The notes under the pieces are model-generated. The model worked only from the letters and a program-made list of their open reading frames with translations, had not been told where the DNA came from and made no database searches. The position numbers and the translations under genes were made by a program. From the IMG/VR virus record IMGVR_UViG_3300032302_000065: a DNA stretch of 64,000 nucleotides; one strand, written 5' to 3'. Positions 1 through 64,000 of the stretch are shown one piece after another (position 1 is the stretch's first letter; each line of letters opens with the position of its first letter). Source of the DNA: a virus. Its lineage: Duplodnaviria; Caudoviricetes.

Positions 1-131
1 AACAAACTATTGATAGCGCATAATGTCACATATGAACCAATCAAATAAAAAGATAGCCAAGCAAATAACGCACCTAGCAAAACGCTCATAGTCATTTTTT
101 CTGGCGCAACAGTAAACGGTCCAAGTCTCAT
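1..131 (-). CDS. partial small membrane protein (runs off window edge)
   Basis: AAGGAG RBS then ATG at 131; MRLGPFTVAPEKMTMSVLLGALFAWLSFYLIGSYVTLCAINSLF... hydrophobic; not in ORF track. Confidence 0.6.
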   Translation of the reverse strand, partial: MRLGPFTVAPEKMTMSVLLGALFAWLSFYLIGSYVTLCAINSL

Positions 132-159
132 ATAAAAACTCCTTTATTGATGTTTATAC

Positions 160-188
160 AGTATAACACAACAGTCATGGCATGTCAA
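160..188 (-). promoter_or_regulatory. sigma70-type early promoter
   Basis: minus strand TTGACA-N17-TATACT (TG-extended -10). Confidence 0.7.
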
Positions 189-496
189 AATGTATTTAAC
201 GATGGCTCATATTCGGCAATCAATTCACGTTCACGCTGGTGTGCGGGTTTACGTCCACGGATCACTTCAATAACTTCATATTGCCAGTTTGCGCCAGCCA
301 ACTCACGCAATGCATTACACATTGCCCAATTTTTGTTTTCGCACTTAGCACGGCTCACATGTTTTTGCCAACGAACTTTAACAGAACGCAAATAGGCTTG
401 ACCTTGTGCAACAGTCAAGCCAACATATGTATCGCCAGTATCAACGCATGTAACTTTGTACAGTACATGGTTTCTGTCACAACGTTTTTTTCTCAT
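185..496 (-). CDS. small GIY-YIG family nuclease
   Basis: VLYKVTCVDTGDTYVGLT..R...H..E...I......LN pattern. Confidence 0.65.
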   Translation of the reverse strand: MRKKRCDRNHVLYKVTCVDTGDTYVGLTVAQGQAYLRSVKVRWQKHVSRAKCENKNWAMCNALRELAGANWQYEVIEVIRGRKPAHQRERELIAEYEPSLNTF

Positions 497-507
497 TACC
501 ATACTTA

Positions 508-536
508 CAGTATAACAAATCCGGAGAATTTGTCAA
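508..536 (-). promoter_or_regulatory. sigma70-type early promoter
   Basis: minus strand TTGACA-N17-TATACT. Confidence 0.7.
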
Positions 537-549
537 GGAATATCCACAT

Positions 550-567
550 TGTTGCAAAAAAACAACA
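550..567. promoter_or_regulatory. palindromic operator TGTTG-N8-CAACA
   Basis: TGTTGCAAAAAAACAACA; motif recurs at 44961, 47877, 47899 just upstream of early promoters. Confidence 0.55.
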
Positions 568-620
568 AAATCCCCCTATGAAGTGTTGTGTTTTTGACAC
601 ATTTTTAAGACTTGGATTAC

Positions 621-628
621 CATAAATA
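621..628 (+). promoter_or_regulatory. T4-type late promoter variant (CATAAATA)
   Basis: one mismatch to TATAAATA, about 30 nt upstream of first plus-strand gene. Confidence 0.45.
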
Positions 629-659
629 ATGTTATCAAGTCCTAGGGAGGATAATAATC

Positions 660-809
660 ATGGATATAGTAGAGATACTTTTAAAAGCATGGCCAGTATT
701 TTTAGCATTTATCACTTTAGTCATAGTTTTGGCTAAAATGGACGTGCGAATCGGAGTATTAGAAGAAAAAGTCAAATCATTATTTGATTTACATAACAAA
801 GGAAAATAA
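660..809 (+). CDS. small membrane protein (49 aa; TM + coiled coil)
   Basis: GGGAGG RBS; MDIVEILLKAWPVFLAFITLVIVLAKMDVRIGVLEEKVKSLFDLHNKGK; not in ORF track. Confidence 0.7.
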   Translation: MDIVEILLKAWPVFLAFITLVIVLAKMDVRIGVLEEKVKSLFDLHNKGK

Positions 810-810
810 A

Positions 811-1161
811 ATGGCAGAAAAAACAGCAGAACAAGCACATGAAAAAGGTGCGTTTATAGAGAAATTATTATTTGCATTATTACCTCTATTAGTTGGTTCA
901 GTTGGATATTTAATTCAAGCATTAGGTGTTATTCAACATGATGTAACCATTCTGAATCAAAAAGTGAGTTTAGTTGTTACTACAGATAACAAGCAGGCTA
1001 GCAATAGCGGTGCTGAATTGGCACGTGAAAAACTACGTCAAGATTTAGAAAAAGAAATTCAAAAGAATCGTGACGCTATTATGGAGAATAGAACACACAT
1101 TGCTATTCTTGAAGACAGAGCAGGTGTAACGAAAAAAATTGGACCAATGAAAGAAAACTAA
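811..1161 (+). CDS. membrane-anchored coiled-coil protein
   Basis: one TM (LLFALLPLLVGSVGYLI) then coiled coil; ATG at 811 after AAGGA. Confidence 0.7.
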   Translation: MAEKTAEQAHEKGAFIEKLLFALLPLLVGSVGYLIQALGVIQHDVTILNQKVSLVVTTDNKQASNSGAELAREKLRQDLEKEIQKNRDAIMENRTHIAILEDRAGVTKKIGPMKEN

Positions 1162-1162
1162 A

Positions 1163-1720
1163 ATGGCAGAAGTAGTATTACAACAGAAACCATTGTCACG
1201 TAGCGAACGTGAGGCACATATTAAAGATAAAGCTGGATGGGTAATTACCGTCTTAGCCGCTTTACTTGCAATTAACACTTATATATCAAATGGTAACAGC
1301 AGTAAAGTTTTAAATAACACAATCCGAGCAAATGATACTTGGGCATTTTATCAAGCTAAGAGTATTAAACAAACTCTAGCAGAAATGCGTATGGATGATG
1401 CTATTGCACAAAAAGATTTTAAAAAGGCTGAAGCACTAAAGGCTAAAATTGATAAGTATGAATCTGATCCAACTACGGGTGAAGGTAAAAAAGAATTGTT
1501 TATTAAAGCAAAAGCACTTGAAGCTGAACGTGATGAAATTCGCAAATCAAGTCCTTGGTTAACATTTGCGGGTTCTGCATTTCAAATTGCAATTGTTTTA
1601 TTAACGGCAAGCATTTTAGCAGTCAGCATGTCATTGTATTTCGCTAGTATTGTTGTTGGAATTTTTGCCTCAGTACTAATGAGTCAGGGTCTGTGGCTTT
1701 GGCTTCCTATCGCTTTGTAA
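1163..1720 (+). CDS. DUF4337-like membrane protein
   Basis: N-terminal TM, WAFYQAKSIKQ motif, two C-terminal TMs. Confidence 0.7.
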   Translation: MAEVVLQQKPLSRSEREAHIKDKAGWVITVLAALLAINTYISNGNSSKVLNNTIRANDTWAFYQAKSIKQTLAEMRMDDAIAQKDFKKAEALKAKIDKYESDPTTGEGKKELFIKAKALEAERDEIRKSSPWLTFAGSAFQIAIVLLTASILAVSMSLYFASIVVGIFASVLMSQGLWLWLPIAL

Positions 1721-1926
1721 AGTACATATCAATTACATTATGTTTTGTTATTTTAACTGGAAGTGCTGAGATAAAAGAAAGTCCTAAAAAACAGGATGAA
1801 GTAAAAACCTGCACCAAATGGAAATGGGCAGGTGATGTTTTTAATCGAACAGTCTGGTGTGTGGAATGGACCATAAAAAATTGTTCTCAGAGATTGCATA
1901 AAGAAATATGTAAAACTGGTGGTTAA
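1693..1926 (+). CDS. small exported Cys/Trp-rich protein
   Basis: signal-like N-terminus; 4 Cys in the mature part. Confidence 0.5.
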   Translation: MALASYRFVKYISITLCFVILTGSAEIKESPKKQDEVKTCTKWKWAGDVFNRTVWCVEWTIKNCSQRLHKEICKTGG

Positions 1927-1931
1927 TAATC

Positions 1932-2549
1932 ATGGACCCAATTACAATCGGACTTGCATTCTCAGCCGCACAGAGTGCAGTCAGTCATATCAAGCAGGCA
2001 ATCGCATTAGGCAAAGACGTTAATAGTCTTGTCGGGCAATTCAGCAAATTCTTTGAATCGTCAGATGCTATTCATCGTGAAAAAACAAAACAAAGAGCAA
2101 AGGCGCAAAGCCTAGGTAAAACTGATGCTGAGTTAGGTAAAGAAGCACTTCAAATTGCTATGCATAGTGATGCATTACGTGAGCAAGAACGTGAACTTAA
2201 GGATATGATTATCTGGGAATTGGGTAAACCTCAAATTTGGGAACAGATGATTAAAGAGCGCACACGTTTATTTAAAGAACGTGCAGAAGCAGAAGCGGTC
2301 GCTGAGAAAAAAAGATTAGAGGATAAAAAGAAAATGGCAGACATGTTTATGTTTGCAATGTATTTCATTGCAGGATCAATTATTTTATTTGCAATTGCCA
2401 TGGGCGGAATTGGTTTATACGGAGCAATGGAAGAAAAAAGAATCTATGAAGAAAAAGTTGCTAAACGAAATTTACTTATACGACAGCAACAAAAAGAACG
2501 TGATACGAAAGAGCGTGAAGCAAGAGATAAAGCAATTGGAGGAGGCTAA
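1932..2549 (+). CDS. hypothetical coiled-coil membrane protein
   Basis: MDPITIGLAFSAA... N-terminus, coiled coil, single TM. Confidence 0.7.
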   Translation: MDPITIGLAFSAAQSAVSHIKQAIALGKDVNSLVGQFSKFFESSDAIHREKTKQRAKAQSLGKTDAELGKEALQIAMHSDALREQERELKDMIIWELGKPQIWEQMIKERTRLFKERAEAEAVAEKKRLEDKKKMADMFMFAMYFIAGSIILFAIAMGGIGLYGAMEEKRIYEEKVAKRNLLIRQQQKERDTKEREARDKAIGGG

Positions 2550-2552
2550 CTT

Positions 2553-2666
2553 ATGTACTTTAATATAATTATTACATTTAACGATTTATTATTTTTATTC
2601 TGTATGACTCCGTTACTTGCTGTCTTTTGGGTTATGTTTAAAGATTGGTTAAAGGATAGAAAATGA
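2553..2666 (+). CDS. small membrane peptide (37 aa)
   Basis: GGAGG RBS; MYFNIIITFNDLLFLFCMTPLLAVFWVMFKDWLKDRK; ATGA overlap with next gene. Confidence 0.5.
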   Translation: MYFNIIITFNDLLFLFCMTPLLAVFWVMFKDWLKDRK

Positions 2667-3427
2667 AAACATATCGTTCTATTTTTGTGAGTGATGTACA
2701 TTTAGGTACCAAAGATAGTCAGGCTGATAAGTTAAATAACTTTTTAAAGCATAACAGTTGTGACACACTATATCTAGTGGGTGATATTATTGATGCATGG
2801 CGCATACAACAAAACAAATGGCGATGGAAACAAAGCCACACTAATGTGGTACGTAGAGTATTGGGTCACGCAAAACGTGGCACTAGAGTTGTTTATATAG
2901 CAGGGAATCACGATGAGTTTCTTAGACCCATGATACCATATGGTTTTAGTTTTGGTCTTATCGAAATTCACAATCAAATAGAACATATAGGTGCAGATGG
3001 CAAACACTATTTAGTTACACATGGTGACTTGTTTGATGGCATTACTAGACTTGCACCATGGTTGAGTTTTTTAGGAGATAAAGCATATGATTTCATTCTT
3101 TCGCTCAATAGCAAGTTCAATTGGATACGTCATCGTTTTGGTTTTGGGTATTTTAGTCTTAGTCAATATCTCAAACATAGAGTAAAAAAGGCTGTAGATT
3201 TTATATTTCAATTTGAAAAAAATCTAGCCGCTTACTGTATCAAACGAGGTTTTGATGGGGTAATATGCGGACACATACACCACGCAGAGATTAAAGAAAT
3301 CAATGGTGTTATGTATATGAATGATGGCGATTGGGTTGAAAGTTGTACAGCACTTGTAGAACATCATGACGGCCGCTGGGAAATTATAACTTGGACTAAG
3401 GAGAAAGACAATGATGAAACTATGTGA
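2663..3427 (+). CDS. plcP: PlcP-type metallophosphoesterase (phospholipase C; usually auto-annotated UDP-2,3-diacylglucosamine hydrolase)
   Basis: SDVHLG, GDIID, GNHDE, HGDLFD, CGHIH, GDWVESCTA motifs; GNHD rather than LpxH GNRD. Confidence 0.8.
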   Translation: MKTYRSIFVSDVHLGTKDSQADKLNNFLKHNSCDTLYLVGDIIDAWRIQQNKWRWKQSHTNVVRRVLGHAKRGTRVVYIAGNHDEFLRPMIPYGFSFGLIEIHNQIEHIGADGKHYLVTHGDLFDGITRLAPWLSFLGDKAYDFILSLNSKFNWIRHRFGFGYFSLSQYLKHRVKKAVDFIFQFEKNLAAYCIKRGFDGVICGHIHHAEIKEINGVMYMNDGDWVESCTALVEHHDGRWEIITWTKEKDNDETM

Positions 3428-4124
3428 TAAAATCACTATTGTTGTGCCTTGTAAAAATGAAGAAAATTATATTCATCATCTACTAGATTCACTACGCTCA
3501 CAAAACATAGGCGACACTAGAGTAATCATTGCCGACTGTTCAACCGATGCCACTAGACAAGTTATTAAGAATAACAGTATTGGACTGAATGTCGAAATTA
3601 TTGATGGTGGTCCAGTATCTATTGCTAAGAACAACGGAGCAAAACTAGTCACTACTCCGTACATTCTGTTTATCGATGCTGATGTTAGATTCTTTAAAGA
3701 TACAGTTATTAGAGATGCTGTCAACAAGATGGAATTAAAGAAACTGCATCTTGTTGGACTAAACATTAAATGTTACGACAAAGACATACGAGCAAAGATT
3801 GGATTTACAGCATTTAATGTAATCAATCACACACTAAAATTCTTTAGCCCATTTGCTGTAGGTGCATTCATGCTGACACGTAAAGATAAGTTTGAAGAGT
3901 ATGGTGGGTTTCCCGAAAACTTATTAACATCTGAAGACTACTTTTTATCTAAGAAATATAGTCCTAGAAAATTTAAGATTATTCGACATCACTTTGGACA
4001 AGATAGCCGTAGATTTAAAAAGATGGGCTACTTAGGTATGGGCAAATATCTTGTTAAAAATTTTGTCAATCGCAATAACAAAAAATATTGGGAAAGTTTA
4101 TACCATAATAGATACTGGAATTAA
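3411..4124 (+). CDS. glycosyltransferase family 2
   Basis: IVVPCKNEE, IIADCSTD, AKNNGA, FIDAD (DxD), GAFML, SED, SRR motifs. Confidence 0.9.
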   Translation: MMKLCDKITIVVPCKNEENYIHHLLDSLRSQNIGDTRVIIADCSTDATRQVIKNNSIGLNVEIIDGGPVSIAKNNGAKLVTTPYILFIDADVRFFKDTVIRDAVNKMELKKLHLVGLNIKCYDKDIRAKIGFTAFNVINHTLKFFSPFAVGAFMLTRKDKFEEYGGFPENLLTSEDYFLSKKYSPRKFKIIRHHFGQDSRRFKKMGYLGMGKYLVKNFVNRNNKKYWESLYHNRYWN

Positions 4125-4549
4125 ACTTTTGGTGCAGGATTTCTCTTCTTAGGCGCACTAGTTGTAGGCGCTTTAGTAGTTTGTTGTTGTTTTGGTTTAG
4201 CAGTTTTCTTTGCTGGCGCTTTGTGTTTAGCAATAGATTTTTCTACTGCATCAACTTTACCATCTTTATTCAAATCTCGTTCATCTGCTTCAGTTTTTAC
4301 TGGAGTTGCAACTGGAGTTTGTTTAGGCTGAGTTACAATTTCTGCGCTAATAACTTTACCCATAACTGGTGCAGTAGTCTCTACAATATTTTTTTCAATA
4401 TGTTCAGATTTTACATTAGGGTTTAGATATGGACATTTTGATGGGTCACCGCCATGAGATGTTTCTTCTTTAGCTTTTTTTACTGCAAAGTGATGTGCAA
4501 TAAATGCCAAAACTGCGGCAACGATAATTAGTCCAATAATAATTTCCAT
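4121..4549 (-). CDS. membrane-anchored K/A/P-rich protein with EF-hand-like loop
   Basis: N-terminal TM; DLNKDGKVDAVE; basic tail. Confidence 0.6.
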   Translation of the reverse strand: MEIIIGLIIVAAVLAFIAHHFAVKKAKEETSHGGDPSKCPYLNPNVKSEHIEKNIVETTAPVMGKVISAEIVTQPKQTPVATPVKTEADERDLNKDGKVDAVEKSIAKHKAPAKKTAKPKQQQTTKAPTTSAPKKRNPAPKV

Positions 4550-4560
4550 GATTTCTTCCT

Positions 4561-5181
4561 TTAAGTTAAAATTTCAATCGCATGATTGTAATGATTAATT
4601 CTTTCATCTAAGCCAAGATAACCGCCATTGATGCGTTTTGTCATTGTTTTAATGTCTCCAATATCTGCTAGTTCATTTAGTCTAGCCGCAGACCAGAACC
4701 AACAAGCAGAATGAATAGCATATTCCGATTCAACTAACAAATCAGGATTCTCAACTAATACATTGCTTTCGAACAATGATTGTGAGCATTTAGTGTAATT
4801 GTTTTTTCCTGTAATTTGCACAATACCTCTACCACGGAAGTACCAACCTTCTCCAGAGGCTTCATCTCCATTACCCATACGATTTGCATATACACGATTC
4901 GCAATCATTTCTGGTCTACGTTCGTATTGTTTTGCTACTGCTTCAGTAGGAAAATATTTCTTAAAAGTACCAACTAAACCTTTTGCAGAGTAATTTAAAT
5001 TCTCTTGAAGGGTAGTAAACCCACCAGATTCGTGCCCACATTGAGCCATGAATGCGGCAACTCTAGCAGAAGTGTCTATATCGTATTCTGGCAATATATT
5101 TAATAAATTGTTATACCACTCATCAAAGTTTTTAACTTTTGGTATCAATTGTTTTACTGCATTTTCCGTAAAAAATTCCAT
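4561..5181 (-). CDS. glycoside hydrolase family 19 endolysin
   Basis: AAFMAQCGHESGGF..LQENLNYS, FRGRGIVQITGKNNY, TKRINGG. Confidence 0.9.
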   Translation of the reverse strand: MEFFTENAVKQLIPKVKNFDEWYNNLLNILPEYDIDTSARVAAFMAQCGHESGGFTTLQENLNYSAKGLVGTFKKYFPTEAVAKQYERRPEMIANRVYANRMGNGDEASGEGWYFRGRGIVQITGKNNYTKCSQSLFESNVLVENPDLLVESEYAIHSACWFWSAARLNELADIGDIKTMTKRINGGYLGLDERINHYNHAIEILT

Positions 5182-5221
5182 TGCTATCTCCTATGATAAT
5201 CATAGGAGTATTTAGCATAGT

Positions 5222-5947
5222 TTAATCCCAAAGTGCTTGGTAGTACTTACCGAACAAACGAAATCCGTTTTGAATTCGTGTCTCAACAACTTTCATGCCT
5301 TCATAGTCACACTTGTATGTGTTATTGGGACCATCTGTCATTCGAAACAATTTAGCATCTTTCTTAGGAACTTCATTGCCATCTTTATCGACAGGTAGCC
5401 AAAGCAAGTCATGTTCACCAGAACGAAACTCTTCTTCCCAAGAACCATCATTCTTGCAAGTGAATGCAAAAATCATTTCATCTAATACCCAGTCCCAACG
5501 CTTGAAATGATTTTCGTCAGTATCCCATTCATTTTCTTTTGCTGGCGCTGAAGTTGACTTTAGTTCTTCTGGCACATCTTCATCATCAACATTGGGGGCG
5601 CCATGCTTTGTTGCTTGCAATTGTTTCAGCATAGGTAAGACAATCATTGCAAGTGTGTGATCCATTGACCATGTATCGTACTTGTCAATCTTGATATATG
5701 ATTTGCGACTACGCTTAGACTCTATCCATTGACACAGTTTCAATAGCCAAGTTTCTGGCGGATTCTTTGAGTCTACAATTTCTTCTTTTGTGGTGCCGTG
5801 AGAAAGCCAAGTGCCAAAATTATGCACCCACCTAGGTTTGCTTTCCATATCATATTCGTCCTTTACTGGCTTTGCCCAAAAACAAAGTGCTTCAGCAATC
5901 TGATATGGTCCAACCCAATTCTTATAGGGTCCGATATAAACTTTCAT
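5222..5947 (-). CDS. conserved phage hypothetical protein
   Basis: 241 aa ORF, DTWSMDHTLA...RWDWVLDEMIFAF, GFRLFGKYYQALWD. Confidence 0.75.
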   Translation of the reverse strand: MKVYIGPYKNWVGPYQIAEALCFWAKPVKDEYDMESKPRWVHNFGTWLSHGTTKEEIVDSKNPPETWLLKLCQWIESKRSRKSYIKIDKYDTWSMDHTLAMIVLPMLKQLQATKHGAPNVDDEDVPEELKSTSAPAKENEWDTDENHFKRWDWVLDEMIFAFTCKNDGSWEEEFRSGEHDLLWLPVDKDGNEVPKKDAKLFRMTDGPNNTYKCDYEGMKVVETRIQNGFRLFGKYYQALWD

Positions 5948-6246
5948 TTCAATTTCTTTCTAATGTGTGGACACGGATTCGGTCTAGTGCGAGTTAGTTC
6001 TCCTCCAGCAAAAGGATCGTCATCTATTAACACACCGAACTCTTTTTCTATATAGTACTTACCCATCGCTTTGATACATTGATCCATCAAACTGTTAGAA
6101 CCAGAAGAATCGTCTTCTGCCCAAAAGCAAATTGGAGACCTACCCCATGTACGATATCTTAAAACATCGTGGAAAATTTTTCTATGTTTTTTATTACTAG
6201 GGTCAAACGTTTCGAACACTCTGCCGAACTGTTGAATCTTGCTCAT
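5944..6246 (-). CDS. hypothetical protein
   Basis: ORF coupled to neighbours. Confidence 0.6.
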   Translation of the reverse strand: MSKIQQFGRVFETFDPSNKKHRKIFHDVLRYRTWGRSPICFWAEDDSSGSNSLMDQCIKAMGKYYIEKEFGVLIDDDPFAGGELTRTRPNPCPHIRKKLK

Positions 6247-6382
6247 TACTTTCACTTTCTATCATAATTAAAAGTCGCTTTGATTCTTTACGAACCTCAT
6301 CTGTTACTGACCAACCAAAACCTTCTGGATGCAATAACTCTTTCAAGAAGTGTATAACTTCATTTTCAGTTTTCGCTTTCAT
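6203..6382 (-). CDS. small hypothetical protein (59 aa)
   Basis: MKAKTENEVIHFLKELLHPEGFGWSVTDEVRKESKRLL...; fills gap; not in ORF track. Confidence 0.55.
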   Translation of the reverse strand: MKAKTENEVIHFLKELLHPEGFGWSVTDEVRKESKRLLIMIESESNEQDSTVRQSVRNV

Positions 6383-6599
6383 TCGTCACCTTCACGAATA
6401 AACTGTTGACGGCAAAATCTTCAGGCATTCTCTCAACAATCTTTGTGAAGTGATATGAATCTGGATAGTGTCGTAGAACACTCAAAGCACGTTGACGAAT
6501 GTACTTTGGTACTTTGGGTGTTACTTTTGGGTTCAACAAATCTAAAAGCATTTGATGCCCACAACGCAACGCACGATATCTTTCATCAGGTAGCGTCAT
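6366..6599 (-). CDS. hypothetical protein
   Basis: MTLPDERYRAL...TPKVPKYIRQRA...LRHYP. Confidence 0.65.
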   Translation of the reverse strand: MTLPDERYRALRCGHQMLLDLLNPKVTPKVPKYIRQRALSVLRHYPDSYHFTKIVERMPEDFAVNSLFVKVTNESEN

Positions 6600-7071
6600 A
6601 ATCATTCTCGCTAATATGTTCTGCCATTGTTGTGAAAAACGTTTTAACTTTTAATTCATCATTCCATACTCTTGCGTAGTCATTGTCTTTATCGCACAAT
6701 GCAAGTGCTTCTTCTTTAGTCACGACACGATGTGACACGATAGTTTCGCCTAAGTGTTCTTGCGAAAACTCTTTGGCTTCTTCCATAGTGACAGTATCAA
6801 GTGCCCAATCAGCTTTGTCTTTACCATATCTATCTGTGCCGACAGGAACTTCTACCATGTAGCGTTCACGGAACATAGACACCGTTTCAACAAGAACCCA
6901 TTGTGTTTCAATTTTTTTCATAGTCCAACTTCCATCTTTGTTATCAATCCATTCAATACTGTCGCCAGTTTGCCAACCAGTTCCCTCTAGTATATCATCA
7001 TTTAGGGGAAGAATCAAGTCACCAGTTTCTGGGTCTTCTTCCAATGAAATTGTCCAAGTTTTGTTTTCCAT
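6586..7071 (-). CDS. AbrB/MazE-like DNA-binding domain protein
   Basis: N-terminal DLILPLNDDILEGTGWQTGDSIEW swapped-hairpin pattern; GGAG RBS and upstream TTGAC..TATAAT promoter. Confidence 0.6.
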   Translation of the reverse strand: MENKTWTISLEEDPETGDLILPLNDDILEGTGWQTGDSIEWIDNKDGSWTMKKIETQWVLVETVSMFRERYMVEVPVGTDRYGKDKADWALDTVTMEEAKEFSQEHLGETIVSHRVVTKEEALALCDKDNDYARVWNDELKVKTFFTTMAEHISENDYDAT

Positions 7072-7121
7072 ATGCACTCCTTAAGCGAATACATTCATTA
7101 TAAATGGGGTTTGACGGAAAG

Positions 7122-7415
7122 TCAAGCAATGAGCATTCTTACCAAACCAATGGTATCTATGGTTGTTAGCAGTAGATAGTTAGCCAACATGCCAAAAGAT
7201 TTCCTAGTCCAACTAGCCCAAGCATACAAAGCACAGCCAAGAATCCAGACAGGATAAAGAGCAAGAAGCGGAGGGGTGGGGACTGTGACTGCCATAGTAA
7301 TACTACAACCAATACTAATAGCCCAAGCAAACAACTCAACAGCAAAGCGAATTCGGTTAGACTTAAAGTCATCTTTAATCCATTCTATAGTAGGGCGAAA
7401 CAAATCAATAATCAT
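7122..7415 (-). CDS. 3-TM membrane protein
   Basis: three hydrophobic segments. Confidence 0.7.
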   Translation of the reverse strand: MIIDLFRPTIEWIKDDFKSNRIRFAVELFAWAISIGCSITMAVTVPTPPLLALYPVWILGCALYAWASWTRKSFGMLANYLLLTTIDTIGLVRMLIA

Positions 7416-7416
7416 A

Positions 7417-8235
7417 TCAATCCAAGTTAAATAATTCTGGATGTGTCTTTGAAAAATATAGCCTTAAAATATTCCAATGTTCAAACAATTCAATCGATTG
7501 TCGTTCAACAACCATTCTTTTTATGCCATATAATGATTCTAAAACTTTACTAAAATCATTGATCTGATTTTTATAAACATCATATTCGTATGGACGACTA
7601 TACACTTTATATTCTTTCAATTGAAGGAATGTAGAAAACAATCTTTCAACAATAAACGGAAACATATTGAGATTTGGATCTCTGCTATAGTTTGCACTAC
7701 CATGATAAATCTCAGCATCTTCTCCTGTCAATGCTTCAAGTTTTTGTTTAATGTCATTCACAAAAGACAAGTACTCCAACCAAAATTTTTTAGTTGCAAC
7801 AAAGTAACTGCAATAACATGTAGCGTCCGTCATAACTGAATTAAGAACAGAAGTATCATATCCACCAGCAACAAATGCAGAATGAACAATTTTTTTAATT
7901 CCAGGATGAAAATAATCTCCCTGTTCCCAAACACTTACTGTTAGTGCATTTTGTACTCTAGCATGATTAAAAATATAAACATCAAAATTTGGATTTTCAT
8001 CAATCGACTTTTTAATTTCTGATGCACCATATCGCATTTTGCTTTGCCAGCGAGGACCAAAGACACCCCAAGCATCCAAATCATCCACATGACCCTCATC
8101 AATAATACGATTGAACGAATGAAACTCACGTAATTCTGGACGCTCATTTGATGTGTTATCAAAAGGTGTTAGCAAAGGATCGACTAGGGGGATTTGTTTG
8201 TCCTCAAAACAAATTTGAAAAATTTTGTAGTTCAA
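7417..8235 (-). CDS. putative glycosyltransferase-related protein (DUF4422-like)
   Basis: ELREF, WGVFGPRW, C-terminal FIVERLFSTFL. Confidence 0.45.
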   Translation of the reverse strand: MNYKIFQICFEDKQIPLVDPLLTPFDNTSNERPELREFHSFNRIIDEGHVDDLDAWGVFGPRWQSKMRYGASEIKKSIDENPNFDVYIFNHARVQNALTVSVWEQGDYFHPGIKKIVHSAFVAGGYDTSVLNSVMTDATCYCSYFVATKKFWLEYLSFVNDIKQKLEALTGEDAEIYHGSANYSRDPNLNMFPFIVERLFSTFLQLKEYKVYSRPYEYDVYKNQINDFSKVLESLYGIKRMVVERQSIELFEHWNILRLYFSKTHPELFNLD

Positions 8236-8957
8236 TCTGACACTCCATTACCATTAGGAGCGATATTTCCTTGCACTCCAATTTTTGAAATTTTTTGAAT
8301 TAAGTCTTCTCTTAAGTGCGAGAATAGTAAATGCTCAATGTCAATATATCCGCCATCAGTCAATCTTTTATTCATATCAGCAAACATGTTTCGATATACT
8401 TGTGTAATTTCTGGAAATAATTCAGAATCAAAACTCCAAAGTCTACTCATATACTGAAAGATAACATTGCCCGTTACTGCTGGCGTGAATTGACTAGTAA
8501 ATGGTCCACGAATTACAATTTTACCTTTTGCATTATAATGCGTATCATAATTAAAATCATCGTTTAAAACGTATCGACCACTCATTTTAAAAATACGTTT
8601 ATAGTGTTTATAGTCTTCAGTCATATTCATTTGTTCAAACATGGTTCCGAATGTCATTATTTCAGCCATGTTTTTTACGATATCCTGACTGGGAATACTA
8701 AGAATGTGTTTTAAGTGTGGCGATTCACAAAAACTAATGAATGTGAAAATGTGTGGAGATAATTTTTCTTTTTCTTCATCAGATAAATCTTTATCTCCAC
8801 CATCAATAATCATAATGTCTGCTGGACACCTACTTTTAATTGATTTGCACGTTTCGATTGTTTGTTCTAGTCTTTGTTCAGGACTATAAACTCCATGTTT
8901 AGTATGTATTGCAGACGATACTAAAAATAAACTTTCATTCTTTTGGTTTTCTTGCAT
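8232..8957 (-). CDS. putative GT-A-fold glycosyltransferase-like protein
   Basis: FLVSSAI, RLEQTIETCKSI, IMIIDGG, RIFKMSGRY, DIEH. Confidence 0.45.
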   Translation of the reverse strand: MQENQKNESLFLVSSAIHTKHGVYSPEQRLEQTIETCKSIKSRCPADIMIIDGGDKDLSDEEKEKLSPHIFTFISFCESPHLKHILSIPSQDIVKNMAEIMTFGTMFEQMNMTEDYKHYKRIFKMSGRYVLNDDFNYDTHYNAKGKIVIRGPFTSQFTPAVTGNVIFQYMSRLWSFDSELFPEITQVYRNMFADMNKRLTDGGYIDIEHLLFSHLREDLIQKISKIGVQGNIAPNGNGVSD

Positions 8958-9597
8958 TTGGTTTTTTCCTCACAGTTTTAGCGGCAGCTTTTTTCGCAAC
9001 AGGTTTTCGTTTTGGCTTAGCTTCCCCATTCATCATTTCTTCTTTTTTATTCAATCGTTTGAATACCTCTTCTGGTTCCATCCAGATATCTTTGTTCTCT
9101 AGTATAGACTTAATTTCATCGTCTGTCAAGAATCCAGCATATACGCTACGCATGAATCGGTCAGACCACTTACGTTCGTACATAATATTGTCGTACATCT
9201 CACCACCTTTGCCTATAGTACCACCTGAGTAATTGTGGAACATAAACATAGAATGTTCTGAGATTTCAAATCCATGCCCACATAAAAATATCATAGTAGC
9301 CGCAGACATACATGCGCCTTCTACCGATGTGATAATTTTAGCTTCGCATTCTGCCATTACACGCATCAATTGTATAGCAGTAAATAAATTACCACCAGGT
9401 GAGTTGATATGTATTTTAATGATATCAGTATCTGAAGCATTTCTGATAATTTCATACCATTCAACGTAATCTTCCGGAGAAGATATTTCACCAGTCAAGT
9501 ATAGAGTATATAAATGACCTATGGGTTTAGGTTGTCTAGGTTTTTTAGAATCATCTAAGTTAAATATTGATCCCAATTTGTTTTCTTCTTCGTCCAT
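8935..9597 (-). CDS. ClpP-like protease
   Basis: IHINSPGGNL, GACMSAAT (catalytic Ser), FMFHN (His), DIWM. Confidence 0.85.
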   Translation of the reverse strand: MDEEENKLGSIFNLDDSKKPRQPKPIGHLYTLYLTGEISSPEDYVEWYEIIRNASDTDIIKIHINSPGGNLFTAIQLMRVMAECEAKIITSVEGACMSAATMIFLCGHGFEISEHSMFMFHNYSGGTIGKGGEMYDNIMYERKWSDRFMRSVYAGFLTDDEIKSILENKDIWMEPEEVFKRLNKKEEMMNGEAKPKRKPVAKKAAAKTVRKKPNARKPKE

Positions 9598-9632
9598 AGT
9601 TACTCACTTTCTACAGTAATATAGAGTATACT

Positions 9633-10217
9633 CTATTTTGTTTTAAATGTCAAACTTTCAACTCCATATTTGCACAACCAGTATGCATCAATCAAGTCAG
9701 AAGAAGGATTCCATTGTTTCTCGGTCATATGTAGTTCTTCTTTTAAACGAATGTCATTAAATTCTTCAAAGACTTCCTGCATTCGTTCTTTATTTGCATT
9801 GCCTTTACCAGTAGCATATTTCTTAAGTACTGTTGGTGGCACTTCTGTACATTCTACAGCAAACAACCATAGTCTGTATTTTAAAATGCCAGCGTTCTCT
9901 GCAATGTTGAATACTCTGCCTTTTGATCCCATAGAATATCCTTCTAGGAATACGTGGCACTCTTTGTCTGTCTCTAACAATTTATCGATAAAGAAATTTG
10001 ATATACCATCGTATCGTAATACGTCAGTCACTCCTTCGTGGTCAAAAAATCTACCTGTTATGTTTTTAAATTGCACATCATATTTTCTAGATTGAGTTAG
10101 AAAATAAAAATTACAATCAGAAAAATTAAAATGTCCAATCCTGTCATTGTTTTCTCCAGTATCAAATACACACATTGCAGGACATGTTAGGGAATAATCT
10201 ATTCCTGCTACAATCAT
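9633..10217 (-). CDS. RuvC-like Holliday junction resolvase
   Basis: GIDYSLTCPA, VFLEGYS, LKKYATGKGNANK, DLIDAY. Confidence 0.85.
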   Translation of the reverse strand: MIVAGIDYSLTCPAMCVFDTGENNDRIGHFNFSDCNFYFLTQSRKYDVQFKNITGRFFDHEGVTDVLRYDGISNFFIDKLLETDKECHVFLEGYSMGSKGRVFNIAENAGILKYRLWLFAVECTEVPPTVLKKYATGKGNANKERMQEVFEEFNDIRLKEELHMTEKQWNPSSDLIDAYWLCKYGVESLTFKTK

Positions 10218-10426
10218 CTATCGTCTTCTTCCGTGTTCCATTCATCTTCTATTAGACTATCCCAATCTTCATCTGTCCAATCGTCTTCAACTTCTGTAAT
10301 TGTTTCTTCCAATATCTGTGATCCACAATAGGAACAATTTGTTGGAATTAAATCTGATACTCCTGCCGATGGTGTTACTGAATACTCAGTTTCACATGTG
10401 TCGCAAAATACGTTATATGTTGTCAT
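10214..10426 (-). CDS. small zinc-ribbon protein with acidic tail
   Basis: CDTC...CSYCG. Confidence 0.7.
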   Translation of the reverse strand: MTTYNVFCDTCETEYSVTPSAGVSDLIPTNCSYCGSQILEETITEVEDDWTDEDWDSLIEDEWNTEEDDR

Positions 10427-10436
10427 TTTTTTCTCC

Positions 10437-11060
10437 TTATTCGTACATTACAGTACTGGTGCTTCCGAGTGCCCATTTTGCTTCAGTCTCTACTGACCAA
10501 CGCTTTGTTGCTACTTTGAAATCTGGAATCTTAAGTTCCTTTGGGTTACTACTAGGTTCTAAAATCAACATTCTATTGTTGGGCTGTGCCGCAAATTGCC
10601 CATTATCACATTTAATAAAATTATAAGATTTGTGATCCTCAATGTCTTCGCTGAATCCTGTATCTAATATATTAAAATCTGGGTGGGCAGAATCGACAGT
10701 AAACATATACTCGCCGTATCTCCAATCACCCGCCTTACTTTTAAATTTACATTTCTGAGATTGCAACTGTGCTTTTTTAATTACAGTAATGTCATATGAC
10801 AAACAATCCCACAATTGTAATTGGTCAAGGGGCATCTCATCTGTTATTTCTTTCCAGCAGAATGCATGTAATGGCAATTTGTCATATAGTGCGCCGTATT
10901 CATTTAAATATGCTTCTATGCGAAATGCTTGTCCCCTCAGACTCTTTATACTTATCCACCAGCAAGGAACTAATTCTCCATGACCCTTTTCAAAGTCATA
11001 GAGAAATTCTTTGCGTACAAAACATTTAACCGCCGGAAGATTTGCTACGATGTGTGCCAT
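10437..11060 (-). CDS. conserved phage hypothetical protein
   Basis: 207 aa; LQLWDC, GQFAAQPNNR. Confidence 0.75.
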   Translation of the reverse strand: MAHIVANLPAVKCFVRKEFLYDFEKGHGELVPCWWISIKSLRGQAFRIEAYLNEYGALYDKLPLHAFCWKEITDEMPLDQLQLWDCLSYDITVIKKAQLQSQKCKFKSKAGDWRYGEYMFTVDSAHPDFNILDTGFSEDIEDHKSYNFIKCDNGQFAAQPNNRMLILEPSSNPKELKIPDFKVATKRWSVETEAKWALGSTSTVMYE

Positions 11061-11210
11061 TTACCAATGCCTTATAACACCTGCTACAATAAACAGGTTT
11101 GCTATTATATAGCAAAGCACAATACATGTTCTGATAATTGCAACTTTGTCGGACTCGTTATCACATACACTAGCCTTATCGCCCAATGCTTTTGCCCATA
11201 GTCGCCACAT
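11061..11210 (-). CDS. small membrane protein
   Basis: MWRLWAKALG..DKVAIIRT..NLFIVAGVIRHW; GAGG RBS. Confidence 0.65.
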   Translation of the reverse strand: MWRLWAKALGDKASVCDNESDKVAIIRTCIVLCYIIANLFIVAGVIRHW

Positions 11211-11217
11211 GAATTCC

Positions 11218-11676
11218 TCAATTGCACCAAGATTGTTTCGCATCTCCGTAGTATTCACGGGCTAAACCGTTTGCAATCAATGCTTGTCTTAAACTATTTC
11301 CGTCTAAAATAACGTCACCTAAAACACGCCCACCATACTTATCCCAATCCATCAACATAACTTGGCGTTTCTTTGCAGAAGCAACAGCATGTTTTGTAAA
11401 TTCTGTGGCACGTTGTCCTCTTAAGTCCTCTTGTGGACATTGCGCTCTGAATCCTTTTTCTGGTGTGTCAACGCCAAAGACACGAATGCTTAATTCTTTT
11501 TTGAGTGGATCTGGTAAGAATGTCGCTTCAAACGCAACAGTATCGCCATCAATAACCCTAGTGATATTAGCATCGTATATAACTCCAGGCCTTTGCTTTC
11601 CTGTTTGTGCATGTGTATTCCATGCAAGAAATGTAATTCCAACTACCAAACAAATTTTCCAAAATAAATTTTTCAT
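11218..11676 (-). CDS. thermonuclease (SNase-like) with signal peptide
   Basis: RVIDGDT, IRVFGVDTPE, DKYGGRVLG, LIANGLA; hydrophobic N-terminus with AxA site. Confidence 0.9.
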   Translation of the reverse strand: MKNLFWKICLVVGITFLAWNTHAQTGKQRPGVIYDANITRVIDGDTVAFEATFLPDPLKKELSIRVFGVDTPEKGFRAQCPQEDLRGQRATEFTKHAVASAKKRQVMLMDWDKYGGRVLGDVILDGNSLRQALIANGLAREYYGDAKQSWCN

Positions 11677-12668
11677 GCCGCTTTCCCCCATACGTCTGCC
11701 CAATCACCTTTTGTAGCACCCTTTGCATAGTCGGTTGCTCTGTTCTCAAAGAAATTAGTATGCGTTGGAGCATTAATCATTTCTTCAACCCAAGGTAATG
11801 GATTTCTTTTAACTTTAAAAATACCTTTCAGCCCAAGACTGATAAGGCGCCTGTCTGCAATGTAACGAATGTACTTCTTAACTTCTTCTGAAGTGAGTCC
11901 TTCCATCTCATTGATACCGAACGCCAAGTCAATAAACTTGTCTTCAAGTTCAACCATTCGTTCTGCAATAGTATATATCTTAGATTTTAATTCGTCATTC
12001 CAAATTTCATTATTCTCTTGGATAAATGATCTGAATAATTTAATCATAGATTCTGCATGTTGCGTTTCATCAACGATAGACCATGTAATAATCTGTCCCA
12101 TGCCTTTCATCTTACCCATGCGTGGAAAGTTCAATAGCATAATGAATGAAGAGAACAACTGCATACCTTCTGTGAATGCTGAGAATACTGCAATGTGTGT
12201 TGCTGTAGATTGCAAGTTTCCATTCTTACTTGAAATGTCTAGCACATAATCGTGTTTGTCTTTCATCTCTTGATATGCTAAGAATTCATTATATGTTGTG
12301 TCTGGTAGACCCAATGTTTCAATCAAGTGTGAGTATGCGGCAACGTGTAATGCTTCTCTAGCGGCAAAGCCAAGCAACATCATACGCACTTCAGGCTGTG
12401 GAAAATAAGGTAGATAGTTTTTTACATAACCACCAGCAACGTCAATGTCACCTTGTGTAAAGAAGCGAAAGATATTCGTGAGAAAATGTTTTTCTTCTGA
12501 TGTTAATTTTTTCTTCCAATCTTTTACATCTTCAGCCATCGGCACTTCAGTATGTAGCCAATGACTCTGTTCATGCTTCAACCATGCATCATATGCCCAT
12601 GGATAGTTAAATGGTTTGAATGCATCTCTGCCATCCATTAAATTACTTTTTGTTTTTATTGCATTCAT
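11673..12668 (-). CDS. nrdB: ribonucleotide reductase class Ia beta subunit
   Basis: FFTQGD, EALHVAAYS, EGMQLFSSF, DETQH, NFFE. Confidence 0.95.
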   Translation of the reverse strand: MNAIKTKSNLMDGRDAFKPFNYPWAYDAWLKHEQSHWLHTEVPMAEDVKDWKKKLTSEEKHFLTNIFRFFTQGDIDVAGGYVKNYLPYFPQPEVRMMLLGFAAREALHVAAYSHLIETLGLPDTTYNEFLAYQEMKDKHDYVLDISSKNGNLQSTATHIAVFSAFTEGMQLFSSFIMLLNFPRMGKMKGMGQIITWSIVDETQHAESMIKLFRSFIQENNEIWNDELKSKIYTIAERMVELEDKFIDLAFGINEMEGLTSEEVKKYIRYIADRRLISLGLKGIFKVKRNPLPWVEEMINAPTHTNFFENRATDYAKGATKGDWADVWGKAA

Positions 12669-12955
12669 TCGTTGACCTCAAACACTATTCTTTTATTCGG
12701 ATTGTTTTTTAAAAAATTCTTTATTGCAGTTTCAATAGTTGAACCTTGACATAAAAATACATCTGTGTTTTTGTCCCAAAGAAAAATCTCATTATTATGA
12801 ACCTCACTTTTACCAACAATAACTTCAACTTCTATCTGAGGTTCATTGTTTGTGATGTTTGTTATTTCAGTATTAGCCGGTGAAATCTTGCGAAAAGCTA
12901 AAAATGCAACTGCTAATAGAAATAATAATTCTAATATTCCAAAATCAAAATTCAT
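12665..12955 (-). CDS. membrane-anchored hypothetical protein
   Basis: N-terminal TM; FLCQG motif. Confidence 0.6.
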   Translation of the reverse strand: MNFDFGILELLFLLAVAFLAFRKISPANTEITNITNNEPQIEVEVIVGKSEVHNNEIFLWDKNTDVFLCQGSTIETAIKNFLKNNPNKRIVFEVNE

Positions 12956-13674
12956 ATAATTGGTATCCAATGATTGTTATAAGTTACCGCATACTCTCCT
13001 AGGTTTGCTTTAGAAGGAATATTATATTCTTCGGAATCTCTATGATAAATTTTATTAGAACTATCTGCGAAATTTATCTGCTGTCTACATGTGATATCAA
13101 ATGCAATTGTAATTCTAGGCTCATCGCCTTCCCATGGCCAAGTTCTATGCATATCATTACTGCATTTGCTCATGACAATTTGATTGGGTACAGTAGGAAC
13201 ATCGATGTAATCTTTATTTGGAACGACCTTATATGTTGTTTTGCTTCCTTCACCAGTCACACAATAGAATCCATGATATGATGGAACATCTTTGTTACCA
13301 TTTCCAGAATGACTATGCCAACCAATAAATTGTCCTTTTTTGTAAATATTTAACCAACATTGCATATAATAGCCGTGACGCAATGCATCTTCTCCTGCCA
13401 CTTCTTTGAAGAAGGTTGAAATTTCTTTATACAAGTCATATAGCTGACCGTATGGATATAAAAGTAAATTATATTTATAATATAATACTGTTGTTTTTCC
13501 GGTTTCCACTAAAGCATCAGCGAGTTTGCGATACTGCCCTTCAGTTTGTGGACCATCTTTATTCCATTTAGCTAAAATATGATTCTCTAAACTCATACAC
13601 GTTCCAGCCATAAGTTTAGTATCTAAGTTAATTTGTTTTGTGTTTATATAATTTGCAATAGTATTAAATGTCAT
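12952..13674 (-). CDS. putative 2OG-Fe(II) oxygenase (paralog A)
   Basis: WLNIY..G..I.WHSH, HGFYCV, distal HRT, RITIAFD. Confidence 0.7.
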   Translation of the reverse strand: MTFNTIANYINTKQINLDTKLMAGTCMSLENHILAKWNKDGPQTEGQYRKLADALVETGKTTVLYYKYNLLLYPYGQLYDLYKEISTFFKEVAGEDALRHGYYMQCWLNIYKKGQFIGWHSHSGNGNKDVPSYHGFYCVTGEGSKTTYKVVPNKDYIDVPTVPNQIVMSKCSNDMHRTWPWEGDEPRITIAFDITCRQQINFADSSNKIYHRDSEEYNIPSKANLGEYAVTYNNHWIPII

Positions 13675-13676
13675 AA

Positions 13677-14339
13677 TTATTTTCCATTATTAATTGGGAT
13701 CCAATGATTATCGGATATGAGTCCTCCACACGGTACTGAAGGATATGTTTTACCTTTTTCTCCAGTAATTTGAGTTCTAGAAACAATATCAAATGCAATT
13801 GTAATTCTAGGCTCATCACCTTCCCACGGCCAAGTTCTATGCATATCAGAAGTGCTTTTGCTTATTACAATTTGATTTTCAATAGTTGGAATATCAATCC
13901 ATTCTTTAGCATGGCCAAGTTTATATGTTGTTTTACTTCCCTCACCAGTCACACAATAAAATCCATGATAAGGGGGAATCTCTTTACTCACATGATTCCA
14001 ATGTCCATGCCAATCAATAAATTCGCCTTTTCTATAAAAGTTTAACCAGCATTGAATGTAGTATGGATTTTTTACTATATCTACGTTATCTTTTTCCGCA
14101 ACTTCTTTAAATAGATTTACAATTTCTCTATACAATTCATATAACTGACCGTATGGATATAGAAGTAAATTGTAATATGAATATAGTCCAGTAGTCATTG
14201 TAGACTGTCCACTATAAGTCATCTCTTCTTCACCCCAAACTTTTTGAATATGACTCATCATATAATCACAAGTTTCAATCATTACTGGAGTGTTCAGATT
14301 GATTTGTTTCGTATGTATGTAATTTTCAATCGTATTCAT
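13677..14339 (-). CDS. putative 2OG-Fe(II) oxygenase (paralog B)
   Basis: WLNFY..G..I.WHGH, HGFYCV, HRTWPWEGDEPRITIAFD. Confidence 0.7.
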   Translation of the reverse strand: MNTIENYIHTKQINLNTPVMIETCDYMMSHIQKVWGEEEMTYSGQSTMTTGLYSYYNLLLYPYGQLYELYREIVNLFKEVAEKDNVDIVKNPYYIQCWLNFYRKGEFIDWHGHWNHVSKEIPPYHGFYCVTGEGSKTTYKLGHAKEWIDIPTIENQIVISKSTSDMHRTWPWEGDEPRITIAFDIVSRTQITGEKGKTYPSVPCGGLISDNHWIPINNGK

Positions 14340-14585
14340 TTATATTCCACCCAACCAGTCATGTAATTCTGTTTTAGATTTTGTTCCAGAAAATCTTTTT
14401 ACTTCAGTAGGACCATCAACCATAATTAATGTGGGTACACTACGAACACCACACATAGATGCATACTCAAAATCTTTTTCGATATCGAAAGATTCGATTG
14501 GAACTTTTGTGTTGAGTTCATCAAGTATTTTAGTCAATGTTTTGCACGATTCACACCAATCTGCACCAAATTTAATAACTTTCAT
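14340..14585 (-). CDS. thioredoxin
   Basis: FGADWCESCK, VRSVPT. Confidence 0.9.
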   Translation of the reverse strand: MKVIKFGADWCESCKTLTKILDELNTKVPIESFDIEKDFEYASMCGVRSVPTLIMVDGPTEVKRFSGTKSKTELHDWLGGI

Positions 14586-14588
14586 TTT

Positions 14589-16370
14589 TTATCCCTCACA
14601 AGCTAAACAAGTATCACCATCGATAAGTGCTTTCATATCTAGTTCTTTAATAACTTCACGTTCAATACGTTTCGAAACTTTATCTGCTTTACCAATCTTT
14701 TCTGAACGGCAATAGTAGAGTGTTTTCAGTCCTTGCTTCCACGCTTGAAAGTGTACTGCATGTAAATATTTAATATTCACATCAGGACGAAAAAATAGAT
14801 TTAATGATTGCGCTTGATCTATATATGTTTGTCTGTCTGCGGCATGATTGACTAACCAACGCTGGTCAATCTCCATAGAAGTCTTGAATACATCTTTTGT
14901 CCAATCATCTAGAATATCTAAGTGCTGTACGCTACCATCATTCGCAATGATGCTAGACCAAACTGTCTGATATTCATCGTCTGATTTTACTATACTCTTA
15001 ATGATTTTGTCAAGCCATTTGTTCTTGGCTAACGATGAGCCCGATAAAGTGTCCTGACGATAAGCATTAGCACGATAAGGTTCGATACTAGGGCTAGTGT
15101 TTCCCATGACGATAGACGAAGAAGCATTTGGAGCGATAGCCATAAGATGACTAAAACGTTGACCAGTGCCAACAGCATCAAGAGCCTCACCTCGCTCTTT
15201 ACCCAACTTAAGATTCGCATCATTGAGTTGTTCCCTTACGTGTTTAAAGATTTGTTTGTTTCTTCCGACTGCAAGTGCTGATTCGAATGGGACGTTATTT
15301 CGTTGTAGATAAGCATGAAACCCAAGAGAACCGATGCCAATACTGCGCTCACGTATGGCAGAGAACCTTGCACGTTCAACGGCGGCAGGAGCATTATCAA
15401 TAAAATACTGAAGAACATTGTCAAGCATTTCTGCAATATCAGAAAGAAATAAAGGATCCGTTTTCCACTCATCAAAGTACTCCAAGTTGACTGAAGACAA
15501 ACAACAGACTGCTGTTCTATCTTTATCTGTAGGTAAAATAATTTCAGAGCAAAGATTACTTTGCTTGATACTTAGTCCCAAATCTTTTTGAAACTGTGGC
15601 ATAGCACGATTGCTTGCATCAATGAAGTGTAGATATGGTTCACCAGTTTGCATACGAATGTCAAGTATGCGTTGCCATAAGTCTTTTGCAGAAACAACTT
15701 CACGCACTTCATTACTGTGTGGGTCTCTTAATTCCCAAGAATCATCTGCATCTTTGTCTTGCATACAATTCTCAACGATTTGCATGAATGAATCTGGAAT
15801 GTTAATGCCATGATGTAGATTCAATGTACGTAGATTGGGATCGCCTGTTGGCTTTCTCATTTCCAAAAATAAAAGAATATCTGGATGAGAAATATCAAGA
15901 TAAGTAGCGTAGGAACCACGGCGAGTCCTACCTTGTCTATAAGCGAGAGATGATGCGTCATATGTGCGTAGGTGGGGCATGACTCCAACCGATTTATCAT
16001 CCGAACTGCGAATGCCGACACCGATTCCGACGCCGCCGCCCAACATCGAAAGCCAATTAACTTCTGCAAGACAATTGACAAGCCCTTCTGCACTATCATG
16101 TAGATATGGTAGAAAACACGAAATGGGAAGCCCACGACTACTGCGACCAAAAGAAAGAATGGGAGTAGAATAAGACAACCAATGCCTACTGCTGTATTCA
16201 TATAATCGTTGTGCATGTTCTGGATTGGAACCAAACGCTTTTGAGACATAAGCAAACCTTTCTTGTGGTGAAGTTTCGTCCTCACGCATGTAGGACTCTT
16301 TCAATCTCTTAATGCCTAACTCATCGAATAGCGAATCTCTACTATAGTCGATTACAATATCAGTTGTCAT
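14589..16370 (-). CDS. nrdA: ribonucleotide reductase class Ia alpha subunit (no ATP cone)
   Basis: PISCF, SNLCSEI, VCCLSS, APNASSS, KTLYY, C-terminal CLACEG. Confidence 0.95.
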   Translation of the reverse strand: MTTDIVIDYSRDSLFDELGIKRLKESYMREDETSPQERFAYVSKAFGSNPEHAQRLYEYSSRHWLSYSTPILSFGRSSRGLPISCFLPYLHDSAEGLVNCLAEVNWLSMLGGGVGIGVGIRSSDDKSVGVMPHLRTYDASSLAYRQGRTRRGSYATYLDISHPDILLFLEMRKPTGDPNLRTLNLHHGINIPDSFMQIVENCMQDKDADDSWELRDPHSNEVREVVSAKDLWQRILDIRMQTGEPYLHFIDASNRAMPQFQKDLGLSIKQSNLCSEIILPTDKDRTAVCCLSSVNLEYFDEWKTDPLFLSDIAEMLDNVLQYFIDNAPAAVERARFSAIRERSIGIGSLGFHAYLQRNNVPFESALAVGRNKQIFKHVREQLNDANLKLGKERGEALDAVGTGQRFSHLMAIAPNASSSIVMGNTSPSIEPYRANAYRQDTLSGSSLAKNKWLDKIIKSIVKSDDEYQTVWSSIIANDGSVQHLDILDDWTKDVFKTSMEIDQRWLVNHAADRQTYIDQAQSLNLFFRPDVNIKYLHAVHFQAWKQGLKTLYYCRSEKIGKADKVSKRIEREVIKELDMKALIDGDTCLACEG

Positions 16371-17057
16371 TCAGGTTCCTTCTCTTATGCTTTTAATTAT
16401 TGGAAATACATTTGCAATTACTTCTGCACATGCTCTTGCAATTTCTGCGTGTTCTTTTTGTGTTCCATTTCCATCTCTGAGGTCGATGTAGTGGATCCAT
16501 GATCTGAGTGTTCCGTTGACGTAGAGTCTTGAGATCGTGTTTCCTTCAGGAAGAACCACCCTCGCCTGCTCCTTTGCAATACCATTGCTAATCGCCCAAC
16601 TGTACGCATTGATAGCCTCTTTGATTACGTTACTTTGAATTGTATTCCATTGTTTTTGTAATTTATCATCATTAATTTCTATGCTATTTTGTCTATTTTT
16701 TGTGTCTTGCAATCTAGCTTCTCTAAGTACAAAATTGAGTTCTTTAGTTGGGTCAGCATATCGCTGGCTGAATTCTTGAAATGAGAAACTTCTGTGTCGC
16801 AATAATTGTCTTGCGATATCTCTTGTTGTCTCAACTTCAATACATGCGGAGACCATTTCAAGTGGACTCCAATGTTTGTGTTTGATGAGGTATTTGATGA
16901 GTCTTTCTGAAGTCTCACTATTGGACTGATTGGAGGGATTAGATACTCTTGCACAGTATGCGACAAGGTCTTGTAGATTGGGTAATTCAAATTCAAATTC
17001 ATCTTGTTTGCTCGGATCGATTGCTTGTTGTGAATAGCTTATTAATTTTACGTTCAT
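16371..17057 (-). CDS. thyX: flavin-dependent thymidylate synthase
   Basis: RQLLRHRSFSFQEFSQRY, HWSPLE, TQKEH. Confidence 0.95.
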   Translation of the reverse strand: MNVKLISYSQQAIDPSKQDEFEFELPNLQDLVAYCARVSNPSNQSNSETSERLIKYLIKHKHWSPLEMVSACIEVETTRDIARQLLRHRSFSFQEFSQRYADPTKELNFVLREARLQDTKNRQNSIEINDDKLQKQWNTIQSNVIKEAINAYSWAISNGIAKEQARVVLPEGNTISRLYVNGTLRSWIHYIDLRDGNGTQKEHAEIARACAEVIANVFPIIKSIREGT

Positions 17058-18076
17058 CTCATCTTCCATATGTTAAATTCAAGTAATGCTTTTGGACCGT
17101 GAAAAGTAAAGTTATTTATAGTATTGATGATTTCATCCTGTTCTTTTCCGGCGAGTATCATATCATTTATATCTTTTTCTTCATATGATTTAGGCCAGAT
17201 CACAACATTAGCATCTGCTTTAATTGTTTCACCAATCTCTCTTACGATTTCTTTATTACGTGGTTCGTTGTCATAAATCAATACTAACTTATCTTTAGGT
17301 AAGTAATTGAGTACATATTTCAAATTAGAATTTCCAACTGCAATAGCATTAGGTAAGAATAGACTATCAATCGGACCTTCAGTAACAAAAATAGTCTGTG
17401 TTATATCTATCCTGTTCATGTTGTAAATCATGGGTAAATCATCTTTTATTTTCATCACAAGATAACGCTGTTTCTCACCACGAATACCTCTGGCAGTCAG
17501 TCCAACTAACTCATCATCTTTATCATAGAACGGCAACACAATTCTAGGTTCTTCAGTTACAATCTTTTCTTCATAATCTGGAGAGAATACTTTTAACTTC
17601 TGAACGTTGTCAACGTAGTATAACGTTTTTAGTTTGTTCTCAGGAATCTTTCGTGAACGTGCATATACAATCGCTTCATGCGTATCGCTGAGTTTAGATA
17701 GGGGAGTTAGAACGCCTTTTAGATTATCCGTTTTATTACTGCCAAATGTGACAGGCTTAAAAATGAATCCGTGTTCTTTGTGTGCTTTGCGACCAGTCTC
17801 ACCTTCTTTATATCGCTCTAGGCAATACTCTTTGTAGAGGTTTGGGTCAACTGCTTTGATTAGATTGCCTAGAGAAATGCTGACTGCACAATTGTGGCAC
17901 TTGTAGAAGAGTCCACCTTTTTGTGCAAAGATATATCCACGTGCCTTGTTTCGATTTGTTTGGGAGTCACCGCAGATAGGGCATCTGAAGTTGTAAGTGT
18001 AGTCGCCTTTACGAACAAATTTGTCCAAGCGAACCGAGAGTGTACCAATGTACTTTTGGTCAATCCAAATGCTCAT
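17054..18076 (-). CDS. gp61: DNA primase
   Basis: CPICGDS..K.RG..CHNC zinc finger; EGPIDSLFL; DNEPRN; KDIND. Confidence 0.95.
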   Translation of the reverse strand: MSIWIDQKYIGTLSVRLDKFVRKGDYTYNFRCPICGDSQTNRNKARGYIFAQKGGLFYKCHNCAVSISLGNLIKAVDPNLYKEYCLERYKEGETGRKAHKEHGFIFKPVTFGSNKTDNLKGVLTPLSKLSDTHEAIVYARSRKIPENKLKTLYYVDNVQKLKVFSPDYEEKIVTEEPRIVLPFYDKDDELVGLTARGIRGEKQRYLVMKIKDDLPMIYNMNRIDITQTIFVTEGPIDSLFLPNAIAVGNSNLKYVLNYLPKDKLVLIYDNEPRNKEIVREIGETIKADANVVIWPKSYEEKDINDMILAGKEQDEIINTINNFTFHGPKALLEFNIWKMR

Positions 18077-18143
18077 ATTTTTTCATTATATACAAAAAGT
18101 CTATCTAATGTTCATTATAGCGTACATTAGATGGTAAGTCAAG

Positions 18144-18575
18144 TTAGCCGCCAAGAAGTTTACTTATTGCGTCTATTTTAATATGGGAGAATATCCATGC
18201 AAGAACCACGATTGCGCCGGCAGCCATCCACTTCCACTCCATAATTTTACGTAATTCGTTGTCTTCTTTTTTGTTATGCTCTTGAATTTCTTCACGAAGT
18301 GCTTTAATTTCATCCATGATTCTGCGTTCCGTCAATTCTACCTTGTCGGAAACTTCACGACTAATTGTGGTAATTCTAGAATGCAATTCTTTGATATCCG
18401 TGTTGGTGTCTGATTTTCTTTTTTCCATATCGTCATATATTTGATTGACCATACGGTCGTGATTATCCACCAGCTTTTCAATAAGCGAATCGATTTTATT
18501 ACAGAGTTGTGTAATTGTCAAGACTTGATTTTTTAAAACCTCAACATCAACTTTTAATTCTACTATATCACTCAT
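18144..18575 (-). CDS. coiled-coil protein with C-terminal TM (holin/XhlA-like candidate)
   Basis: coiled coil then WKWMAAGAIVVLAWIF; ATGA-coupled to o-spanin. Confidence 0.5.
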   Translation of the reverse strand: MSDIVELKVDVEVLKNQVLTITQLCNKIDSLIEKLVDNHDRMVNQIYDDMEKRKSDTNTDIKELHSRITTISREVSDKVELTERRIMDEIKALREEIQEHNKKEDNELRKIMEWKWMAAGAIVVLAWIFSHIKIDAISKLLGG

Positions 18576-18838
18576 TTCTTTAGTGTCTCGTAAATTTTCT
18601 TTTGAGTTTCGTACCATTCTATCCAAGCGTCATTTCTAACTGCACATTCGTAATACGTTGTGTAGTTTTGGGTTATTGTTTTAGATATCTCAGATAATTT
18701 AGATCCATCCATAGTTTTTAAAGACGGGCACTTAACTTTCATTTCATCTGGAACATCAGGAAATTTTACTGTCACAGGAACAACAGTAGAACATCCTGTT
18801 AATAGTATAAGCAATAAAGATGCAAGGTATTTATTCAT
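18572..18838 (-). CDS. o-spanin (Rz1-like lipoprotein)
   Basis: lipobox LLTGC, Pro-rich stretch, extra Cys pair; follows i-spanin. Confidence 0.8.
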   Translation of the reverse strand: MNKYLASLLLILLTGCSTVVPVTVKFPDVPDEMKVKCPSLKTMDGSKLSEISKTITQNYTTYYECAVRNDAWIEWYETQKKIYETLKK

Positions 18839-19281
18839 CTTGGATCCTTGACAGCATCATCATGCGCTATAAAAAATTCTTTAGGAATTTCACACGCACC
18901 TCCTGGTGCAAATATAGTATCATACTTAACAACTTCACGATCAATGTACTTAACAACTTCTGCACCTTGAACTTTAACTACTTCTATCTTCTTGACAACT
19001 TTTTCAACTATTTTTACATTTTCTTCAGCAGATTTAACTTCTACTTCAGCAACTTTTTTTTCCAATTCTCTTATTTTAGCAAGCCAAGATTCATTGTCTG
19101 ATATAGCGCCTGCCATATAAGTGCCAAAACATAATGCTATAGCAGATAATATCTGTATTGGTAGTCTATATGTTGACAATACAGGAATAAACTTAAAAAA
19201 CTCAGTCGCAATAATCCCTAATAATCCAATAAAGAATATTGCATAAAATGCCCAATTGGGCAACCATTTTAAAATCGACAT
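18835..19281 (-). CDS. i-spanin (Rz-like)
   Basis: N-terminal TMs, coiled coil, V/K-rich tract, C-terminal C-x-IP. Confidence 0.75.
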   Translation of the reverse strand: MSILKWLPNWAFYAIFFIGLLGIIATEFFKFIPVLSTYRLPIQILSAIALCFGTYMAGAISDNESWLAKIRELEKKVAEVEVKSAEENVKIVEKVVKKIEVVKVQGAEVVKYIDREVVKYDTIFAPGGACEIPKEFFIAHDDAVKDPR

Positions 19282-19283
19282 GA

Positions 19284-19403
19284 TTATTCTTTACTTGCGA
19301 ATGCAGAACGCACTTTAGTTTCTAACGTCTTAGCCCACGATGGTTGCGGAAAATGCCAACCAACAAATGCACCAATTAAAATCCAAAAAATTGTTTCTAA
19401 CAT
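19284..19403 (-). CDS. small membrane protein (39 aa)
   Basis: AAGGA RBS; MLETIFWILIGAFVGWHFPQPSWAK...; not in ORF track. Confidence 0.65.
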   Translation of the reverse strand: MLETIFWILIGAFVGWHFPQPSWAKTLETKVRSAFASKE

Positions 19404-19412
19404 ATCGTTTCC

Positions 19413-20453
19413 TTATACTGTGAATTTTTGATTATGCGTCATAAAGTTTTTCTTACGCATAACTGTCTTTGCTACTAAGTCTAACTCTTCAGCATCTCTA
19501 TCCCATTTCAATACGAATGGTAAATTGATTTGCGTCTTCATATCATTCAATACTGCTTCTGCATCTGGTCCTAACGCAGGAATTCTTTTTCCGTATTTCT
19601 GTAATGTTTTTTTAAATAATAATTGTAGTTCATCTACTGTGATAGGTTTACCATTACGTGCATCGTTAACTCTATCTAAAAAATGTTTAGTAAATGCAAC
19701 ATCGACATTTAATACTTTGAACAATTGATCTAAGTATTTTTCCAACTCATTCAATTGCGCCTGAGAAACTTCCTCAACTAATTGTTCTCTTTCAAATTGT
19801 TCTGTAAACATTCCCGAACGCCCGTGACGTAAGAATGTCATTGCGCCAGTTAATTCATCTTGTATGATAATTGGCTTCTTAGGATACTTGCGCCCATAGT
19901 CACGAATTGCATTTCCAACTTCATCATTACCAACATACTTTTCATATTTAAGATATTTCTTTTTACCAAATCGTGCGTCATTAAATTTCTTCGCATCAAC
20001 AACAAACACATCGTGGTTTGCAAATCTACGCATCATAACTTTAGTTGGCTTTGGAGGATCACCTTTTGTTCCAGCAATCTTACCATCACCAACATTGTTT
20101 GCTGGCGCATCTTCAGTCAAATAACTTTGCCCATTGTAGTATTCTAAAAACTGTTCTTCTAAAGTTTCTTCTCTAATATTCTTCTCTTCTTTCAAGAGAA
20201 ACAATGCGGCCGCATATGATGCAAGTTTGCTTTTGCCAAATGGCAATTTTTCTAAAACTCTTTTTAATTTTGAAATGAGTAAATCAAATTTAGTAAATGA
20301 GTCTTCTTGTGCGGGCGTTCTTTTTTCTGGTGGAACAATAATGTTTCCACCATCATCAATAACGCCAGTTTTAAATGCTTCCCACTCCGCAAATGGAGTA
20401 GTAAACAATCTTAAAATTCTATACACTAAGTATAAGTCTACTAAATTTGACAC
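19413..20453 (-). CDS. conserved T4-like virion-associated protein with extra C-terminal domain
   Basis: YRILRLFTTPF.EWEAFKTGVID N-domain; LTE|DAPAN and LVE|E putative cleavage sites. Confidence 0.65.
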   Translation of the reverse strand: MSNLVDLYLVYRILRLFTTPFAEWEAFKTGVIDDGGNIIVPPEKRTPAQEDSFTKFDLLISKLKRVLEKLPFGKSKLASYAAALFLLKEEKNIREETLEEQFLEYYNGQSYLTEDAPANNVGDGKIAGTKGDPPKPTKVMMRRFANHDVFVVDAKKFNDARFGKKKYLKYEKYVGNDEVGNAIRDYGRKYPKKPIIIQDELTGAMTFLRHGRSGMFTEQFEREQLVEEVSQAQLNELEKYLDQLFKVLNVDVAFTKHFLDRVNDARNGKPITVDELQLLFKKTLQKYGKRIPALGPDAEAVLNDMKTQINLPFVLKWDRDAEELDLVAKTVMRKKNFMTHNQKFTV

Positions 20454-20454
20454 T

Positions 20455-20811
20455 CTATATACTCTTCTTTAAATTGTTGTACAATGATAAATCTAATACT
20501 TCTACATCTTCAAGTTTTATATATTCAAGGTATAGAAGAAATGCATTTAATACATCATGATTTTTATCATCGATTTTAAATGCTAACATATTGACTGTAG
20601 CTTCAGCACCAAACACATTTGAAAGAGAAATTATATGATTTAAAATTAATCTCTCTTTCAATTCTTTCTTATCTACATATTTGTTTATTAACCTCTTGAT
20701 GTATTTAATAATTTTTAAATCATCTAAAAATTCTAATACAGATATGCAATTAGGATTTATGTAGTTGCTGACTGCATATTCATCAAAATTATCATTATTT
20801 AGAGTTGTCAT
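20455..20811 (-). CDS. conserved T4-like hypothetical protein
   Basis: EFLDDLK.IKYIKRL, ELKERLILNHII...NVFG. Confidence 0.75.
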   Translation of the reverse strand: MTTLNNDNFDEYAVSNYINPNCISVLEFLDDLKIIKYIKRLINKYVDKKELKERLILNHIISLSNVFGAEATVNMLAFKIDDKNHDVLNAFLLYLEYIKLEDVEVLDLSLYNNLKKSI

Positions 20812-21347
20812 TAGAACGTACTTAGTGCTACTCGCTTAATTACCGATGAACTAACTGCGATATACAAATAATTTGCGTCCCAAGTAATAGTGCCAACGCC
20901 CCAACCAATAGCTGTATTGTTTGAACTTGCTGGTGTTCTAGCAGTACGCACACGAAATGCATCAGAATTAATATCCAATACTTCTGTTGGTGCATTTGTC
21001 ATCAAACCAATCTTATCTGTAGTCGCATTAACATAGAACATGTTTGCTTGATTGTCAGATGCAATCTTAGTATCAGATTGAGTGCCGCCACTATTGATCG
21101 AAATACCCTTAGAAAATGTCGATTGATTATTTGCCGTTACCGTAAAGTTGTTTGCAGTAAATGCTGTGTCACCTACTGAAGCAAGATTGATTGTGTTTGA
21201 TGTTACTTGTGAGGTTGTACCAAAGAAATCACCAACAGTAATTTTTTTGCTGACTGGTGAACCTAATGGATCATCAATGATTAATAATAAATCGTCTTTT
21301 GTTGGTGCAGTCAATGCTGTCAACTGCGTTACTTTTTTATCTGCCAT
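20811..21347 (-). CDS. virion structural/fibre-like protein
   Basis: MADKKVTQLTAL..DDLLLIID, GTITWDANYLYIAV fibre-like motifs. Confidence 0.6.
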   Translation of the reverse strand: MADKKVTQLTALTAPTKDDLLLIIDDPLGSPVSKKITVGDFFGTTSQVTSNTINLASVGDTAFTANNFTVTANNQSTFSKGISINSGGTQSDTKIASDNQANMFYVNATTDKIGLMTNAPTEVLDINSDAFRVRTARTPASSNNTAIGWGVGTITWDANYLYIAVSSSVIKRVALSTF

Positions 21348-21404
21348 TTCTATTCCTTAATTTAAACCCAATTGAATGGGAATTCTACTTCCGGGACTCG
21401 GACC

Positions 21405-21426
21405 AAAAGGGGGCTATTAAGCCCCC
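21405..21426 (-). terminator. rho-independent terminator-like hairpin
   Basis: GGGGGC-TTAATA-GCCCCC-TTTT on minus strand. Confidence 0.65.
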
Positions 21427-21439
21427 ATGTGAAATAATA

Positions 21440-22219
21440 TTAAACGACTGTCAATACTGCGTTTGCAGATATTGTGTTTGCGCCAGTACCGTTTGTAACA
21501 GACATTTGGGCACGATAGATAGAACCTGTGCCTGCAATAGAAACGTTTGCAATGCTTAGAGTTGCTGTCGATGTGTTTGAGAATGTACCTGCGTTTGTCA
21601 AATCGGAGAATGTAGCATTGGCGTTAGCCGCTTGTTGCCAACGATAGTTGATTGTAGCGCCTGTTGGTACGGATGTTACAACAATAGTGAATGTGTTAGC
21701 TGTACCAGCAGTAACCGATTTGCTTGTTGGCTGTGTACCAATAACAAGTCTGTAATCTGGATATGCTACGTCTTCATCATCTGTTGCAGTAGACATAGAA
21801 CTGAATGATGCTAAAACTTCAGACTTTCTACGAATGTTACCATGCGTATCAGTATAGATGTTTGTGTAAACCCAGCCAGGAATCTCATTGTTAGCTGTTG
21901 CTTCGTTTACGTCAACACCATAAACTAAACCAATGCTCTGAACTGTTTTATCAGTACCAGCGGCAAGGTGTTTTGGTGATTGTTTTAACGTAGCACTAAC
22001 ACCTGTCGTATTAGCGATTGCCCAAGCTGGACTAATCGTCAATGCAGTATTGCTAGTGATTCCGATAATTTTTGCGAAAGTGCTGTTAACTTTAATAACA
22101 TCACCAACTTTTGTTTCTGTTGTGAATACTGTGCTAGTTCCAGTAACTGTAGCGGATCCGTTTGTTGTTGCTACTGTGCCTGTTAAAGCAAGTGCTGAAT
22201 TATTTCCCCATAGTGCCAT
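21440..22219 (-). CDS. virion structural protein with C-terminal Ig-like domain
   Basis: MALWG start, Thr/Ala-rich beta protein, QPTS...F...YRWQ...ATLSI...YR Ig pattern; late promoter upstream. Confidence 0.7.
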   Translation of the reverse strand: MALWGNNSALALTGTVATTNGSATVTGTSTVFTTETKVGDVIKVNSTFAKIIGITSNTALTISPAWAIANTTGVSATLKQSPKHLAAGTDKTVQSIGLVYGVDVNEATANNEIPGWVYTNIYTDTHGNIRRKSEVLASFSSMSTATDDEDVAYPDYRLVIGTQPTSKSVTAGTANTFTIVVTSVPTGATINYRWQQAANANATFSDLTNAGTFSNTSTATLSIANVSIAGTGSIYRAQMSVTNGTGANTISANAVLTVV

Positions 22220-22234
22220 GGTGTTCTCCTTTTA

Positions 22235-22729
22235 TTAATATCCTAGTTTTCTTAATTGTGAAATAGTGTTCATACTATTTATATGTCGTATTCCAATTCC
22301 TCCAGCGGAAACCCACTCTTTGATGTTTTTTTCATAATCATCAATCAAAAGATTTGGTGTTCCATCGCTGTTTACTGCAAATTTCTGTTTATCTTCTCTC
22401 GGAACAAGATAAATGTGGTCTACATTACCTAAATGTTTTCGAACCCATTCAATCTTTTCCGGCTTACATGTAGCCATGCGTTTAGAAGGAGTAGATAATA
22501 CATATGGATTATGCGGCTTAATATATCTCCATAACATCATACCATCAGGCATTGGCTCTAAGTTAGCCCAAAATTTTGGAACTTGTTTTAGTGCTTCCCA
22601 CTTAGCATTCTTTTCTTCTTCCGGAAACGGTTTTAATCCTGCGGCAGCTAATGCTTTATTTGCACCACCCACGAAATTGACTAACACTTGATCCATGTCA
22701 CAATAAATTTGTGGCAATCCATTATTCAT
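22235..22729 (-). CDS. HAD-superfamily 5'(3')-deoxyribonucleotidase-like phosphatase
   Basis: IYCDMDQVL, LSTP, K..W, LLIDD, W..AGGIGI.H. Confidence 0.8.
   Translation of the reverse strand: MNNGLPQIYCDMDQVLVNFVGGANKALAAAGLKPFPEEEKNAKWEALKQVPKFWANLEPMPDGMMLWRYIKPHNPYVLSTPSKRMATCKPEKIEWVRKHLGNVDHIYLVPREDKQKFAVNSDGTPNLLIDDYEKNIKEWVSAGGIGIRHINSMNTISQLRKLGY
22276..22283 (-). promoter_or_regulatory. T4 late promoter
   Basis: TATAAATA on minus strand, about 57 nt upstream of the 22219 start. Confidence 0.65.
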
Positions 22730-22730
22730 T

Positions 22731-24647
22731 TTATTTTACTTCTTCTTTTAATTCTGGATTGATTTCAATTGGTTCTTTTTTACCAGTTAATGGTTCGCCT
22801 TTTTTAACTGAAGCATTGTTTGGGGTTTCTTCTTTCATTTTCTTTTTAACATCTTTGAAAGTTTTTTTCTTAGCTTCAGTCATAACAACTTCTTCTTTGT
22901 TTAGAAGATTGTGATAGCGAACTGCTTTTTTTAAGTCTTTGCTTGCGTTTGCATTCTTTGGATCACCTGCTTTGTCAAAATGATCGTCTGCTTTAGCTTT
23001 TGCTTCAGCACCACGCTTCATCGCTTTGATTTTATCCACTAAACTTTCTTTCATATTTTTTGGCTTCTTACCAGCCTTCTTCATATCAATAGCGATAGCC
23101 GCTTGCTGTGCAGGTGATGCCGCTTCTTTAGCTAAACGCTTTTCTGCTCTTTCTTGGCCAGCACTCCTATTTGCAAATTTGTGACTATTTTTGTTAAATG
23201 CCGCAACTGCTTTGGCTATATTTTTTTTATTATCAAGGGCTCTAGAAAGTTTATCTAATTGAATGTCTTGATCCTTTTCGGATTTTTTCACATAAGAGTA
23301 CAATGTATCTTTGTTCAATTCGTCCAACTGAACTTCTTCAATGTACATGTTCAATTCATACTTGTGATTGTCCATGTTGTACACTTGAAGGTGCAATGCT
23401 TTCTTAGATTCTTTGCCGTCTTTCTTCAACTTGACGGAGAATGAATTTGTTTTACCAGCAGAAGGTTTCTTGGGACCAGTAGCAACTTTATCGTGCCAAT
23501 CATCCATGTCTACTTCAAAGCCACGCTTCTCTGCTTGTTTGATAGCTGTTTGTACTGCTGAAGAATAATCTTTGTGATAGATTTCGTAATCAGATTTTCC
23601 TTCATCCATACGCCCATTAGATGCAAGTCTTTCTTTACGTCTTTGTGCGGCAAAGTCTGCACCTTGTGGTTTCTTTTTATTGCGAATTGCGGCTAAATCA
23701 AAACCATCAATCTTTCCGTTTTTGTTCTTGTCAATTTCTTTTTGCTTTGGTGACAACAACTCTTCAGTTTTTGATTTTACATCATTGTCAAATTGTTTTT
23801 TAGTTGCTTTGATGATTCCGCTGAAACGTTTGTTGCCACGTTTCATGTCACCTGCTTTATCGGCAGCCGATGCATCTGCGCCAGCTTTCTTTTTGTAGTC
23901 TGCTAGTTTGTTTGTAGACAATTCATCAATAGATTCAACTTCTTCAACCTTTAGACTTATACTCTTTTTTAATTTGTTAACATCTTGTTTGTTTGCTTTT
24001 CCTGCGCTAGTTACACGGGCTGGACTTCTGTGTGCGAGTTTATCATAAGACCCAAGAGTATGCCCTGGTCTTGTATAGTGACCTTTAGCATCTGCGGCAC
24101 CTTGAACTGCGGCCGCAGATTTTGCATCTTTGGTTTTCTTAGCACGATCTGCAAATTTTTGAGGATCGTGTGACTTACCATAATGATAATCTGCATCAGG
24201 ATCGGAGGCGGCGTGTGCGGCTTTAGCTAAAAGTTTCGTTGAAATTTCATCAAGCTGAACGTCTTCTTTTTTCATGCTCTTTCTAAGAACACGATTCTGT
24301 GCAAGTTTAGATACAAATTTTACATTTGCATCAGCAAGAGATTTTAAAGATTTCAAATCTAACTTGTCAAGCATAGCAATTAATTTTTTGTATGTATCAC
24401 TTGATGGATCAATTGTATTAATCTTAGAGTACTCTGCTTTCAAAGCGGCAATTTGAGATGCGCTAAATGATTCTGTCATTGTTTCTTCCTTCTGTAAAGA
24501 CTTTCTCTGTGCGGCAAGCGCCTCACGTTCTTTATTTTGTTTCATGCGTAACTGAACCATTTTCAATGATAATTGGGCACGTTTTTCGGCAGACTTATCT
24601 GCGACTGCTGTGCCTGATCCAACTTTTGCTTCTTCTATATCTTTCAT
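22731..24647 (-). CDS. Lys/Ala-rich modular internal head protein (putative polyprotein)
   Basis: repeated (L/I/M)-x-E junctions (VQLDE x2, SIDE, RMDE, MTE) separating modules. Confidence 0.6.
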   Translation of the reverse strand: MKDIEEAKVGSGTAVADKSAEKRAQLSLKMVQLRMKQNKEREALAAQRKSLQKEETMTESFSASQIAALKAEYSKINTIDPSSDTYKKLIAMLDKLDLKSLKSLADANVKFVSKLAQNRVLRKSMKKEDVQLDEISTKLLAKAAHAASDPDADYHYGKSHDPQKFADRAKKTKDAKSAAAVQGAADAKGHYTRPGHTLGSYDKLAHRSPARVTSAGKANKQDVNKLKKSISLKVEEVESIDELSTNKLADYKKKAGADASAADKAGDMKRGNKRFSGIIKATKKQFDNDVKSKTEELLSPKQKEIDKNKNGKIDGFDLAAIRNKKKPQGADFAAQRRKERLASNGRMDEGKSDYEIYHKDYSSAVQTAIKQAEKRGFEVDMDDWHDKVATGPKKPSAGKTNSFSVKLKKDGKESKKALHLQVYNMDNHKYELNMYIEEVQLDELNKDTLYSYVKKSEKDQDIQLDKLSRALDNKKNIAKAVAAFNKNSHKFANRSAGQERAEKRLAKEAASPAQQAAIAIDMKKAGKKPKNMKESLVDKIKAMKRGAEAKAKADDHFDKAGDPKNANASKDLKKAVRYHNLLNKEEVVMTEAKKKTFKDVKKKMKEETPNNASVKKGEPLTGKKEPIEINPELKEEVK

Positions 24648-24660
24648 GTGTATCTCCGCT

Positions 24661-27042
24661 TTAATCTAATTCGCTTACGCTTTTGTCTGAACGCCACATT
24701 TGGCAAGACCAATAGTTTGCTTTCCACTTTGGTCCAGGATTGTCGCAACCGTGTCTAGCACGATAGCTTTTTAATCTTTCAGGATCGTCACGTTTGATTT
24801 CCATATTAGGATCACCAAAACGAACGACAACAACTTTACCATTTGGACCCATAGTGTAGACACCAAACTTCTTCGGACCATCAGGTGTTCTGAATGGATC
24901 ATTCAATTTAACAGACTTACCTTGATAATCTGCTTCAAATAAAATATTTACCCAATCAACTTCTTCTGCAATATCTTCTTCAACGGGAACACAATTAGGA
25001 ACAGTTTTACCATTTTTAACTTTTGTGCCAACTGGTTTGTATCCTTTCCAGCAAGGATTATCTTTTGGGTCTTTCAAACCTTCATCAACTTCTTTGCAAT
25101 CATCACAGCAATGATCTGCATTTTGAATATCCGTTGATTGTCCTGGAGTATCGGCTGCGTATGATTTACGCATTGCATCTGTACCCCATTCTAATGCTTC
25201 AAACATTTTATTCAATGTAACTTTTTCTGCTAAATCTTTATCTTCGTTTAGCCAAGAATTACCTTTGCGTGTGATGAATGAATTTACTCTAGCAAAAGCC
25301 CATTGTTCTTGTGTCATCATACCTTTTTTAGGTGATGCTAAACCACGGCGATAAACTTCTTTTAGAACGTCATATGAAATGCCAGACTTCTCAGACTTAT
25401 TGTATAGACTCTTAATCTCTTCAATGATTGGTTTAAATTCTTCGTATGCATCACCAAAGTCGGCTGGCTCCATATCATTTATATACGCATCGACTTCATT
25501 ACCATATTCTCCATCATCATCTTCACCATCGTCTTCAAAGTTATCATCGAATTCTAGATAGTCACGAACTGTGGCAATGTAATCTTCTGCTTTAGTAATT
25601 TTAGAAAGAACCCATTCGTCTGGTTCTTCATCCATAGCATCTAACTGCTGAATTAAATCTTCTGCGTCATCGCAAATATTAGACAACTGAATTTGTGCCA
25701 TAGAGATTCCATCCATCTCTGCGGAATCATCATCTTCATAATTATCATATTCATCATTGTTTAGATTATCATCAACAGATTCTTTTTGTAACTGCGTCTT
25801 AGTCATTCTGAACAATGCATCGCTTGAAGTCACCATGTCAAGCAATGTAGTTAACAAATCATTTGTTGCTGTGCGTTCTTGTGGTGATAATACATCTCCG
25901 TTTTTCAATTTATCAACAGAACGTTTTATTGTTGACAAAGATTTTGTATCAGCTAAACCTAAACGAACTAATTGATCTAGTCTAGAAGATTCTTTTCTAG
26001 CTTCTGGAGTTTTAACTGCCTCAACAAATGTTCCAAACATACGATTAACATCTTCTTTTTTAACTTTAGATGCCATCATTGCTTGAGTTCGTCTATCCAA
26101 TGCATTTTTTCTCGCAAGAGGAACTAAACGTGCGGCTAGTTTTCTAATGCTAGGTAACATTTTCTGCAATCGTGTATCGATAGAGATTTTTTCTCCAGTA
26201 CTCAAATCTGCATAACTCTTTCCAGCAGAAGCAAAACGCTGTCTGAAGAATTTGTATGCTAATTTTTTAGCGCCTCTTTGGACACGTTTATTATCTGGTG
26301 CACGTTTTGATTGCAACTGTCTTGCTCTAAGCAATCTCTTAGCCATTCTTTTAAATTGTTGCGCTCTATGTCTACGTTGTGCGTAACCAAGTACTGCTTC
26401 GTCCTGTTGTTCTAATTCTTCGTTCATGCCACCACCTATGTATTTGTCTAAAAGTTTTTTCACTTTAGCTTTATTTTTTGCTTTTGGATATAAATCGCTT
26501 ATGATTTTATCTCTTTCTTCTGAGTCTGCGTCTGAATACATTTTTCTAACTTGACTGCCAGAGAATGCTTCTTTACCATTAACTGTAAAGTCATGTTTCT
26601 TAGTTACAAAAATATATGCGTGTGTCTCAAATGATTCACATTTGTCAATGCTAACAAATGGCTGATAATATGCTGGTGAACCATCTTTTTTTGTGTACTT
26701 CATTGGGTCACGTTCTGAACGAACAAGAATGAGAATGTCTTTTTTTTCGTCATACTTCTTCATAATCTCTTCCGGATTAATCGGCTGAACGACCTGAACG
26801 AAATCGTCTGTAACTCCTGCTTGTTGTGCTAGGAATTCTTTATCTTTGAATGGAATTGGACGGACTTTTGTGTCGTTGCTAGATGCAACATAAAAGTCTG
26901 GAGTATGGAATTTGGATTTGGCTTGAGTGTAACTACTCAAATGTCCTGCGTGAAATGGCTGGAAGCCACCACCGTACACGACAATTACTTTGCCTTTTGC
27001 TTTTGCTTCATCAAGCAATACTGATTCTTTAAACGATTTCAT
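24661..27042 (-). CDS. HIGH-family nucleotidyltransferase fused to internal-protein modules
   Basis: GGGFQPFHAGH, SGSQVR; N-terminal MKSFKESVLLDE; QEQWAFARVNSF, CWKGY..PNCVP and RARHGC..YWSC modules. Confidence 0.75.
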   Translation of the reverse strand: MKSFKESVLLDEAKAKGKVIVVYGGGFQPFHAGHLSSYTQAKSKFHTPDFYVASSNDTKVRPIPFKDKEFLAQQAGVTDDFVQVVQPINPEEIMKKYDEKKDILILVRSERDPMKYTKKDGSPAYYQPFVSIDKCESFETHAYIFVTKKHDFTVNGKEAFSGSQVRKMYSDADSEERDKIISDLYPKAKNKAKVKKLLDKYIGGGMNEELEQQDEAVLGYAQRRHRAQQFKRMAKRLLRARQLQSKRAPDNKRVQRGAKKLAYKFFRQRFASAGKSYADLSTGEKISIDTRLQKMLPSIRKLAARLVPLARKNALDRRTQAMMASKVKKEDVNRMFGTFVEAVKTPEARKESSRLDQLVRLGLADTKSLSTIKRSVDKLKNGDVLSPQERTATNDLLTTLLDMVTSSDALFRMTKTQLQKESVDDNLNNDEYDNYEDDDSAEMDGISMAQIQLSNICDDAEDLIQQLDAMDEEPDEWVLSKITKAEDYIATVRDYLEFDDNFEDDGEDDDGEYGNEVDAYINDMEPADFGDAYEEFKPIIEEIKSLYNKSEKSGISYDVLKEVYRRGLASPKKGMMTQEQWAFARVNSFITRKGNSWLNEDKDLAEKVTLNKMFEALEWGTDAMRKSYAADTPGQSTDIQNADHCCDDCKEVDEGLKDPKDNPCWKGYKPVGTKVKNGKTVPNCVPVEEDIAEEVDWVNILFEADYQGKSVKLNDPFRTPDGPKKFGVYTMGPNGKVVVVRFGDPNMEIKRDDPERLKSYRARHGCDNPGPKWKANYWSCQMWRSDKSVSELD

Positions 27043-27105
27043 ATTCTTAGAGTTTTCCGTAGACTTATCTGTACAGGTTTGCCGTAGCCTAACTGAGTTA
27101 TACTT

Positions 27106-27113
27106 TATTTATA
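27106..27113 (-). promoter_or_regulatory. T4 late promoter
   Basis: TATAAATA on minus strand upstream of 27042. Confidence 0.75.
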
Positions 27114-27115
27114 AT

Positions 27116-27910
27116 TTACATGAATGCTAGAATTATGGGGTCTGCCTTTAATGCTACTTCATCGATTGCCGCACTAGCGCCTTTTTTAAGGGGTGCAATG
27201 TTATATGGGGATTTTGATACTTTACCGAATTGTAACGTCATAACAAACTGATAGTCTCCACCACCCTTATATTGACAGCGAACACGAATAACAGCAGATG
27301 CATTAGTAGCAAAATCAGGAATCGGAGAATTCTTGTTTGCTTTGAGTTTTGGCTGTAGACCCAATAAGTCTTTGCCTGCTAATGTAAAGAATCCGTGAGT
27401 TCCCACATTGATATACGAACATTTTTTTGCAATGTAGTAGTCACATATTGCTTTTGCTGGAATAGGCACATGCACTTCATTTTGCGCCCCAAACTTTTCT
27501 AAATCTGATTTGTAGGCGGCCGCCTTATCTTTAGCACCAACTATGACTTTTTTACCTCTTTCATCATTTTGCAAAGAAGGCACCTTACCACGCCAATCTT
27601 TACCATGAGTTCCACTAGTGTTCATCTCTCTTAGCAAGTTGAATTTCTTTGCTAATTCAACTAAGAATTCTTTTTCAGGATCAGTTCCAATATCACCGAA
27701 TTGCCACTTACCATCGTAGTATTTCATAACTAAAGAACCAGCGGCAGTCGGTGAATTTTTAAGTTCACAACCAGTAGTTTTCTTCGATTTATTTTGAATA
27801 GTTAAGTCTGGTTTGTCGTGTGATGCGCCGGCAGTTCCACCCGTTGAAATTTTGTATTTCTGCAATGCATTATATGCATTCTCCTCATATAAAAAACCTT
27901 CTTGTGCCAT
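27116..27910 (-). CDS. putative PD-(D/E)XK nuclease
   Basis: N-terminal helix with E (GFLYEE), KPDLTI...GCELK. Confidence 0.5.
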   Translation of the reverse strand: MAQEGFLYEENAYNALQKYKISTGGTAGASHDKPDLTIQNKSKKTTGCELKNSPTAAGSLVMKYYDGKWQFGDIGTDPEKEFLVELAKKFNLLREMNTSGTHGKDWRGKVPSLQNDERGKKVIVGAKDKAAAYKSDLEKFGAQNEVHVPIPAKAICDYYIAKKCSYINVGTHGFFTLAGKDLLGLQPKLKANKNSPIPDFATNASAVIRVRCQYKGGGDYQFVMTLQFGKVSKSPYNIAPLKKGASAAIDEVALKADPIILAFM

Positions 27911-28000
27911 TTTATTATTTTCCTTGTTTAGTGCATTTGTACCATTAAATATAGTTACCCGATGTATACATAAAGGTGTCCGGTTTCAAATTAAACCTTA

Positions 28001-29227
28001 TTACCTCTGCCAACCTTTAATAACATCAGGTGAGAAGTTTGCATAACTGAATTGCATTCTGTCAACTAACTTGACTGCATTGCCTTTAATCTTATCGATA
28101 GCAACATAACCCTCAACACCAGTCACTTCGTAGCCTTTCTTTGTCAACAAGAAAGTGTTCAATGTCTTAACTTCATCCATCTTCTTAATTAGAATCAACT
28201 TCGCTTCTGCTAAGAGATTCATCATTGTGAAAATGTCTTCTAGGTGTGCTTTGTTTTTTGGTGAGAAGAATTTGAGAACTTTGCTCTTCTTTAGCATCTG
28301 AGTAGCACGACCACGTTCACCTTTGCCTTCTGCTTGTTTCTCGTAATAGTCTTCAATGTATGCAATCAATTCTTTAACGTGCGCTTTGACGTTAGTGATT
28401 TTTAACTGTTGACGTACTTTTGAATTGTTGAATGTCTTGATGCGTTCAATCAAGTCTTCGTCTGTATTGATGTAGTTTAAAGTGGCGGCATCTAGCTTTT
28501 GAAATATCTTTCCAGCTTCAGATAAAATCGCTGTCACTTCGTCATTTTCTGCTTGTGTCAACGTAGCCTTACCCGAAACATCGTGATAGACTGCACTTGT
28601 CATCCAAACGTTTGGACTTTGTGTAAGTGTACTTAGAATGTCTTTGCCAAAGACTGCTGACATTGTTTCAAACGAATCGCCTTCGTAGATTGTGTGCCAG
28701 ACAATACCAATCTTTGCTTTTTGTATTTGTTTAGCAAGTTCTGTTCCTGTTGGAACTGCGTAGACTAAAGTGTTTGGATGAAACGTGACATATGATTCAC
28801 CATCGATTGTTTCTGTCTTCAAGTCTGATTGTGTGAATAGCAAGTCGCCTTGAATGACGCCTTTGATACCAATCTTAGGCAACCACATCAAACACGCTTT
28901 GAGTTTGTCTGCTAAGTCACCAGAAGTGTCTGCATCGATATCTGCTGGAGTTTTGTATACTTTGGGATTTTTATTGAAGACACCTTTCTTCGCAACAAAG
29001 AATTTGCCGTCTGTTGGGTCTTGTCCTGCAAAGACTGCTGGCGCACCATCCCATTTGACTGAAATGTCAACTTTGCTTTTGGAATGTCCAGCAAGCATAT
29101 CACGCACCGCTCTGAGTGCGTTTATGCTATCTCTAGTTCCTTCAACACCGCCATTCAGAACATCGTCTTCCGCATGTTCCATGTGAGTGTTTTTCTTCTC
29201 AATAAGGTATTCTTTAAATTTAAACAT
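28001..29227 (-). CDS. DUF6267-like protein, ATP-dependent ligase-like nucleotidyltransferase
   Basis: NTHMEHAED, SVKWDGAP (KxDG), QGDLLF, EGYVAID, VKLV; N-terminus MFKFKEYLIE. Confidence 0.7.
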   Translation of the reverse strand: MFKFKEYLIEKKNTHMEHAEDDVLNGGVEGTRDSINALRAVRDMLAGHSKSKVDISVKWDGAPAVFAGQDPTDGKFFVAKKGVFNKNPKVYKTPADIDADTSGDLADKLKACLMWLPKIGIKGVIQGDLLFTQSDLKTETIDGESYVTFHPNTLVYAVPTGTELAKQIQKAKIGIVWHTIYEGDSFETMSAVFGKDILSTLTQSPNVWMTSAVYHDVSGKATLTQAENDEVTAILSEAGKIFQKLDAATLNYINTDEDLIERIKTFNNSKVRQQLKITNVKAHVKELIAYIEDYYEKQAEGKGERGRATQMLKKSKVLKFFSPKNKAHLEDIFTMMNLLAEAKLILIKKMDEVKTLNTFLLTKKGYEVTGVEGYVAIDKIKGNAVKLVDRMQFSYANFSPDVIKGWQR

Positions 29228-29252
29228 GATAGGTCTGTCGTTGCAATAGACC

Positions 29253-29260
29253 TATTTATA
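29253..29260 (-). promoter_or_regulatory. T4 late promoter
   Basis: TATAAATA on minus strand upstream of 29227. Confidence 0.75.
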
Positions 29261-29261
29261 A

Positions 29262-29603
29262 TTACCTTCGCATTGATGCTTGATCCTTTGCATCATCACT
29301 AGAGAAAATAGGTACTGCATTGCTTTTGTGTAGTGTGCCAATACCGATCATCTTGTCGCCAGTGTAAACTTTACCGTGAATTGGTTTGGTGCAACTGTCG
29401 CCAAATGTCGCTAAACTGGGATGACGTACAGTTTCACGCACATATGCTTTTGGAGGCTGATATGTTTCTACTGTTTTGGTAGGTTTTTTGAAACCTTTAG
29501 AGAATGAAGTTGTCGGCAAGGAATCTTTCCACTTTTGATATTCCGCCATTTTCTTTGCGGGAACTTTTTTCTTCTTCGATTTTTGATATGTGTATATTAG
29601 CAT
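29262..29603 (-). CDS. conserved basic hypothetical protein
   Basis: YTGDKMIGIGTLHKSNAVPIF...A.MRR. Confidence 0.75.
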   Translation of the reverse strand: MLIYTYQKSKKKKVPAKKMAEYQKWKDSLPTTSFSKGFKKPTKTVETYQPPKAYVRETVRHPSLATFGDSCTKPIHGKVYTGDKMIGIGTLHKSNAVPIFSSDDAKDQASMRR

Positions 29604-30246
29604 TTTCAGTCAATGTATTTACAAAATCTAACAATAATTTGTGTGTTCGTTCTTCGTGCCAATGTTTTGATATGTACTGTCTAGGCTTCTCATACCAATA
29701 CTTTTGGCTCTCAGGATGACAACCAATCACACCTATACGATTTTGAATGATTGCCATAGCGTCACCATTCGCATAAGTAGAGACTATTTTAGCACGTTCT
29801 AGATTGCCTGTCAATGCACATCCATCGTAGAAGAACATTGTCTCAGGATTGCCGTTCCAAGTAACGTTTGCAATGGTAGAATAAGACCTACGAATATCAG
29901 CATTTGGTTGTTTAATATACTGAACAGGTTCAATATCATCTAGTATATCAAAATAGTGACTACCAGCCCAGTAAGCGCCCATGCATATTCCGAGATAATA
30001 TCCTTTAGATTCAACAAAATCTGCTATCATATTAGCACGTTTACGTCTAAAGAATTTATCATAAGAATCTGCATCTCCGATACCTCCAGGAAATGCAACA
30101 ATATCTGTATCGTTTAAAACCGTGAGCAAATCACTATCTGTATTGAATAAATTAATTTTATAATTTGGCGATAGAGCCTTAATCATTCCATCGCAACAAT
30201 CTGTTGAACATTCGGGATGATTAACAAACAATGATATTGTTTTCAC
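29497..30246 (-). CDS. class I glutamine amidotransferase-like (BPL_N) protein
   Basis: FPGGIG, YLGICMGAY (Cys nucleophile), GCHPE (His-Glu). Confidence 0.8.
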   Translation of the reverse strand: MKTISLFVNHPECSTDCCDGMIKALSPNYKINLFNTDSDLLTVLNDTDIVAFPGGIGDADSYDKFFRRKRANMIADFVESKGYYLGICMGAYWAGSHYFDILDDIEPVQYIKQPNADIRRSYSTIANVTWNGNPETMFFYDGCALTGNLERAKIVSTYANGDAMAIIQNRIGVIGCHPESQKYWYEKPRQYISKHWHEERTHKLLLDFVNTLTENANIHISKIEEEKSSRKENGGISKVERFLADNFIL

Positions 30247-30247
30247 T

Positions 30248-30445
30248 CTATGCCATTCTATCTACATTCTGTCCGTTACGATTCATTCTACGATTCATTT
30301 CAATTCGTGCTTGTTCTGATACCTCACGAATATGTTTAATTCTGCGTTCTTCCAATCGAATTTCATCATGCCTACGTTCTACATTACGAATTTGTGTATG
30401 TCGATACATTTCATTATTATATTGTGTGATAGAATTTAATTTCAT
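30248..30445 (-). CDS. small hypothetical protein
   Basis: R/E-rich helix ending GQNVDRMA. Confidence 0.6.
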   Translation of the reverse strand: MKLNSITQYNNEMYRHTQIRNVERRHDEIRLEERRIKHIREVSEQARIEMNRRMNRNGQNVDRMA

Positions 30446-30729
30446 TTTAACACCAAGAATGCTAACATAATACTTTGTAAGAAAAATCCAATACCGTTTG
30501 AAAGCATGTAGAGTTTATCTTTCATAATCGCAGATCGAACAAAGAATAGTAATAATCCACTCCAAATTAGAACGACCATGCTTAATGGTGGAAGTATAGT
30601 GGGTTCGCCTTTAATTGCCAAGTATGTTGCAGGGACTGTAGAACCATGAATTAGAATCAATCCGATCCAGCCGCAAATTTCGCCAAAAGATTTCACAACC
30701 CAATTATACCATTCTGCAAGTTTAATCAT
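30442..30729 (-). CDS. 3-TM membrane protein (SemiSWEET/PQ-loop-like)
   Basis: GWIGLILI...P, three TMs, LSN in TM3. Confidence 0.5.
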   Translation of the reverse strand: MIKLAEWYNWVVKSFGEICGWIGLILIHGSTVPATYLAIKGEPTILPPLSMVVLIWSGLLLFFVRSAIMKDKLYMLSNGIGFFLQSIMLAFLVLK

Positions 30730-30870
30730 ATCACTTTTTTCTTTCAAATAGTTTAAGGGAACATTTAAGTTTTTTAGGTCCATTTTAGTCTTTCATAAAA
30801 TTATATTATAACACTTCTATGGTATCCTGTCAAGGGATATTTAGGGAAAGGAATATTTCACGATGTGAAA

Positions 30871-32280
30871 TTAAACCTTTAGATTGCCAAAATCTCGGTT
30901 TTTCTGCATTCTTTTGCCAAAACTAGACTTATCAAATGCAGGTTTATCCTCTTCAATCTGCCCACTATCGGAAATGTTAGTCTGCGCTGACTCTTCTGCA
31001 TCATACAGTTTCATTTTCGCTCTGTCAACACCAATCACAAAACGCTTATTTGTTGTTGGATCGCTGTATCGATTTTTTAACTGCTTGACCATAATCTGAT
31101 TCAACTCTGCAAGTTCTTCGGTTGAAATCAAAGCAAACATCAAGTCTGCTGTTGCAGGCAAACCAAACGATTCTGAAGTGTCTTCAAGTCCAACGTCTGA
31201 GTTTGTGTAACCACTTCTTGTTGTTTGTGTTGCAGATACAACTGGCACTTTATGTTCAACTGCAAGCCCACGCAACTCTTCTGCAATTGCTTTAATGTAT
31301 GTGTAAGAATTAATAGAAGAACCCATCTTCATACGTGCGGAAGAACAAATGTTTAGATAGTCAATGTAAATGATATCAGGAATAAATTGACGTTTCAATT
31401 TCAACTCATTCAACAAATGCGAAAAGTGATTTACGTTTGCACTAGCGGTTGGATATTCTTTGATGATTAGTTTACCCTTAGTCTTCTCACGCAAAGTTTC
31501 AACTTTCTTCAAGTATGTTTCTTTAGGCATACCAACCAATCGATCCAATTCAACATTCATTAAGTTTGCATCAATACGTTCTGCGATACGCTCTTCAGCC
31601 ATTTCCATTGTAATGTATAAAACATTCTTACTCATAGTCAGATTGGCTGCCGCACAATGACACATGAACAATGACTTACCAACACCAGTGCCAGCAAGAA
31701 CAATGTTCAAAGATTTTTCTGCAAGCCCGCCTTTAGTAATCCTGTTCAAGTAGTCTAGGTCGAATGGGATTCGCTTTTCAGCTTTATGGTAGAAGTCATA
31801 GCGTGTTTCTGCGTCATCAATAAAATCGTGACCAATGTGATTATCAAAAGAAACCGAAAGTGCATCTGCTAAGATTTTAGGGATTGAACCTTTATCAAGT
31901 TTTTCTGTTTTGTTTTTGTCATCCAGAATTTGAATACTCTGCATGATGCCATTGTAGATTGCTTTCTCTTGACAGAAATCTTCTGTTGCATCAATCAACC
32001 ATTTAGTGTCTGATACTTCAGGATCGATTGTAATCTGTTTGACAAGTGCAATAGTTTTTTTATGCTGGTCATCTGTTAGATTAATTTTTTTGTCAATCTC
32101 AATAACCAACGCTTCTTGCGTTGGCATTGAGTTGTACTTATTCACATAACTCTGAATCTCAGTAAACAATAGTTTTTCTGAAGACTCTTGAAAATACTCG
32201 CCTCTAATGAATGGTAGTGTCTTACGTGTATACTCTTCATCCAATATCAGGTGTTTCAGTATTTTTTGTTCCAAGTTCAT
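30871..32280 (-). CDS. gp41: replicative DNA helicase
   Basis: AGTGVGKS, ITMEM, IDYLNI, SATQTTR, SESFGLP. Confidence 0.97.
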   Translation of the reverse strand: MNLEQKILKHLILDEEYTRKTLPFIRGEYFQESSEKLLFTEIQSYVNKYNSMPTQEALVIEIDKKINLTDDQHKKTIALVKQITIDPEVSDTKWLIDATEDFCQEKAIYNGIMQSIQILDDKNKTEKLDKGSIPKILADALSVSFDNHIGHDFIDDAETRYDFYHKAEKRIPFDLDYLNRITKGGLAEKSLNIVLAGTGVGKSLFMCHCAAANLTMSKNVLYITMEMAEERIAERIDANLMNVELDRLVGMPKETYLKKVETLREKTKGKLIIKEYPTASANVNHFSHLLNELKLKRQFIPDIIYIDYLNICSSARMKMGSSINSYTYIKAIAEELRGLAVEHKVPVVSATQTTRSGYTNSDVGLEDTSESFGLPATADLMFALISTEELAELNQIMVKQLKNRYSDPTTNKRFVIGVDRAKMKLYDAEESAQTNISDSGQIEEDKPAFDKSSFGKRMQKNRDFGNLKV

Positions 32281-32581
32281 TCTTATACCTTTTCTCAGCT
32301 TCTTCTAATGAGTGTTTTAGAAGATCATTTAAAATTTCACCTAGGGTTTCTTCAAAGTCACTATTACCTTGTAGAGCCTTGTGTTCTTCATCTATTATAT
32401 CATAGTTGAAGCCGATTGAATACGTTCCATCAGGATTTTCTTCTTCGGCAAAATTAATTTCACCAAAAGTAAATTCTAAACCTTTGTATTTACCAGAATT
32501 AATTTTGATAGATGCTACAGTATCTTTGTCTTTGTATTTGATATCACGGGTTGTGATTTCGTAGTCTTCATTAATCTTCAT
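32237..32581 (-). CDS. hypothetical protein (T4 gp40 position)
   Basis: lies between uvsX and gp41. Confidence 0.6.
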
Positions 32582-33644
32582 TGGCTAACTCCAATTCTTC
32601 TACCTCATCAATAATACCGCTATCGTTTTCTTGACCATACAAGAATTCTTTTTTACATGCTTCGTCAATCAATGCTAAGATATCAGGCGTGAAATACTTC
32701 TCTGGCTCTTCGTTGATGTTCTTACCAAATACTTTAGTACCATTGGCAAGTTCATATCGTGTGGATACTTTCTTAATGATACCATGTTTCTCTGCAATTT
32801 CAAGCAATCCATAGTAGCGGTCAAGACCTTTACTGTATGTGATCTTCACTTCAATTTGAGAGTTCTCTTTAGTCAAACGTGACTTCTGCAACTTGCAACG
32901 AACAATATTACCAACAACTTCAGTACCATCTTTGTCTTTACGTTTAGACAAATAAATGATTGTGGATGCTGTGTACTTCAAGCCAGAACCACCAGACATT
33001 TCTTTAGTTGGGATATATGCACCAACAACATCATAAACGTGATTCGTTACAAGCAAAGGCACACCAATCTTTGCAAGTTTTAAATTAAGAACACGGAATG
33101 TTGCTTTGAGAATAGCAGACTTGGTCATGTCTTTAGTCTCTTTGCCTTCAGCAGTATCTTCCATTTCTTTAGTTGAAGATAACTGACCAAGAGAATCAAG
33201 AACCATAATCATTGGCTTACGTTTTGCTTCTGGCTGTGCTTGATACTTCTCAATGATTTGCAATGCAGTATGACGAAACTTTTGAATTGTATCTGGCTCA
33301 GAGATAACGACACGTTTAGTGTCAACGCCACGGGATTCCATCATTTGTTTTGTAACTGCGGCTTCAGTATCAAAGTAAATAACACCGCCTTCAGGATTTG
33401 CATCAAGGAATTGTTTAACAATACCAAGAACAAAGAATGTTTTACCTGTTGATGATTCACCAGCGAATGCAGTCACTTTGTTATTAGGCACACCACCATA
33501 GATGCTACCTGATAGAACAGCATTTAATGCATATGAACCAGTATCAATGCAACCACTATATTCAGCAGATGCACCACCTTCAGATAAAATTTTAGTGTCT
33601 TCATCTTTCAACTGATCCACTAAGTCTGTAAAAAAATTACTCAT
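32571..33644 (-). CDS. uvsX: RecA-like recombinase
   Basis: [27 protein letters not shown]. Confidence 0.95.
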
Positions 33645-33706
33645 AATCACCCCTTAAATTATTAATCATCAATTATTATAACATCAATTCAACACAAAAT
33701 CAATAC

Positions 33707-34591
33707 TTACATTGAATCTTGATCCCTATGGTACATTTCTCTTGCACTAAGGACTTCATCTTTATTCATTGGTACAGGTCCAACTGTAGTTACTGATGGA
33801 ATATTAATTTCATATCCACCAGACTTTTCTTCTTTTTCTTTTGCAATTTGTTTCAATGAGAAATTCCCTGCAATGACAAGTAGAACTGCCATCGGATCAA
33901 ACACAAGAACTAAAAGAATGATAACAAATCGTACAGACTTATCTAGTATGTTAGAATCAACATCATCATATATCAACGCCGCAATATATTTGATAGGACC
34001 AACTTCCGCTTCCACTTTACGAACTTGGGCGGCGATAGGGCTTCTTTCTTCATTGAGAGTCGAAATCCGCTTGTTATATGTTTCGATTTCTTTAAGTAAG
34101 CGACTACGTTCTGCCTGTTGGGCTTTGCGAAGTTTTGCCGCTGATTCGGCACCCTTTTCATCTTTTGAGCGAACCATAACTTGGTCCACCGATTCATCCA
34201 TCTGTTTGAGAGTTTTGCGATTAACATCTATATTATCCTTTTCAATTTTAATCTTCTCATCTATAAGCGAAATCTGTGCCTGCACATCTCCACTTACTAA
34301 ATTTTGGTCGTTGTGTGCTTTAGAAAGATATCCAAAAATTCCTAATGATGTAATGAACATTAGGATGATAACTGCTATCGTGAAGTAGTACTTTAAAAAT
34401 CTTGGTGCAATTTTCCAATTCTTATATGCCCATGATGCGGCAATGAGTTTAGAAAATTCAAGCGCACCACCCATGATTGCAATTGGAATTGGACTAGCCG
34501 CAAAGATAGCCATCAAGCCAATGACTGAATAGTATGCGGCAATAGCAGAAAGAGATATCGCACTCAATAATGTAATCAAAGCAAATAGCAT
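33707..34591 (-). CDS. multi-TM coiled-coil membrane protein
   Basis: 3 N-terminal TMs, coiled coil, EVGPIKY, VFDPMAV TM. Confidence 0.75.
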   Translation of the reverse strand: MLFALITLLSAISLSAIAAYYSVIGLMAIFAASPIPIAIMGGALEFSKLIAASWAYKNWKIAPRFLKYYFTIAVIILMFITSLGIFGYLSKAHNDQNLVSGDVQAQISLIDEKIKIEKDNIDVNRKTLKQMDESVDQVMVRSKDEKGAESAAKLRKAQQAERSRLLKEIETYNKRISTLNEERSPIAAQVRKVEAEVGPIKYIAALIYDDVDSNILDKSVRFVIILLVLVFDPMAVLLVIAGNFSLKQIAKEKEEKSGGYEINIPSVTTVGPVPMNKDEVLSAREMYHRDQDSM

Positions 34592-34594
34592 AAG

Positions 34595-34999
34595 TTATCC
34601 TCTAGTTAGTGCTAATACTTTGTCGATTTGTTCTTGAATTTTTGCTGTGCGATTTGGCCAGTAGATATATTCTTTTTCTGGATTCTTCATCAAGTTGACA
34701 AGTAAAGGCATGATAAGTTGTTCTAATTCTTTTAGATTATTTTTTACATCTGCTATCATGTTTTGACGTTCTGCATCAAGCCCAAGTTTACCTTGATTGT
34801 ATAATGATAGCATTGAATCTAGTTTCTCTTCTACACGTTGTAAAGATTCTGAAGACTGAACCACAGTTTGTTTAACAGCAATTGTATCTTCTAATGTGTT
34901 TGGGTCTGTGATTCTAGTCAACGTTGATTCATCAACTGCACTAAATCCAAAATCATCTTCTTTTCTAAACGCTAGATATTCTGATGGTATTTTGCTCAT
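34595..34999 (-). CDS. conserved hypothetical protein
   Basis: DFGFSAVDE, PLLVNLMKNPEKEYIYWPNR. Confidence 0.75.
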   Translation of the reverse strand: MSKIPSEYLAFRKEDDFGFSAVDESTLTRITDPNTLEDTIAVKQTVVQSSESLQRVEEKLDSMLSLYNQGKLGLDAERQNMIADVKNNLKELEQLIMPLLVNLMKNPEKEYIYWPNRTAKIQEQIDKVLALTRG

Positions 35000-37488
35000 G
35001 CGAAAAAACTCTCCAATGATGAAACACGTTCGGTCTTCCAACCAATTGTGTTTACGATTGTTTTTAATGGCTCAAGATATGCTTTATCAAACTGTGTGTC
35101 GTAGTCGATATATTTTTCTACGCCAAACTCTTTAGGCAAGACTGTAAGAATAGAAAATACATTTTCTTGAATCGGATTCGGAACTTTCATGTAACAGAAT
35201 TTAGTCTTATCACCATCTTGAATAAGTTGGTACTTCTTAGTCAGTTTATACTTTTTCAGAAACGCATTAAACATTATCGCACCACGCACATGCATAGGTG
35301 TGCCTTTTGAATATAGTTCCGTACTACCCATATATTTAGATAGGTCACTAACACCACGTGGAAATGCAATGTCTTCAAATGGAAGAGTTTTGAATTCTTG
35401 TTTGAATGCTTCAACAAAAGATTGAAACTCTTGTTCATTACCATTCATCACAATCTTCAAAGACTCTTTAATCTTCTCACGGCATGACATTGGTGTAGAA
35501 GACTTGACAGCTTCAATGCCCATCATCTTCAACTTTGGCTCTGCAAATTGAACACCCTCAGAATCATACACGTTTAGAATATAACGCTTCTTTGCAGTCC
35601 AGATGCCTTTGTTTGCAATGACCTCACGCTTCATCTGCATCTTCTGGTCAAATGCATTCATGTAGTCTGCTAGTTCTTGGTATGACTTGTCGATGAATGG
35701 TTCGAATTTTTCGATACATGCTTTGTTGACGAAATCAACAATCGTTTCAACTTTCGTTTCACTCTTCGATCCGTAGACCATAGTAACCAGCGGACCAAGA
35801 TTGACGTACACCGAGTCTGTATCTGACGCAATAACATAATCAATATCCTTAGTCTTCAATAGTTTGTTTAGATAACCATTCAACTTCATTTCAATCCATC
35901 GAATGGACAATTGACCAGACAGAGTAATTGCCTCTGCTTGTCGAATGTCAAAGAACCTAAAATATTGATTACCAAGTGCGCCATAAGCGGAGTTCAATTG
36001 TACTTTCTTTGCCAACTGCAAGTTCTTGTACTTTGAAATTTGATTTGATATTTCACGTTTACGTTCTTTATCAGTTTCTTTTTCGTAAGCCTTTTGAGCC
36101 TCAATCATTTTCTTTTTGTACAATGACCGATCATCATACATGCGTTGCATCATAGCAGGCAAGAAGCCTTGCTTGTCACGTTTGAAGTAATGTCCATTGG
36201 CTGCCATGCAATATTCACCAGATGCTTGATATTCGTTGTTCAGCAAATTATCAATAGAGATACTTGTGTGGCGACCTTCAACAATTGTTTCAGGTGAAAC
36301 GTTGTACTGCATAATCAAGTGTGGATACAATGAGTTCAAGTCAAACGACACAACCCATTCGTGCATACCAACGATTGGGTCTTTAACATAAGCGCCAGCA
36401 TACTGTTCATCTTTTGGTGTGCGAACATTCTGCGGTACGACAATCTTATCTTCAATCAATTCATTGTGAATCAAAGTATCCCACATACGTACTTGCGTAA
36501 ACACATCGGTGTAATTAACTTTGGCGTCATATGCAAGTGCAAGTGCCATATCAATCAATTGCATCTTAGCATCAATTCGATCCACAAGTTCAACGTCATG
36601 AATGTTATACTCAATAAACTTTTGAAAGTTTGTTCGGTATAACTGATGCAGACTTTCAACTTCAGAGTAGTCAAGTTTCTTCTCGCCGAGTTCAAGGAAC
36701 GCAATGTGATTAAGACTAAAACTTTCTTGTTGTGAGTAAGTAAATTTCTTGTACAATTCAATGTAATCAAGAATAGCGATACCTACCAAGTCAAATGCTG
36801 TTTGCTGTTTGTTGTGAATTGTAGTTGTACGTTCACCAATTCTACGGAATGGAGATAAACGCTTTGCAGTATTCTCGCCCATGAGTTTGTTGATACGATT
36901 GTGTAGATATGGAATATCAAAGAATTGAATGTTCCAACCAGTCACAATGTCTGGTGATGTTGATTCCCACATGTCAAGGAAACGCATGATAAGATTATTC
37001 TCATCACGACACATCATATATGTTACATCATCACGATAGTTATTAAACTCGCTACAACCAAACACATAGAAGTGTCCCGCTATCTTAAACGTGATGGCAG
37101 TAATTGGCTCAGACGCAGATGCAGGTTCAGGAAAGCCATTTTCAGAACCAACTTCAATGTCAATATTTGCAATTTTAATTTGTTGCGGATCATAATCTAC
37201 TTTGCCTGGATAGGCTTCATTAATATAAACGTATGGGAAGTTTGTTGAGCCATATACTTTGAAGTTATCAACGTCTTCATATCGTTTCATAAACTCAGTA
37301 GCATCACGCATTGTGCCTTGTGATACTGGCGCAACTGATTGTCCATCCAACGTTCTATAGTCACCATCTTTCGATGGTAAATATAGAGTTGGATTGTATT
37401 CAACTTTATCAATAAATTTCTTGCCGTTGTTATATCCACGAACAAGAATATGATTGCCAAGTTTAGAAAAGTGCGTATAAAATTTCAT
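34996..37488 (-). CDS. gp43: family B DNA polymerase
   Basis: DIEV exo I, SFDLNSLYP, KVQLNSAYG, SDTDS, KKRY; uninterrupted. Confidence 0.98.
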   Translation of the reverse strand: MKFYTHFSKLGNHILVRGYNNGKKFIDKVEYNPTLYLPSKDGDYRTLDGQSVAPVSQGTMRDATEFMKRYEDVDNFKVYGSTNFPYVYINEAYPGKVDYDPQQIKIANIDIEVGSENGFPEPASASEPITAITFKIAGHFYVFGCSEFNNYRDDVTYMMCRDENNLIMRFLDMWESTSPDIVTGWNIQFFDIPYLHNRINKLMGENTAKRLSPFRRIGERTTTIHNKQQTAFDLVGIAILDYIELYKKFTYSQQESFSLNHIAFLELGEKKLDYSEVESLHQLYRTNFQKFIEYNIHDVELVDRIDAKMQLIDMALALAYDAKVNYTDVFTQVRMWDTLIHNELIEDKIVVPQNVRTPKDEQYAGAYVKDPIVGMHEWVVSFDLNSLYPHLIMQYNVSPETIVEGRHTSISIDNLLNNEYQASGEYCMAANGHYFKRDKQGFLPAMMQRMYDDRSLYKKKMIEAQKAYEKETDKERKREISNQISKYKNLQLAKKVQLNSAYGALGNQYFRFFDIRQAEAITLSGQLSIRWIEMKLNGYLNKLLKTKDIDYVIASDTDSVYVNLGPLVTMVYGSKSETKVETIVDFVNKACIEKFEPFIDKSYQELADYMNAFDQKMQMKREVIANKGIWTAKKRYILNVYDSEGVQFAEPKLKMMGIEAVKSSTPMSCREKIKESLKIVMNGNEQEFQSFVEAFKQEFKTLPFEDIAFPRGVSDLSKYMGSTELYSKGTPMHVRGAIMFNAFLKKYKLTKKYQLIQDGDKTKFCYMKVPNPIQENVFSILTVLPKEFGVEKYIDYDTQFDKAYLEPLKTIVNTIGWKTERVSSLESFFA

Positions 37489-37790
37489 TAAACGATAATG
37501 GATTGTTGAGGCGGAACAACAATTCCTGAGCCATAAACTTCATTATACTTGTTTTTGATTTCATGTGCAACTGTTACGTTGTACAATACGTGAGAATTTT
37601 TGAGTTCTACCACTTTCTGTTCGGAGAACAAAAGCATTGGTTGCATCTGTAAACTTGCTTTGCCATTCGAACCCATTGCAATACCAAGAATGCATGGATT
37701 CTCAATTCGATATTTTTCTGGAGTTTCTTCTACAAGATCACCGACAATCTCTTCACCTGTTGTCAATTTCAAAATTCTTAAGTTTGCCAT
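37488..37790 (-). CDS. small Sm-like-fold hypothetical protein
   Basis: LKLTTGEEIVG...IENP pattern. Confidence 0.6.
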   Translation of the reverse strand: MANLRILKLTTGEEIVGDLVEETPEKYRIENPCILGIAMGSNGKASLQMQPMLLFSEQKVVELKNSHVLYNVTVAHEIKNKYNEVYGSGIVVPPQQSIIV

Positions 37791-37804
37791 TTTATATCCT
37801 ATAA

Positions 37805-37831
37805 TAAAAATGGGTGCCATTGCGGCACCCA
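37805..37831 (-). terminator. rho-independent terminator
   Basis: ATGGGTGCC-GCAAT-GGCACCCAT-TTTT on minus strand. Confidence 0.75.
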
Positions 37832-37856
37832 TCTGTTTACTTAAACAATGCGCTAA

Positions 37857-38018
37857 TCATAAAACACCTCTATTAGCAAGGATTTTTTGCCTACGTTCTA
37901 AATCCTGTTGATCTACAGATTTAGAAAGATAATATTCGGCATATCCTTTTGCTTGATAATTTCGTGCTTCTTGAATGCCTTCAATCAGAGCCATAAAAAA
38001 GTTCTTGATGTGTTTCAT
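37857..38018 (-). CDS. small protein, DUF3563-like (53 aa)
   Basis: ...EYYLSKSVDQQDLERRQK; GAGG RBS, ATGA overlap with hsp20; not in ORF track. Confidence 0.55.
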   Translation of the reverse strand: MKHIKNFFMALIEGIQEARNYQAKGYAEYYLSKSVDQQDLERRQKILANRGVL

Positions 38019-38530
38019 AGATCATCCTCAGTCAAATATTGCTGAGATGATTTTTTAGTTTTGGGAGTAACAGTATCAACTGTATCCTTAACTTCAATCT
38101 TCTTAGGCTTTTTGTGTTCCGGAATGATTCGTTCCAAAGCAATCTTCAACATGCCATTAATCAAAGCGGCATCTTGAATTTCGATTTGTTCATCAAGTGC
38201 AAATGTACGAGTGAATGCACGATTTGCAATTCCTTTAAACAAGAAATTATCGTTATCATCTTTTGTATTACCAGAAACGATAAGTTTATTATCTTCTAGT
38301 GTGATATCGATTTCTTGTTTACCAAAACCAGCAACAGCAATTTCGATGACGTAAGTATTGTCACCAGTCTTGCGAATGTTGTATGGTGGATAGTTTGGAA
38401 TGTTTTTAGTTAGATCATCATGAATTTTTGCGAGTTTATTGAATTGATCGTCAAACCCAACAAAAAATTTATCAAAGTCTTTAAAGCCTGCACCTGCGAA
38501 AAGTGCGGGAATTGGAGTATGATTACCCAT
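38015..38530 (-). CDS. small heat shock protein (IbpA/Hsp20)
   Basis: FVGFD, NYPPYNI, IEIAVAGF, KGIANRAFTRTF, NGMLKI. Confidence 0.95.
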   Translation of the reverse strand: MGNHTPIPALFAGAGFKDFDKFFVGFDDQFNKLAKIHDDLTKNIPNYPPYNIRKTGDNTYVIEIAVAGFGKQEIDITLEDNKLIVSGNTKDDNDNFLFKGIANRAFTRTFALDEQIEIQDAALINGMLKIALERIIPEHKKPKKIEVKDTVDTVTPKTKKSSQQYLTEDDL

Positions 38531-38555
38531 AGTTTTGCTCCTTATTAAGCGAGTT
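38531..38555 (-). promoter_or_regulatory. ROSE-like RNA thermometer hairpin
   Basis: CUCGCUU-AAU-AAGGAG pairs the SD with a bulged G, directly upstream of hsp20. Confidence 0.65.
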
Positions 38556-38567
38556 AAAAATAAAATT

Positions 38568-38685
38568 TGATACCCCGAAGGCATATCATTAATCCTGCTT
38601 ACTGCATACAGGGACACCATAACGTTGTGTCAGCGTTAGACGCTCCTAAGGTAGAAGAGCCATTTACGTTCCCATCCCTGAGATA
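38568..38685 (-). ncRNA. putative structured RNA in hsp20 leader
   Basis: four hairpins including a cUUCGg tetraloop, downstream of TATAAATA at 38690-38697. Confidence 0.45.
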
Positions 38686-38689
38686 CGTT

Positions 38690-38697
38690 TATTTATA
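38690..38697 (-). promoter_or_regulatory. T4 late promoter
   Basis: TATAAATA on minus strand. Confidence 0.7.
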
Positions 38698-38701
38698 AGG
38701 C

Positions 38702-38929
38702 TTAAGCCTGTCCAACCATTCTGCGTGAAACAAAATATGTTGTGTTACCTTCTGTGTTCATATTCTTACGAATCTTGAAACCTGCTTGGCGCAAGTCGCT
38801 GATACGGGCACGAAGGTTTTTGATGCCAAACAAAGACCGTGCTTGTGGTGCAGAGATTCCACGACCAGTACCACGCAAGTATGATACCAAGAGTTCTGTC
38901 TGTGTTTTGCTAGAATTTACAAATGCCAT
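38702..38929 (-). CDS. winged helix-turn-helix protein
   Basis: ISAPQARSLFGIKNLRARISDLRQAGFKI. Confidence 0.8.
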   Translation of the reverse strand: MAFVNSSKTQTELLVSYLRGTGRGISAPQARSLFGIKNLRARISDLRQAGFKIRKNMNTEGNTTYFVSRRMVGQA

Positions 38930-38970
38930 TTTAAATACCTCATCAAATAATGATAAAAAATTACTAAGAA

Positions 38971-39192
38971 TTATTTCTTAGCGGTTGATGTAGCCTCTGC
39001 TTTTTTTGCGGCTTTCTCTTTTGGAGTAATCACTTTGGGATGTGGTTTCTCTTTTTTGGAGTCTGCTTTAGCGGCAGGTGCTGATGCTGTTGTTGCAGGC
39101 GCAGGTTTTGTTTCTGCTGGTTTGTCTGCCGCAACGGCAACTAGGGAGAGAGTAGTCAATGCTACTGATGTCAATACTTTCATGGATTTCAT
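38971..39192 (-). CDS. small secreted Pro/Ala/Lys-rich protein
   Basis: AGGAG RBS; signal peptide ..LVAVA|ADK; low-complexity PAK body. Confidence 0.7.
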   Translation of the reverse strand: MKSMKVLTSVALTTLSLVAVAADKPAETKPAPATTASAPAAKADSKKEKPHPKVITPKEKAAKKAEATSTAKK

Positions 39193-39272
39193 AGAATCTC
39201 CTAATTTAGTTTGAGATAACATTATCTCATATAATATAACGTTTGTCAAGCTATTTTTGTTGACAAATTTAT

Positions 39273-39716
39273 TTATGTCATTTTTTTCAATGCGGCTCTA
39301 AGCATCCATGCATGTTTAATAAATGATTCCTGACGTTCGGCCATGAAGTTACTAATGTGATGCAAATGTACTTGTTCTGCAAGTTCATATGTACGTTCGA
39401 CACTTGCCAACATGATAGAAGTATCATCTAATAATCTTTGTAACATCACTTCTGCTGGAGGAACAGATTCATCACCCTGAATCTGTGATAATTGAATGAA
39501 TCGATTAAAACTCCCTGGAGCATATGCATCACATCCACGAATCTCTTCCGCAATTTGGTCTACTGCACCATAAACTTCTTCATACATTGCTTCTAAGAAT
39601 TTATGATATTGAGGAAAATTTGGACCACTAATATTCCAATGATAGTAGTGAGTTTTCAGATAGAATGCATAGTGATTTGCTAAAGTTACTTTTAGCGATT
39701 GTATTAATTCATCCAT
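39273..39716 (-). CDS. dps: Dps/ferritin-like DNA protection protein
   Basis: KTHYYHWNISGPNF..H..LE..Y, D.IAE.IR, K.AWML. Confidence 0.92.
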   Translation of the reverse strand: MDELIQSLKVTLANHYAFYLKTHYYHWNISGPNFPQYHKFLEAMYEEVYGAVDQIAEEIRGCDAYAPGSFNRFIQLSQIQGDESVPPAEVMLQRLLDDTSIMLASVERTYELAEQVHLHHISNFMAERQESFIKHAWMLRAALKKMT

Positions 39717-39717
39717 T

Positions 39718-40125
39718 TTAATCTCTCTTTTTGCTTCCGATATTGTATTTTGCTGTTAATAACCAATCGTCTTTTTCTTTATAAGAGATAATTTTGATTT
39801 GAGATAACGGCGCAATTGGTTGTTCTACATTTGTGGGTTTATTTATAATCTCAATAAGACCCCATTCGGCTAACAATTTTGCTATTGTGTTACGTCTTGC
39901 TAAATCATTCTCTTCAAAATCAGTTGGTTTGCCATCTAATGCAAATAACTCTTTAAAATGTACAATATAATATTTACCTTTTTTATGTAAAATATGACAC
40001 GATTGATATAACGTTTTATCTTTGCGAGATGCAACTCCAATACGGGTTAGTGTTTCTTTTACTTTTAAAAAATCGTCTTCTTGTTTTAATCTTACTTCAA
40101 GTAAGTCTTCAATGTTCACCGCCAT
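39718..40125 (-). CDS. regA: translational repressor
   Basis: DDFLKVKETLTRIG, LYQSCHILHKKG.YYIVHFKELF. Confidence 0.97.
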   Translation of the reverse strand: MAVNIEDLLEVRLKQEDDFLKVKETLTRIGVASRKDKTLYQSCHILHKKGKYYIVHFKELFALDGKPTDFEENDLARRNTIAKLLAEWGLIEIINKPTNVEQPIAPLSQIKIISYKEKDDWLLTAKYNIGSKKRD

Positions 40126-40528
40126 TCTTTTTCTCCTTAGACTTCAATCCACCTTTTTCTAGTTTTTGTCGCATGATTTTAAGTTGGTCTGAGGTTATGA
40201 GATTCTGTACTTGTTTAGCCTTAGCGTAACTATAGCCAAAATATTCTGAAATCACATTAATATTCTCTACCACTTCATTCTTAAACCATTTACTGAACCT
40301 TTTTTTAGGCCTGATGGTATTTAGTAAATACAAAAACTGTGGTTTATTGTCCAAGAAATGACGCATATTCATTTCATTTGAATATAGGATTGTGTCTGGA
40401 AAGTAAGATAGTCCTTTATTAACGATATATGGATTGTAAGATTTTTCTGCAAGTTCATCATTGTCAGTACCAACCATCATATTTTCTTTCGATTGGTTGA
40501 TAGCATTTAAATAGTCAAATGGTGTCAT
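40109..40528 (-). CDS. gp62: clamp loader small subunit
   Basis: PFDYLNAIN, YNPYIVNKGLS, KRFSKW; position. Confidence 0.9.
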   Translation of the reverse strand: MTPFDYLNAINQSKENMMVGTDNDELAEKSYNPYIVNKGLSYFPDTILYSNEMNMRHFLDNKPQFLYLLNTIRPKKRFSKWFKNEVVENINVISEYFGYSYAKAKQVQNLITSDQLKIMRQKLEKGGLKSKEKKNGGEH

Positions 40529-41463
40529 TTGAATTCGCAGTCCATCATTGCTTCAGTCAAGAATGCAACAAAATTAATTTCTTGATCGGCAACAAATGCA
40601 GACTTGTATTGATATTCAGCAAGCATTAATACCATGCGTGGAACAGAATCTGGTACCAAGTATTCATTGGTATTGTCAAATATTCTTTTGAATAGAACGG
40701 ATGGTTCATTGTCAAGATTCTCTGCAACCCACTTACGCATACCAGTAAAGTCTTTTGCTTTCAGTTTTTCTGTTAATGCCTTGAAATTGTCACTTGAAAT
40801 ATTTGCAAGAATTCCAGTATCAATCTTACCTGTGGCCGCATAACGTTGTAGTTCATTAAGAACACGCCTCCAATCGGGGAAGTGTTTCATAATAAGTTCA
40901 GCAACAACTTTATCTTCAAACTCAATATTTTCTTTTTGCAAAATGCCAGTCACACGTTTCATAAAACGACCAGCAAGTTTTGGCTTATCAGAATTGGTTA
41001 TCTTAAAGTGTACAACAGAGCATCGGCTGTGAAGAGGGGCGATGATACGATTGAGAAAGTTGCAAGTAAGGATAAAACCACAATTAGCAGAAAACTCTTC
41101 CATGAAGTTCCGTAATGCGGGTTGAGTAGATTGAGGATTAAGGTAATCAGCTTCATCAAGTATGACATATTTTCTTCCGCCAGAAAATGAAACGGTTGAT
41201 GCAAAGTTTTTAATTTCATTGCGTAGTGTATCGATGTTTCCGTTCATCGATCCGTTAATAACAATATAAGTACATCCAAGTTCTTCAAGCATAGCCCTAG
41301 CGATGGTAGTCTTACCAACGCCAGGACCGCCTGTAAGAATTAGATTTGGTACATTTTTATCGTCAACAAATTTTTGAAATGTTGCTTTCATATCTGCTGG
41401 AAGAATTGTATCTTCAACAGTTTGAGGACGATATTTTTCTACCCACAAATAATCTTGTAGCAT
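40525..41463 (-). CDS. gp44: clamp loader AAA+ subunit
   Basis: LWVEKYRP, GPGVGKTT, ILDEAD, SRC. Confidence 0.97.
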   Translation of the reverse strand: MLQDYLWVEKYRPQTVEDTILPADMKATFQKFVDDKNVPNLILTGGPGVGKTTIARAMLEELGCTYIVINGSMNGNIDTLRNEIKNFASTVSFSGGRKYVILDEADYLNPQSTQPALRNFMEEFSANCGFILTCNFLNRIIAPLHSRCSVVHFKITNSDKPKLAGRFMKRVTGILQKENIEFEDKVVAELIMKHFPDWRRVLNELQRYAATGKIDTGILANISSDNFKALTEKLKAKDFTGMRKWVAENLDNEPSVLFKRIFDNTNEYLVPDSVPRMVLMLAEYQYKSAFVADQEINFVAFLTEAMMDCEFK

Positions 41464-41530
41464 GTGTTCACCTTATCATAACATAAAAAATATATTCTAA
41501 CACATTGCATGTTAGAATGCAAGCTGAGTG

Positions 41531-41791
41531 TTACTTAGCAACACTCTCATAAAGGGTCTCAACGTCATCTTGTTCTTGTTGGACCTCGGTGAAGTTTTGT
41601 TTGTGATAAATTTTTGCAAGTTTGCGAGTATACTTTTTAGGCAACTCAAATTTATCTTCAACTGTAGTGAGAATATCTTTAATCAAATCACGCTCTGCTT
41701 CAATGCGAGTTAGTGATGAGGAGATTTCTACAAGTGCATCCAGAATTTTTTTACGGTCTTCTGGAGAAGACGGAACAATCACATTACTCAT
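41531..41791 (-). CDS. dsbA: T4 DsbA-like dsDNA-binding protein
   Basis: RIEAERDLIKDI...KLAKIYHKQNF...LYE. Confidence 0.75.
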   Translation of the reverse strand: MSNVIVPSSPEDRKKILDALVEISSSLTRIEAERDLIKDILTTVEDKFELPKKYTRKLAKIYHKQNFTEVQQEQDDVETLYESVAK

Positions 41792-41795
41792 AATA

Positions 41796-42467
41796 TTAAC
41801 CCTCGTACTTAGAACCAGCTTCAGTAGCAATCCAATATTCAATTGGGTCTGTGCTGTGCTTGAAATGCGAAATACCCTTTGATGAAATTGCAACATCATA
41901 TGTGCCGGGAATCATCTTCAAGTTTTCTGTATTGAAAATCATTTTGAAATTGGATGAAGTCTCACCAACTTTGATGGAGAAATTATCAGAGTCAGTATTC
42001 TTAACATCAAGTGCAGAGATAGAGATTTCAGAACCATCACCAACAACTGCAATGTTTGGAAGACCCAAGATGCCAGACAACTTCAATACTTGATTCAAAT
42101 CGTCTTTTGTCAGTCGAAAATTCACTTCCGCATTTTCTACTTTAATCTCTTTTGCTGGCGGTGCTACAATCATAGACTCATCAGAAAGTCCGTATGTAGT
42201 TTTTGAAGAGCCAGACTTGATTGTCAGATTCTTTGCGGCACTATTAATTGCGATTTCGGGATCGATAAGAGAACCAACCAAACCCAAAAAGCGATTCAAG
42301 TCATAGATAACAAAGTCACTATCAAATGTTTCTGTTACTGTAGCTTTACCCAAAACGTTTTGTTGTTTTGAAATAGTACGAATAACGTTTCCGCTTTTGA
42401 TTAGCATACCGGAGTTAATGTTAGAGAAATTCTTTAACACATTGATTGTTGATTCACTTAGTTTCAT
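41796..42467 (-). CDS. gp45: sliding clamp
   Basis: MKLSESTINVLKNFSNIN, IYDLNRFL, ENLKMIPG.YDV. Confidence 0.95.
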   Translation of the reverse strand: MKLSESTINVLKNFSNINSGMLIKSGNVIRTISKQQNVLGKATVTETFDSDFVIYDLNRFLGLVGSLIDPEIAINSAAKNLTIKSGSSKTTYGLSDESMIVAPPAKEIKVENAEVNFRLTKDDLNQVLKLSGILGLPNIAVVGDGSEISISALDVKNTDSDNFSIKVGETSSNFKMIFNTENLKMIPGTYDVAISSKGISHFKHSTDPIEYWIATEAGSKYEG

Positions 42468-42741
42468 TTTGTTTTCCTTCATTCAAGTCATGTACGTGTA
42501 GCATGATTATAGCATAGTGTAAAATTTTTAGCAAGTCTTTACGATTGCGTCCGTCTTTCTTGCCATACCTTTGTGCATATTTCAGCACGTTCCCAATACA
42601 GAATCCTTCACCGTGGCCACCATCGATGATGAATTCTGTTGCTTGGAATTTGTCACGGGAATAATGTTGCCCGTATGTTGCATCAATATAAGACTTCAGT
42701 TCTTCCAAAGTCTTATCTTCATTATAACGATAATCTATCAT
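42454..42741 (-). CDS. DUF3310 (SaV-like) protein
   Basis: HY...GFCIGNVLKYAQRYGKK...DLLKILHY. Confidence 0.8.
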   Translation of the reverse strand: MIDYRYNEDKTLEELKSYIDATYGQHYSRDKFQATEFIIDGGHGEGFCIGNVLKYAQRYGKKDGRNRKDLLKILHYAIIMLHVHDLNEGKQNETK

Positions 42742-43592
42742 GACAATGTAGATTCTCTTTTAGGAACATTATTTCCCGCAGTAGGTGATGCATTAATTGC
42801 GGCTAATGCTTGAAGAGAACCACCAAAGATATAACTACCAGCATGTTTCAAACGTAACCATGGAAGCAACCAAATCTTTCCGCCAGCTTTACGCATCCAT
42901 TGACAGAACATATAATCTTCTGAAAGATAACGTTTTGTATCTGGACAAATAACACAATCAAAGTATGCCATGATTTCTCTACTACCATCAAAGTTTACTG
43001 TACGTGCATGATCCGGTTTATAACTTTGCATTGGGAATGCTTTGTCAAATTTTTCCAATGCGCTACGCTTAATCATCATAAATCCAGTTCCAGATTCTTT
43101 CACTTCAACTGGCTCATCTACTCGGAATGAAGTTTGATTATCCGCAGGATTAAAAACAAAGTCACCAACAAACTCTTCCAATTGATTTGGATTATTATCT
43201 GCATATCCTTTATCAACTGCGGATTTAATTTTCTCCCAAGAAATTGCTTTCTTTGGATATGGTCCACAAATAACATCCATATCATCACGTTCAACTGCGT
43301 AATGCATCATAACAAAAATATCTTGTGCATCAAAGTGAATATCGCTATCGATAAACATCATCAAGTCATATCCACTACGTACAAATTCATCTGTCAAATA
43401 ATTTCTAGCACGTTGCACTAGAGACTCATTAAAAATGAAAAACAACTTAGCTTCAACTCCATACTTTGTGCATAGTGTCATCAAGTCTGCGATTGCTTTA
43501 GTATAAGAACCGTGGCATTGTCCACCATACATTGGTGTCGCAATGAACAATTTTTTTTCTCTTAGCTTACCAATATCAATTTCAAATTGCAT
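42738..43592 (-). CDS. GT-A-fold glycosyltransferase-like protein
   Basis: FIATPMYGG, RARN, FIDSDI, GTGFMMI, LSEDYMFC. Confidence 0.65.
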   Translation of the reverse strand: MQFEIDIGKLREKKLFIATPMYGGQCHGSYTKAIADLMTLCTKYGVEAKLFFIFNESLVQRARNYLTDEFVRSGYDLMMFIDSDIHFDAQDIFVMMHYAVERDDMDVICGPYPKKAISWEKIKSAVDKGYADNNPNQLEEFVGDFVFNPADNQTSFRVDEPVEVKESGTGFMMIKRSALEKFDKAFPMQSYKPDHARTVNFDGSREIMAYFDCVICPDTKRYLSEDYMFCQWMRKAGGKIWLLPWLRLKHAGSYIFGGSLQALAAINASPTAGNNVPKRESTLS

Positions 43593-43635
43593 AATTTCTC
43601 CATATTATTAAAAGTTTGCATGTGTTATATATGTA

Positions 43636-43664
43636 TAAAAAAAGAGGCTACTTTACGTAGCCTC
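43636..43664 (-). terminator. rho-independent terminator
   Basis: GAGGCTAC-GTAAA-GTAGCCTC-TTTTTTT on minus strand. Confidence 0.8.
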
Positions 43665-43687
43665 AAAGGCATTACTGCCAAGGAGAT

Positions 43688-44875
43688 TTAGAACACTTCA
43701 TGATCAACTGCTGGCGCAGGTGTCACTTCCGCAGTAGGGTCGATACCCGCATCAATCTTGGTATACAAATCAAGGAATGATGTTTTGGTTTCTGCATCAA
43801 AGCGGTTGATACAGTACTTGATTGCATCCATCTTATCGTTGAAGATAGTGTATGCCTCGGCAATGTGAGACAAACGGCGAGTAGAAATCAATTCATCGAT
43901 AGCACCTTCTTCGAAAGTCTTACGAATGATATCAGCCCACTTCACAAGATTCTCTGCGAATGCTTTGTCATCAATACCAAGGCTGGTAAACAACTTAGTC
44001 AAAATCTTTGTTTCGATTTTAACATCAGGATATTCCTGTTCTACAGTAATTGGGAAACGCTCAAGAAACGCATCATCAAGAATTGTAGCGGCCATGTAAC
44101 GACCAGATTCATCACCTTTACCTTTAGTATTGGCGGTAGCGATAACGTTGAAACCTGTAACTGGTTCAACAAACTCACCAGTCTTCTTAACGAACAAACC
44201 TTTGCCTTCAAGTACACCTTGCAAACACATTAGTTTATTTGAACCACGATCAATTTCATCAAGAATCAAAACAGCGCCAGACTTCATTGCTTGAACAACT
44301 GGACCATCAAACCATTTTGTCTCACCGTCAATCAAACGGAAGCCACCAATCAAATCATCTTCATCAGTCTCTGGTGAAATATTCACACGGAGACATTCAG
44401 TCTTCAATTGGGCACATGCCTGTTCGACCATGAAGGTCTTGCCGTTACCAGAGAGACCAGAAACGAATACTGGATAAAATTTCTTCGATGCAACAATGCG
44501 TTTCATGTTGTCAAAGAATCCAAAAGGAACGTATAAAGAATTCACTTTAGGAATAATTGCACCTTCTTGCATACGTGCAACGGAAGACATTTTTGCTACT
44601 GCCTTTGCAACAGGAGCCTTGATAGGTTCGGAGATTGGCATAGAGGGAACTGGAGTGGATTGCACTAGTGCGAGACCAGCCATGTTAACGTTAAATTCTT
44701 GGAGGGGCAACTGATACTTGCCACGACCAACTCGGTACTGGTCGGCTTCAAGCCAGAACTGGCGCTTGGTGCCAGTCTCTTCAGAAAGTGTCACCAATTG
44801 TTGGCGGGTTACAATGGCACCGAAACGTTTGGCGGCTTCGGTAACGAATGCAACTTTTTCACTTTGCGTAATCAT
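43688..44875 (-). CDS. MoxR/CobS-like AAA+ ATPase
   Basis: GLSGNGKT, LILDEID, ATANTKG, AFLERF, STRRL. Confidence 0.9.
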   Translation of the reverse strand: MITQSEKVAFVTEAAKRFGAIVTRQQLVTLSEETGTKRQFWLEADQYRVGRGKYQLPLQEFNVNMAGLALVQSTPVPSMPISEPIKAPVAKAVAKMSSVARMQEGAIIPKVNSLYVPFGFFDNMKRIVASKKFYPVFVSGLSGNGKTFMVEQACAQLKTECLRVNISPETDEDDLIGGFRLIDGETKWFDGPVVQAMKSGAVLILDEIDRGSNKLMCLQGVLEGKGLFVKKTGEFVEPVTGFNVIATANTKGKGDESGRYMAATILDDAFLERFPITVEQEYPDVKIETKILTKLFTSLGIDDKAFAENLVKWADIIRKTFEEGAIDELISTRRLSHIAEAYTIFNDKMDAIKYCINRFDAETKTSFLDLYTKIDAGIDPTAEVTPAPAVDHEVF

Positions 44876-44918
44876 AATATAATTTGCCTTTCAGTTAAAA
44901 ATCAATTTCAATACTAGT

Positions 44919-44947
44919 AGTATAACAGAGTATTTATGGTAAGTCAA
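44919..44947 (-). promoter_or_regulatory. sigma70-type early promoter
   Basis: TTGACT-N17-TATACT on minus strand. Confidence 0.7.
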
Positions 44948-44960
44948 GGGTTATTCAAAC

Positions 44961-44978
44961 TGTTGTTTTTACGCAACA
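44961..44978. promoter_or_regulatory. palindromic operator TGTTG-N8-CAACA
   Basis: TGTTGTTTTTACGCAACA. Confidence 0.55.
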
Positions 44979-47168
44979 TTAAGCAATTTCCTTGATTACT
45001 TTAGAGAGAAGAACACGATTAGTCAAACGGTTTTGGTTCATTTTCAAGAATGCGCCTTTCAACTTACGTGCGGAAACATCTTTGGCTTCGCCAAGAATGT
45101 CTGATAGCGAATCATCTTCGGTAGACAAATCATCACCACCAGGAATCAGAAAATATTCTGAGTAGCCATATCCGTTAACAGAGAAGAATTTCTCATTACG
45201 GAATTGTTTGTACTTATCTTCTGTCATTATCATGTTGAAACGATCCATTGCATTTTGGAAGTAACGTTTGCTTTTTGGCAGAATGTAGAATCCAATCAAA
45301 TTGCAACCAGTACGATCCTTTAGAATTTCCAACAGAGTAGGTGTTACACCTTTGTCACTTACACGATAAGTTTTTGCTGAATCTTTATCTTCAATGTAAG
45401 ATACTGATCGGCGGTCAGAAGGTCCGATACGCTGGTGGCTATGTCCCAATTCATCATCGGTCCAAAGAGTAGTGGAATCTTCTCCGTCAGTCAAAAAGAT
45501 AACATTCACAATTTCTGACCGAGTGCGTTTACGGAAATCATTCACAACATTAGATGCAACTTGAATTGTCGCATTCAACGGAGTACCACCAAGTTTCATA
45601 TTATCACAGATAAAATTGGACTTGTAATTTCTACGGTGATTTACATAGGGCTGATATGCCTCGGCCACTTGCAACAAGTCATTTGCAAATTTGCGATATG
45701 TTGCATTCTTCATACTGCTAGACAAAATGTTTAACAGAGAAAAATTATCAATTTGCAATTGACCATTTGTTGTAGGAACGTATTCTTTTCGAATTCCTTT
45801 ATTGCACTCAGTACTGAAAGCATAAACATCAAAAGGAACATTCACTTTGCGGCAGAATGTTGCCATTGTAATCAACTGTTCAATTGTGCCAGACATATTG
45901 TCCATCATAGAACCAGACCAGTCAATGAACATCACAATACCGTGATTCTTACCTTCTGCAACAGAACCAATCTTACGGAAGATATCGTCATTGAATTTGT
46001 AAGTATGCAACTTGTTGGTGTCCAATGTACCAGTATCAGAGACTGTTACACGGCGCAACTCAGCCGCTTTCTTTTTCATTTCGAATTCTTTTACAAGATA
46101 CGCAATTGGATTCTTATTCTTGGCTTCGAATTTTGTTAGCAAAGTAGAATCATAACGTTCATAGTCTCTCAACTCAGGATCATTGTAAAAGTTATCTTCA
46201 AAGAACTTCAATTCTTTAAAAGGAACAATATATTCTTTTACGTTGATTTGATTCTGGCTAGCAATCTTGCCGATGTAAATTTCTTTTGTCTCGGCAAGAC
46301 TCTTCAATGATTTTTGCAAACGTTCATCGGTTACAGACTTCACCTCATCATTGTATGCCCGCAATTCATTAGGCATAACATCTTCGAATGTTGGTGCATT
46401 GGAGTAACCATTGTCAAAATTTTCTTCTGGTTCTTCATCATCAAAACCATCATCAAAACCAGAATCAAAGTCATTTGGATTTTTGTCTTCATAGTCTTCG
46501 ATACCTTCACCGCTACCGAAACTATCATCATCAAAATCTTCATTGTCATCAAATTCGCCATCAGCCTTACGCTTTTCGAATTCTTGTTCGGCTTCTTTAC
46601 GTTTTTGTTCTAATTCTGCTTTGCAGAAATCATACAAACGTTCAGAGATATCTTTCACTTGTTCAAACGAATCTGCATTTTCAACTTCGTTAACGTATAC
46701 CATTTCTTCGGCATTGAATTTAATGCCTGCAATAGCACCAAGTTTAAAATGCAAATTGATTCTATCAATCAGCATCATTGCATTTACATCTTGACCTTTG
46801 ATGCCAAAGAAGTCACGTTCAGTAAATTGACGATACGCAATAGACATTGGTTTACGCAAACCAGGATAACGATCTTTGATTTTACGTTCAATACGTGCAT
46901 CCTCAACCACATTCAAAAATGTAGCATATCCAGATGAACCAGCCTTTGCGGCATCAACGTATGATTGTGGTGTGTCTAATGCGTGACCAACTTCATGCCC
47001 GACCAACAGGTCAGTTATTTCAGGTGTAACGTCATTTAGAATAGGAAGAGTAAGACGGCGATTCACGATATCGAATGATGCAGTTTGCACCTTACGATAT
47101 TCTACCGAAATATTCTCTGTAGCAAGTAACTTTGCTAAAGTGGATTTTGAAAGTTGTTTATTAAGCAT
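44979..47168 (-). CDS. metallopeptidase-like + VWA domain protein (CobT-like partner)
   Basis: HEVGH, EDARIE, acidic linker, DWSGSM MIDAS, GTPL, LTDGE. Confidence 0.85.
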   Translation of the reverse strand: MLNKQLSKSTLAKLLATENISVEYRKVQTASFDIVNRRLTLPILNDVTPEITDLLVGHEVGHALDTPQSYVDAAKAGSSGYATFLNVVEDARIERKIKDRYPGLRKPMSIAYRQFTERDFFGIKGQDVNAMMLIDRINLHFKLGAIAGIKFNAEEMVYVNEVENADSFEQVKDISERLYDFCKAELEQKRKEAEQEFEKRKADGEFDDNEDFDDDSFGSGEGIEDYEDKNPNDFDSGFDDGFDDEEPEENFDNGYSNAPTFEDVMPNELRAYNDEVKSVTDERLQKSLKSLAETKEIYIGKIASQNQINVKEYIVPFKELKFFEDNFYNDPELRDYERYDSTLLTKFEAKNKNPIAYLVKEFEMKKKAAELRRVTVSDTGTLDTNKLHTYKFNDDIFRKIGSVAEGKNHGIVMFIDWSGSMMDNMSGTIEQLITMATFCRKVNVPFDVYAFSTECNKGIRKEYVPTTNGQLQIDNFSLLNILSSSMKNATYRKFANDLLQVAEAYQPYVNHRRNYKSNFICDNMKLGGTPLNATIQVASNVVNDFRKRTRSEIVNVIFLTDGEDSTTLWTDDELGHSHQRIGPSDRRSVSYIEDKDSAKTYRVSDKGVTPTLLEILKDRTGCNLIGFYILPKSKRYFQNAMDRFNMIMTEDKYKQFRNEKFFSVNGYGYSEYFLIPGGDDLSTEDDSLSDILGEAKDVSARKLKGAFLKMNQNRLTNRVLLSKVIKEIA

Positions 47169-47199
47169 GTATGTATCTTAACTCAAGTAAATTAAAATG

Positions 47200-47799
47200 T
47201 CAAGCGGTTTCTGCAACAGGTTGTTGTGCCGTTGCAACAGTCTTGGGACGAATGATAACTGTCTGTGGCACTTCAATGTCACCTTGTTTATAGTAGCGGT
47301 GCATCTTTACAGTAGCGGTGATAGTGGCAGTCTCGCCTTCAGCAGGAAAATCTGCATTACCGCTGAATACGATAACATTGCCAGCGGCATCTTCACAAAT
47401 ACGGAGAAGGCTGGTGCCAGAATCATAGTAGTGGAAGCGAGGACGATCAACCACAATTGCTTTTTTAACTGTAAGGGTAACAGTAATTTTTTTCTTTTCA
47501 GTACCAACGAATGTGCGGGTTGCATTTTTAGCAACCGCCTCGGCTTGCCATTGCGCTTTACGTTCGGCAAAGGTTGCCATAGACTTGCGTACAGCAAGGA
47601 CTTGTTTTTCCGTTAACTTGCCGTAGGTGTCCAACGAATGAAGAAGGTTTGAGTAAAACGAATTTTTGTAATTAGCATTCAGGAACGTGACAATATCACC
47701 AGCATCAGGATATGTCCTGTAGAAAGTTTTGGTGGCATTGTTCAAGATGTTGCGCTTGATAGCGGCTTCGTAGGCACCAGGACGTTCGATATGTGACAT
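47200..47799 (-). CDS. early hypothetical protein with OB-fold-like C-terminus
   Basis: GKLTEKQV, DAAGNVIVF, ITATVKMH..Y, QTVIIRP. Confidence 0.65.
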   Translation of the reverse strand: MSHIERPGAYEAAIKRNILNNATKTFYRTYPDAGDIVTFLNANYKNSFYSNLLHSLDTYGKLTEKQVLAVRKSMATFAERKAQWQAEAVAKNATRTFVGTEKKKITVTLTVKKAIVVDRPRFHYYDSGTSLLRICEDAAGNVIVFSGNADFPAEGETATITATVKMHRYYKQGDIEVPQTVIIRPKTVATAQQPVAETA

Positions 47800-47832
47800 G
47801 TAAATTCCTCTGTAATCTCAATCTATGTATAC

Positions 47833-47860
47833 AGTATAGCACACTAGGAACTGAAGTCAA
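47833..47860 (-). promoter_or_regulatory. sigma70-type early promoter
   Basis: TTGACT...TGCTATACT on minus strand. Confidence 0.7.
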
Positions 47861-47876
47861 CGATTATTTTACATAG

Positions 47877-47916
47877 TGTAGCATCAAAACAACACATTTG
47901 TCGCATTTAAGCAACA
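47877..47916. promoter_or_regulatory. two tandem TGTNG-N8-CAACA palindromes
   Basis: TGTAGCATCAAAACAACA (47877-47894) and TGTCGCATTTAAGCAACA (47899-47916). Confidence 0.5.
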
Positions 47917-47950
47917 TTTGCCTAAAATAAGGGTAAAAAACCCTTTAAAA

Positions 47951-48478
47951 TCAACGGTCTATAGAGGCGTTTTTGGCAATTTTGGTTTCTACAATGCTTG
48001 TCAATACTTTTATGTCAAGATTAAACCATTCGCCTTTAATATTATATGGTTTTAACTCACATAAAATATCATCTTCAATTTGAAATATGGAATTCATCTT
48101 AGGACTAGTATAGTAAGTATAAATTTCTTCGGGTGAAGCGGTTTGTAATGCAGTAACTCTTCTTTCTATTCTTCCAGTTGTCATACCGACCTTATATGGT
48201 CCGTTTTTATGCCCAACGATGTAAATAATTCCTGATGTATTTTTTATTACATTAGCACCATCAAATTTTCTTTGATATATTTCTTTGCCTTTTCTACTCA
48301 ATCCCAATGATTTTTTTTCTAAGTTTTTTCTTTGGTGATAAGAGTTATAGCATTTTTTACATATGCTCTCACGTAATTCTTTATTGACGATTTTACCCAA
48401 AAAGGTATTGCTGAAATTATTTTCGTTTGCTTCTAGAATAGATTCACACGTAATGCATCTTATTGTGTTGTGTATCAT
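47951..48478 (-). CDS. GIY-YIG (T5orf172/MUG113-like) endonuclease with N-terminal Zn finger
   Basis: CITC...CKKC; IYIV...YKVGMT...RR...LQT...E....GEWF. Confidence 0.8.
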   Translation of the reverse strand: MIHNTIRCITCESILEANENNFSNTFLGKIVNKELRESICKKCYNSYHQRKNLEKKSLGLSRKGKEIYQRKFDGANVIKNTSGIIYIVGHKNGPYKVGMTTGRIERRVTALQTASPEEIYTYYTSPKMNSIFQIEDDILCELKPYNIKGEWFNLDIKVLTSIVETKIAKNASIDR

Positions 48479-48489
48479 AAGAGTAATAA

Positions 48490-49080
48490 TTATATAAAAA
48501 AATTATTTAGATTAGATTTCACAATCAAAGATCCATTTTTTTGTTGAGTATTATAATTGATAGACTCTATGAAAGTATTCAATGAATATTTTTCCGATAA
48601 TTCGAAATGGTTGTCGATTCCCATAGTTTGTATAGGTAAAAAAATATCATAGTGTCCATCATCAATCATTCTATCGAATACTTCAATAACTATTTCTCTT
48701 GCTTTTATTGCCTGTATTGAATTTTCTCTGAATGCAAACACCGCAATAAATCCCAATTTGTAATGTGGATGTTTTCTTTTTAAATCTATCGATGATCCTA
48801 GTGCTTCTTCAATGCGATTATTTTTATTTCCAGAAATACCTTTTGCAGTAAATGTCTTATACTCAATTGCAACGTTAATATCAGGAAAATGCATATCCCA
48901 ACTTTTTCTATTACGATATGCACACGTTATAAACGATTCTGGAATGCCTTTAGTAGGTATTCTCTCATTCAAGTAATCATTCAATTTACTAAAATGATTG
49001 TCACCTCTAATTTTAAAGGTATCTTGATCGGTGCCTACCGTATTCCAATAATGATTCAGCACTTCATTGATTGAAGTCAT
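48490..49080 (-). CDS. PaeR7I/XhoI-like type II restriction endonuclease
   Basis: KSWD...AIEYK...GNKNNRIEEALG...DL pattern. Confidence 0.6.
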   Translation of the reverse strand: MTSINEVLNHYWNTVGTDQDTFKIRGDNHFSKLNDYLNERIPTKGIPESFITCAYRNRKSWDMHFPDINVAIEYKTFTAKGISGNKNNRIEEALGSSIDLKRKHPHYKLGFIAVFAFRENSIQAIKAREIVIEVFDRMIDDGHYDIFLPIQTMGIDNHFELSEKYSLNTFIESINYNTQQKNGSLIVKSNLNNFFI

Positions 49081-50651
49081 GGCTTGTAAAAAACAAAAAT
49101 CGGTTCATACTTCAACCACATCCCGTTTACCTTGCAGAAGTTTTTTGCTTTAGGTAAACCAGTATCAGGATCAATACGATTGCCGCCTGGCATTTGTGCG
49201 AGTGCCATTTTGACAACACCTTTGAATTGCATACCGAGTGATTCCAAAATGTCTTTGCTATCTTTTTCAAGTGGCAACATGTCAGCACCAAACTTAGCGT
49301 CAGCAATATTCCAAAGTAAGTATCTGTCATTACGCAAATACTCAACAGCAGTCTCTAGCGTTGGACGCAAGAAGCCTTCACGCCATGCATCATAGCCAGT
49401 AAACTTTTTATACGATTGAGTTGGGTCTTCACTATACGCTTCCTTAGCAAAGTAAGGAGGGCTAGTGAACACCATGTCTAATTCGCCCTTGTACTTTTGG
49501 AACGAACTATCATCTCGGACAACTTCTGAACCAAGTTGAAAAATTTCATAAGTGTTGGACTGTTCAAACAAAACTCCTTCGTTCTTTGCGGAGTTATAGA
49601 AATTAGCCAAGTCGGCATATTTAGTACTAGGACTGCCGCTATCGCCATTAATAGTGTGATCGGTATTAGGATCAGTACCCACATAGTGTAAAGGAAGAGA
49701 AGTGCGAGAAGCCATAGCACCCAAAATGCGCCCACCCCAACCAGAAGAGGGATCGTAAACAACAATTCTATCTTGGTTCTTAACGTGTCTAGTAAATTTT
49801 TCATAAAGTAATTTTGCAGTCAATGGTGGGAAGTTAACAGCATATTGGCACCACGATACACGGAATGCTTTCAAGCCAACAGGAAAAATCTTTTGTCCAT
49901 ACTTGTACATACGCAGACGATATTTCTTCTGGTCATGCGACTTTATGTTCATTGTAGACTTAGATGGAATTGTCTCTAGAATATCTTGCGTCACTTCAAG
50001 ATACTTTGCACCTTTGAGTTCTTCGTTGTAGCCAGTATACTCCTCATCGTCATCACGACTCTCTACCCAATAGTCATAACCATATTGACGAATGTTGTTC
50101 TCTTCAAACCAACGAACAAAGTCATTGCCATTCTTAAACTTCACGTTATAAGAACCAACGTTGATAATCTCATTGACTTTGATTGTGTTTGAATATGCAT
50201 AGAATGAATCACGCTTGAAGTGTCGTTTAGAATACTTCAATGTCTTCTCAAGTAATTCATTTTTTAGAAAGTGGTCATAGATTGAAAGACCATCATCATT
50301 CTTAGTATAGTTGATACGTGTCTTCATCATAGTTGGGAACCATTGATTAGCCGCATTGCCAACTACGCTAGTATTTCGAATTACATCTTTTTCACCAGTC
50401 AATTCATCAACGTGTTCAAATTCGTGTACAGGAAATCCATACATCTCTTTGAATTGTTTTTTGATTGCATCTTCATCCCAACCAACTCTTGGTGGCTGAC
50501 CCATAGTGTCCCATGAATGTACAACTGCTTTACGCAAATCGATAAACCATTGACGAAATTCGTCTTCACTCATCCATTGCACTTCTTCAAATGTCTTGTT
50601 TGTTTCATGGTTCAACAACCAATCATTACGTTCATAAAAATGTTTTGTCAT
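49077..50651 (-). CDS. large amino-(N6A/N4C) DNA methyltransferase-like protein
   Basis: DPSSGWGGR (motif I), YVGTDPN, FTSPPYF (motif IV). Confidence 0.8.
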   Translation of the reverse strand: MTKHFYERNDWLLNHETNKTFEEVQWMSEDEFRQWFIDLRKAVVHSWDTMGQPPRVGWDEDAIKKQFKEMYGFPVHEFEHVDELTGEKDVIRNTSVVGNAANQWFPTMMKTRINYTKNDDGLSIYDHFLKNELLEKTLKYSKRHFKRDSFYAYSNTIKVNEIINVGSYNVKFKNGNDFVRWFEENNIRQYGYDYWVESRDDDEEYTGYNEELKGAKYLEVTQDILETIPSKSTMNIKSHDQKKYRLRMYKYGQKIFPVGLKAFRVSWCQYAVNFPPLTAKLLYEKFTRHVKNQDRIVVYDPSSGWGGRILGAMASRTSLPLHYVGTDPNTDHTINGDSGSPSTKYADLANFYNSAKNEGVLFEQSNTYEIFQLGSEVVRDDSSFQKYKGELDMVFTSPPYFAKEAYSEDPTQSYKKFTGYDAWREGFLRPTLETAVEYLRNDRYLLWNIADAKFGADMLPLEKDSKDILESLGMQFKGVVKMALAQMPGGNRIDPDTGLPKAKNFCKVNGMWLKYEPIFVFYKP

Positions 50652-51112
50652 GTTATTTGTTTTACTGTTATTCCGCATTTATTTAGGAAACTGATTCCTG
50701 CATCATCACGGTAGTCTTCACCGTAAAATACTTCTTTAATGCCGCTTTGAAATATCATTTTAGCACAATCCATGCATGGAGCGCAAGTGATAAACATACT
50801 TGCACCATCACCACTCTCGGTAGACTTTGCTAGTTTAGCAATCGCATTAGACTCCGCATGGAGAACTTCAGGTTTTGTTTTGAGTTCTGTTTTTTTTGTT
50901 AGAGAAAAAACGCCAGAAGAAATTTCTTCTTGGGTAATAAACATGTCTTCACAATTGTTGTCCCATCCACTTGGCATACCATTGTAACCGATTGAAATAA
51001 TGCGATCATCTTTAACAACAACCGCACCAACATGTTTACGTCTTGCGCTACTCAATTCTGCAAAGATTCTTGCAGTCTTCATATATGCGCCTAAATATTT
51101 TTCTTTAATCAT
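50648..51112 (-). CDS. dCMP deaminase
   Basis: VGAVVV, SIGYNG, HAESNAI, PCMDC. Confidence 0.92.
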   Translation of the reverse strand: MIKEKYLGAYMKTARIFAELSSARRKHVGAVVVKDDRIISIGYNGMPSGWDNNCEDMFITQEEISSGVFSLTKKTELKTKPEVLHAESNAIAKLAKSTESGDGASMFITCAPCMDCAKMIFQSGIKEVFYGEDYRDDAGISFLNKCGITVKQIT

Positions 51113-51362
51113 TTTCTTCTTTGTACTTTTCAGTCTGTTCAAAACGTTTTTCTTGAATCGTTTTTTCTTTCCATACTTTTCTAGGATTTGCACACATCAC
51201 ACAGTTAGGATTTCCGCAGTTCATTGCATGATGTTTAGCAAGTTCATGTGGTGTTTTAACTGGCACATTATGCGCTTTTGCAATTTTCAATTGCTTTCGT
51301 ATTGCATTTTCATCTTTAAGGATTCGTTTAGAATGTTTAAATTTATCTTCTTCTGTACTCAT
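51105..51362 (-). CDS. small basic Cys/His protein
   Basis: KHHAMNCGNPNCVMCANPR. Confidence 0.7.
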   Translation of the reverse strand: MSTEEDKFKHSKRILKDENAIRKQLKIAKAHNVPVKTPHELAKHHAMNCGNPNCVMCANPRKVWKEKTIQEKRFEQTEKYKEEND

Positions 51363-51385
51363 GTTTCGACTCCTTTGAATATTGA

Positions 51386-52150
51386 TTACGCTACATTCCA
51401 GATTAGTGCGCCTGGTTTCCCGCTACTCACTACAAACTGCCAAAGTTTAGCATCGTAGTATTTCTCAGATGGATATGGTGGTGCTTGACTCTCTTCAACT
51501 ACTTGGTCATACTTGTATGGCGAACGCATTGTCACAGCACGACCTTTTTCGTAGTCACTCATCTTATGTCCAATCTCTACTGCATATGCAGGCACATCAG
51601 GAAATGCCATTTGCAATCCACGATTCAATGTTCCGCTTGATGCAACAGTCCAAATCTCTTTTGGTTTGATTTTCAAATCTCTAGCGACTTTAACAATCGA
51701 TGCAAGCACAGATGGATGCTCTAAACCCAAAGGTAAACATTGTCTGCGCTTTGTGTCTTCTTCTTGGTAACGTCTTGCTTTTGCTTTTGTCACAGTAAGC
51801 ATACCATTGTCAACCCAATGAATAGTGCCTCCAAGGTCAAGCACTCTTTGCTGATGCCATGTAGGCTCTTTGCGTTTAGCCATGAAGAATGTTGCTTTTT
51901 TTCCATAGAGATTACACACATGTGTTAATGATATAGGACCCCAACCAACTTTGTTTGCACCACCAAAGACCCATTCGTCACATTCGGTAGTCTTCACAAG
52001 ATGGTCAATGAATCGACTTTTACTTCCATACTCTAACAAGTCATCACGCACAACATGAAAGCCGTTGTGCATCTCAACTATCGGTGCAGGATTTGGGTCT
52101 TTCCAATCTTTAATTATATCAGAAACTTCTTCAGGATACAAGCGACTCAT
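51386..52150 (-). CDS. PLP-dependent fold-type II enzyme (ACC deaminase/cysteine synthase-like)
   Basis: VVRDDLL..GSK.R (Schiff-base Lys), ASSGTL phosphate loop, YYDAK. Confidence 0.7.
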   Translation of the reverse strand: MSRLYPEEVSDIIKDWKDPNPAPIVEMHNGFHVVRDDLLEYGSKSRFIDHLVKTTECDEWVFGGANKVGWGPISLTHVCNLYGKKATFFMAKRKEPTWHQQRVLDLGGTIHWVDNGMLTVTKAKARRYQEEDTKRRQCLPLGLEHPSVLASIVKVARDLKIKPKEIWTVASSGTLNRGLQMAFPDVPAYAVEIGHKMSDYEKGRAVTMRSPYKYDQVVEESQAPPYPSEKYYDAKLWQFVVSSGKPGALIWNVA

Positions 52151-53231
52151 ACAGTTCTCCTTCAGAAATTGCATCGATAACTAAGTGAATTCTATTATCT
52201 GTTCCATTGTTGATTGCTTGATGTGGCTTACGTGTATCTAAGAACCACAAGTCTCCAACTTCCATATGCACCTTTTGTGGATTACCTTTTGTGTCCCACA
52301 CAGTAAAAATCATGTTTGGATTGGTAATGATTGGTATGTGTAGTCTTGCTAGTTTGCCTTTAGAGCCACCAGAGTCTTTATCAACTTGATCGGTGTGTCG
52401 TTCTAGTTCTCCACCGCCAGGTTTCAATTGCATGAAACGAACACGATGCACTTCTTTGTATTTACTCAACAACTCACGCACTTCAGGAAACATATCATAG
52501 AGTGGTGTATCTTGCAATTCAAATTTTACATCTTTGTTTTTTTCTTTCCAGTCATCACTCATCTCTGAAGGCTTTGTAATGAATTCTGGTTCTGGACGAT
52601 AACCACGTAGTGACAATGCAGACCATGCTTTGTCTTTGTTGTAGTTACTGTAATGATTTGTGAATGCAGGCAATGTTGCTAACTTGGCAGAAACAGATTC
52701 AATAAACTCTGGTGTGATTGAACCAATCTTTTTAATGCTTAGATATTCTGTTGATTCTACTTTAGGAAACGAACGTGGAATAGGACTGTTACTCTTAAAA
52801 TAAATCGCATGTACTTCTCCATATGTTGTAATCTTTGGACCAACATAACAGAAACCCAACTCTTCAGCCATTGCACAATGTTGTTTGTTCTCTGCCCATA
52901 CAGTCAACCAAAAATTATTTCCAACTATCATAGAAATTTTTTGTTTGATCGTATTAATGTTACCAGAAAGTTTTCCGATTGAAATATCACCTTTTAATTT
53001 TTTAGCAATAACTGTGTCGCCGTGCATTGTAATGTCCGATGCAACTTTGTTAATTGTCACATCAAGCATTGCATCATCAAGAACCATAAGAGTTTCGTTT
53101 TTCAATGACTCTGCAATGTTGTTCTTCTTATACTTTGCAAAAGGAGATAACGTATATGCATTGTAGTCTGCGTACTGTGCTTCAAGTCCTTTAAGATAGT
53201 CTATATCAAATCCATGTTGCCAAGGTTTCAT
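52131..53231 (-). CDS. GNAT-like domain fused to Asp/Asn beta-hydroxylase-type 2OG-Fe(II) oxygenase
   Basis: LTVWAEN....AEELGF..G (GNAT motif B); RVRFMQL, HTD, RLHIP, DTRKPH, RIHLVID. Confidence 0.7.
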   Translation of the reverse strand: MKPWQHGFDIDYLKGLEAQYADYNAYTLSPFAKYKKNNIAESLKNETLMVLDDAMLDVTINKVASDITMHGDTVIAKKLKGDISIGKLSGNINTIKQKISMIVGNNFWLTVWAENKQHCAMAEELGFCYVGPKITTYGEVHAIYFKSNSPIPRSFPKVESTEYLSIKKIGSITPEFIESVSAKLATLPAFTNHYSNYNKDKAWSALSLRGYRPEPEFITKPSEMSDDWKEKNKDVKFELQDTPLYDMFPEVRELLSKYKEVHRVRFMQLKPGGGELERHTDQVDKDSGGSKGKLARLHIPIITNPNMIFTVWDTKGNPQKVHMEVGDLWFLDTRKPHQAINNGTDNRIHLVIDAISEGELYESLVS

Positions 53232-53731
53232 TATTTTACCTTACGTTTTAGAATCATACGTTTGCGTAATGCACGTTGTGTTTCAAATGATGAAGCCTTT
53301 TGAGTATACACTTTTCCAATCATATGGTCAAATTCATGTAATGCAATTCGTGCAGTCATACCAATAAACTTTTCGGTTGTAGTGCTTCCATCTTCTTTCT
53401 GATAACGAATACGAACGCCATCTGGACGTTTTACATTCAAATACAGTAGTGGAAAACTTAAACAACCTTCTTTCATTACAAGTTCTTTATCTGATACATC
53501 TACAATTTTAGGATTAAAAATTGCAAAAGGCTCATCGCCAGTTCTCATAACAAAAACACGATATGGAATTCCAACTTGATTTGCTGATAATCCAAGCCCA
53601 TCACTCTCTACCATTTTATCGTGTAATGCTTGTGCGAGTTCTTTGGGATCATATGGAGGATTTGAAAAATCAAATTCAACACACTCTTGCAAAAGAACGG
53701 GAGATGTTTCTGGCACGAATTCAAGGTTCAT
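53231..53731 (-). CDS. def: peptide deformylase
   Basis: GLGLSANQVG, EGCLS, HEFDH. Confidence 0.95.
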   Translation of the reverse strand: MNLEFVPETSPVLLQECVEFDFSNPPYDPKELAQALHDKMVESDGLGLSANQVGIPYRVFVMRTGDEPFAIFNPKIVDVSDKELVMKEGCLSFPLLYLNVKRPDGVRIRYQKEDGSTTTEKFIGMTARIALHEFDHMIGKVYTQKASSFETQRALRKRMILKRKVK

Positions 53732-53909
53732 GTGTTTCTCCTCTCACATAATTTTCTGCAAAATTTTCTGCTTCATCTTGCGTCTTGAAGAATGCAACAA
53801 AGTAAGACCCTGTTTCATTTCTCATCCGCACTATAAAATTTTGTCCATCTTTATGAACGTGCGCTTCTTTATCAAAATCTGATCCGTAGTATTCGCTTAA
53901 TAATTTCAT
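53721..53909 (-). CDS. small hypothetical protein
   Basis: AENFAENYV; coupled to neighbours. Confidence 0.65.
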   Translation of the reverse strand: MKLLSEYYGSDFDKEAHVHKDGQNFIVRMRNETGSYFVAFFKTQDEAENFAENYVRGETHEP

Positions 53910-53920
53910 TATTTCACCTT

Positions 53921-54574
53921 TTAAAAATTATGAGGAACAAGTTGAGAATTAAATGATATTGAAATTCTATCACTATCACTATTGTTAGTATTAACAAGAT
54001 GCTCTACCCAAGCTGGAAATATCACAAGTAAATTTGGTTTGCAATTAACATTGAGACTTCCAGGATATAATGTTTTTGGTGGAAGGTATTTACCATCCTC
54101 TGATGCTTTTATTTCTGGTATAAACCTTATATTTTGATGTATGACTTTATATGTTTCTACCATAAGCCTATTTGGATTAAGAATTTCTAATGATCCCGAA
54201 TCTTTTGGAGTGTCAATATAAAATACGCCAGAAAAAAGTGATGAACAATGCACATGCGCTTTATTATGTCCACCTTTTGGATTAATATTAATCCAAAAAT
54301 TTGCAACACATATTTGCTCTTGAAGACCAAATTCTTTACCAAAATTATTAAGTTCGATATTGATTGCTTTAATTAAATCTTTAAAATATCTAGCATCAGG
54401 GCTAGACATGTTCATATCTTTGCTTTGCCATGCGCCACCAGAATTAGAAAGAGTTCTTCCTTTTACGTCTTTATTCCGCATTTCATAACAAGACTTACGC
54501 AAATCATCTAAATCCAATTGCATCTCTTGAAATCCAACATATGTCGGAAAACTTTCTAATATATCAATTTTCAT
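53921..54574 (-). CDS. 2OG-Fe(II) oxygenase (TIGR02466-like)
   Basis: WININ..G.N..HVH, SGVFY, IFPAW.EH.V, RISISFN. Confidence 0.85.
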   Translation of the reverse strand: MKIDILESFPTYVGFQEMQLDLDDLRKSCYEMRNKDVKGRTLSNSGGAWQSKDMNMSSPDARYFKDLIKAINIELNNFGKEFGLQEQICVANFWININPKGGHNKAHVHCSSLFSGVFYIDTPKDSGSLEILNPNRLMVETYKVIHQNIRFIPEIKASEDGKYLPPKTLYPGSLNVNCKPNLLVIFPAWVEHLVNTNNSDSDRISISFNSQLVPHNF

Positions 54575-56283
54575 TTTGTTATCCTTGAAAAATTATTTAC
54601 TTTCTCAAATCTAATCACGTTTGCAAATTTGTCTTGTAAAATATCACCTTTGTGTGATATGACAAACAAATTAGAACCTTCAAGCATGTTTAGAATTTTC
54701 ATCAAGTCTTCTGTACCATTCGTATCTAATGAAGAATCAAAAATCTCATCAAGTATCAATATGTTTGTGCTTGCAGAATTTTTCAATTTAGCAACAGCAC
54801 GCCATGTTAGCATCAATGCCATATCAATACGTTGCTTCTCACCTTCGCTGAATGATGCATATGTAAAATCATCACGATGGCGAGACTTGATTGTCTCTTT
54901 GAATGATTCATCTAAATTAAAATTCACAAAGAAATCTAATGCCGCAAGATACTTGTTAACTAACTTGTTGATGACTGGTATGTATTGTCGAATTATTTTC
55001 GTTTTGATACCTGTGTCTTTCAATAAGTTCGTTGCCACTTCGTAATACAATCGTTCTTCAGCAATAATTTTAATTTCAGATTCTAATTCTGCAAGTTCCG
55101 TATTCAGCGTAGCAAGTTTTTCTTGTTCATCAGTAACATCATCTTTAACAGAAGTCAAACGTTGAATCTCTTTATTGATATTATCAATATGTTTTTTATT
55201 TACTCTAATCTCACTCTGTTCAAACGTTAACTGTGAATTCAATGTTTGAATCTGTTCGGCAATTGTTTCAATCTCAGTAAGTCTACCATTGACAACATTA
55301 AGTTCAGTTTTGACTTTTGCTAATGCATCATCAACTTCAACTAATTTTTTATTTCTCTCTTCCACAATGTGTAGTTTATATTCATTACCGATTGTTTGTT
55401 TGCATGTGGGACAATCATCATTATTATGATAAAACTCAATGTCAGTATCGATTTTTTTATGAGTCTTTACTAGACTTTGTTGTAGAGTTTTAAACTTAGA
55501 TAACTTTGCATCGACTTTAGATTTGTCAGAAATTTGTGTAATCATTTCTGACAAACTTGATTGCATTGTCGCACATTTAGTTTCACTCTCGGCAATCAGC
55601 AATTGTGTATTTGCAATATCTTGTTGCTTAGATAAAATCTGAGTTGCATTGTTCTTGTTTAGCGAATCGATAAACTGAATTTGATATTGAATCTTTTCAC
55701 TCTTTAAGTCTACTGCATACTTTGACTGCGAATGTTTTTCTTTTAACAAAAGAAATTTATCTTTGAGAACACTATTCATGCGTGAGAAGATTTGAATGTC
55801 TAACAAGTCTTCAATGATAGAACGTCTATCACTTGCAGACAATTGCATGAATGGAGTAAATGATGCTGAACCCAATACAACAATTTGAGTAAACGATTTG
55901 TAATTGAGTTTGAGAATGAATTTCTCTAGATGTTCTTGATAGTCTTTGACTGCGGCATCTTGATTGACTAAATGTCCATTGCAATAAATCTCAAACACAT
56001 TTGGTTTAATGCCACGAACGATTTTGTATGACTTGTTGCCTGTGTCGAATTCAATTTCAACGACTGCATCTTTACCATTGATAGTATTTACAAGTTGTCC
56101 TTTGTTAATACTACGAAACGGTTTGCCAAACAAAACAAATGTCAATGCATCAAGCATGGTTGATTTACCTGAACCATTAGAGCCGACAATCAATGTTGTA
56201 TTGTCGTTATCTAATTTGAGTTCAGTAAAAAAGTTGCCAGTGCTTAGGAAGTTCTTCCAACGTAAATTACGAAAAATAATCAT
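54571..56283 (-). CDS. gp46: recombination endonuclease ATPase subunit (SbcC/Rad50-like)
   Basis: GSNGSGKS, CPTC hook, FSEGEK, ILDE, ISH. Confidence 0.97.
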   Translation of the reverse strand: MIIFRNLRWKNFLSTGNFFTELKLDNDNTTLIVGSNGSGKSTMLDALTFVLFGKPFRSINKGQLVNTINGKDAVVEIEFDTGNKSYKIVRGIKPNVFEIYCNGHLVNQDAAVKDYQEHLEKFILKLNYKSFTQIVVLGSASFTPFMQLSASDRRSIIEDLLDIQIFSRMNSVLKDKFLLLKEKHSQSKYAVDLKSEKIQYQIQFIDSLNKNNATQILSKQQDIANTQLLIAESETKCATMQSSLSEMITQISDKSKVDAKLSKFKTLQQSLVKTHKKIDTDIEFYHNNDDCPTCKQTIGNEYKLHIVEERNKKLVEVDDALAKVKTELNVVNGRLTEIETIAEQIQTLNSQLTFEQSEIRVNKKHIDNINKEIQRLTSVKDDVTDEQEKLATLNTELAELESEIKIIAEERLYYEVATNLLKDTGIKTKIIRQYIPVINKLVNKYLAALDFFVNFNLDESFKETIKSRHRDDFTYASFSEGEKQRIDMALMLTWRAVAKLKNSASTNILILDEIFDSSLDTNGTEDLMKILNMLEGSNLFVISHKGDILQDKFANVIRFEKVNNFSRITK

Positions 56284-57359
56284 TCAATGTTTTCTTTAGA
56301 TAGTGCCTCAACATAAAGTTCACGCATCAATGTTTTAAGTTTATTTGGATCATTGATATTCAAACTTTGTGCATCAATAAATTTAGATAGAATGGACATA
56401 GTGTCTTCAGCTTGATTAACAATCTCTTCATCTTCTGTTTCACTAAATTCTGTAAAGTCTTCAACAATTGTAACATCGACTGGACCTACTTTATATATTT
56501 CATCAACTAGTTTCTCAAATAAGTATGGGTCTTGTTTATTGACAACGACAACTTTCACATAAGCATTTGCATACTTAGAGAATTCCATATTTTTCAAGTC
56601 TTCAATCTTCAGTTTATCAACACCATCATCATAGTTTACTTTGTAAAACATTCTGTGTGGATTATTTACATACTCAACTTTCATGCTTTCCGTATCTAGA
56701 ATAGCAAATTTCTTTTGGTCTTGATAATCCGACCAAAAGAGTTCATATGGTGTACCCACATATGTGATTCCATCATGTTCGGAGAAAGTATGATAGTGTC
56801 CGCTGAATACTCTATTATAGTTGCTTAGAAACTTATAGTCAATACCATCGTGGCTATCTACGCCTCTAGACAATGGAAATCCTGCAAGTTCAAAATGCCC
56901 CATACACATAGATGAAGTGCTGTTCTTAATGAAGTCAAAGATTTCAGTTTCATTGCTTTTACAAATCCATGGTATCATATCGATTTTAATTCCATCGATT
57001 TCTAATGTGCCATGTTTCTGCCATAAACGAACATTGTGATAGTCACGCAATAATAAGTCTGGTGAATTTACTTCAAGACTTTCTTTCCAAAAGATATCGT
57101 GATTACCAATCAATGCATGAAGTGTAATGCCTTCTTCGACACATCTATCAAAAAAGTATCTACGACTTTCCATAAGCGAATGGAAATTGATGTACTTACG
57201 TCTATCAAACAAATCACCAAGTTGAATGATTGTGCGAATGCCTCTCTCTGCTAATTGCGGAAAGAATGTTTCATCATAAAACTTTTCATAATATGCGTGA
57301 AATGCTTTGGAATCATTTCTTACACCAAAGTGCGTATCACCTAATAGACATATTCTCAT
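56280..57359 (-). CDS. gp47: recombination endonuclease nuclease subunit (SbcD/Mre11-like)
   Basis: GDTHFG, GDLFD, GNHD, GHFE, SGHYH. Confidence 0.95.
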   Translation of the reverse strand: MRICLLGDTHFGVRNDSKAFHAYYEKFYDETFFPQLAERGIRTIIQLGDLFDRRKYINFHSLMESRRYFFDRCVEEGITLHALIGNHDIFWKESLEVNSPDLLLRDYHNVRLWQKHGTLEIDGIKIDMIPWICKSNETEIFDFIKNSTSSMCMGHFELAGFPLSRGVDSHDGIDYKFLSNYNRVFSGHYHTFSEHDGITYVGTPYELFWSDYQDQKKFAILDTESMKVEYVNNPHRMFYKVNYDDGVDKLKIEDLKNMEFSKYANAYVKVVVVNKQDPYLFEKLVDEIYKVGPVDVTIVEDFTEFSETEDEEIVNQAEDTMSILSKFIDAQSLNINDPNKLKTLMRELYVEALSKENIE

Positions 57360-57525
57360 ATTTTTGTTTGCCCTGCTTCTTACTTGTTGTGCCTAAAGAC
57401 TTGTCGATTATAGCACGAATAGTAGTCAAATGCAAGACTGCGGTTGCTTTTAAATCTTGTGGTGCTTTTCTATTTTCAACAATTTTTAACCAATGTTCAA
57501 GTTGGGCTGGAATTGGGGTTTGCAT
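57337..57525 (-). CDS. small hypothetical protein
   Basis: GGAG RBS; overlaps gp55 end and gp47 start. Confidence 0.55.
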   Translation of the reverse strand: MQTPIPAQLEHWLKIVENRKAPQDLKATAVLHLTTIRAIIDKSLGTTSKKQGKQKYENMSIR

Positions 57526-58129
57526 CTAATTTCTCCATAAACTCATCAAATACAGAAACCGTGGCATCTTTCTTTTTCTTTCTAGGTTTGGCTGCCGCAA
57601 TTTTCTTTTCTTTATTATCTTCAAATGCATTAATGAAGTCACTAATGAATTCTTCGCTATAAGAATCATGAAGTGCGCCATTCAAATTACCGGACACGTA
57701 TTCTTCTCCGTTGTTTTCAACCAACTGCATGATAACGGCATTCTCCATACTCTTATACTTTATGTATAAATGTTTTTTCTCTTTTTGAATTCTTCGCAAG
57801 AACGCATAGTAAATAATTTGAGTAAAGTATGCAAATGGATTTTTAGACTTCTCTGGATCAAAGTTATCAATATACAGTAAGCAGTTTTCAATTCCGTCCG
57901 ATATCATATCTTCTTTAAATGTATAGTTTGCAAAGTTTGGTTTACGTGCTAAGTGCGTTGCAATCTTAAACAAACACTCACCAATGTACTCAGGCACTCT
58001 TGGGCGTTCGCCATTTATTGCTTCTGCTTCTTTAACAGCCGCACGAAATACAACCATCTCTTCTAGAAAATGTTCGTTGTTTACGTAATGCTTTTCTTTT
58101 GTTTTCACGGTAGTGGTAGTAATGCTCAT
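57497..58129 (-). CDS. gp55: late-transcription sigma factor
   Basis: HYVNN, YIGEC, DMISDGIENC, NPFAYFTQI..AFLRRIQKEK. Confidence 0.95.
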   Translation of the reverse strand: MSITTTTVKTKEKHYVNNEHFLEEMVVFRAAVKEAEAINGERPRVPEYIGECLFKIATHLARKPNFANYTFKEDMISDGIENCLLYIDNFDPEKSKNPFAYFTQIIYYAFLRRIQKEKKHLYIKYKSMENAVIMQLVENNGEEYVSGNLNGALHDSYSEEFISDFINAFEDNKEKKIAAAKPRKKKKDATVSVFDEFMEKLDANPNSSPT

Positions 58130-58198
58130 GTTTCACCTCAGTTAGTTGACAAACACTTGACAATGAGGTATCATTGCTGTGTCCTGTTTGATAATGAT

Positions 58199-58603
58199 TT
58201 AATGTAATATATGATTATTAGATGAGACCATTCCAGATTTCATTCTTTCAATCTCTTCTTTAATTTCAGACATCCTGTTTTCTGATTCAATTTCTTTATC
58301 ATCTTCGATCATATCATCATGCTCATCGTCAGAATCAAATCCATCATATGCTTGTCCATAAATTCTAATAATTTCTGTAGTTGCTTCTGAAACAGAAACA
58401 ATACAATGTTTAAAGATTCTAGCAGGAATGCTAAAATTCATAAGTGGATCCCATTTCATAACAGATAAACTATACGTGTGTTCATCTCTAGGAACAACAA
58501 CAACTCTCATAGGTCTATGCACTTCAACAAAACTTTTACTCTCTTCAACAATGTTTCCTATTAGAGTATCACCATTTGTTAATTTTAATACTTTACAAAG
58601 CAT
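58199..58603 (-). CDS. Sm-like-fold hypothetical protein
   Basis: KVLKLTNGDTLIG...RP pattern; between uvsW and gp55. Confidence 0.65.
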   Translation of the reverse strand: MLCKVLKLTNGDTLIGNIVEESKSFVEVHRPMRVVVVPRDEHTYSLSVMKWDPLMNFSIPARIFKHCIVSVSEATTEIIRIYGQAYDGFDSDDEHDDMIEDDKEIESENRMSEIKEEIERMKSGMVSSNNHILH

Positions 58604-60063
58604 TATTCTTCCTTTAAATTTAAAGTGTAAATTTTATATTCAAACTTTTCATCATTATAAATTTTCATTCGTTCAATGAAATGTTCTAACGTAAAATTCT
58701 TTCTACTCTTATATGTCATGTCATCCGATATATCATACAGAGTAGCTTCTTTTTTGTTATCACCTAAACGTAATCCACGCCCAATAGATTGTAATGTTCT
58801 AATCTTACTCTTGCTCGGTGAAGCAAAAATAACATTGTGTAGATTACGAATGTTAATACCAGTAGAGAATGTTCCATATGATGCTACAATGATTGCATTC
58901 TCTTCTTCTTCAGTAATTCTACGAACTTCTTCTCTTTCATTTACTCCAACAGCACCATGAATAAAGAATACGGGTCGATTATCTTCTACTGCGTCCTTAA
59001 GCATATTATACAGTATTCTGCCGTGCTTGTCAACAAACTGGTACAGTAGAAGAGTGTTACCTTCTAAACTCATAGTTAAATTTCTAATGAATCTATTACG
59101 TGACGGCTTGCCTACAATATAATTTATTTCATCTTGATATTTAAAATTCTTACCTAACTTACAAGATTCTTCATTGTGTTTAAGAACCAATGCTTTAATT
59201 CTAAACTTAGCCAATCGTCCAGAGTCAATTAACTCTTTTGTCGTTGTAATTTGTTTGACTTTACCAAACAAACCTTCTAATACTAATTTATGTGTCTGTG
59301 TGCCATCTAGCGTACCCGTAAGACCAAATCTATATTTGCATTCTGTTAGTTTTGTCAGAATTGATATTAGCGACTTTGCTTTAAACAAGTGCGCTTCATC
59401 TCCGATAACTAATTGAAATTCTTCGAACCATTCTTTTGGCATCTTGTAAATTGACTGCCATGTAGATATAACGATTGGGCAGTCAGTTTGTTTACTTGCA
59501 CCAGACATAATTTGATGAATATATTTATCACTCTCAAACCCATAGTCTTCAAAGTCTTTGTATAACTGTGCAACAAGTGAGATAGTAGGAACAATGATGA
59601 GGGTCTTACAATTTAAATATCTCGCAATGAGATATATGATAAGCGATTTACCAGATGCTGTGGGTGACACTAGCAAGTTTCTTCTACTGCGTACTGCATG
59701 TATGAATGCTTGAATCTGATAGTCTCTAACTTCAAATGGTATGCCTAGAGTATCGATAAAGTCTGTTGCTTCTGCTGTAGAGAATTCATCATATGTTTCT
59801 ACTGATTCATCAAATTCAATTACGTAGTCACGCTCTTTAGCAAACTTCTCTAAGTATGGAATCAAGCCATAATAGATTTGTCTGTTCTGAGAATTGAATA
59901 GGCGTATCTTTCCATCCCACACTTTGTTTCTAAATGCGGGCATGAATTTGTAGCCAGGAACGTAGAATGTGAAGTATTCATTCAACTCCATTGCATCGGA
60001 GTTCTCACACTTGATGTGTGCGTAGACTTCATCTACTTTTGAGATATAGAGTTTATTGTACAC
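58603..60063 (-). CDS. uvsW: SF2 DNA helicase
   Basis: RDYQ, SPTASGKS, DEAH, GLTGT, QSIGRGLR. Confidence 0.95.
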   Translation of the reverse strand: MYNKLYISKVDEVYAHIKCENSDAMELNEYFTFYVPGYKFMPAFRNKVWDGKIRLFNSQNRQIYYGLIPYLEKFAKERDYVIEFDESVETYDEFSTAEATDFIDTLGIPFEVRDYQIQAFIHAVRSRRNLLVSPTASGKSLIIYLIARYLNCKTLIIVPTISLVAQLYKDFEDYGFESDKYIHQIMSGASKQTDCPIVISTWQSIYKMPKEWFEEFQLVIGDEAHLFKAKSLISILTKLTECKYRFGLTGTLDGTQTHKLVLEGLFGKVKQITTTKELIDSGRLAKFRIKALVLKHNEESCKLGKNFKYQDEINYIVGKPSRNRFIRNLTMSLEGNTLLLYQFVDKHGRILYNMLKDAVEDNRPVFFIHGAVGVNEREEVRRITEEEENAIIVASYGTFSTGINIRNLHNVIFASPSKSKIRTLQSIGRGLRLGDNKKEATLYDISDDMTYKSRKNFTLEHFIERMKIYNDEKFEYKIYTLNLKEE

Positions 60064-60490
60064 CTTGCGTAAACTTCTTCCATTCTATAGCATTCTTAAT
60101 CTGAAAGTTGCGTTGGTTGACGTTCTTAAGTACTTCTTCCAGAAACGCTAACTTTTCTTTTTGATTAATTATGCGAACATTATTATGTATAATATCTTTA
60201 TCAGAGTCAAGGTACATATCAACTTCATTCTTCATCAATCGTTTAACAAAAGGCTCCCAATTGAGTTCGTCAAGTTCTTCTTGTGAAAGTTTTCCATTGT
60301 AATACTCATACTTCTTCAAAGATAAATCTTTGCTTTGAAACTCAAGTGCTTTGAGTTTGCGTCTTTCGTCAAAATAAATTTTGAGATATTTGCTGTGCAG
60401 TTCTGGTATCTTTAATGATGCGATGCCTAACTCTGTGGAGTCAACTGTAGCGTCTAATCTCCACTCTTCCATCATTTGGTCTAAAGTCAT
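60053..60490 (-). CDS. uvsY: recombination mediator
   Basis: IPELHSKYL, KYEYYNGK, RNFQIKNAIEW.KF. Confidence 0.9.
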   Translation of the reverse strand: MTLDQMMEEWRLDATVDSTELGIASLKIPELHSKYLKIYFDERRKLKALEFQSKDLSLKKYEYYNGKLSQEELDELNWEPFVKRLMKNEVDMYLDSDKDIIHNNVRIINQKEKLAFLEEVLKNVNQRNFQIKNAIEWKKFTQGVQ

Positions 60491-60547
60491 AATAATCCTT
60501 CAAGTCAATATTGCTAGTCATCATAATAACATATTCTCGGGCAAATG

Positions 60548-61066
60548 TCAAATTTTTACCGCTTCATAATATCCATAATTAAATGTTGCTGAAGCAGTAA
60601 TAAATTCTTGTCCACTATCTGAAGATGTGAAATTCATTTCTCCCAATTCAGTAGGATACACATCAATAAAATTAAATTGAAAATTTGGATTATTAGAATT
60701 TGTTTTTACAAATAATGTTGCATCTGATAGCGGGTTCGATGTTGACCCTGCTGGTCCTGTCAAAGTGCCTATTTTATTATAACCTTTAGGATTGCCCAAC
60801 TGAACAATCCAATTATATAATTCATACCACGATTGCATGTCTTCATCTACCATGAATGTTAATGACAATGTTCCAAATGTAATTTGATTTCCCGGAACGC
60901 TAACAGCAGAGAATGGTGTATTGATTGACGTAGACGCAAGTGTAAGTCCAGGTAAATTAACACTCTGAACTAAAAATGTAAAGTTGGGAATTCTTTTAAG
61001 AACAAAATCAAATTTGTTATTAGAAAGAAAACTTTTATTGAATGGTTCTATAGGTAACGTTGACAT
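60548..61066 (-). CDS. gp3: tail tube terminator/completion protein
   Basis: FLVQSVNLPG, L.LTF.VDEDM..W.ELYNW, F.DVYPT.L; CATAAATA upstream. Confidence 0.85.
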   Translation of the reverse strand: MSTLPIEPFNKSFLSNNKFDFVLKRIPNFTFLVQSVNLPGLTLASTSINTPFSAVSVPGNQITFGTLSLTFMVDEDMQSWYELYNWIVQLGNPKGYNKIGTLTGPAGSTSNPLSDATLFVKTNSNNPNFQFNFIDVYPTELGEMNFTSSDSGQEFITASATFNYGYYEAVKI

Positions 61067-61098
61067 ATTATCTCCTCTTGTCTTCTATTTATGCAGAC

Positions 61099-61126
61099 AA
61101 AAAAAAGGGGATCTTAAATCCCCTTT
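61099..61126 (-). terminator. rho-independent terminator (copy 2)
   Basis: AAAGGGGAT-TTAAG-ATCCCCTTT-TTTTT on minus strand. Confidence 0.8.
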
Positions 61127-61233
61127 CGACCAATCAAGTGCGTATTTTCATTTCAATTGGAATGTCAATTTTAATCATCTTTTTTGGAAAAAATAGAGAT
61201 ATAAAAAATTCAATAATAAATTTGAGCATAATA

Positions 61234-61560
61234 TTAGACTACTGTAACTGACAACGAAGTTGGTACATCAATGATAACATTCGGTACAACAACCTCTTTA
61301 ACTTCTGGTTCTGCAACATCTGCTTCAATTGTAACTGATCCTGTGATTGGCTCACTAATTGCAACACCTTGTGCATCAACTGCAACTGCTGTTACAACGT
61401 AAGTGCCAGCTTCAATATTTGCGAAAATAGCCTCATATGGTGCATGTGATAAAAACTGTACACGATTTTCACCTAAACTAACCCGAATTCCACCAGAAAC
61501 AACATTGCTTTCAAATTCATGCTGTTCTGTTACGATTGATACTGTTACTGTATGTGCCAT
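61234..61560 (-). CDS. single Ig-like domain protein
   Basis: APY....IEAGTYVVTAVAVDAQG; AGGAG RBS. Confidence 0.6.
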   Translation of the reverse strand: MAHTVTVSIVTEQHEFESNVVSGGIRVSLGENRVQFLSHAPYEAIFANIEAGTYVVTAVAVDAQGVAISEPITGSVTIEADVAEPEVKEVVVPNVIIDVPTSLSVTVV

Positions 61561-61631
61561 ATCATTAACTCCTAAAAACAAAAAAATTAAAAAAATAATA
61601 ATGTAAACGAACTGTCACAAATTATCATCAT

Positions 61632-61661
61632 AAAAAAAGGGGATCTTTTGAATCCCCTTTT
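61632..61661 (-). terminator. rho-independent terminator after gp23 (copy 1)
   Basis: AAAAGGGGAT-TCAAAAG-ATCCCCTTTT-TTT on minus strand. Confidence 0.8.
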
Positions 61662-61690
61662 AAAATCACTCTTACGGCGATTTAATCAAA

Positions 61691-63022
61691 TTACATTAGA
61701 TTTGTAATTGCGATTCTGCGGTAGTAAATGTTCTTGTTAGAGAACGAGATTGTACCATCGGCTGCCGATGTTGCGAATGGGTTTGCGACCATACCGTAAC
61801 GTGTCTTGAAGCCGATCTTTGGTTGGAATGTGTCTTGACCAACTGCACGAACCATTTGCAATGGAACGTATGGGCAGTAGAACAAACCAGCGTCAAAAGC
61901 GGAAGTACCTTTGTAACCAATTGTTGCATAGTGTACACCAGATGTTGCGGCAAAGTATGGATCGATATAAACTTTGAAACGACCATTCAATACACCAACG
62001 AATGTGTTACCTGTATCATCAACGTTCAAGTTGTTAGATGCAAGTGCTGGAGTGTAATCTAATACACCAGCCATTTGTAACGCAGATGCTACGTCAGAAG
62101 AACATAGCAATACGTTACCTTTACCACGGCGAGTTGCTTTAGCAATCGCATTAGCTTCACGTTCTAATTGGAACATCAAACCTTTGAACTTCTCAACAGA
62201 CCAACGGCCGTTAGAGTCAACGTCAAGGTTGAAAGTACCAGCAGTTGTAACGTTCTCTTGTGCGCCAACTGTAGCAGACAAGTTAATTGTACGAACAACT
62301 TCACGGTTGATTTCAGCTAAGATTTCTGTAGAAAGAATGTTAGCCAATTCTTGTTCAGCGTCCAAACCATGAACTGCTTTCAAGTCTTGTGCTAATTCCA
62401 TTGTGTATTCTGCTTTCAAAGCACGGCTACGTGCAGTAACAGCAATCTTTTCGATGGAGAATGCCATCTCTTGGAAACCCTGACCAGAACCATCACCCAA
62501 TGCTTCAGCTTGTGCTGTAGTGAAACCAGTACCACGTGTGTACTCTGTACCAGCAGACAAGTCAGCAGGTGAAGAACCTGTTTGTGATTGTGCTGTGTTA
62601 GGGAATGCTGTGTTAGCTTCATCAAACAAGGCTTCTGTACCACCTTGTGTTTTGTAACGGCTACGCATTGCAAAGATCAAGCCTGTTGGACCTGTCATTG
62701 GCTGAACACCGCAAATGTCGTAAGCGATCAAGTTAGGTGCGGCACGGCGAACCAAGCTGATTAAAACTGGATCATAAATGTCGATAGAACCATCGCCTGC
62801 TGTAGAAGAAGATGCGCCCATGTTGTTAGCAGGTGCCGCTTCAGAAAGCAACGATGTTTGGTTACGATAACCACCAGAGCCTTGTGCGTCTTGACGGCAA
62901 GCAATTTCTTGGTTCTCAAGAAGTTGTGCTGTTACGGAACGCTTGTGGCTGCCTTGAATTCCTGGTAAGTCAGAATGGTCAAGAACTGGTGCCCATTTTT
63001 TAATAAGATTTTCTACGCTCAT
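61691..63022 (-). CDS. gp23: major capsid protein
   Basis: KWAPVLD, GVQPMTGPTGLIFAMR, LKAEYTMELAQDLKAVHG, FYCPYVPL, FKTRYG. Confidence 0.98.
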   Translation of the reverse strand: MSVENLIKKWAPVLDHSDLPGIQGSHKRSVTAQLLENQEIACRQDAQGSGGYRNQTSLLSEAAPANNMGASSSTAGDGSIDIYDPVLISLVRRAAPNLIAYDICGVQPMTGPTGLIFAMRSRYKTQGGTEALFDEANTAFPNTAQSQTGSSPADLSAGTEYTRGTGFTTAQAEALGDGSGQGFQEMAFSIEKIAVTARSRALKAEYTMELAQDLKAVHGLDAEQELANILSTEILAEINREVVRTINLSATVGAQENVTTAGTFNLDVDSNGRWSVEKFKGLMFQLEREANAIAKATRRGKGNVLLCSSDVASALQMAGVLDYTPALASNNLNVDDTGNTFVGVLNGRFKVYIDPYFAATSGVHYATIGYKGTSAFDAGLFYCPYVPLQMVRAVGQDTFQPKIGFKTRYGMVANPFATSAADGTISFSNKNIYYRRIAITNLM

Positions 63023-63050
63023 GTTTTTCTCCTTTGAGTATTGTTTAATT

Positions 63051-63058
63051 TATTTATA
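63051..63058 (-). promoter_or_regulatory. T4 late promoter
   Basis: TATAAATA upstream of gp23. Confidence 0.8.
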
Positions 63059-63063
63059 AAAAC

Positions 63064-63831
63064 TTATTTCTTGAGTGTCCTAGAAATATTTTGTACATAG
63101 TGACTCATTACTGGAGAAAAAGATTCTTCTAGAGTAGAAGTATCTTCATCTAATGGGGCCGACTTTTTAACTGTATCTTGTACAGATTCTTCAAAATATT
63201 TCTTTTTGGTTAACGATAATTTTTCTTTATAGTCTTCTTCAGAAACGAATTCAATGCCTTCTGCTAAAGATTTTAATTTTGCAAATTGAACTTCGCTAAG
63301 ACCTTCAGAAACTTCGCTAACGATTTTCTCTTTTTTGTAACCACTAAGTTGTGCATTTAAATTTGCATTTTCAGTAACTACTTTATCCAGTTCTGATTCA
63401 AGCGTTTCGACTTGTTCAGCAAATTGCTCAACCACGTCAACTTTTTCCTCTGGAATGTCAACATAATGTTCCGTAAACAAATTCTTTAGACCAATCATAA
63501 AGTCTTCAGCTAATTCAGCTTTAATACCTTTTTCGATTGCAAGTTTGTTTTCTTCCATCCATTCAGTAACTACGTACTCTAAGTACTCATCAACTTTAGT
63601 AACTAAATTTTCATTGATAGAAGCAACTTCTGTCTCAAGTTTTGTTGCATATTCTTCTTCTAATGCAGTTGTAACTTCAGCAACTTTAGCTGAAATAGCC
63701 GCTTCAAAAATTACTTTTGCATTTGTTTTAAATTCTTCAGAAAGACTTTCGCCTGAAAAAATAGCATTGATATCCGCATCAACATTTAATTTTTCTTCGA
63801 TAGTGCTGTCTTGTTTTACTTGTTCTGTCAT
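63064..63831 (-). CDS. gp22: prohead core scaffold protein
   Basis: LSEEFK..A..IFEAA, YL.YVV.EWM.EN.LAIE.G. Confidence 0.92.
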   Translation of the reverse strand: MTEQVKQDSTIEEKLNVDADINAIFSGESLSEEFKTNAKVIFEAAISAKVAEVTTALEEEYATKLETEVASINENLVTKVDEYLEYVVTEWMEENKLAIEKGIKAELAEDFMIGLKNLFTEHYVDIPEEKVDVVEQFAEQVETLESELDKVVTENANLNAQLSGYKKEKIVSEVSEGLSEVQFAKLKSLAEGIEFVSEEDYKEKLSLTKKKYFEESVQDTVKKSAPLDEDTSTLEESFSPVMSHYVQNISRTLKK

Positions 63832-63873
63832 AGCAGTCTCCTTTGTATGATATTTAAAATTGTGTTATATATG

Positions 63874-63881
63874 TATTTATA
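63874..63881 (-). promoter_or_regulatory. T4 late promoter
   Basis: TATAAATA upstream of gp22. Confidence 0.8.
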
Positions 63882-63886
63882 AAAAA

Positions 63887-64000
63887 TTATAGCTTGGACA
63901 GAAAATCTTTAAACACTTTTATCATGTTTTCTTCTAAATCTTTCTTAGAAGAAGTTTGAATAACTTGTTTTTGTCTTGCAACATCAACTTCTCTAATGAC
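63887..64000 (-). CDS. gp21: prohead protease C-terminus (partial)
   Basis: ...DLEENMIKVFKDFLSKL* directly upstream of gp22; position and typical C-terminal helix. Confidence 0.7.
   Translation of the reverse strand, partial: VIREVDVARQKQVIQTSSKKDLEENMIKVFKDFLSKL

Follow-up and report, generated by a model that had tools for sequence, protein, structure and literature searches.

The stretch of DNA that we analysed, 64,000 nucleotides in length and hereafter called the window, is phage DNA: it derives from a T4-like aquatic phage, whose T4-type gp43 polymerase shows 53% identity to the polymerases of cyanomyophages. A megablast search of phage records with positions 1-8000 of the window returned no match. 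Within this region lies a two-gene cassette on the plus strand, which is convergent with two genes on the minus strand. The features of the locus are as follows:

2553..2666, plus strand: uncertain ORF of 37 codons, read from the sequence, which may encode a hydrophobic peptide with one TM-like stretch
2663..3427, plus strand: intact ORF for a plcP-type metallophosphoesterase of 254 aa, a predicted Mn-dependent phospholipase C
3411..4124, plus strand: intact ORF for a GT2 glycosyltransferase of 237 aa with a GT-A fold, small and either soluble or peripheral; it takes the place of Agt and is a candidate for a diacylglycerol glycosyltransferase
3411..3427, plus strand: 17-nt overlap, with the GT2 start within the end of plcP, seen in the sequence and in the alignment to L003 and L007
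4121-4549, minus strand: membrane-anchored protein, convergent with the plcP-GT2 cassette
4561-5181, minus strand: GH19 lysozyme, likewise convergent with the cassette

Both reading frames of the cassette lie exactly where the sequence-only reading had placed them, with no internal stops, and the 17-nt overlap that it described is real. An AAGGAG at 3397-3402 precedes the GT2 start. Alignment to the sister phages L003 and L007 revealed that the overlap is the junction of a deletion of about 155 nt, in which the esterase lost its C-terminal tail, a variable part, and the GT2 gene its first codons, along with the spacer between them; since the identical spacing recurs in 13 of the 53 GT2-bearing sister contigs, the overlap is not an assembly error. 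At the other end of plcP, the TGA of the 37-codon ORF overlaps the plcP ATG as ATGA. The small ORFs and peptides 5' of plcP vary between sister phages and this ORF is, therefore, not established as a gene; a conserved small ORF at this place was dropped as a candidate, the upstream peptides being unlike between phages. Two candidates for a fixed upstream partner were also rejected, namely DUF4337, found near plcP in just 18 of the 80 contigs of the clade, and a 205-aa coiled-coil membrane protein, found near it in 7 of these 80; neither was near plcP in any of the distant contigs. The flanks of the cassette are highly variable among phages, and its only constant part is the PlcP-glycosyltransferase pair.

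The first gene codes for a calcineurin-like metallophosphoesterase (42.7 bits against Pfam Metallophos; cut-off 21.5) with all its metal-binding motifs intact. Each of the motifs quoted in the sequence-only reading could be recovered in the translation: SDVHLG (residues 10-15), GDIID (40-44), GNHDE (81-85), HGD (120-122), CGHIH (202-206), GDWVESCTA (222-230) and a helical insert, WLSFLGDKAY...VKKAV, at residues 133-178. The metal ligands D11, H13, D41, N82, H83, H120, H204 and H206 are invariant across 42 relatives. The calcineurin-like fold with a helical lid insert is shared with LpxH, the UDP-2,3-diacylglucosamine diphosphatase (PDB: 8qk2, 6ph9 and 6pj3); the sequence similarity between the two is weak and spans the first 120 residues (E 2e-4).

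By name, the esterase would be an LpxH, with the GT2 changing lipid A or LPS synthesis: JGI and GenBank label its homologues LpxH, the automatic annotation of the clusters of the best representatives offers 'LpxH' names only, its weak top NCBIfam matches are LpxH models, and a viral survey of Lake Baikal lists lpxH as an auxiliary gene (PMC9611531). We nevertheless hold this to be extremely improbable. The esterase falls far short of both curated equivalog cut-offs for LpxH, with 44.4 bits against 134 for NF003743 and 32.2 bits against 190 for TIGR01854. In four genomes with both genes (two Pseudomonas, one Chromobacterium and one Limnohabitans) the true LpxH, with 219-338 bits on the LpxH model as against 44 for the esterase, is a separate gene, and the phage esterase finds one match per genome, to a non-LpxH paralogue; this paralogue scores 42-57 bits on the LpxH model in three of the four, and for Chromobacterium no second match is listed. 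An Azospirillum genome has the paralogue only, and in alphaproteobacterial genomes that contain relatives the LpxH model matches no other gene. In a quick tree of LpxH, phage proteins and uncharacterised cellular homologues, LpxH branches off with an SH-aLRT support of 100 and all phage proteins fall on the PlcP side. The esterase also carries a histidine, in GNHD, at the position of the arginine in the LpxH GNRD; GNHD is present in 69 of 72 cellular proteins of the PlcP clade and in 7 of 8 phage ones, as against GNRD in all four true LpxH proteins. This His-versus-Arg signature had been put forward in the sequence-only reading; a tree or HMM comparison was suggested there as well, and those made here set the esterase outside LpxH. 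The model scores, the discrimination between paralogues, the tree, the GNHD motif and the neighborhoods of the relatives agree in this respect. Accordingly, we assign the esterase on sequence grounds to the PlcP clade and not to LpxH.

The nearest cellular relatives show 50-58% identity to the phage esterase (56-58% for the homologues of Pseudomonas species), which equals or exceeds the 46-51% between the characterised PlcPs (PMC8528852, PMC9239053), the proteins directly aligned being uncharacterised homologues. Examination of the 72 nearest cellular loci showed a GT4 gene directly 3' of the plcP homologue at about 24 of them and a fused PlcP-GT4 ORF at one. Other neighbors are a divergent diacylglycerol kinase (15 loci), a polyphosphate kinase (6) and an OlsB-like acyltransferase (5). 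A GT2 of the phage kind was found beside plcP at none of the 72.

The second gene codes for a protein which, judging by its sequence and its structure model, is a GT2 glycosyltransferase of the GT-A fold and not a GT4/GT-B enzyme such as Agt, with its domains Glyco_transf_4 and Glycos_transf_1; the 64-kb window contains no match to a phage Agt-like GT4 (tblastn, E 1e-5). It scores 71.9 bits against Pfam Glycos_transf_2 (cut-off 23.3). Across 26 phage homologues, down to 59% identity, there is no variation in a DxD motif (D89-A-D91), in E175-D176 or in Q197xxR200R201, and we take the QDSRRF motif of the protein to resemble QxxRW. Residues 80-191 also score above the cut-off for the ceramide/diacylglycerol glycosyltransferase family GT21 (PF13506; 29.1 bits against 21.7), which is presumably the family of Pgt. 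Pgt-type enzymes are larger and membrane-embedded; compared with them by description only, the phage GT2 differs in being small and in having no TM segment. An AlphaFold model, built with the 26 phage homologues, has a pLDDT of 90.5 and displays a GT-A fold of a generic kind: it matches many GT2 structures with Z-scores of 17-20, the best being PcManGT, a polyprenyl-phosphate-type mannosyltransferase (Z 20), with many GT2s within 1-2 Z of it. The GT-A part also resembles DPMS (Z 15.6), ArnC (Z 13.8) and GtrB (Z 13.0). None of the structure searches (Foldseek, VIA) identifies the acceptor, and when the GT2 profile was run against PDB sequences, the matches were all of the generic GT2 N-terminal kind.

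These structural matches bear on an alternative interpretation, in which the PlcP is genuine and the GT2 modifies a different membrane acceptor, such as polyprenyl phosphate or a lipid-linked precursor, so as to change the LPS or the envelope, with the adjacency of the two genes reflecting a shared envelope role. For it speak PcManGT as the top match, the likeness to DPMS, ArnC and GtrB, and a PHROG hit to GtrB-like O-antigen conversion, which is weak (E 3e-6) and confined to the N-terminus. A further point is the setting of the cellular GT2 homologues nearest to the phage enzyme (E 1e-31 to 1e-33), which adjoin a DedA/VTT-LssY_C membrane protein; the DedA family has been implicated in the flipping of lipid carriers and lipids. 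None of the five genomes searched that carry these homologues has a match to PlcP, and the link between PlcP and this GT2 is thus seen in phages only. On the other hand, the 237-aa protein has no TM-like window and hence no counterpart of the membrane helices at the C-termini of GtrB, DPMS and ArnC, and part of it scores above the cut-off for GT21, a family with ceramide and diacylglycerol as acceptors. Weighing these points along with the gene-neighborhoods of the viral copies, we consider the use of another acceptor unlikely, albeit not negligibly so.

These gene-neighborhoods were compiled in a new part of this work, which covered 135 distinct PlcP genes of viruses. The adjacent gene codes for a GT2 in 58 and for an Agt-like GT4 in 57 of these, and for both in none. 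In the phage clade to which the window belongs, plcP is followed by the GT2 in 53 of 80 contigs, by a GT4 in 26 and by both in none, while 80 more distant viral contigs have a GT4 in 45 cases, a GT2 in 14 and neither in 21. Sister phages with an 86-93% identical PlcP contain the Agt-like GT4 at exactly the place of the GT2, and the GT4s of the clade share 37-45% identity with cellular agt genes that adjoin plcP. On the PlcP tree there are at least 20 switches between GT2 and GT4. All copies of the GT2 found in viral contigs adjoin PlcP, including three contigs in which the gene order is reversed with the pair still adjacent; both this and the one-for-one exchange at the same slot, with about 20 switches, argue against an acceptor unrelated to the PlcP product. 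About 11 of 126 evaluable viral PlcPs, that of Pelagibacter phage Mosig among them, lack a neighboring glycosyltransferase. The occurrence of either the one or the other enzyme at the same place, with repeated switching, indicates that the GT2 fills the Agt slot. The earlier suggestion that a GT2 here replaces the usual GT4 Agt is thereby strongly supported.

The cassette is thus comparable to the bacterial PlcP-Agt operons, exemplified by those of Sinorhizobium meliloti (SMc00171), Phaeobacter sp. MED193 (MED193_17359), SAR11 HTCC7211 (PB7211_983/PB7211_960) and Pseudomonas aeruginosa (PA3219/PA3218). As in these, the gene of an LpxH-like metallophosphoesterase that carries GNHD is immediately followed, on its own strand, by one for a glycosyltransferase; the sister phages possess the classical GT4 partner. 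Unlike these, the cassette is found in a lytic-type T4-like phage, its genes overlap by 17 nt, it has no Pho box, and its glycosyltransferase is a GT-A/GT2 enzyme of 237 aa with a predicted inverting mechanism, rather than a retaining GT-B/GT4 enzyme of about 340 aa. There is bacterial precedent for PlcP with glycosyltransferases other than Agt (PMC4796936, PMC9239053): 1) in the arrangements that Sebastian et al. 2016 number as types 3 and 5, plcP is paired with non-GT4 glycosyltransferases, such as the processive Pgt of Mesorhizobium loti; 2) a diacylglycerol glycosyltransferase lies beside plcP in type Ia methanotrophs. We regard the cassette as a variant of the known PlcP pathway, for whose phage setting we found no publication.

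A connection with phosphate is visible among the relatives of the cassette. The plcP gene of Mosig lies beside pstS, which is also present within 5 kb of plcP in 6 of 80 viral contigs. Pho-box-like repeats occur 5' of plcP in 14 of 132 viral upstream regions as against 8 of 319 controls (p = 0.001), mostly at -39 to -57 and some with 2-3 mismatches. The cassette recalls, in this regard, the pstS and phoA genes of cyanomyophages and pelagimyophages, which are host-derived genes of the phosphate regulon in aquatic T4-like phages; it differs from them in that they serve phosphate uptake, whereas the cassette would act on the phosphorus pool of the membrane itself. In the window, no Pho-box-like site was found within 300 nt 5' of plcP, where the best match has 5 mismatches in 14 positions; over the full 2.6 kb 5' of plcP the lowest number is 4. 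The window likewise has no pstS. CTGT repeats at 2600-2626 were rejected as a Pho box, for they have a period of 10 rather than 11, lie inside the 37-codon ORF and show 5 mismatches.

The lack of a Pho box and of pstS in the window would fit a reading in which the enzymology is as proposed and the benefit is other than phosphorus, with the membrane being remodelled against superinfection, for its sensitivity to agents, or for the timing or aid of lysis. In line with this, the cassette is convergent in the window with the GH19 lysozyme and the membrane-anchored protein, a LysM-GH19 gene lies one to two genes 3' of the cassette in sister phages, and published work shows that lipid renovation alters grazing, antibiotic sensitivity and phage receptors (PMC9457565, PMC8528852, PMC9804370). 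Yet the flanks change from phage to phage around the constant pair, and in the relatives the pstS adjacency and the Pho-box-like sites suggest a tie to the phosphate regulon. We also considered, and rejected, control of the cassette by a T4 late promoter: all nine TATAAATA sites are on the minus strand, and the lack of a plus-strand TATAAATA near the cassette argues against a late role in lysis. Taken together, we regard a benefit other than phosphorus as quite unlikely.

We consider it reasonably likely that the cassette is a phage-borne version of the bacterial PlcP-Agt lipid renovation system, directed at the phosphorus of the membrane, by which host phospholipids are probably converted to glycolipids that lack phosphorus. 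The PlcP-type binuclear enzyme would, as its family membership suggests, cleave the phospho-head group off host PE and PG, so that diacylglycerol stays behind in the inner membrane and a phosphoalcohol is set free, which host phosphatases could convert to phosphate. The translationally coupled GT2, probably a peripheral protein with its basic, aromatic C-terminal helical tail and no membrane-spanning segment, may then move a sugar from a nucleotide sugar to the diacylglycerol; we infer this acceptor from sequence, namely from the position and co-occurrence of the gene. Such glycosylation would prevent a build-up of diacylglycerol and keep the membrane intact, as phosphorus-free glycolipid, until lysis. 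Given that GT2s invert and GT4s retain, a beta-linked product is expected, as opposed to the alpha-linked products of Agt. The purpose, which is the least certain step, might be to supply phage DNA synthesis with phosphorus from the membrane where the water is poor in phosphate, i.e. phosphate scavenging rather than envelope change, with an expression that may respond to phosphate; altered envelope properties could be a side effect or an alternative purpose. We found no paper on a PlcP-glycosyltransferase pair in a phage, as the sequence-only reading had surmised for lytic phages, and the papers on Mosig do not mention its plcP gene.

PlcP-mediated lipid renovation is one of the main ways in which bacteria respond to a shortage of phosphate. 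In ocean metagenomes, phosphorus stress is gauged by the abundance of plcP (PMC9457565). More than 8000 public metagenome proteins match the phage esterase, the best 120 listed being 89-95% identical to it. If phages own plcP, it would represent a new class of auxiliary gene, by which infection could take phosphorus from the host membrane for DNA synthesis, with the cell's internal store rather than uptake as the target. The environmental plcP signal may then be partly viral, and surveys that place lpxH under LPS biosynthesis would be misfiling the gene. We tentatively venture, as a bolder proposal that may well not hold, that the GT2 founds a family of diacylglycerol glycosyltransferases linked to PlcP in phages only, which has repeatedly displaced Agt and makes a virus-specific, beta-linked lipid that the host does not, and that the cassettes filed as lpxH amount to a widespread and uncounted sink of membrane phosphorus in lakes and oceans. 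The swapping of an unrelated GT2 with Agt at one slot is in effect a natural experiment, and it points to an uncharacterised glycolipid synthase.

The window is a portion of a T4-like phage genome with a G+C content of about 35%, whose gp43-type DNA polymerase (34996-37488, - strand) is 53-54% identical to the polymerases of marine cyanomyophages; a megablast search with window positions 1-8000 recovered no close DNA-level relative among phage records. Genes on the + strand form a short block at the left end (about 780-4124), the remainder being nearly all on the - strand, and the final two genes of this block overlap by 17 nt:

784-2549, + strand: upstream membrane-protein genes, coding for a 125-aa protein (one TM segment), a DUF4337 protein and a 205-aa coiled-coil protein (one TM segment)
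1163-1720, + strand: the DUF4337 gene among these (102.9 bits)
2663-3427, + strand: plcP-type ORF, 254 aa, Pfam calcineurin-like phosphoesterase above the curated cut-off
3411-4124, + strand: GT2 ORF, 237 aa, Pfam family 2 glycosyltransferase above the curated cut-off

Every esterase motif quoted in an earlier sequence-only reading, which took these genes for a PlcP phospholipase and its glycosyltransferase, is found in the 254-aa ORF, and a possible 37-codon hydrophobic ORF overlaps the plcP start. Convergent to the GT2 gene, with stop codons overlapping by 4 nt, lies the gene for a 142-aa protein (4121-4549, - strand) that has a single membrane helix at its N terminus and a long tail rich in Lys, Pro and Thr. 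This gene comes after that for a 206-aa GH19-type lysozyme (4561-5181, - strand); the two are a candidate lysis pair of an endolysin and a holin-like or anchor-like protein. Further along, a 220-aa ClpP-like serine protease homologue (8935-9597, - strand; 42.7 bits) is encoded amid - strand genes without known function.

With 44 and 32 bits, the esterase falls far short of the cut-offs (134 and 190) set for the NCBIfam LpxH equivalog models, and solved LpxH structures match it weakly, over the first 120 residues only. A prokaryote scan with one genome per species recovered 80 loci in Alpha-, Beta- and Gammaproteobacteria with 50-58% identity to the phage esterase, and five of their genomes (two Pseudomonas and one each of Chromobacterium, Limnohabitans and Azospirillum) were searched whole. 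The phage esterase matches exactly one gene in each. In the Pseudomonas, Chromobacterium and Limnohabitans genomes the LpxH model picks a separate gene with 219-338 bits; the phage-like paralogue scores 42-57 bits, similar to the phage protein, in the four of five genomes that list it, no second hit being listed for Chromobacterium. The Azospirillum genome has the paralogue without a separate LpxH. A maximum-likelihood tree of 84 proteins, obtained by a quick search, separates the four LpxH by a very long branch (support 100) and puts all phage proteins among the paralogues. Of the clade's proteins, 69 of 72 cellular and 7 of 8 phage ones have the GNHD signature on which the sequence-only reading relied; each of the four LpxH has GNRD. 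Model scores, whole-genome paralogue searches, tree and signature thus agree with its choice of PlcP over LpxH, and it is highly improbable that the esterase is an LpxH.

Clustering of neighboring genes was possible for 72 cellular loci. A GT4 gene lies directly 3' of the paralogue gene in about 24 of these and a divergent diacylglycerol kinase gene 5' of it in 15, while polyphosphate kinase adjoins it in six and an OlsB-like acyltransferase in five; this is the neighborhood published for plcP (PMC4796936, PMC9239053, PMC8528852). Characterized PlcPs share 46-51% mutual identity (PMC8528852, PMC9239053), so the phage protein, at 50-58% to its cellular relatives, falls within the span of the family. 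Judged from these relatives and the published identities, the paralogue clade is probably PlcP. One locus, from a Burkholderiales metagenome-assembled genome, codes for a single continuous 635-aa ORF combining PlcP-like and GT4 domains (L027:5962-7869, + strand), a natural fusion that supports functional coupling of the two.

More than 8000 metagenome proteins match the phage esterase, the best 120 listed being 89-95% identical, and the contigs examined were phage-like. We collected 80 viral contigs of the window's own clade (PlcP 86-98% identical to the window's) and 80 distant ones seeded with the protein of Pelagibacter phage Mosig (47-60%). Genes 5' of plcP differ from relative to relative: 18 of the 80 sister contigs have DUF4337 nearby, and no distant contig does. 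Directly 3' of plcP, 53 of the 80 own-clade contigs have the GT2 (64-99% identity), all 26 others that are complete past plcP have a GT4 of 330-340 aa, and the remaining contig ends after plcP; in none of the 80 do GT2 and GT4 occur together. Across its full length, the phage GT4 shares 37-45% identity with cellular GT4 genes adjoining plcP. Of the distant contigs, 45 have a GT4 neighbor and 14 a member of the window's GT2 family; the other 21 have neither, and roughly half of those 21 are cut off. Contigs retrieved with a divergent GT2 query also carry PlcP, and in three (L265:2986-4408, L266 and L267) the order is inverted, GT2 then plcP, with the pair still adjacent. One sister phage has a RimK-like ATP-grasp gene between plcP and GT4 (L146:5895-6785). 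Just 3' of plcP-GT2, two others (L003:9652-13737 and L007:10435-13776) code for an Fe/Mn superoxide dismutase, a large LysM-GH19 protein and iron-sulfur assembly proteins (NifU-like in L003, two IscA-like copies in both), which would be unusual as auxiliary genes.

Across 135 distinct viral PlcP sequences, the partner is GT2 in 58 and GT4 in 57; 11 lack a glycosyltransferase despite room for one and nine are unjudgeable. The survey thus recovers the plcP-GT2 pairing widely in viral metagenomes, and the proposal that GT2 stands in place of the usual GT4 is upheld by the Agt-like GT4 in the same slot of sister phages. A FastTree phylogeny of viral PlcP shows at least 20 changes of partner type, compared with at least 30 (mean 39) when the labels are shuffled. 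Two unrelated glycosyltransferases therefore fill the same slot and have been exchanged many times, and the simplest reading is that they perform the same job. In bacteria, the GT4 glycosylates the diacylglycerol left by PlcP.

An AlphaFold model of GT2, from an alignment of 26 phage homologues, has a GT-A fold (pLDDT 90.5); D89-x-D91, E175-D176 and Q197-x-x-R-R are invariant in these homologues down to 59% identity. No membrane-spanning segment was found in the 237 residues, the last 40 of which form basic, aromatic helices. Structure searches recover many GT2 enzymes at like scores (PcManGT, Z 20; K4CP, TarS, WrtF, SpsA, cellulose and hyaluronan synthases), none of which points to one acceptor. 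Pfam GT21 matches residues 80-191 only (29.1 bits; cut-off 21.7), and the best NCBIfam match, the small TIGR04283 family, is far under its cut-off. Full-length cellular homologues of 245-285 aa occur in nine of 401 sampled Pseudomonadota genomes (E 1e-18 to 1e-33); the five genomes with the best (E 1e-31 to 1e-33) yielded no PlcP match. In six of seven loci examined from the nine, the neighbor of the homologue is a DedA/VTT membrane protein, in many cases with a fused LssY_C domain. In bacterial loci L280-L286 (e.g. L280:4641-6660) the ~245-aa homologue and DedA/VTT-LssY_C form a conserved pair, beside rplY in several genomes, that appears to be uncharacterized. The GT2 family thus looks lipid-associated, and among the viral contigs and cellular loci compared its link to PlcP is found in phages only. 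That GT2 uses a different lipid acceptor is rather unlikely; we infer that it acts on diacylglycerol. GT2 enzymes are inverting and GT4 enzymes retaining, so the GT2 product should be beta-linked, unlike the alpha-linked product of Agt.

Relative to sister phages the window lacks ~155 nt at the plcP/GT2 junction, comprising the variable polar C-terminal tail of PlcP, the intervening spacer and the opening codons of GT2. The PlcP catalytic core stops short of this deletion, and GT2 starts at an ATG inside the plcP end, preceded by AAGGAG, with the same overlap spacing in 13 sister contigs. No T4-type late promoter was found on the + strand near the cassette; a sigma-70-like match at 594-623 is a consensus hit only.

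Of 132 distinct regions 5' of viral plcP, 14 contain Pho-box-like direct repeats (such as CTGTAAT-N4-CTGTAAT and TTGTCAC-N4-TTGTCAT; examples are viral contigs L125, L126, L128, L243, L121 and L209), usually between -39 and -57. They are rarer in control windows (8 of 319; p = 0.001), and the window has none upstream of plcP. The pstS gene adjoins plcP in Mosig, is no more than 5 kb away in 6 of 80 distant contigs, and is absent from the window. Most likely, PlcP would strip host PE and PG of their phospho-head groups, and GT2 would then glycosylate the diacylglycerol so formed, freeing phosphorus while keeping the membrane intact; that the same chemistry instead serves exclusion or lysis is distinctly unlikely. 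No description of a phage PlcP was found in the literature searched, including pelagimyophage papers, and a Lake Baikal virus survey names the gene lpxH and assigns it to LPS biosynthesis (PMC9611531). What is new here is the known PlcP pathway in viral form, with a non-orthologous glycosyltransferase.

Follow-up and report, generated by a model that had tools for sequence, protein, structure and literature searches.

Conserved gene neighbourhoods and natural fusion proteins show that three genes of an uncultured T4-like phage form a functional unit: P1, a fusion of a GNAT-fold domain with an Fe(II)/2OG oxygenase of the AspH/proline-hydroxylase type, P2, a compact fold-type-II PLP enzyme, and P5, a SAM-dependent amino-methyltransferase-like enzyme. 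We consider it somewhat probable that P5, P2 and P1 make up a single post-replicative nucleobase-hypermodification module, most likely acting on the phage's own DNA. The module probably makes a complex DNA base that has not been described before, and does so independently of the thymidine machinery known so far; we found no published description of a P1/P2/P5 module in the literature. If this reading is correct, the modified product would shield the phage DNA against host nucleases.

The locus and its gene products

The window (the whole 64,000-nucleotide stretch analysed) carries five tightly coupled genes on the minus strand at 49077–53231, exactly where a preliminary description had placed them: P1 (52131–53231, 366 aa), P2 (51386–52174, 262 aa), P3, which encodes an 85-aa Cys-containing protein (51105–51362), a dCMP deaminase gene (50648 to ~51112) and P5 (49077–50651, 524 aa). 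They are flanked on the same strand by a peptide deformylase gene (pdf, 53231–53731) upstream of P1 and by an XhoI-like ORF (48490–49080) downstream of P5. Coupling is apparent at the junctions pdf/P1 (TAATG), dCMP deaminase/P5 (ATGA) and P5/next gene (ATGA), where the ATG of the XhoI-like ORF overlaps the P5 stop. Because each of the five genes has conserved counterparts in dozens of IMG/VR contigs (45–98% identity), they are real genes rather than chance ORFs.

The two-domain composition proposed for P1 is borne out by both profiles and structure prediction. Residues 187–354 score 47.9 bits with Pfam Asp_Arg_Hydrox (PF05118; cut-off 22.6), and the AlphaFold model (pLDDT 92.8) displays (i) a GNAT fold at residues 9–150 (~nt 52782–53207), closest to 2pc1 (VIA Z 12.2, rmsd 3.3, 137 aligned; Z 10–12 for other GNATs), and (ii) an oxygenase of the AspH/proline-hydroxylase (AspH/P4H) type at residues 157–362 (~nt 52146–52763; Z ~15; Foldseek 4p7w E 1.4e-11). 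The H279-x-D281...H337 residues and R347 are invariant across 26 P1 homologues; the GNAT domain has a degenerate version (KLSGNI) of the canonical acetyl-CoA loop. P1 is predicted to be a tailoring enzyme that acylates an amine and hydroxylates an amino-acid-like side chain.

The family profile of P2 retrieves fold-type-II PLP enzymes from the PDB (E ~1e-4), the class originally assigned to it, and P2 matches phrog_7093 (E 3e-27), to which M6 gp52 also belongs. Comparison of the P2 family (A3) with gp52 by hhalign indicates end-to-end homology (probability 98.9%, E 3.9e-17, 221 columns); matches to metabolic PLP enzymes are all weaker (E ~1e-4), which makes gp52 the closer relative. The invariant K52 of P2 shares its alignment position with K36 in gp52 and with the lysine that binds PLP in TrpB. 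These alignments place P2 in a PLP-enzyme family that acts on DNA by decarboxylating amino-acid:nucleobase conjugates, and P2 itself is predicted to decarboxylate an amino-acid-like adduct on a nucleobase.

The P5 ORF spans 49077–50678, and its homologues begin at the second ATG (50651), which yields the ~524-aa SPPY protein with a ~270-aa N-terminal extension that had been described. The N-terminal domain (~nt 49839–50651) is of unknown fold family; the rest of the protein (~nt 49080–49838) is a class-I MTase domain bearing motif I (DPSSGWGGR), D336 and motif IV (FTSPPYF..E.YS.D). SAM motifs I, II and IV are invariant across 25 homologues, and the two-domain architecture is constant across >370 clusters. 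In the P5 model (pLDDT 85), the nearest folds of the catalytic domain are those of the exocyclic-amine MTases Trm11/TrmN/Trm14 and METTL5/PrmC (Z 13–15.5), with RsmC/RlmG also among the best matches; the nearest solved folds are those of RNA m2G, RNA m6A and protein-Gln methyltransferases. As for sequence models, P5 matches PADLOC MTase_II (E 1.5e-6), scores 19.2 with Pfam N6_N4_Mtase, under the gathering cut-off of 26.7, and aligns with the PLP-linked MTase of Mae-JY30 (hhalign 92%, E 7e-7); both P5 and the fusion protein P0127 match DNA restriction–modification methyltransferase models (PADLOC MTase_II, mad2). P5 is the predicted installer of the modification.

Neighbourhood conservation and domain fusions

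Conservation of the gene neighbourhood, proposed earlier as a check, was examined in 60 related loci of T4-like phages for which the whole stretch between gp46 and P5 was available. In diverged T4-like contigs the module again lies downstream of gp46, and P5 is accompanied by a GNAT and/or a PLP enzyme in 59 of the 60 loci: the genes preceding it are P1 and P2 (31 loci), P1 alone (13), a GNAT gene on its own whose product is homologous to the N-domain of P1 (9), a split oxygenase and GNAT (3) or P2 with an unknown ORF (3), nothing being recognised in the remaining one. As synteny is conserved among T4-like phages in general, neighbourhood alone is a weak argument, and the case is carried by Rosetta-stone fusions. 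P0127 (1081 aa) and P0143 (1138 aa) contain a P5-type MTase, an AspH domain and a PLP domain in one polypeptide, while P0134 combines AspH, YunG and PLP domains and adjoins a 494-aa TSPPY MTase; all three proteins contain domains homologous to those of P1. MTase–PLP fusions are found in P0126, P0128 and P0139, P0261 joins PLP, ParB and MTase domains, and an MTase-like domain with the motif [S/C]PPY..E.Y(S/N).D is fused in 19 of the 150 best P2-family representatives. In gp1 of Erythrobacter phage R6L, the PLP domain (~382–635) is even nested inside the MTase fold, separating the motif-I half (241–381) from the motif-IV half (636–795), and in Mae-JY30, L167 and L169 the PLP gene adjoins a ParB-associated MTase. 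Unrelated siphoviruses and bacterial islands carry these three domains as well, either fused or as neighbours.

The preliminary description had grouped all five genes into one hypermodification operon. This holds for P1, P2 and P5, but the other two genes fall outside. The dCMP deaminase gene (Pfam PF00383 E 5e-21; phrog_174 E 3e-50) is found upstream of P5 in only 28 of the 60 loci, and some other genomes carry it at a different site; it belongs to the usual T4-type nucleotide metabolism and is a bystander lodged between P2/P3 and P5. P3 (phrog_4499, function unknown), which contains a C-x4-C-x2-C motif, is present only in the 21 closest of the 60 loci and is probably not part of the module. 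Neither gene was found in the non-T4 versions of the module. The same is true of peptide deformylase (Pfam PF01327 E 1e-35), a common marine-phage auxiliary gene that is a conserved and translationally coupled upstream neighbour of P1 in T4-like loci; it too is a bystander, unrelated to the module. The XhoI-like ORF, which resembles type II restriction endonucleases (PADLOC REase_II E 3e-6; Pfam XhoI E 7.5e-4, under the cut-off), occurs in just two of the related loci and is a sporadic add-on rather than a core component. Note that the region past gp46, up to a CobS/CobT-like pair, is a variable island that also harbours pdf, a 2OG-FeII_Oxy_5 gene, dCMP deaminase and homing-endonuclease-like genes.

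Comparison with known modification systems

ThyX is encoded in the window (RHRSFSFQEFSQR at ~16799), as noted earlier, and the reported lack of hmdU-pathway genes extends to close relatives, on which, rather than on the source phage's own complete genome, this absence rests: AADT, HMUDK (5-hmdU kinase), a ThyA-like hydroxymethylase and Tet_JBP were not found in five (near-)complete relatives, among them a 150-kb DTR genome with a 97% identical P5, whereas the positive controls M6, Pam3 and LilMcDreamy were all detected. Since the known hmdU route is missing, the adduct would have to arise in some other way, for which the SAM-dependent P5 is the simplest candidate. A route led by a SAM enzyme and different from the hmdU pathway, as had been suggested, is therefore the most economical reading; we infer its three particulars, namely DNA as the target, C or A as the base and 3-amino-3-carboxypropyl (acp) as the transferred group.

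Thymidine hypermodification in M6, ViI and PaMx11 (Lee et al., NAR 2021/22, PMC8989533) relies on post-replicative tailoring by PLP decarboxylases and GNATs, which is also predicted here: M6 gp52 and ViI gp226 remove the carboxylate from amino-acid:thymine conjugates in DNA, and the unmasked amine is acetylated in PaMx11 by the GNAT gp48. Combinatorial gene content and multi-domain fusions in metaviromes are further common features. In contrast to these systems, dUMP hydroxymethylase or Tet/JBP, 5-hmdU DNA kinase and AADT are missing here from the relatives searched, an AspH-type 2OG oxygenase is added, and the invariant partner is a SAM-dependent SPPY/CPPY methyltransferase-like enzyme, so that the target is probably the exocyclic amine of C or A, not the C5-methyl of thymine.

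The proposed kinship with DNA-hypermodification families, supported by gp52 in the case of P2, also extends to the P1 oxygenase. Its closest cultured-phage homologue is gp4 of mycobacteriophage LilMcDreamy (31% identity, E 6e-28), part of a gp1–gp4 cluster (ParB, Tet/JBP-like, AADT, AspH-like oxygenase); the gp4 gene overlaps the AADT gene (PF18724, E 3e-12), with ParB and a weak Tet_JBP hit next to them. This homology puts the P1 oxygenase in a family found beside amino-acid:DNA transferases. The LilMcDreamy cluster differs in following the AADT route; a PLP enzyme, a GNAT domain and an SPPY MTase-like gene are all missing from it. ParB proteins have been described as partners of DNA-modifying enzymes in phages (PMC13229309).

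Gp1 of R6L (vB_EliS-R6L) and the ParB/MTase/PLP trio of Mae-JY30 share with our module a homologous PLP enzyme (34% identity) and a homologous MTase-like core with an extended PPY..E.YS.D motif, and AADT and HMUDK were not found in either phage. Unlike the T4-like module, they are two-component systems (ParB plus CPPY MTase plus PLP) devoid of the GNAT–oxygenase and of the 270-aa P5 N-domain, and in R6L the PLP domain resides within the MTase fold, whereas P2 is a separate gene. Such proteins are annotated only as 'DNA modification methylase', and the R6L paper treats gp1 as a CcrM-like methylase (PMC5463345).

Proposed chemistry and alternative readings

In the proposed module, P5, as an SPPY enzyme directed at exocyclic amines, would flip out a base (C-N4 or A-N6) and install a primary adduct, most simply the acp part of SAM; P2 would strip the carboxylate to leave a tethered aminopropyl amine, the P1 oxygenase would hydroxylate the chain, and the P1 GNAT would cap the free amine with an acyl group. 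An acp adduct is suggested because the partner enzymes all need an alpha-amino-acid or primary-amine substrate and because minimal versions of the system consist of the MTase-like and PLP enzymes alone. We infer that the chemistry runs from amino(carboxy)propyl transfer from SAM through decarboxylation and hydroxylation to acetylation. Precedents exist for a class-I MTase fold moving the acp or aminopropyl group of (decarboxylated) SAM instead of methyl: TYW2 transfers the acp part of SAM onto tRNA, and MTase-fold spermidine synthases use decarboxylated SAM likewise. By analogy, the wybutosine pathway (TYW2/TYW5/TYW4) goes on to hydroxylate the chain with a 2OG oxygenase and to cap the amine, although these enzymes act on tRNA or small amines and do not need PLP. 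To our knowledge, the acp and aminopropyl transferases known so far require no PLP, which counts against the proposed mechanism. The product of phage Mu Mom is N6-carbamoylmethyl-adenine. Mom may be a further analogue, being a GNAT-fold protein that helps to place a group bigger than methyl on an exocyclic base amine in DNA (mentioned in PMC7824862), but it acts alone, with no SAM enzyme, PLP enzyme or oxygenase.

It is unlikely that P5 is an ordinary orphan N4-cytosine/N6-adenine DNA methyltransferase, with P2 and P1 as helpers or acting elsewhere; they might, for instance, salvage or alter SAM/SAH-derived amino acids at the enzyme itself, or modify another, DNA-recruited substrate. The SPPY and SAM motifs of P5 are indeed of the amino-MTase type, type II MTase models match it, and the abutting XhoI-like gene gives the appearance of a restriction–modification pair. 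However, a methylated base offers neither an alpha-amino acid to a gp52-type decarboxylase nor a free amine to a GNAT, and the near-constant pairing of P5 with these enzymes, the PLP domain nested in an MTase fold and the triple fusions point to one coupled reaction sequence.

Quite doubtful is a module acting on RNA or protein (tRNA, rRNA, mRNA or a translation factor) and thereby reprogramming host or phage translation. The best folds of the P5 catalytic domain, the logic shared with the tRNA wybutosine pathway, the peptide deformylase next to P1 and the fact that proteins are common substrates of AspH-type/prolyl hydroxylases and GNATs would all fit; yet the matching sequence models are DNA restriction–modification MTases, homologous MTase-like domains are fused or adjacent to ParB_N, the sole characterised P2 relatives work on DNA, a relative of the P1 oxygenase sits in an AADT/ParB DNA cluster, and non-T4 versions do without the deformylase.

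We regard as improbable that the enzymes modify no polymer but make or destroy a SAM-derived small molecule, such as an ACC-type product, decarboxylated SAM or a polyamine-like compound, or deplete SAM to counter restriction or defence. Phages with SAM-degrading enzymes are known, P2 resembles enzymes of free amino acids (ACC deaminase, D-Cys desulfhydrase, TrpB-type), and free-proline hydroxylases are among the closest solved relatives of the P1 oxygenase, but the strictly conserved [S/C]PPY motif is of the base-flipping type, related MTases associate with ParB, and gp52 is closer to P2 than are metabolic PLP enzymes. Finally, a run of unrelated auxiliary genes kept together by T4-like synteny, a reading to which the variable, auxiliary-gene-bearing region between gp46 and CobS/CobT might lend itself, is scarcely credible, being contradicted by the fusion proteins and by the recurrence of these three domains outside T4-like phages.

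Predicted enzymes P1, P2 and P5

The window, part of an uncultured T4-like myovirus, encodes UvsW, a scaffold protein, a gp55-like sigma factor, gp46 and gp47, the gp43 polymerase, ThyX and a gp23 major capsid protein (61691–63022) about 65% identical to the capsid proteins of Methylophilales phage Melnitz and of pelagimyophages. Near relatives are plentiful in IMG/VR, and one of them, a record of 150,107 bp, has terminal repeats; the 4.2-kb region studied here (49077–53231) gave no nucleotide match among cultured phages by blastn. The five genes of this region all lie on the minus strand. Their preliminary description, which had proposed a GNAT–oxygenase fusion (P1), a fold-type II PLP enzyme (P2) and an approximately 524-aa SPPY-type methyltransferase (MTase) with an N-terminal extension of about 270 aa (P5), proved accurate throughout. 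Curated libraries contain no family for these three proteins: neither PADLOC nor NCBIfam has one for P1 or P2, and P5 gave no match in NCBIfam.

P1 (52131–53231, minus strand) contains an AspH-type oxygenase domain according to Pfam (PF05118, 47.9 bits for a cut-off of 22.6). In its structure model (pLDDT 92.8), residues 9–150 are predicted to adopt a GNAT fold, with Z-scores of 12.2 (2pc1), 11.6 (2fia), 11.1 (SbzI) and 10.7 (NAA60), and residues 157–362 to form an AspH/proline-hydroxylase oxygenase domain (Z close to 15 with both AspH and P4H). The HxD...H triad (H279, D281 and H337) and the 2OG-binding arginine R347 are invariant in 26 P1 homologues. The acyl-CoA loop (Q/R-x-x-G-x-G/A, β4–α3) reads KLSGNI in P1 and this stretch is poorly conserved; judging from the sequence, the CoA loop appears degenerate. 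A stand-alone GNAT homologue from a related locus (L046:2827–3258), which hhalign relates to the P1 N-domain with 81% probability and which barely exceeds the Pfam Acetyltransf_1 cut-off (20.9 for 20.7), carries QGSGNA at this position.

P2 (51386–52174, minus strand) is a compact fold-type II PLP enzyme, whose family profile matches cysteine synthase, TrpB, serine dehydratase, DAP ammonia-lyase and ACC deaminase (E ~1e-4). P2 itself matches phrog_7093 over residues 35–262 (E 3e-27), a family founded by gp52 of Pseudomonas phage M6 (E 2e-159), and the P2 family aligns with M6 gp52 end to end (hhalign 98.9%, E 3.9e-17, 221 columns), including the lysine and a C-terminal PFP...YD.K.W...WN motif. 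K52 and G181 show no variation across 40 sequences, the SSGT loop is present, and K52 aligns both with K36 of M6 gp52 and with the PLP lysine of TrpB. For M6 gp52 and ViI gp226, PLP-dependent decarboxylation of amino-acid:thymine conjugates in DNA has been demonstrated biochemically, and the GNAT of phage PaMx11 acetylates the unmasked amine (PMC8989533). P2 is thus predicted, as a member of the gp52/gp226 family, to be an adduct decarboxylase. A role of P2 as sulfur donor, of the D-Cys desulfhydrase type, was rejected, its full-length relatives being gp52 decarboxylases.

The P5 start codon is the ATG at 50651, which overlaps the stop codon of the deaminase gene as ATGA; the protein thus has 524 aa. 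Its C-terminal half is modeled as a class-I SAM-dependent methyltransferase fold (Z 13–15.5), with motifs I (DPSSGWGGR), II (D336) and IV (FTSPPYF) in their natural order and all invariant. SPPY motifs are directed at exocyclic amines and are linked to N4-cytosine MTases. Searches with the whole P5 model, by Foldseek and VIA, returned generic class-I MTases alone; PF01555 covers motif IV only and stays below its cut-off (19.2 bits for 26.7). The 270-aa N-terminal domain is strongly conserved and matched, in the ESM Atlas, only unnamed viral clusters (score 0.82). Single-sequence PDB searches with P2 and P5 found no match, and Pfam at E ≤ 5 gave nothing useful for the P5 N-domain, for P3 (an 85-aa Cys protein) or for a 339-aa ORF found next to P2 at locus L055.

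Gene neighborhoods and protein fusions

We mapped the window proteins onto 161 related viral loci, 60 of which cover gp46 to P5. The order gp47–gp46–(peptide deformylase)–P1–(P2)–(P3)–(dCMP deaminase)–P5 is kept down to about 45% gp46 identity, with a variable content. P5 is preceded by (i) P1 and P2 in 31 of the 60 loci; (ii) P1 alone in 13, where it often overlaps the beginning of P5; (iii) a split oxygenase and a stand-alone GNAT in three; (iv) only a stand-alone GNAT in nine, which abuts P5 and is a homologue of the P1 N-domain; (v) P2 and a 339-aa ORF in three; and (vi) no recognized partner in one. This ORF, which has no detectable family, takes the place of the GNAT–oxygenase between the PLP gene and P5 in three T4-like contigs (L055:3492–4511, L078 and L079).

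Gene-neighborhood conservation had been proposed as a check on the operon, and P5 is indeed accompanied by a GNAT and/or a PLP enzyme in 59 of the 60 loci. The dCMP deaminase and the small Cys/His protein, which the preliminary description had included in the module, do not belong to it: the fourth gene encodes a standard dCMP deaminase, which precedes P5 in just 28 of the 60 loci and in others is found at a different place in the genome, and P3 is confined to the 21 closest relatives. Because gene content varies in this way across the 60 loci, we consider P5 as the constant element and the deaminase, P3 and the deformylase as passengers; as pathway members, the three were rejected for lack of conserved co-occurrence.

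Since synteny is generally conserved among T4-like phages, the decisive evidence comes from fusions in unrelated genomes. When P2 was used for an exhaustive profile search, about 1000 relatives were obtained; of the 150 best representatives, 39 are at least 330 aa long, against 262 aa for P2. Two of them, P0127 (1081 aa) and P0143 (1138 aa), combine a P5-type MTase, a P1-type AspH domain and the PLP enzyme in one polypeptide, as judged by local BLAST and Pfam; P0126, P0128 and P0139 are MTase–PLP fusions, P0261 is a PLP–ParB–MTase fusion, and P0134 is an AspH–YunG–PLP protein encoded directly after a 494-aa TSPPY MTase. The [S/C]PPY..E.Y(S/N).D signature, which is the extended motif IV of P5, is present in 19 of the 150 representatives.

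The pairing also occurs in cultured phages. Microcystis phage Mae-JY30 encodes a ParB protein, a 294-aa CPPY MTase that is a homologue of the catalytic domain of P5 (hhalign 92%) and then the PLP enzyme, and the ParB–MTase/PLP pairing recurs in metagenomic contigs L167 and L169. In gp1 of Erythrobacter phage R6L, the PLP domain interrupts the MTase fold and separates its motif-I half from its motif-IV half; the R6L genome paper describes gp1 as a CcrM-like methylase and does not mention the PLP domain (PMC5463345). From these fusions and pairings in unrelated genomes, it follows that P1, P2 and P5 very probably constitute one functional unit, the oldest core of which is the association of the MTase-like enzyme with the PLP enzyme.

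Several features of these loci deserve mention. The YunG domain (PF24585) recurs as a fourth partner in fusions with the PLP enzyme and with the partner MTase (P0134 residues 406–486, L167:6714–8555 and nine of the 20 long PLP-family proteins aligned); it has no match among the window proteins. In a bacterial metagenome contig (L164, 5859–17765), the 1081-aa MTase–AspH–PLP fusion shares an island with two serine recombinases, a fragment of a PemK toxin and a WG-repeat protein of 397 aa, which suggests that the module also spreads with bacterial integrative elements. The PAPS-reductase-like gp7 of R6L (1413–2456), about 1.4 kb from gp1, is a possible further DNA-modification partner.

A candidate SAM-enzyme-led route to modified bases

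To our knowledge, all characterized amino-acid-derived DNA hypermodifications begin at 5-hydroxymethyl-pyrimidines. The preliminary description had noted no hmdU synthase, 5-HMU kinase or amino-acid:DNA transferase in the window, and this holds for five complete or nearly complete relatives, two with terminal repeats and one with a 97% identical P5. None of the five has an amino-acid:DNA transferase (PF18724; positive controls in M6, Pam3 and LilMcDreamy) or a 5-hmdU DNA kinase (PF18748; positive controls in M6 and Pam3), and they gave no match to the Tet/JBP oxygenase model (PF12851) and none above cut-off to that of ThyA-like hydroxymethylases (PF00303). A protein query with M6 gp51 likewise found no match in the relatives, in agreement with the Pfam models with positive controls, and neither R6L nor Mae-JY30 has the transferase or the kinase. 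In the absence of these four families, the known way of placing an amino acid on DNA is missing from the relatives. The families that process such an adduct are nonetheless represented, in physical linkage with a SAM enzyme. Thus, the module shares the gp52-type PLP family and a GNAT with the M6, ViI and PaMx11 pathways, which yield tethered primary amines and their acetylated forms, but differs from them in that their source of 5-hmdU, kinase and transferase would be replaced by an entry step led by a SAM enzyme. We infer that the module carries out DNA hypermodification with known tailoring families, this entry step being the new element.

The P1 oxygenase is also connected with such pathways. 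Its nearest relative in a cultured phage is gp4 of LilMcDreamy (31% identity, E 6e-28), an AspH-type oxygenase whose gene overlaps that of an amino-acid:DNA transferase, with ParB and a weak Tet/JBP-like match alongside. The transferase is gp3, annotated as hypothetical (PF18724, E 3e-12). The annotation of gp2 is queuine tRNA-ribosyltransferase, and its only Pfam match is a weak one to Tet_JBP (E 0.002, 17.7 bits for a cut-off of 34.9). The gp1 (ParB)–gp4 segment (L171, 1–3759) thus looks like an unannotated thymidine hypermodification cluster. In Pseudanabaena phage Pam3, a distant P2 relative adjoins aGPT-Pplase2 and a radical-SAM gene. Given the gp52, LilMcDreamy and Pam3 links, the P1 oxygenase and P2 come from families that act on amino-acid adducts of DNA bases.

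A gp52-type enzyme requires an α-amino acid and a GNAT a free amine, and oxygenases of the AspH/proline-hydroxylase type act on amino-acid side chains. Since, in addition, the minimal systems consist of the MTase-like and PLP enzymes only, the simplest donor would be the 3-amino-3-carboxypropyl (acp) end of SAM. P5 would flip out a cytosine (or adenine) and install the primary adduct, P2 would decarboxylate it to an aminopropyl amine and, of the two P1 domains, the oxygenase would hydroxylate the chain and the GNAT would cap the amine. Transfer of acp is carried out by TYW2, and that of aminopropyl, after decarboxylation, by MTase-fold aminopropyltransferases. That the module makes a DNA base adduct larger than a methyl group is, on balance, slightly favored; the specific acp/aminopropyl chemistry, a mechanism deduced from the partner enzymes, is unlikely. 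Tentatively, and with rather low confidence, P5 may be a DNA acp transferase (or an aminopropyl transferase, if P2 acts first on SAM) working at N4 of cytosine or N6 of adenine, and no methyltransferase, with P2 decarboxylating on the polymer and P1 hydroxylating and N-acylating; the product would be a hitherto unknown polyamine-like cytosine or adenine in a large aquatic T4-like clade, with two-enzyme versions in many siphoviruses and mobile elements.

Alternatively, P5 may be a plain methylating enzyme; the near-constant presence of an amine- or amino-acid-directed partner beside P5 in the T4-like branch makes this less likely there, though it does not dispose of it. That the target is RNA or protein is quite improbable: among solved structures, the catalytic domain of P5 comes closest to RNA m2G/m6A and protein-Gln MTases, but the ParB association, the resemblance of P5 to DNA restriction-modification MTase models and the action of gp52 on DNA all argue for DNA. 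We found no publication on MTase-linked PLP/GNAT/oxygenase DNA modification. If this coupling of known tailoring families to a SAM-dependent transferase is real, it would give phages a second way into complex DNA bases, probably at cytosine or adenine, and many 'DNA methylase' annotations would cover some other activity. The module is abundant in metagenomes, with more than 370 P5 protein clusters and about 1000 PLP relatives, and such bases bear on phage resistance to restriction and CRISPR, on sequencing artefacts and on new enzymatic tools for site-specific DNA functionalization. As the simpler form has cultured carriers (Erythrobacter phages R6L and ZS04, Microcystis phage Mae-JY30), it is open to direct experiment.

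Other genes around the module

The start codon of a 196-aa ORF that resembles type II restriction endonucleases (PADLOC REase_II, E 3e-6; weak match to Pfam XhoI) overlaps the P5 stop codon as ATGA, and a T5orf172/GIY-YIG-type gene follows this ORF (47951–49080, minus strand). This cassette is found in just two related loci, and its sporadic occurrence led us to reject the XhoI-like ORF as the cognate restriction partner of P5. Note that the XhoI site CTCGAG is absent from the window (4.9 ± 2.2 sites expected). Between gp46 and the peptide deformylase lies a 2OG-FeII_Oxy_5 gene (53921–54574, minus strand, E 6e-21), variably present in relatives (matches of about 30% identity). Downstream, a conserved 729-aa protein without Pfam match is followed by a 395-aa AAA_5/CbbQ_C ATPase (43688–47168, minus strand); almost every related locus keeps this pair, which is similar to the CobS/CobT-like pairs found in marine phages.
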